21,579 nucleotides of DNA from an uncultured Verrucomicrobiae bacterium. Lineage in GTDB: Bacteria; Verrucomicrobiota; Verrucomicrobiia; Limisphaerales; JAFGQR01. A program made the translations under genes and the position numbers. Under the pieces are notes generated by a model. The model did not search any database, was not told the DNA's origin, and saw only the letters and a program-made list of their open reading frames with translations. The stretch lies in NCBI GenBank assembly GCA_963788655.1, contig CAWBHS010000085.1:1-21579 (forward strand). Reading direction: 5' to 3'. Below are positions 1 through 21,579 of this stretch, in pieces (positions within the stretch are counted from its first letter, which is position 1; each line of letters opens with the position of its first letter).

Positions 1-2118
1 ACCCGTGTCAGTTTCACCCGGTCCCGCAATTTCCCCGCCGTGTCGAAATACTCCAGGACCAGCTCGCCGGGACTGTCGTGAATCTTCAGAAAACCGGACA
101 CACTTTGATCCGGTTCATGCCATTGCGACTCGGCGAGAATGGTGCCCCAGCCGTGATGACTGCCGCCGCCCATCGCGACGGTGTAGTAAATGATTCCGTC
201 GCGATGAATCCGCTCGATGCCGTGGTAATGCGCCTGCAGCACCAGGTTGTAACCCATGCCGGCGAAGTTCATCCGGTTGGACGCGTCGCCGCCGCTGGTG
301 TGCGACGAATACGGGCAGCGATGGATCAGGCAAATCTTCCAGGGCTTCGCCGACGCTGCGGCTACGGCCGCCAGCCATTGGCCCATGTCGCTGGCTTCCT
401 GCGCGGCGGCGCTCGCCGCGTTGTAACCGCCGGCATTGGAGCCTTCCTCCGGGTTGTCGTTGTAAATCGCGATCAGGCAGTTGCCCAGTTCCAGCGCGTA
501 ATACGACTTGCCGCCGTTGTAACCGGTGGTGCCGTAGTAAGTGCCCCATTCATCCTCGCGCGTGACGTCGTAATCATGGTTGCCCATCGCCGGGTAGATC
601 AGCCCGCCGCGCAGGACCAATGCTGCTTTCAGGCTGTCATTGATGGCATACGAATTGGCGTCATCGGCGCTATCGCCCACCTGGATGACATTCAACGTGT
701 CGGCGTTCGGCGTGCAGAAGGGCCGCGTCCACTGCCGCGCCTCGCGCCGCGTCGTAACCGCCGGTCCGGTCGCCCAGGACCGCCAGCTTCGCCGACGACC
801 GCGCCGGCACCGGGAACAGGTTGAACTCGCTGAAGCGAATGCTCGAACCATCGGCGCCGGCCTTCATGATCGACCACCAGGTTGTAAGGCCCGGTCCCAC
901 TCGTCCGTTTCGACCTGGAAATACTTCGTGCCCACGCCGGCGGGAATGACCACATCGCCGCCGCCCGGCGCGCTGAAGCCGCCGGCCCCGCCTTCGATCC
1001 GCAAGTGGCCCACCGTGCCGTTTTCCTCAGCGATGACGCAGCGGCACCAATACACCGTGGACGGCGCCAGCCCGTTCACCGCGACCTCGGCATAGTTGGT
1101 ATCGTTGCTGAAGAACGCCAGGGTGATGCCATCCGCCGCCGCCCGCTGCCAGTGCCCACCACGGACCAGTTGCGAAATCTGTTCCATGGACGATGCGCAT
1201 TGTCCTCGGCGCCGTAGGTGTAAGGTGATCGTCGGGCGAATGGCTTCGTTGCCCTTCGCGTGCAACGCGGCAATGGCCGTCGCGTCCAACGCTTCGCTCC
1301 AGATCGCCACGCCGGCCATCAGTCCGGCGAAGAAGCCGCCGGCCGCCGATCCGAGAAGTATAGGACGTGCCGATGCCGGCCTTTTGAATCGAGTCGTTGC
1401 GCGGATGCGCGCCCGGCGTGACCGTCGCTTCGAGAGCGCCGTCCAGGTAAAGCTTCAGGTCCGTGCCATCGAACGTCAGCGCGGCATGATACCACTGCCC
1501 ATCGGCGATGTTCGTCGTGCCCACGATCCGATGGTTGTTGGGCGTGCCGGCCTCGATGTGCTCGAAGTCGCCGGCGAGCCGATAAGTGCTGCCGTTGTTG
1601 ACCTTGTTCAGATCCGAGGAACCAATTGCAGTCCACATTCGAGCCGTCCGCTTCGCCTCGGCCCTTGGTCACCAGCGGGACAATCGGGTCCGCCGTCGGA
1701 AACCCATCCGTTGCCCCGGCAGTGGTGGTGGTCACGCCCGCGCCGGTCTTCTTGAACCAGCACATAGATGGTGAACCGCTCCAGCCCAAACGGATACGCC
1801 GTATCCTCCAATCGGATTTGCGAGGAACTGCCGTTGAAGCTGGCCGCGTTCTCATTGGCGAAGCCCGGCGGTGTGGCCGAGGCAAACACGACGCCCGACG
1901 ACGCCACCGGATCATTGCCGGCAGGACCATCGTCATTGAGTGTCCGCCGCCAGCGGGTAGAACGCGACCAGGTTGGCGCCGTGGTTGGCCAGGAGGTAAT
2001 CCCCGTAGGTCACCACCCCGCCGCCGGCACCCGCCCGGGCCCGTCGCCGATCCTGCGCCCACAACGCCAGGAACGCCGCGCGCGACAAGCGCCGGTCAGG
2101 AAGCGCGTTTTCCACCAT
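1..2118 (-). pseudogene. LamG/concanavalin-like jelly-roll domain fused to a C-terminal calcineurin-like metallophosphoesterase; multiple frameshifts, 3' end off window
   Basis: ATG at 2118 with GGAAGG upstream. Stitched frames give LamG features (AASFNGSSS, WFKKT, DGQWYHAALTFDGTDLKLYLDG, FAGLMAGVAIWSEAL). Manual translation of ~780->1, mostly absent from the ORF track, gives VLGD, VIQVGDSADD, PAMGNHDY, LIHRCPYSS, VLQAHYHGIER: the five metallophosphoesterase motifs in order. Confidence 0.8.
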
Positions 2119-2189
2119 GCCTTCCCTTTCCGGTAGCTGCGTTGGTGACAACGTGGCTGACTTTATCGCTGACAACTTGCTGCGCCGTT

Positions 2190-2324
2190 TCAAAGGCTTC
2201 GTCGACTTACCTTGGCGTCGCTCGGTTCTTCGCCCTCTGGAGCTGGTAACAGTTCCTTCACCTGGTTCTCCTCCGGCAACAACGGCCGCCGCACCCGTCG
2301 AATGATTGGATACAAACCTTCCAT
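2190..2324 (-). CDS. small hypothetical protein (MEGLYPIIRRVRRPLLP...)
   Basis: Short ORF co-oriented between the capsid and LamG genes; start could be 2360. No recognisable domain. Confidence 0.4.
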   Translation of the reverse strand: MEGLYPIIRRVRRPLLPEENQVKELLPAPEGEEPSDAKVSRRSL

Positions 2325-2367
2325 TTGCTTGATCGGGCTCGGACCGAGAGTCGAGGGCATCCATTCC

Positions 2368-2395
2368 CTCAACTCTCAGCCCTCAACCCTCAACT
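2368..2395. repeat. 4 x heptamer tandem repeat CTCA(A/G)C(T/C)
   Basis: CTCAACT CTCAGCC CTCAACC CTCAACT, directly after the capsid stop codon. Confidence 0.8.
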
Positions 2396-3408
2396 CAGTT
2401 GTTATGCTCGATCGCCACAATCCGGACGTTCTTGTTCTCGAACACCCGGACCCAGTTCGCCTGGCTCTCCAGTTCCGCGTTGGTCGGCGAGTCGCCCGCC
2501 ACGCTGGCGCTGGTGAACTTCACGCCCCGCGGATGCAGGATGTAACGGCGCCGATTGATCAGCACCGTGTCGCTGTCCAGCGGCACCCGCGCCAGTCTCC
2601 ACGCCCTCCGTGCCGTGCCCGCCTTGCAGCGGCTCGCCATCCAGCGGCGCCACGCCCTGCCCGAACGCGCCCGGCCCGAACAGGTAGCTGGTATAGACCA
2701 GTCCATCCGTGGTGCCCGCTCGCGCCGGCAGGTTGTCATCCACGATCACCCGCCGGCCCTGGAACGTCCGGATCTGCGCCTTGCCCTCGCTGTCGGGAAT
2801 GAAGTCGATCAGGTCCAGCTTGCGCAACGCCGCCTCGGTCGCCGAATGCATCGCCATCGCCGTCAGCCGGTCCGCCCGGTCGCCCAGCTTCGCCGTCGCA
2901 TCCACGAACGTCGCGCCGTTCAGGCGCGTGCTCGCCGATTGCCCGGCCACTGTTTCGCTCGCGATGGCCAGCAGGTTGCCCGCCATGCTCGCCGCCGCCG
3001 AAGATGCCTTTGAGACACGAGATGATCAGGCCCTCGTCCGTGCGCGCCCAGTAGCCGGCCACCAGGTCCACGATGGCCTGCATCGGGTCATCGCCCGAAA
3101 TCACCTTCGCCAGGTGATTCACGCTCCACACCTGCGCATCGTTGTGAATGCGCGCGATGTCCTGGTCGCTGGTGATCTTGTTCACCGCTCAGCGACGCCG
3201 AGTCGCTCAGGATTTGCCGGGTCGCGGTCAGGTCCTTCCAGAAGGGCATCTTCACTTCGCGCCCGCCGCCCGCCGCCAGTTCGTCGAACTCCGGCGCACT
3301 CTCCACGATGCCCGACTGGCCGAACGCGGACAGTTCCGCCGTCCGCTCAATCGCGTATTTCTCGAACTCCGTCGGGATGATGATGTCGGCAACAGCCGTC
3401 TTAGCCAT
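2395..3408 (-). pseudogene. phage major capsid (coat) protein, ~3 frameshifts
   Basis: ATG 3408 with GGAG upstream. Fragments join as MAKTAVADIIIPTEFEKY...KMPFWKDL / ...SGDDPMQAI...YWAR / ...AKLGDRADRLTAMAMHSA...FQGRRVIVDD...YTSYLFGPGAF / ...LINRRRYILHPRGVKF...SPTNAELESQANWVRVFENKNVRIV. Shifts near 3186, 2995 and 2595. Directly follows the scaffold gene. Confidence 0.88.
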
Positions 3409-3459
3409 AGTTGTGTCTCCGGTAGGGACGCATTCCACTGCGTCCGATTATTGATCCGC

Positions 3460-4230
3460 TTACGCCGCCGCTTTCAGCCGCTGCGCCAATTGCGGATCGG
3501 ATTTCATCAGTTTCATTTGCTCCGTGAGATTCCACGTTTCCTTGCGGAAGGGATTCTTCACGGGCCCTTTTCCACCGACTCCCCCGGAGCCGTTGCCGGC
3601 AGCCCCGCTGCCCGCGTTGGATTCGAACAGATGGGGAGCTTCGGCCACTTGCGTGTCCACCCACTCCTCCAAAGTCATTGGGGTCACCCCGTCCTTGCCG
3701 TAGCGAACGGTCTCGCCGTCCGCTTCGAACGCCCGGGGCACACCGTTCTCCAGTTTGAACACACTGCGCGCCCGCGCGGTGATGTCCGTCAGCGCCGTCG
3801 GACGCAGACCGCGCTTCGTGGCGGCGGTGATGACGCCCTGGTCGATCTGGATGGCCGTCAGGCGACTGGTCAGCGACTGGCGCTCGGCCGTCAACGCTTC
3901 GACCTGCTTGTCCCATTCGGCCTTGAGTCCCTTGACGCGGTTCTCGACCACCTTGTCCACCTCGCCGGCCTTGAGTTGCTGCTCTTCCTCGAGCCGCTGC
4001 TTTTCCTCAGCCAGCTTGCGGACCTCATCGGGATCGATGCCATCGAACCGCTTCTGCAGATCCTCAATCTGCCGCTTCAGGGCCACGTTGTTCTTTCGGA
4101 ACTCGTCCAACTTGGCCTTGTCCGGGACCCCGTCCACGTCCAACTGCCAGGCGCCTTCACGCTCTGCGTAAAAGGGCTGATGTTCCGCCGGAATTTCGTC
4201 CTTCGATTGGTATGTAAACTTGAGTGCCAT
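3460..4230 (-). CDS. phage capsid scaffolding protein
   Basis: 256 aa, charged coiled-coil, with PHLFESNAGSGAAG linker and KNPF...WNLTEQMKLMKSDPQLAQRLKAAA C-terminus typical of scaffolds; immediately upstream of the capsid gene. Confidence 0.85.
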   Translation of the reverse strand: MALKFTYQSKDEIPAEHQPFYAEREGAWQLDVDGVPDKAKLDEFRKNNVALKRQIEDLQKRFDGIDPDEVRKLAEEKQRLEEEQQLKAGEVDKVVENRVKGLKAEWDKQVEALTAERQSLTSRLTAIQIDQGVITAATKRGLRPTALTDITARARSVFKLENGVPRAFEADGETVRYGKDGVTPMTLEEWVDTQVAEAPHLFESNAGSGAAGNGSGGVGGKGPVKNPFRKETWNLTEQMKLMKSDPQLAQRLKAAA

Positions 4231-4449
4231 AATTCGCGTCGGCTCACGTTATACACCCAGCTTTTTCGCTGGTGCGGGAGGTAAAGGAGTCGGACTTGGT
4301 GGCTCAGGTCCCTATAGGACACAAGGGGGACGCGTCAGGACAGGAGAGGACCCAAGATTTTTGAAAAAATTGTTGACGTGAATTTCCGCACAAAATGGAT
4401 CCCCGTGCAAAAACGCGCCGCCGACTGCGATTTTGCCCTGATAACAAAC

Positions 4450-4479
4450 TTGGCTATTCTCTGTTAATCGTGGTATCCT
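4450..4479 (+). promoter_or_regulatory. candidate sigma-70 promoter of parDE
   Basis: TTGGCT-N18-TATCCT with an extended -10 TG, ~32 bp upstream of ATG 4512 in an AT-richer spacer. Confidence 0.4.
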
Positions 4480-4511
4480 GCGCTTGGATTCGGAATTAAG
4501 CTGAACATCGT

Positions 4512-4778
4512 ATGAACGTATCCCTGACACCTGAACTCGAAAAACTGGTGGAGAAAAAGGTCAAAAGCGGCCGTTACCAGTCCGCCAGCGAAGTCGTACG
4601 CGAAGGCCTTCGCCTGCTGGACGATCAGGATCGCTTGCGTGAACTCCGCCTGGATACCGTTCGCCAGCAAATCAAGGTCGGTCTGGACCAATTGGATCGC
4701 GGTGAAGGCATTCCCGGTGACGAAGTTTTAAAGCGACTCCAAAAGAAGAGCGCAGCCGCCAAGCGGCGATCCCGATGA
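4512..4778 (+). CDS. parD: type II TA antitoxin, ParD family (ribbon-helix-helix)
   Basis: MNVSLTPELEKLVEKKVKSGRYQSASEVVREGLRLL signature; ATGA overlap with the toxin. Confidence 0.92.
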   Translation: MNVSLTPELEKLVEKKVKSGRYQSASEVVREGLRLLDDQDRLRELRLDTVRQQIKVGLDQLDRGEGIPGDEVLKRLQKKSAAAKRRSR

Positions 4779-5098
4779 GCGCCTTTATCTTGGCGCCAGC
4801 CGCAGCCGATGACCTCGAGGCTGCGTGGGATTACTACGCCTTTGAGCTGGAAAACATCGAAGCCGCCGATCACATTCGCGATGAACTTTTCGCGGCCATG
4901 GGCGAGTTGGCCAAAACACCCGGCATGGGCCACTTCCGCAGCGATCTCTCCCCGGAACCGTTGCGCTTCTGGAAAGTCCGTCGTTACTTGATTATTTACC
5001 GGAGCGAGAGACGCCCCATTGAAATCGTGCGTGTATTGCACGGATCACAGGATGTGGGGACCATCCTGGAAACCGATTCAGGGGAATCCTCAGATTAA
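4775..5098 (+). CDS. parE: type II TA toxin, RelE/ParE family
   Basis: ILAPAAADDL...LAKTPGMGHFRSDL...YLIIYR...IEIVRVLHGSQD; coupled to parD. Confidence 0.92.
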   Translation: MSAFILAPAAADDLEAAWDYYAFELENIEAADHIRDELFAAMGELAKTPGMGHFRSDLSPEPLRFWKVRRYLIIYRSERRPIEIVRVLHGSQDVGTILETDSGESSD

Positions 5099-5193
5099 GC
5101 CATTGGTGACAGGTGCCATACGGCGAGGTGAATCAACCTATACACCCTTCTTTTTCATGGGGCAGGAGGTAAAGGGTGTCACGAGTAACGAAC

Positions 5194-6684
5194 TCACGAG
5201 ATCACGGGACTCGATGATGACTTCTGAACGGGTTCATCATCATTGGAATCCCGGTTGTCTTTCTCTTCATCAATCAGCTTCGATTCCTCTGCGTTGGTGC
5301 GTCCTTCGGGTAGGATTTCTCCCCGACGGAACAAATCCAACATGGTGTCCTGACTCATCGCGCCGCTTTGCCAGGCTTTCACCACGGCAGTCAGTTCCGT
5401 TGCGGACATTCCCTTCGTGCTGAAGTCGGTATTCAGTTCGATGACGACCTGGTCATTGGTGACATCGTCCGGCAGTTCCTCCGTCGAATTCCACCAGTAG
5501 GCCCAGGCGAGCACCTGCGACAGTGACGCGCTCACACTGAGTGCAATGTTGCTCAGGATACTGTTCTCCCCGCTCTGCCGGAGTTCAATCGCTTCGGCGC
5601 TTTCCCCGACCTTCTTTTGGCTTTCCAGAAGGCGGGCGCCCAGCACCGCCATCAGACGCTCATCCCGATCCAACGCACGCTCGAATGTCTTCAGTCCCTG
5701 CCCGGTGTATTCCAGGAAGCCAGCGGTGGCACCCGTGGTCTCCGTGACCCAGGCAGTGCTCGATCCGATTCGGAGCGTGGCGTCCTTGTCGAATCCACTC
5801 ACCCAGGCAGTCGGCAGCGCGGTGAAATGCATCCCATGTTTGAAGTCCGCATCCAGACGATAGTGATCCAAGTTCACGGTGATGACATCACCGAGGGGAA
5901 GCTTCTCGCAATCAGGCAGGAAATGACGCGGACCATGAAAAACGAACGGAATCATCGGCAAGGGTTTCCCCAGGCGCAAAGGTATCCGGGTTTCCTTGAG
6001 TTCCCACTCAGATTGTTGGCGCTTCGATTTCTTTTCTGCTCGTTGCCAGATGTCCACCTGGCACACATGACCAGTTTCACCAGGCACGAGCTTTAACACA
6101 CGGAGTTGATCGACTTCCTGTTGCTCGAACTCATCGTCATTCTGCATTCCACCGTCCACAGTCTCAGCAAGCACGACCAGCGTCAGGACACTACGACCAT
6201 TGATTCGTCCGACTCTCCAATTGAGGATGTTCTCCGCGGCATACCGGGTGACATACACCCGGTTCTCATGGTGGCCCGTGCGGCTCGCACCTTCCCAGTC
6301 CACGAGGCTACCAACTCGACCAATGCTCATGACTTCAGTCACGATGGTTTTCGCATAGGTGGTGAATGGCGTCCCACGCATGTCGGCATCATTGGCGAAG
6401 TCCGCAAGCGCTTTTCCAATCGCACTCGATCCTTCGGGAAGCTTGATGAATGGAGGACGACGAAAGATCAGACCGACGTAACCGTCCGCAGTGCGAGCGG
6501 TCGCGTTGAAAAAGGAGGCACGCGCACGATAGGCACCATACTCGTCATCCGTCTGGGCTTCGAGACGCGGTAGATACTTTTCCCCCGCGGACTTCACGGC
6601 ATCTTCCCCGGCGAGAACATCACGCGCGCGCAACCAAGTCGGCAGGTTGGCGTCGTATTCAGCATGAGTCGTGTTGACTGGCAT
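5194..6684 (-). CDS. phage portal protein (DUF4055-type)
   Basis: ~496 aa intact ORF, probable start 6684 (MPVNTTHAEY). YLPRL...Y.AY.ARA.FFNAT.RT, IPFVFHG, NLDHYR..AD, ESAEA motifs and acidic tail; leads the scaffold/capsid cluster. Confidence 0.85.
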   Translation of the reverse strand: MPVNTTHAEYDANLPTWLRARDVLAGEDAVKSAGEKYLPRLEAQTDDEYGAYRARASFFNATARTADGYVGLIFRRPPFIKLPEGSSAIGKALADFANDADMRGTPFTTYAKTIVTEVMSIGRVGSLVDWEGASRTGHHENRVYVTRYAAENILNWRVGRINGRSVLTLVVLAETVDGGMQNDDEFEQQEVDQLRVLKLVPGETGHVCQVDIWQRAEKKSKRQQSEWELKETRIPLRLGKPLPMIPFVFHGPRHFLPDCEKLPLGDVITVNLDHYRLDADFKHGMHFTALPTAWVSGFDKDATLRIGSSTAWVTETTGATAGFLEYTGQGLKTFERALDRDERLMAVLGARLLESQKKVGESAEAIELRQSGENSILSNIALSVSASLSQVLAWAYWWNSTEELPDDVTNDQVVIELNTDFSTKGMSATELTAVVKAWQSGAMSQDTMLDLFRRGEILPEGRTNAEESKLIDEEKDNRDSNDDEPVQKSSSSPVIS

Positions 6685-7199
6685 ACACCTCATTTCTACC
6701 ACGGGTTATCATGGATCGAATCGATGCACCGCAACCCGTTCGTGTCCCAGCAGGCACAGACGCAGACACCACGAGGACAAGGTAGGACATTCGATTCGCA
6801 TCAAAACTCTTGACGCGTTTTTCCAGGGGTATCCCTCCACCCAAACCTTTCCAGGTTTCCTGAATCCATTTAGGCACCCCAATGACGCAAGCGCATCCCC
6901 CAATGTCCGACCCAACCACAATTCCCAATGTCGAAAGTCCAGTAGCTTGCGAACGCGCCTCCGCTGGCGCGACCTCCAATGCGCCTTCAGTAATCCGAAG
7001 CCCGCTCCAAAACCACCGACTTACGCTGGCGCACCAGCGAACGCTGCCAGGAAACGCAAACACCAGTGTGCCGGCTAACCAACCATTCGTAACCGGTCGC
7101 GCTGCGAAATTCCACCGCGCGCCAATGCGAACGGCTCAGGTATGCAAGCGGCATCACGCACAGGACACCAGTGGGGACTTGAACCGGTCCGGGCACCGA

Positions 7200-8760
7200 G
7201 TCGCGGCAGGGTAACTTGAACGGGTCATTCCACGCACGGTCACTGACGCGCATGCTCGCAAGCTCGCACCGGCCGCCGGTCTGCGTTGTTCCAGCGCTGC
7301 TCTCCGGCGGCCTTGCGCTACCGGCGCGCGCGTTAAGGCGGTGCTGGTAATTCCAGCCCGCGCACCAATCCCGCCCAAGTCTAATTCCAACGGGCTCTTG
7401 CGCGCGCCGGTCAGTGACCCGAACTGCTCGCCTTACGGCTCGGCAGTCGGCAAGGCTTGGAATTTGGAAGGGCGGCTCAAGCGGTGGTGGTTACGGCGAA
7501 CGCCAGCCAACTTCGCGGCCCAATTGCGCGAATGGCAGCCGCGCCCGCCGCCCTGGGGACTGGTCGTGTCTGCCGCCTGCTGGCAGAGCTTCGCCCCCGC
7601 TGCCGGTCCTGTCGCATCCGCTTTCGGCCCGGCAGTCGGCGCAGACGGCAGAGAGGGTTTTCGAACGGGCCGGCCAAGCGTCGCGAGCTTGCTGCTGCCG
7701 GTTCGTTTAGCCCCGCACACTCCCGGCTGCCTCCGGCACCGCGCAACTCGCGACCCTTGGCCGCGGCCGGGGGCGGCTGACTGCGGTCCAACTGAGCCCG
7801 CGCCAGTCAGCATCGTACGTTCCACTCGCGCGACCCGCTCCGCAAACAACGCTCCACGGACGCTCCTGTTCCAGCGTCCACGGCGCTCCCTGCCGTTCCG
7901 GCGCAGATGGAGCCAGACAGCCGATCACCCCGGCTCCGGGAGATCAGCCGCTCCGTTCCTCCGCGACTGAACTCCCTTCGCCCCCCAATGTCAGTCTGAC
8001 CTCTGGCCAGTCGGGCTCCGCGACGGGCCGACTGGCCAGCCCACCACCCCACTGGCCACGGCGCCATCGCTCCACCCGCCCAGCCAGAAGTCAGAGCAGC
8101 GCGGCCCCCGCGACCCGCTTCGGAACGGCGGCAGACTGCGCGTTAAATCGCTCCGGCTACGATGCTCGTTCCTGTGCGTCTGGGCCTCCGCGATTTGAAC
8201 CCGCAGACTGCCGCCTGATGGATGCCTGACTTCGCTGGGGCAGAACGCTCCATTCCATTCCCACTCCGCCACTGGCCGCCGACCTCCGCCCTTCGCGCAC
8301 TCCGGACATCGCCCGCCGGCCATTGGCTCCGTGTCCATTTCCTGGCGCGATCTGCCCCAGCGAAGACAGGCGGATGATGCGCGCCAGTCACGCTGGCTGC
8401 TACACGACCCGCACCCAGCGCGCCAGTCCCGACCGCTGCCGCGTATCCAGTGGAGGATGGTCCAGTCGGAGGGCGACCCCGCCGTTGGTTGGACTGCTTT
8501 GCTCGGGCCTGGCATGCGGGACCGGCCCAGGGCTACGCTTCTCGCTCCAAGTCTTCGCTGCGAGGCTGGGCACTGGCCCTTGCTGACCCTGCCGGAGCCA
8601 ACACACATTGTGCGTGCGCTCCGCACATATTCCTGTTCCCGGTCGCCGCCCCAACGGGTCCCCCCCGGCGGAATATGTCGCACAATGTGGAGTTGGCTTC
8701 ACCAGGGTCTTGCATCCCGCACGCCAGGCCCTCGCTCCGCGGTTTGATTGGAAGTTTCCG
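7200..8760 (-). other. large, highly structured non-coding region A (candidate ncRNA or ssDNA structure); boundaries approximate
   Basis: At least 10 helices of 8-25 bp checked by eye (see findings); overlapping ORFs are R/A/P/G-rich and not credible. Strand is inferred from only three wobble positions. Confidence 0.6.
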
Positions 8761-9013
8761 GGGTCGCTGGGGGAATCATTTCGCTGCGCTCCATTAAGGG
8801 CAATGCTTCGCAATGCCATAGACACAAAAAACGGTTTTGGTAACAGCAGCCAAGGAGGTGCCCAAGTTTCTTCAATTCGCCAGTGATCCCCCCGCGCCGT
8901 ATTCTCTTCAGCCAATTTGACCACCAGTGCGTCCGGCCTCCACCCAAAACGATTTCGCATGTAATCCCTCCAACGAGAAGCCCTGACGGCTCCGCCGGAA
9001 AAAGCTCTCCAGC

Positions 9014-9366
9014 ATGATGAAAAGCAACAACGAAAAAATCACCAACATCACCTTCCAAGCCAGCGCCACCATGTCGGCTCCTTATATCACCCAAGTCACC
9101 GACGCCATCGCCCAGCGCGAAGTCCAGGCAGCCCTCAAGGCGCTCCAGCAGGCCCTGGCCCCGTTTCAGGCCACGGTGACCTACGACAGCTTCGAGCACT
9201 TCAGCACTGGCGGCGGCATGCACGACTACGAAGTCCGCTACCAAGTCCAGATGCCGACCGACCAGGCGAGCGCGTTCCTGCAAGCGCCGCGGCAACCGAG
9301 TTGGCCGGCGCAGACGGCGACTGGACGTTCGAGGTCCCGGGGTTTGTGTTGGGGCCTGTCGGTTAA
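9014..9366 (+). CDS. hypothetical protein, probable frameshift near 9286
   Basis: Protein-like to ...QASAFLQA, then continues in another frame as AATELAGADGDWTFEVPGFVLGPVG* (TAA 9364-9366), just before the next gene's RBS. Confidence 0.6.
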
Positions 9367-9380
9367 TGGAGGCCCTGACC

Positions 9381-9722
9381 ATGAAACACACGCTCCAGTG
9401 CTTCACCGTCACTTCCCCGACCGCAAAGGCCAAGGTCGCCCAGGTGATCGAGTTGCTGGGTGGAACCTGCGCGCGATTGCCACGCCCTTCGAGCGGCATT
9501 CGCTGGCGCTTAACACGATCGAGCGCGGAAGAGCTTGGCATTGGCGGTTGCTCCCCCGAGGATGGGCCGATCCAGCGTTCATTTTCCGCCACGGGCAGGC
9601 TCAAAACGAAAAGGGCGTTGGCCACATTCATTCCAAGTCTCAGTCTCAAAAGGAACCGAGCCCTGCCGCATGCTTCCCAGTTTGTCTTCGCCGACCGGGG
9701 TGAGTTGCTCCCCACGGAATGA
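9381..9722 (+). CDS. hypothetical protein
   Basis: GGAGG upstream of ATG 9381; stop overlaps the next ATG (ATGA). Confidence 0.5.
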   Translation: MKHTLQCFTVTSPTAKAKVAQVIELLGGTCARLPRPSSGIRWRLTRSSAEELGIGGCSPEDGPIQRSFSATGRLKTKRALATFIPSLSLKRNRALPHASQFVFADRGELLPTE

Positions 9723-10065
9723 ATCCGCGTCGCAGCCCGCACGAAATCAAGCCCGTTCTCCGACTCTCGCCCAAACCGGGTGGTGATTATCGGGGGGCAG
9801 GCCGTTAGTCTTTGGGCGGAACACTACCAGAAAGATGCCTCCCCGAGGACGGGCCTGCGCCCCTATACCAGTTTTGATCTCGACGTTCTGGACGGCCGCA
9901 CGGACGTATTAAAGTGCAACCAAGCGCTTGAGGCAGAGCCCTTCTTCCCGCACCCCTCCGAAAACACGGCAAACTCCGGCAAGATCGTCACGGTCGTCGG
10001 CGGCTCTGAATTTGAGATCGACTTCCTGCATAGTCCCAACGGCTTGACGCCCGCGGCCAATTGCC
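9719..10065 (+). pseudogene. Pol-beta-superfamily nucleotidyltransferase fragment
   Basis: Frameshift near 9780, then VVIIGGQAVSLWAEHY...PYTSFDLDVL...EIDFLHSPNGL (GG + DxD + third Asp). Protein-like sequence is lost after ~10060. Confidence 0.7.
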
Positions 10066-10655
10066 AGCAACCGGGAACGAAAGCGACGTGGGGGACGGTG
10101 CCATTGGCGAGTGCCGTTCGACCTGCCGTCGGATGGCCATGTAACACGCCAGTCGCCCACGGTGAAATGGCCAGCATGTCTGACTCAAGGGATCATCTGC
10201 GCCGATGGTATCGGATCGGAACGGGCCTGAGAATCCGCTCTTCGCACCACCAACATGGCGGGTTGAGCAACCCGGATAAGGATGCACTATGCGCAAAACA
10301 ACGCCGAACCTTGCTTCGGTGCAGGCGACACGGAATATGGTTGCGATGGGCCGCGCCGGTGGGGTTGGTTTAACGATCCCCTCAAGCGACTTCAGCAGGT
10401 GATGGGACAGATGACCAAACGGAAAGTGCGGAATGGATGGGGCTGGTCAAGCGCCGCGTATTCAAGTAAAAGGGGGGCTCGTGACAGAACATAGCGCAAA
10501 CTGCCCAGCGTATCGGCGTTGTGCCACCGCATCGCTTGCTGGTGAGCCCATCCAGTTTGCGCGGTCGGTTGTCGCGCATCCGACACCCATGGTTTTGGAA
10601 CCTTGAATCCTGCGCGCGAGCGAGGTAAACAGTTCACCGCATACATTAGACAGGC

Positions 10656-11222
10656 ATGGAAACATTTTTTGACGGTGTCAACGCACTGCGATGGCATTAC
10701 GGGATGATCGGGCAGCCCAAAACTGCTGCCCCTCCGCCTCTGGAGGACTTTGCCAAGGCCTGCGGTCTGGCCTTGGGCATGAAGGATCCAGCTACGTTCG
10801 AGTGTTTTTGTCCGGTGCTCGTTTTTAATCGCTGGACTCCCGAGGCGCTGATGGCGGCCACGCCCGAGCGGCAACGCGGGCGCTTGCGGCTGGCAGCCGG
10901 TATCGGATTGTTTTTTATGAACTTTTCCCGCCTGGGAATTCCCTGGGCGATGGAAACAACCGTGGCTTTGAAGCGGTTGGAATCCTTGTTGCACGCTTTT
11001 CGCCTGGACCAAGACCCGTGGAACAACCACGACGGCGCCTCTCAGCCCGAGGGATACTACTTGGAGTTTTTCAAGCCTTACGGTCTTTACGTGAACTGGC
11101 CATTGATTGATTTCTGGAAACAGTTCCAATGGACCCAGCGCCAAAACCACGAGCGAGTTTGGCGAATGCTGGAGGAACAGGAGGCCCGGAGCACACCCAC
11201 CACGCACGAACTGATGGCATGA
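10656..11222 (+). CDS. hypothetical protein, putative partner/antitoxin of the downstream nucleotidyltransferase
   Basis: 188 aa, protein-like composition, ATGA overlap with 11219. Confidence 0.7.
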   Translation: METFFDGVNALRWHYGMIGQPKTAAPPPLEDFAKACGLALGMKDPATFECFCPVLVFNRWTPEALMAATPERQRGRLRLAAGIGLFFMNFSRLGIPWAMETTVALKRLESLLHAFRLDQDPWNNHDGASQPEGYYLEFFKPYGLYVNWPLIDFWKQFQWTQRQNHERVWRMLEEQEARSTPTTHELMA

Positions 11223-11878
11223 AATTCCAACATAAAGAACCCTCGCTGGAGGAGAAACGAGCGCTCAAAGGAGCAACCAACGTCGAGGCTTTGCTTTACG
11301 CCTTGGATCAACGGATGACCGGCAGAGTTCGAGTCGTTCTTGTCGGACGGGCGTCATACGAAATCGGCAACCCCCAACTCACGAACCAACTCCGACAACG
11401 GTTGCAGGAAACGACCCATGTTGATGACCAGACCGGACGGGTATTGTTAACCGATGACATTGATTGCTATCTGACCGAGGAAGCGCAAGCCATTGTGGAC
11501 GCCGGACACCCGGACTCGTATGTGGCCAAGTTGGCTGGCTGCTACGTTCACGCGTTGAACGAACGCACGCTCATCCTGCCTCGGGGATGGGAAGAAAGAC
11601 TGCAAGCGGTGCCAGGGCAATTTGAGCATTTGGAACTCCAGAGGCTTGAAGTCCTGGACTTTGTGGTTTGCAAGGGCGCGGCCGGACGCACCAAAGACAT
11701 TCACTTTTTACAGGCTTTTTGCGAAGCGATGAACCTTCGCCAGGCTGATGTAGCGGGCAGAATTGAACAAGTCCTGGCTCAGCCGTCACTGCAGTTAAGG
11801 TTCGACACTCTTGCTCAACGCAACCTCCGTCGGCTCGTCGGCAAGGTCTTTCCACCCTCACCGCCTCAGATCAACTGA
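11219..11878 (+). CDS. DUF6036-like nucleotidyltransferase
   Basis: VVLVGRAS, LTDDID (DxD), LPRGWEERL, K.AAGRTKD motifs; start at the ATGA overlap. Confidence 0.8.
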   Translation: MKFQHKEPSLEEKRALKGATNVEALLYALDQRMTGRVRVVLVGRASYEIGNPQLTNQLRQRLQETTHVDDQTGRVLLTDDIDCYLTEEAQAIVDAGHPDSYVAKLAGCYVHALNERTLILPRGWEERLQAVPGQFEHLELQRLEVLDFVVCKGAAGRTKDIHFLQAFCEAMNLRQADVAGRIEQVLAQPSLQLRFDTLAQRNLRRLVGKVFPPSPPQIN

Positions 11879-12299
11879 TTTCCCATTTGCCAGGCGCACG
11901 CTTGTTCCTCGGCGTTATTTGGGCTGCTTGGTTTGATCGAATGGTGTCCTTTCATGCGGGGCCCCGAGCAAGGTGGCTTGGCCACGCTGGCCATCAAATC
12001 CTCAACTCCAAACTCCCTCGACGTTGTCTGCTGCTCATGCGCAAGAGAGCATCCGGAAGATCGAAGACTGGCGCTCGAAGAACTCTCGCGCATCTGGTCC
12101 ATCTTCTATGCTGACGTTGCCTCTTACATTGGCGTAGCCGCTGCTGACGCGATGCGTGCCATTGGACATGTTGTCCGGCCAACAGGCGGACGTCCATCCC
12201 GTTCCCTCGGCGAGGCTCAGACGAGTTTCCATCGCCACCATCAAAGACCCACCTGAGAGGTAAATTCCCGAAAGGGGCTGCGACCGCCAGGAACCGCTC

Positions 12300-14235
12300 G
12301 GCGAAGCAAAGGTGCCATGCATGGCGGCGGTGCCAGAATGCAATAGTAACAGATCGCGAGTTCACGACGTCGCTGTCTTGCGTGGTGAACACATTCCATC
12401 CGCCCACAGTAGAGCAGACCCGGACACATCCCAAGGGTGGCGAGGCCACAACCTCAAGGCTGCGCCCAGAACGCAAGACTCGCCTCGCGGCGTGGTCATC
12501 ACCGGCGCGGTGGACGTTTAGGGATGGGCTTTACATTTGCGCTCGCGCGCACTTGGCCTGGGCCAGACCTTGATGCCTCGCCCCGGCGGCGGTGTGATGG
12601 CTCCCAGCGCGCATGGGCAACGACGGACCCGACACCCGTGCGCACCATTCACCTGGGGCGAGATGAGTCGTCGTTCATGGCGGGGTGGCTGGGCTTTCGC
12701 CCTCGCATGGGATGCTTGCGTCACAGCGAATTCCGACATGTGTCCGAAACCAGTTTGAGCACCCGTCGCCCCGAGCGAGTGTGAGCCGGTGACGGCGCAT
12801 ACGCCGAGACCCCGCAGTGCGTCGCCAGCCTCAAGGCGGCTGCGCCCAGAAGGCAACGCCAGTGGGCACAAAGCACCTCGCGTCGCGCGACACGTCACGT
12901 CAGGTGTGACCGCCGACGGTCGGCTGGGTTGCTCATGGCTCACGGAGTGGTCGAAGGACTCGGGGATCGGCCGGCAGACCTCCAGTAGAGCGTTTGCGGA
13001 GTCGCTCTGCATGCGCCGTCATTGTCGCCCGCACGGGTTTGGTAGAATTGGCATGGTCCTCAAGGCACTGTCGCGTCGGCAGAGCTTCGAGGCCGTTGCG
13101 ACGGCGCCACGCATGTCATCTGCCCGCTGCCGCCGCAGCGGCGGACGCGCTCGACCGCGGCTGACGCCGATGTAAAGGGGAGGCGGCACTGACACCGAGC
13201 GGCGCGGTCCAATTGGTCCCCTTGGGGGGCGCTGGCCGCGACCGACTGACCTGGACTGTCGGCCACGGTGGCCGAGATCTCCTCGACAGCCAGCGAGCCT
13301 TGGCAAACCCTAAGCGGACCACTCAACATTGGCTCACGCCTGACGTGGCTGAATGCCCTCTGACAGGAACGCGCGACCATTCGCGAGTGCTCCAGGTGTC
13401 ATTGACGAGGCTGTCGGGCATCCGGCGCGCGCCGAGTTGCGCTGGTTGCCAGACATGGGTTCTGTGACGCGTTCGATATTCTTCTCACACACACGGGCAT
13501 GGCAGAGGTCCCGCTCCGCGAAACACAACGCGCCACGGGCGCGGCGAGCTGACACCTGCGCGACCGCGCTTGGATGCTCGCCCGGGGCGAGAGCACATCG
13601 CTCGACATCGCGCACAGGCGTCGTTGAGGCTCAGCAAAGCCACATGCTCGCATGGCAGTGGGCCACGGGACCCAAGGCTTCGCCCAGAACAACGGCAATG
13701 GTTACCCAATCTCACCGGGCCTGCCCTGGTATCCACCAAATTATCTACGGGAATCTCGCGAGCTTGACGTCTCGACCTCGCCCCGCGCGACGTTACACTG
13801 AGGTTCCAACGGCGCGAGGTCGATGCGGGGCGCGCAGGTTCTCGCCCACGGCCCGGCTCAGAAGCGCGCCACTGTAGGACGCAAGCCACAGCCCAGGGCT
13901 GACGCGGTGAGACCAGACCAAACCGTCGCTGCGCCGATAGAGTGCCGCCTGGGCGGCTGGGACTCTTGGCCGCCGCGGCCTGGCAGCCTGGCACGGCACA
14001 GTCTCTCACGACTCGGCAATGCCTCCTCGGGCCGCCGCGCACCTGGCAATAGACCGGCCGATGTCGGCCGACTCGCCGTGAGAGTAACATAGTCCCGGGG
14101 GGGCCTTGGGCGCATGCGTCTCTCCCGTTGCCACCGCGCCATGGGCGCCACTATAGGCTGGGCAGCGGCGCGGGAGCGCGGGGTGCGCACGGTGGTGGGG
14201 GCACTGGCTTCTCTAGCGTTTTCGCCCACCACTGC
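12300..14235 (+). other. large structured non-coding region B with recurring motif; boundaries approximate
   Basis: Nested long-range complementarity and three copies of CAAGGC..CGCCCAGAA; no credible ORF. Strand is inferred from a few wobble positions. Confidence 0.5.
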
Positions 14236-14280
14236 GGCTCCTCGTTACAAGATCGGGTTTAGCACCGAAATAACGGGCGC

Positions 14281-14457
14281 CATACGGACATTTTCAACCA
14301 GATTTCCGGCCTCATACGGACATTTTCAACTGCCCGGCAATTTCCAGAGTCATTCGTTGGGTCAATACGGACGTTTTCCTATAATGGGATAGTGACATTT
14401 TCCACCGTGCTTTCGAAACGAGCAGGGCCCGATGATTTAATGCTGACATTTTCAACT
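14281..14457. repeat. five iteron/operator-like direct repeats, core GAC(A/G)TTTTC
   Basis: CATACGGACATTTTCAAC exact at 14281 and 14313; variants with cores at 14370, 14394 and 14445. Confidence 0.85.
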
Positions 14458-14473
14458 CTGGAGCTGGAACGCG

Positions 14474-14846
14474 ATGCGTGAACGAGAAGAACCAAACCGA
14501 GACGACGCGGGAGAAATCCCGGAGTCCGTTACCATGGAACCGACGCGTTACACGACCTTGCGCCGGGAGGTGGTGGAACTGTTGCGGCGGCATCCGCAGA
14601 CCGACGATTCGCGAGTGGTCCGCCGGATCTGCAACGATTCGATCCGGTATGTTTTGCGAACCGGAGTAGGTTCCCGCGGGGATTGGCAGGACGCCCAAGC
14701 GCTCCTGGTGGCGATCCACGACCGGACGCGCGGAGCTGGCCCGGGTTCTCCTGGAGGTGGGCAGGGCGCTGGATAATCTGGCCGACCTGGGCGATTACGA
14801 GAGCCTGTTGGGCCCTCTCAAGGAGATGTTGGAGAGCGGAAAGTGA
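14474..14846 (+). CDS. hypothetical protein, possible RHH-like/relaxosome accessory; frameshift near 14730
   Basis: ...RYTTLRREVVELLRRHPQTDDSRVVRRICNDSIRY... continues in a shifted frame as AELARVLLEVGRALDNLADLGDYESLLGPLKEMLESGK*. Start may be 14534. Confidence 0.5.
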
Positions 14847-15355
14847 AACCAACTCTTGTCGGCATTGCCGGCGGTTTCACGGAGAGTATGGCTGCCGTCT
14901 TCGTGCGAAAGGAGGCGGTGCGCTATTCAGGCACAGGATCGGAGTCGCACGCAGCATCTTACGATGGACATCCGAGGCCGATGACTCATTCGGCATTGAC
15001 CGACCAAGGGAACGAAGCGATTTGTGGTGGTCTTGGTAACAGCAGCGGCGTACCGAGTTCGACACTCCAAACGACGACTTCAAGGGGACGAATAGCGTGT
15101 CCCGGGAGATCTCAAATACTGTCAACAAGCCTCATTGTGGCGTAAACCCTGAAGAACTCAATGGGCTGTTTGATTACTGTGCGGGCAGCACCCCAAGTCC
15201 ATCGCCAGCGTATTCATCGCGCAGGGCTTGCCGATTTTCCAATGCGACGGAGCCTGCTAGGGGATGCGCTCCGCATTGCCACGTGCGGCAACTGCTGACA
15301 GCAGACCTTCATCTCTTGTTGAGTGCCGCACTTAACATTAACCTATCGGGAACCT

Positions 15356-15718
15356 ATGGACCTCACCTTGGAGCCGCTACTTGACGAAATGCTAACCGCC
15401 ATCGCCGGACATTATGGGCTTACGCCAGATCTCTTGTCCGACATCCTGCTCCGGCAAGCTTTGTCCGAATTGATCGCACTGACTGACCATACCAAACGAG
15501 GAACGGAAATGGATCTGACTGGTCTCTTGGCGGAGAAAGACCAGCGCCTCCAGAGCTTTCTGGACCAAGCGATCACTCGCCTCAACGCCCTTGACGAAGT
15601 TATTGACCAGGCCAGAACGGTGGTGATCCGAGCCAATACGATCATGAACAGGCTGGTCCAACGGAGCCACCTCGACCGGCTGAAAACCGACGTTTCGGCC
15701 GCGAGCCATTTGACGTAG
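15356..15718 (+). CDS. ribbon-helix-helix (CopG/MobC-like) protein
   Basis: MDLTL-EPLLDEMLTAIAGHYG-LT-PDLLSDILLRQAL fits the strand-helix-turn-helix pattern, followed by a helical tail; ends 5 bp before the relaxase-like gene. Confidence 0.65.
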   Translation: MDLTLEPLLDEMLTAIAGHYGLTPDLLSDILLRQALSELIALTDHTKRGTEMDLTGLLAEKDQRLQSFLDQAITRLNALDEVIDQARTVVIRANTIMNRLVQRSHLDRLKTDVSAASHLT

Positions 15719-15723
15719 TCCTT

Positions 15724-17080
15724 ATGGTTTTCAAACGAACGAAGTCAATCACTTCGGTGAAGACGGCCGTGGCTTGGGCCAAGAGCTACCTCGACGAGGT
15801 GACGAAGAACCGCACGAAGAAGACTCTCGGAGATGGGGGCCAAGTTGGGCAAGATGTACCTCACCAGCCGTCCCGCCGGACTACTTTCGTCCCACGGTTA
15901 TGTCCGCGAACCGGTCGAGCGATTTCAAGCGGCTGGCCGGCTAACTGCCAACGAAGCGGTGCTTGAGTTCATTTGCGGCTACTGCCGGGAGCGGGCCCGC
16001 AGGGGGAGGAAGATCATGGGATTGCGGGCGATTGCCAGCCTGGATCCAGGCGTCACCGTCAAGCTCATCGCCAAGGGTGTGGACTTCGATCGGTTGCTGG
16101 TTCGGGCCATCGAGCAAACGTTCACGGAGGCGGCGGCGCGGCACTATCCCGGGGACGAACTGGGCTATTTCATCGGCATCCATCACGACCGCGAGGACAA
16201 GTTCGGGCGGCCGCAGATTCACAGTCACATTTACGTGGTTCCCCAGACCCGGAAGGGGCTGCGGGTGAGCCTGGCGGACCACACCAAGCCCGGTCGCGCG
16301 CAGAATCCGGTGATGGTGGATATGCTTACCGAGCTTCGGCAGACCTATGCCCGCAACATCCGCCAGGCGCTCTTGCAGGAGCGGATTCGCTTTGGCGAAG
16401 CGCTCCATACGCCGGAGTGGAATGCCCTGGCCAAGCTCTCGGCCTGGCTGACCGGGTGCGACTTGGATGAGCGAAGAATGGAGCCGGAACAGGCCCGTCG
16501 CTACGGCCCGGCCCGGTTTATATCTTACCTGAAGAACCTGGATCGGAGAGCGATCGAACGTTGGTTGAAGGTGCTTCATCGCCGGATGGCCGAGGAATCC
16601 GCTGGAAATCCCGCGGAGGCGATTTCCCGGCTCAGGGCAGCGGTTAAGTCCCTTGAGGAGGGCCGCGTTGACCTGGCTCGGATCCGGCAGGAGTTGTGGA
16701 CCAACGCCATTGATTGGTACGCCGGAGCCGGCCAATCCTCCGAGGTGGAGGGGACCTACGTCTTCGTCCCCAAGTTCACCATCGCGAAACGTCGAACCCC
16801 GCCAGTGCTTTGCCAGAAGATGTTTGATTTGCTGGAGCAGGTCCGGCTCAGCCGCCTGTTGCGGCGGGTCACCTTCCTGGCGGCGGTGGCGGACCTGGAG
16901 TTGGACTATGGCGGTGTCCCAAGACGGCCCCCGACTGGGTGCGCGTCCTGGAGCGATGCGTTGAGGACGACACTCTGCCGAACAAAGCGTGCCTCCAGCA
17001 GGCGCAAGATCTGGAAGCGCCAGCGCTGCGCTCGCAGGGCAAGTCCGTGGCAGCTTTGCCCGAAAAGCCCACCTCAATGA
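15724..17080 (+). pseudogene. HUH-superfamily relaxase-like protein; frameshifts near 15835 and 16920, C-terminus uncertain
   Basis: N-terminal WAKSYL (candidate catalytic Tyr), LRAIASLDP (motif II-like), YFIGIHHDREDKFGRPQIHSHIYVVP (HxD..HxH motif III). Confidence 0.75.
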
Positions 17081-18734
17081 CGGAGGTTCGCTTTCGGCGG
17101 TGCCCGATTCGTTGTACACCACCACCGCATACTGGCCACTTTGGGAAGGCTCGAGATTGGTAAAGGTAAGCGTGGCATTGGTGGCGCCGGCAATGGGTGT
17201 GCTGTTGTAATGCCATTGATAGAACAGCGGGTCATCGCCGGTGGCTTCCACATGAAACTCGGCTTCGTCTCCCGGAAAAACCCTCACGTTGATTGGCTGA
17301 GTGCTGATCGCCGGCGCTGGGCCACCCGCTTGAGAACGGCCCGGCGTTGGAAATGCCGCCAGCCAACTTGCCGGATCATTTCCATAAGCATCGTCGCTCA
17401 GGCGCTGCAACGAAGGGCCGCGCCCGTTGGCAGCCGTCGGCCACGGGGCTTTGTCGTTGTAACGCACCGCATCCACGGTGATGAACGGAACAATGCCAGT
17501 GAGGCCGGGCACACCCGGTCGCTGCAATTCCAGTCGCTCGCCACTGTTTTGGAGCGCGCCGTTCCAAGGACCGAGGACGGGAACATCTTCCGGCACGGAT
17601 ACCCGGGCGCGGAAGTCCGCGGGATTGGTGGCCACGAGCAACAGCCATTGACCGGGATCGAGGATGATATTCGTCGGAAACGTGTAGCCAAGACCGTTGA
17701 GCTTCCAGGTGTTGGCCGGTCGTATCGGATCAAACAAAGCCACGTTGGTGGCGGAGATGTTCTTCAGTTCGACGAACTCGTCGCTTCCCGGAGCCGGATG
17801 ATAATGAATTTCGCTGATCACCACCGGGCCGACCAAAGGACCGACGTTGGTCTCACGCAGCGAGGGCGCGATCTGCGCGGCGAAATCCTCCTGTCCCGTG
17901 CTCAGCAGATGGCGGCCAAAGGTAACGCCCGAAGCCGCCGCGCCAAAGCTGAACCCATGGCTATAACCGGTCAGGTTGGTGGCCGCGTCGCCCGAAATGA
18001 GATACACCTCATCGCCATCCGAACTGAGGGCGAAGCTGGTGTTCAGTCCGGGAGTGGGATTGAAGTCGGATTCGTCGAAGACCGCGAAGCCACCCGCGGA
18101 CATCTTCGTGCCGGCCGGGATGCGGAATTTCATCGGTTGCGCCGGATCGTCCGTCAGGAACCAGCCGCCAACGTCCACCTCCGTTTCCGTGGGATTGAAG
18201 AGTTCGATGGCATCGAGGTCCGGTGGAACCGACGCGCTGAGAACTTCGTTAATGACAATCGGCGGAATGGTTGGGATTGGATCGTCCATTCCCGGTGAGC
18301 CGCCCGGAAGCGCGCTGGCCCGCCATTGGTAGGGGTCGTCCGGGTCGCGGATTGGCCTCGGGATTCACGGGCACCAGCGAATAACCGTAGCCGTCCGGAG
18401 TGACCGGCCACGGCGCGCGATCATTGTATGTCACGGATACCGCCGGCGTGCCCAACACGTGCGCCAGGCGGAGGGTTTCGCCACCGTTGTCGAGCTTGCC
18501 GGCGTAAACTCCGTTGACCGCCATGCCGGGATAGCGTTCCGTGAAACGGGCCGGATTACGGGCGAGTACAAAGAATTGGCTTGGCGCCAACCGGGTGCCA
18601 TTCGTGAACACGAACGTGATGCCGGCGGTGAATTGCATTCCACCGAGATTCAGCGTGTTCGTGCCCACGTTCTTCAGTTCGAGAAACTCGTATTCATCGC
18701 CGTCCACCGCCTGGCCGTTCAGGTCGAACCCTAG
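17070..18734 (-). pseudogene. fragment of a lamin-tail-domain (about x3) + Ig-like domain protein, truncated at both ends
   Basis: EFLELKNVG, IVINEVL...DAIELFNP...DVGGWFLTD, VVISEIHYHP...EFVELKN, Y.D.APWP, then ISTQP...LFYQWHYN...NATLT...SGQYAVVVYN. Frameshift near 18340. Confidence 0.88.
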
Positions 18735-18844
18735 CCTGGATATTTCATAAGGGCGTTCATAATTGAGGGTCAAAACGCGATTCCACCCGCTGTTGACGCG
18801 GTTTTCCACCCCGTTCGGTTTAAGCAACCGCCACCGACAGTGTG

Positions 18845-19063
18845 TTAATCCTTTCGGGAGCGTTGCCGGGCCTTGGGAGCTGGAACCTGTTTTCTGACCA
18901 GATGCAATTCGCCCCGGTCGAGCAACTCCCACTGCACCGCTTCGCCGGGTTGCAGCCCAATGGCCGCGGCCAGGGGAATGGGAAAATAGACATACAGTTT
19001 GGGCGTTTGGCCTTTGGGGCGAATGGCCTGCACTTTGAGTGAATATTTCACTGGATTTTCCAT
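18845..19063 (-). CDS. AbrB/MazE/SpoVT-like DNA-binding protein inside the IS
   Basis: KVQAIR...KLYVYFPIPLAAAIGLQPGEAVQWELLDRGELHL swapped-hairpin pattern. Confidence 0.78.
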   Translation of the reverse strand: MENPVKYSLKVQAIRPKGQTPKLYVYFPIPLAAAIGLQPGEAVQWELLDRGELHLVRKQVPAPKARQRSRKD

Positions 19064-19084
19064 ATCTAGCCTATAGACTAGATA
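19063..19084. promoter_or_regulatory. 22-bp near-perfect palindrome between divergent start codons
   Basis: TATCTAGCCTATAGACTAGATA, one mismatched pair. Confidence 0.65.
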
Positions 19085-19085
19085 C

Positions 19086-20522
19086 ATGGCTAACGCAAGT
19101 CAAAGCTTTCTGTTTGAGGATTTGGGACCGCGGCGCGTGCAAGCCGATTTCTCTGGCGGCACCCTCTCCACCGACGCCGGCGCGTTGCTCCTGCGCCAGG
19201 TCGATCGGAGCCTCGGGTTGAGCGCCGAACTGGCCCGTTGCTTTGCCGACGGGCGCAATCCGATCTGGGTGGACCATTCAGTGCCGGAGTTGTTGTGTCA
19301 GCGCCTCTTCGGCGTGGCGCTGGGCTACGAGGACCTCAATGATCATCAACGCTTGCGCTTGGACCCGCTGCTGGCCGCGGCCTGCGGCAAGACTGATCCG
19401 CTGGGGGAACAGCGGGTGTTGCCCCAACATCGGGGCATCGCGCTGGCGGGTCCCGCGACGCTCAACCGCCTGGAGTTGTCGAATAACAAACAGACCCGCT
19501 GCCACAAATTGCCCCACAACCCCGCCCAGATCGAAGCGTGCCTGCTGAAAATGGGGACGCGTTGCCTGCCCAAACACGCCACGGAGGTGGTGGTGGATTT
19601 GGATGCGATGGGGCATCGGCTCCACGGCTTGCAGGAGGGGCGGCATTTCAACGCCTACTATGACGATTATTGTTATCTGCCGCTCTACGCGTTTGTCGGG
19701 GACTTCCCGTTGTGGGCGCAACTGCGCACCGCCGAGCACGAGGCGGCGCATGGGGCGGTGCCCGCACTGGAGAAGATCGTGGCGGCCATCCGGCAACGGT
19801 GCCGCAAGGCGCGGATCATCATTCGCGGGGACAGCGGGTTTGGCCGGGAGGAGATCATGGCCTGGTGTGAGAGTCAACGAGAGGTGTACTACTGCCTGGG
19901 CTTGGCCAAGAACCCGGTGCTGATTGAGAAGCTGGGGCCGGCGCTGGCCCAGGCGCGGGCGCGCCACTGTCTGAGCGGGGCCGAGCGCGTGCGGGAGTTC
20001 ACCGAGTTTCGGTATCGGACACGCAAGAGTTGGAGTCGGGAGCGCCGGGTCATTGGCAAGGCGGAGGTGATGCGGGAGGGGGAAAATCCGCGCTTCATCG
20101 TGACCAATTTACCGGCCAACGGGTTTAAAAAGGAACGGGACAAGACGCGCTTCTGTCCGGCGCGGCTCTACGAAGAACTCTATTGCGCGCGGGGGGATAT
20201 GGAAAACAAACTCAAGCAGCAGGTGTTGGATTTGCAGGCCGACCGGATGAGCACGCACCATCTGGCCAGCAATCAGTTTCGGCTGTGGGAGGCGATGTTC
20301 GCTTACCTGTTGTTGGAGCGGTTGCGCACGCTGGGGCTGAAGGGAACGGAGTTGGAGCGAGCGACGGCGGGAAGTCTGCGGTTGAAACTGTTGAAGATCG
20401 CCGCCCAAGTGCAAGTGAGCGTGCGGCGCGTCTATGTGCAAATGAGCAGCGCCTTCCCACTGCCAGAGCTCTTTGCCCTTTGCCACCGGCGGCTGATGCG
20501 GCTGTCGTCCCCGGCGGGTTAA
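19086..20522 (+). CDS. IS1380-family DDE transposase
   Basis: DFSGGTLSTDAGALLL, GYEDLNDH..LRLDP, VDLDA, IRGDSGF, YCARGDMENKLKQ, NQFRL; intact 478 aa. Confidence 0.95.
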   Translation: MANASQSFLFEDLGPRRVQADFSGGTLSTDAGALLLRQVDRSLGLSAELARCFADGRNPIWVDHSVPELLCQRLFGVALGYEDLNDHQRLRLDPLLAAACGKTDPLGEQRVLPQHRGIALAGPATLNRLELSNNKQTRCHKLPHNPAQIEACLLKMGTRCLPKHATEVVVDLDAMGHRLHGLQEGRHFNAYYDDYCYLPLYAFVGDFPLWAQLRTAEHEAAHGAVPALEKIVAAIRQRCRKARIIIRGDSGFGREEIMAWCESQREVYYCLGLAKNPVLIEKLGPALAQARARHCLSGAERVREFTEFRYRTRKSWSRERRVIGKAEVMREGENPRFIVTNLPANGFKKERDKTRFCPARLYEELYCARGDMENKLKQQVLDLQADRMSTHHLASNQFRLWEAMFAYLLLERLRTLGLKGTELERATAGSLRLKLLKIAAQVQVSVRRVYVQMSSAFPLPELFALCHRRLMRLSSPAG

Positions 20523-20713
20523 ATCCAAGCAACGACTTTTGATGAGGCAGCCCTACGGAAGAGGTGTGTACAAAACCGGCCCTAATTTTCAATTTTTAAG
20601 GTTTTAGCGTCCGTATTGTCCATCGTGCGGCAAAAACACCTCCTTGTTGCCGAATTCTGCTCCCCAAATCCGCGCTCGCCCCAAAAATCCGAAGGGCTTA
20701 TGAAATATCCGGG

Positions 20714-21003
20714 TTAGGGTTGCGGCTCCGGGCCTCGATCTTGGAGTTCAGCACCCCTTTCAAATACTGATGGAACGTTCCCTTGGTGTTCGCGTCTTTG
20801 GGCCGCGGACGCCGCGGCCTTTCTTGGTGGCTTCGAGGCCTTGGAGGACACTGAGGAGCGCGGCCTGGACCAGATCCTTGGCCAAGCCCGCTGCCGCTCC
20901 GATTCGAATGAGCCGGCGTTCAGATGTAGCGTTGAAGGTCGGTCAGGTCGGCCTTCGTCAGTTCGGCGAGGCGTTGTTCACACAGGCAGACTGGATTGTC
21001 CAT
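20714..21003 (-). pseudogene. N-terminal fragment of a sigma-70/ECF-like factor, truncated by IS1380
   Basis: Stitched over two frameshifts: DLQRYIERRLIRIG...AKDLVQAALLSVL...TFHQYLKGVLNSKI, resembling sigma region 2. Confidence 0.55.
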
Positions 21004-21129
21004 GCGGTCGCGTTTGGCATGGAATCCGGGGCGGGATGGTGAGATGGCCAGCCGATGTCGGTTGGCGGCTGGGCGGGAGGGGTTGATGTCGAATCCTCTG
21101 AGTGGCGGCGGTGAGCAACCGGACGACGC

Positions 21130-21504
21130 GAGTGTCCCACTCCCGCCGGCACAGGTCTCCTTGGTTATTGAACGCGTGCTTCCGGACATTCCGTCTCCAA
21201 CCACCCCATGCGCCCCCGTCTTCCGGCAATGCTTCCTGCTCCGGGCGGGCTTGGCCTCCGATTCGCTTTCGTCGCTATCGGCGGTTCTTCGGATTTCGTT
21301 CATTGCTCGCAGTCTCATCAGTCGCATGAAGCCGTATCGAGTTCGTGTCGAGGGGCCATACGCCCTCAGCTCTACGGACTGTCCGTTCGCTTCCAGTTGC
21401 TCTCCACCTCATGTCGCCACGACGCAGTTACTTTCAGCCATTGGCGGGAAGCTCCGCCAAAGAGGGACTTCCACCCTCCTATGCACGTTGCCTCCCAAGC
21501 GCAC
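21130..21504 (-). ncRNA. group II intron, 5' portion only (domain I region); no RT ORF or domain V seen
   Basis: Starts GTGCGCTTGGGAGGCAACGTGCATAGGAGGGTGGAAGTCCCTCT (GUGYG 5' consensus); contains GAAAGTAACTGCGTCG, GGAAGCGAAC and AACCAAGGAGACCT. 3' limit approximate. Confidence 0.75.
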
Positions 21505-21579
21505 AAGCGCGGCGTTCCGCCGCTTCACCGTCCTATCCCGCAAGCCGCTGGTTGGCCTTGGGTGCTTGAAGCGCCCTAA

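Follow-up and report, generated by a model that had tools for sequence, protein, structure and literature searches.

Very large structured RNAs other than the ribosomal RNAs are rare in bacteria and their viruses, and the few that are known, such as GOLLD, ROOL, OLE and raiA, have unexpected architectures and functions that are still open. GOLLD RNAs have a size of roughly 800 nt. A phage-encoded structured RNA that acts together with the portal and packaging motor is the phi29 pRNA, which is about 120-174 nt long and is found in phages whose packaging ATPase operates without a conventional TerS/TerL pair. Sponge RNAs of the CsrB/RsmZ type have a length of a few hundred nucleotides and do not have conserved long-range multi-branch domains. 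Structures of single-stranded DNA are also known; in Frpo and ssi elements, a hairpin mimics the -35 and -10 hexamers, and these elements are located in the leading region of plasmids, beside transfer genes. According to PMC5737381, GOLLD is often present in prophages and near tRNAs, ROOL has 581 nt on average, and the only bacterial RNAs that exceed ROOL in size and complexity are rRNAs, GOLLD and group II introns. ROOL has been described in PMC12286853 as forming RNA-only assemblies. In addition, IMG/VR has been screened for structured motifs, which average 67 nt according to PMC10690425.

The window analysed here is a stretch of 21,579 nt from an uncultured Verrucomicrobiae bacterium (contig CAWBHS010000085.1 of assembly GCA_963788655.1). 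On its minus strand, the region from 8831 down to 7237 encodes, with good confidence based on comparative sequence data, a very large structured non-coding RNA whose family, borne by phages and prophages, is undescribed. The homology span of 1595 nt was obtained from the alignment of an iterated nhmmer profile; since this profile was seeded by the window itself, the extent of the match is the informative part, and not its E-value. A preliminary description had placed a structured region of about 1.5 kb at 7200-8760; the conserved element is slightly larger, with about 1.6 kb in the window and about 1.2-1.9 kb in relatives. The element exceeds 500 nt, has many helices backed by covariation and is carried by phages or prophages, as are the large ornate non-coding RNAs, which are a loose class and not a homology family. 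It resembles GOLLD as a very large, multi-junction RNA that is often prophage-borne and without a known function. In contrast to GOLLD, it is about twice as large, has no tRNAs nearby, occupies a fixed slot between TerL and portal, was found in one order of Verrucomicrobiota among the genomes searched and consists of self-closed modules strung together. ROOL, a large ornate RNA of prophages, gives a hint of the uses that a large folded RNA could have for a phage, but the element differs in its host range and genomic context, has roughly three times the size and no Rfam match, and its own self-assembly is conjectural.

Four conserved modules (A, B, C and D) are arranged collinearly in the element, each shut by its own helix, and all features are given here on the minus strand, the RNA sense. 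Folding energies were compared by module with dinucleotide shuffles (50 shuffles each, both strands). The element begins with a 5' leader (8765-8831) of small hairpins with G-N-A loops (GCGAAGC at 8811 and GCGCAGC at 8789), of which profile positions 22-100 are common to 12-38 loci. Module A (8490-8764) contains a closing helix (8715-8730/8506-8521), a long inner helix (8680-8704/8590-8613) and a hairpin (8561-8579/8524-8544) with a repeated CCAG...CGUA motif; for 8496-8740, z is -8.25 on the minus and -7.48 on the plus strand, and a side branch that relatives possess has been deleted from the window. A long hairpin at 8215-8380, found in fewer relatives (profile coverage of 16-20 sequences), is formed by inverted repeat I1, with arms of 58 nt (8224-8281/8314-8371), 74% complementarity and a 25-bp core with 23 Watson-Crick pairs (z -5.9 minus, -4.5 plus). 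Module B (8126-8215) is a helix (8127-8151/8190-8215) around the most conserved stretch, about 45 nt at approximately 8148-8192, and BLASTN matches of 87-97% identity across 30-54 nt were obtained in 14 loci. The first sub-domain of module C (7990-8100; z -5.3 minus, -5.2 plus) comprises the helices 8087-8094/7996-8003, 8077-8086/8004-8013 and 8060-8070/8020-8029 and the hairpin 8028-8039/8003-8014. For the whole of 7990-8400 on the minus strand, z is -8.19, and 0 of 100 shuffles folded as well. The second part of module C (7657-7989; z -2.8 minus and -2.7 plus for 7740-7990) is rich in GGAGCG and GGAACG hairpins and includes the helix 7743-7763/7671-7692, for which compensatory variants were seen by eye in at least six loci. 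It is followed by a poorly conserved linker (7450-7656), in which 6-10 loci align and one helix (7641-7652/7569-7580) shows compensatory variants in relatives by eye. The multi-branch module D (7237-7449) ends the element, with helices P1 (7411-7419/7238-7246), P2 (7400-7410/7321-7331) and P3 (7304-7312/7271-7279) and z values for 7237-7420 of -4.4 on the minus and -6.0 on the plus strand.

All 11 helices listed in the preliminary description are present at their coordinates. Where the two arms have the same length, pairing is Watson-Crick throughout in six helices, Watson-Crick save for a single G-U in the minus reading in three, and 23 of 25 in one; the three single mismatches read as A-C on the plus strand and thus as G-U on the minus strand, as described. 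In most of the region, folding energies are well below those of the shuffled controls on both strands (z to -8.25 on the minus strand); the exception is 7450-7740, which has no advantage over its shuffles (z +0.75 minus, +1.37 plus). In two coding controls (5600-5850 and 9100-9350), z is between -0.4 and +0.65, and it is about -2.3 in an unconserved spacer (6750-7000).

The helices are supported by covariation among relatives. RNAalifold recovered few helices from plain MAFFT alignments (in module B, only 5 pairs were predicted), and therefore structures were taken from single-sequence folds and then tested on the alignments. For module D, the sequence-only MAFFT alignment contains 257 double-change cells versus 116 in shuffled and 72-92 in slid controls; in the model-fitted alignment of 67 hits (63 pairs), this becomes 426 versus 164 and 82-117, and the covariation score is 0.256 versus about 0.04 in controls. 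Module A (82 pairs) has 492 double-change cells (161 shuffled, 74-109 slid) and module C has 188 (65 shuffled, 29-48 slid); in all of these counts, the sequences are related phages and not independent samples. Helices 1-3 of module C are 88-96% paired, with both sides changed in 18 of 22 pairs, although the percentage is inflated by the pre-filtering of module A and C structures to pairs that are at least 75% paired. The contrast in double changes with the slid and coding controls is not a product of this pre-filter. Two portal coding segments from the same 41 loci, used as coding controls, have 18 and 11 double-change cells, not exceeding the 14-29 of their slid controls. Covariation is strong in three modules (A, C and D) and absent from the portal coding controls. 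In the closing helix of module B, compensatory variants are visible by eye (GGCGG/CCGCC, GCCGA/UCGGC, GGUGG/CCACC and GGCGU/ACGCC).

The portal protein gene (DUF4055 / phrog_145, by family hits) is the fixed downstream neighbour of the element, at 5194-6702 on the minus strand. Relatives align with its product only from residue 7 onwards, which probably puts the true start near 6684. The window holds the remnant of a prophage, in which the terminase is missing and the capsid gene is split across three frames; given these two features, its copy of the element may be a relic. Covariance model R1, built for module D, finds the window on the minus strand with 83.6 bits (E 5e-24), the fourth lowest score among full-length hits, of which the best reach up to 232; this low score, together with the missing branch of module A, suggests that the copy may be decaying. 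The element had been presented as lying where a terminase gene is expected. A terminase is in fact absent here, but the element is no substitute for it, since intact relatives carry it between TerL and the portal gene.

The degraded state of the prophage and the 65-73% G+C of the region could raise the suspicion of a decayed terminase or other protein gene, or of chance pairing in G+C-rich DNA. In tblastn searches with the TerL, TerS and portal proteins of relatives, nothing significant was found in 6703-9013, and the best TerL match anywhere in the window has an E-value of 0.74. Five open reading frames of the region have no Pfam or PHROG match. When open reading frame translations were compared with the 154 loci described below by tblastn, 9 of 11 had no match, and the other two match only the nearest nucleotide relatives. 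Moreover, the smallest gaps between TerL and portal in relatives (2074 and 2343 nt) contain no same-strand open reading frame of more than 126 aa. The absence of translated conservation and the presence of both TerL and the element in intact relatives argue against a decayed gene, and the shuffle-controlled z values to -8 and the lack of covariation in the coding controls argue against chance, so that this explanation is hardly credible.

The strand that folds had been suggested to be the minus strand, and this is upheld by the G-U pairs and the strand-specific loop motifs, which identify the portal-sense strand as the folded one. In modules D and A, pairs that are predominantly G-U on this strand occur (GU 47/62, GU 36/41 and GU 28/42), and when pairs were chosen in a strand-symmetric way, 292 G-U stood against 202 A-C. 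Across 69 loci, GCGNAGC is found 441 times in sense and 59 times in antisense, and GAGC-N3-4-GCGA 127 times versus 5; in the window, GGA[GA]CG occurs 16 times in sense and once in antisense, with 2.5 expected. The hits of model R1 are portal-sense in 67 of 67 cases.

These observations also bear on the possibility that the element is a single-stranded DNA structure folding on unwound phage DNA, either as a replication or packaging signal or as a promoter of the Frpo/ssi type. A location beside the packaging genes would be plausible for such a packaging signal, and hairpins capped by GCGAAGC-type loops are very stable in DNA too, as is known from d(GCGAAGC) mini-hairpins. On the other hand, covariation keeps the G-U (G-T) wobble as the majority state, the structure spans about 1.6 kb with multi-branch domains, and its orientation is fixed to that of head-gene transcription in 167 of 168 hits. 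An effect on the genes of the plus strand from 9014 onwards, as had been put forward, finds no backing: these genes are not conserved with the element, there is no similarity to the equivalent open reading frame in a relative, tblastn of 9014-9703 gave 0 hits, and no relaxase or plasmid context was seen. An Frpo/ssi promoter or origin was rejected on the context of a phage head module, the unconserved plus-strand neighbours and the presence of 0 promoter-like sites or hexamers in 6500-9200. A role as single-stranded DNA is therefore highly improbable, and from the comparative data, we infer that the element functions as RNA instead.

Relatives were collected through the portal protein, which gave 154 loci (80 genome loci and 74 viral contigs). 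In the genome contigs, relatives were obtained with a three-portal alignment as the query; a single portal protein confirmed none. The iterated nhmmer profile detects the element in 69 of the 154 portal-linked loci, namely 56 of 80 from genomes (MAGs) and 13 of 74 viral contigs (IMG/VR). At least one module is present in 54 of 59 loci whose portal is at least 55% identical to that of G051 and which have at least 3 kb of upstream DNA, compared with 2 of 30 loci with portals less than 45% identical to it. In the genomes searched, the family is restricted to a single order of Verrucomicrobiota and to one phage/prophage clade. The host group consists of soil and water bacteria.

The position of the element is constant: TerS-TerL precede it, the portal gene follows closely, and its strand is that of the head genes. 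In intact relatives, TerL precedes the portal by 2.1 to 6.8 kb. Of the two neighbours that had been considered for the homologues, portals or relaxases, it is the portals that they adjoin. The flanks have no relatives in nhmmer searches. Upstream, an unconserved stretch (8832-9013, minus) occupies a slot that in relatives holds variable cargo, followed by TerL; downstream, an unconserved spacer of about 530 nt (6703-7236, minus) leads to the portal gene, and its open reading frames show neither a family match nor tblastn conservation.

This arrangement invites the reading that the element is a cis-acting leader, a long 5' untranslated part of the portal/head mRNA that controls its translation, stability or processing. 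The element always immediately precedes the portal gene and shares its strand, and in four loci (L038, L040, L042 and L050), the anchor of module A is 92-99 nt past the end of TerL, which fits one continuous transcript. Neither a promoter nor a terminator of its own was found: no intrinsic terminators are present at the element ends, and the terminator-like sites (5 versus 2.5 expected) are inside its helices. A leader is nevertheless unlikely in view of the length of 1.2-1.9 kb and at least four independently closed domains; known bacterial leaders are far smaller. Furthermore, the unconserved spacer in the window, and at least 550 nt between module D and the portal in several relatives, separate the element from the portal start, modules duplicate and vary regardless of that start, and an orphan copy of module B has no portal gene nearby.

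The set of modules differs among loci through gain, loss or duplication. The combination ACD is found in 30 loci, ABC in 9, ABD in 7 and ABCD in 5, and module D is double in five loci. An all-against-all pair scan of 31 full-length loci yielded no convincing helix between modules, only ambiguous G+C-rich candidates of 5-7 bp that were not accepted. Taken together, these results mean that what appears as one giant RNA could be several adjacent RNAs instead. Such an array would consist of separate medium-sized RNA genes (A, B, C and D; 150-450 nt each) clustered in the terminase-portal gap in the manner of tRNA arrays, and the closure of each module by its own terminal helix is in line with it. 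The same order and orientation of modules in all loci, the loop and internal-loop motifs common to the modules and the lack of promoter or terminator signals between modules in the window speak against it, and the array is possible but doubtful next to the favoured reading of one large multi-domain RNA.

The preliminary description did not recognise a known family, and none was found. Rfam 15 gave 0 matches at the gathering score in the whole window, and at E-values up to 0.1, 0 matches were obtained in four homologous loci (53,945 bases in total). At E-values up to 5, the region 6600-9100 matches only DUF3800-XI (8468-8529, minus), which is treated as chance, as its 21.2 bits are below the threshold of 37.8. 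Membership in the described families (GOLLD, ROOL, OLE, HEARO, group I/II introns, RNase P, tmRNA, 6S, pRNA, CsrB/Rsm and all others) thus failed at the gathering score. Searches of a phage collection with BLASTN gave no match, and a tRNA/tmRNA scan found none. The tandem-repeat finder gave nothing useful on the hairpin arrays because the stem sequences differ. A search of sequencing runs retrieved no RNA run with the sequence; the matches were three DNA runs, each with a small share of its words. A description of the element was not found in the literature, although short pieces might be in the supplementary tables of PMC10690425. The suggestion that a large non-coding RNA, so far unrecognised, runs in the direction of the head operon is therefore supported by the covariation in three modules, the excess of G-U pairs, the strand-specific loop motifs, the fixed synteny and orientation beside the portal gene and the lack of an Rfam match.

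Two functional likenesses deserve mention. Like the phi29 pRNA, a phage-encoded structured RNA tied to the portal and packaging motor, the element constantly adjoins portal and terminase genes; a phi29-type pRNA was rejected, as the element has about 1.6 kb, both TerS and TerL are present in its relatives, and Rfam gave no match. The second likeness is to CsrB/RsmZ sponges, which also have many short hairpins or loops with a repeated GGA-containing motif. GGA bases are unpaired at 31 of 48 positions in the element, versus 33% overall, and the host genome has two CsrA homologues. The GCG-N-AGC and GGAGCG contexts differ from the known CsrA consensus, and sponge RNA families gave no Rfam match; a CsrA sponge may be considered a lead only.

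A possible course of events can be outlined for the large RNA. The element would be transcribed within the late head-gene transcript, given that module A begins less than 100 nt past the TerL stop in four relatives, which leaves little room for a separate promoter. The RNA would then fold as a string of independently closed domains with hairpins capped by G-N-A and G-N-N-A loops and a repeated internal-loop motif, and it may act as an RNA in its own right, either as one molecule of 1.6 kb or after cleavage into pieces the size of its domains. It could serve as a scaffold or a decoy, or assemble by itself into a particle as GOLLD and ROOL do. A bolder and rather improbable version is that the element forms one RNA molecule of 1.2-1.9 kb, which would be the largest structured RNA outside the ribosome so far seen in a bacterial virus, and that this RNA takes part directly in building or filling the capsid. 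It might do so as a scaffold that gathers portal, terminase or coat subunits via its repeated G-N-A loops and CCAG/CGUA motifs, or by assembling itself into an RNA particle. If true, such a role would explain the lock of the element between the terminase and portal genes.

The family would about double the size range of phage RNAs, and its comparative support is strong, with hundreds of compensatory changes and a clean coding control. Being modular, with loop motifs that recur, domains that are duplicated and hairpin arrays that can expand, the element is suitable for cryo-EM and for searches for protein partners, and the fixed link to packaging and assembly genes is a concrete and testable lead on the roles of giant phage RNAs. 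In addition, the seemingly empty terminase-portal gaps of uncultured phages can hide major non-coding genes from gene callers.

The non-coding DNA upstream of the portal gene is a member of a conserved family linked to a single clade of phages. In a first BLASTN search, 60 further genomes from the window's order were compared with it, and four of them matched in patches. Two of the four (G051 and G004) have a portal-scaffold-capsid block directly downstream of the patches, with the relative orientation preserved. Related loci were then gathered with an alignment of three portals; 80 of them are genome loci from Verrucomicrobiota MAGs, and another 74 are IMG/VR viral contigs. With iterated nhmmer, the element was found in 69 of these 154 loci (56/80 genome loci and 13/74 viral contigs), and 167 of 168 matches are collinear and in portal orientation. 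In the window, the homologous part covers minus-strand positions 8831 to 7237 and includes the self-closed modules A (8764-8490), B (8215-8126), C (8100-7657) and D (7449-7237), while no relatives were found for the flanks 8832-9013 and 6703-7236. At least one module is present in 54 of the 59 loci whose portal is at least 55% identical to that of G051 and preceded by 3 kb or more of available DNA; for portals below 45% identity, this is the case in 2 of 30 loci. A covariance model of module D detects the family in 25 of 151 sampled genomes of the order (21 of 108 genera) and in none of a sample of 150 genomes from other parts of the phylum. Several MAGs (loci L019-L098) have this portal type at three to five loci, each on its own contig, and these phages are therefore often multi-copy per genome or bin. 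An orphan module B region is present on contig C60 of the window's own genome (L017:7511-7769; profile positions 506-720, E 6e-18). No portal or terminase gene lies closer to it than 15 kb, and its neighbors are a UPF0175 antitoxin-like ORF and a fragment of a DDE_3 transposase.

The window makes up all of contig C85 (21.6 kb), which belongs to a 9 Mb genome (115 contigs, 86% complete). The portal gene (5194-6702; DUF4055, phrog_145, E 1.6e-125), the scaffold gene (3460-4230) and the major capsid gene (about 2398-3408) are on the minus strand, so coordinates increase going upstream from the portal. A ParD antitoxin/ParE toxin pair (4512-5098, plus strand) lies between the scaffold and portal genes on the opposite strand. 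No convincing gene was found in 6703-9013, and the five longest ORFs there match no Pfam or PHROG family. When 11 ORF translations from 6659-9742 were compared with the 154 related loci by tblastn, nine matched nothing and the other two matched only the closest nucleotide relatives. Further away, a long plus-strand ORF overlaps minus-strand genes for Lamin-tail-domain/Ig proteins (15833-18932 and 19086-20522), next to which is a DDE_Tnp_1_4 transposase.

The preliminary description placed the element where a terminase gene is expected. This does not hold as a replacement: relatives carry both TerS and TerL upstream of the element, and it is therefore a constant addition to the stretch that separates terminase from portal, not a terminase substitute. 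The gap from TerL to portal is 2074-6828 nt (median 4694; 43 loci), and the two smallest gaps (L040 and L060) contain no same-strand ORF longer than 126 aa. In loci L038, L040, L042 and L050, the conserved beginning of module A is just 92-99 nt past the TerL end; a G+C-rich stem-loop (GGCCCCCUGGGAUGGAGGGGGCC), lacking a U-tail, directly follows the TerL stop codon and precedes module A in these four. In other loci, TerL and the element are separated by 0.2-3.7 kb of variable DNA; in G051, this DNA contains two ORFs on the opposite strand that match no known family. The window itself lacks TerL (tblastn, best E 0.74), and a search of the remaining genome (86% complete) revealed none of this type. 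In addition, the major capsid gene is broken over three frames (pieces in -1, -2, -3, -1), with 84-92% protein identity to the intact G051 gene over most pieces and 61% in the last, reflecting either recent decay or assembly indel errors. Because of the missing TerL and the split capsid gene, the window is a prophage remnant, a contig assembled with indel errors, or both. Two more related portal fragments in the same genome (C49:29100-29351 and C44:7050-7178), one with an in-frame TAG, are further remnants of this phage type.

All 11 helices listed in the preliminary description are present at the coordinates given there. Nine have equal arms: six of these pair entirely by Watson-Crick, and the remaining three do so but for one G-U each; the three single mismatches are indeed G-U on the minus strand, and helix 8224-8248/8347-8371 has 23 of 25 pairs. 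Folding against dinucleotide shuffles, as had been proposed, showed most of the region to be far better than chance, with minus-strand z of -8.25 (8496-8740), -5.9 (8215-8380), -5.3 (7990-8100), -4.4 (7237-7420) and -2.8 (7740-7990), and z near zero for two coding controls. In a separate folding run, 7990-8400 reached z -8.19, with none of 100 shuffles as good. The exception is 7450-7740 (z +0.75), with no gain over shuffles.

The base pairing in the element is maintained by evolution. Compensatory change, counted as alignment cells with both sides of a pair changed (double-change cells), was found among homologs in modules A, C and D. In a sequence-only MAFFT alignment of 48 copies of module D, with the structure taken from the minimum-energy fold of one relative, 257 such cells were counted versus 116 after shuffling and 72-92 with partners slid. 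The covariance model from the module D alignment yielded 67 copies, all portal-sense, and the model-fitted alignment gave 426 cells versus 164 shuffled and 82-117 slid, a covariation score of 0.256 versus about 0.04, and six helices 91-95% paired. Supported helices in this module are 7411-7419/7238-7246, 7400-7410/7321-7331 and 7304-7312/7271-7279. Module A (42 copies) gave 492 cells versus 161 shuffled and 74-109 slid, supporting 8715-8730/8506-8521 and 8680-8704/8590-8613; module C (27 copies) gave 188 versus 65 and 29-48, supporting 8087-8094/7996-8003. A 19-pair helix of module A is 98% paired, a value inflated since pairs in modules A and C were kept only if at least 75% paired, and 15 of its pairs changed on both sides. 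This filter does not create covariation, since two portal coding segments from the same 41 loci, treated identically, gave 18 and 11 cells, no higher than their slid controls (14-29), versus 494 for module A. The supported helices of modules A, C and D correspond to entries in the preliminary description. In smaller sets, compensatory variants are visible by eye for helices 8127-8151/8190-8215, 7743-7763/7671-7692 and 7641-7652/7569-7580.

Some pairs are mostly G-U on the portal-sense strand (47/62, 36/41 and 28/42 sequences), so that the opposite strand would hold conserved A-C mismatches. With strand-symmetric pair choice, G-U outnumbers A-C by 292 to 202, in cells that are not independent. 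The window has GGA[GA]CG 16 times in sense and once in antisense (2.5 expected) and GCGNAGC 8 times versus 0; across the 69 loci, GCGNAGC occurs 441 versus 59 times and GAGC-N3-4-GCGA 127 versus 5 times. The G-U majority pairs, the G-U excess and the strand-specific loop motifs argue for a single-stranded functional molecule with the polarity of the head-gene transcript, for which we infer RNA as the simplest reading. A single-stranded DNA structure acting on the plus-strand genes from 9014 had been offered as an alternative and is disfavored, as those ORFs are not conserved with the element. The four plus-strand ORFs upstream of the element (9014-11878), of which only 11129-11878 has a family (DUF6036 nucleotidyltransferase), fill the slot between TerL and the element that variable cargo takes up in relatives. 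The portal-sense synteny, the covariation and the strand-specific G-U pairs and motifs support the other proposal, that of a large non-coding RNA oriented like the head operon. We consider it probable that the element is a real, conserved, structured RNA family on the portal-sense strand, be it a single molecule or several.

A helix of its own closes each module, and scanning all column pairs in 31 full-length copies gave no convincing inter-module helix. Module content varies by locus (ACD 30, ABC 9, ABD 7, ABCD 5). Several adjacent RNAs instead of one, a sub-case of the RNA family and not a competitor to it, is a tentative and rather unlikely reading. In L071, L096, L097, L046 and L043, module D is duplicated, with copies about 2.1-2.4 kb apart and the second ending 200-500 nt before the portal start. 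That the element is a cis-acting leader is very improbable. In one sub-clade, four to six similar hairpins follow one another in module C, with stems differing in sequence, loops GCGAAGC/GCGGAGC and linker UAUUGC (L072:5300-5560; L081, L098, L106, L110 and others). This run is absent from the window's own sub-clade, and a tandem-repeat finder does not detect it. About 30 loci have a further conserved stretch downstream of module D, 'module E' (e.g., L106:6449-6560), which reads ...AAUGGAAACCGUGA...UUGAGCGC...GCGCGAAC... and is absent from the window. G-N-A or G-N-N-A loops cap many hairpins, and the GGA bases of GGAGCG are unpaired at 31 of 48 positions versus 33% in the whole fold. A motif of roughly 30-50 nt, CCAG-x1-C-x2-CGC ... 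GAG-y2-A-y1-CGUA (8569-8534, minus strand, in the window), recurs up to three times per element, with covarying x/y positions and conserved C-A and G-A oppositions between them.

The preliminary description recognized no known family, and Rfam 15 likewise has none that matches the window or four relatives; membership of GOLLD, ROOL, OLE, introns, pRNA and Csr/Rsm, as modelled there, is thus excluded. The full-text literature searched yielded no description of the element, and fragments may figure in the supplements of an IMG/VR screen for short structured motifs (PMC10690425). Like GOLLD and ROOL, as described in PMC5737381 and PMC12286853, the element is large, ornate and phage-borne, but it differs in size (about 1.6 kb), bead-like modular build, fixed address between terminase and portal, and narrow host range. 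The modular architecture and the repeated motifs suit an RNA presenting many similar sites, be it for tertiary contacts or a multimeric protein. Judging from position and architecture, the element may be a late-expressed scaffold, decoy or self-assembling RNA, which would be linked to capsid assembly or packaging.
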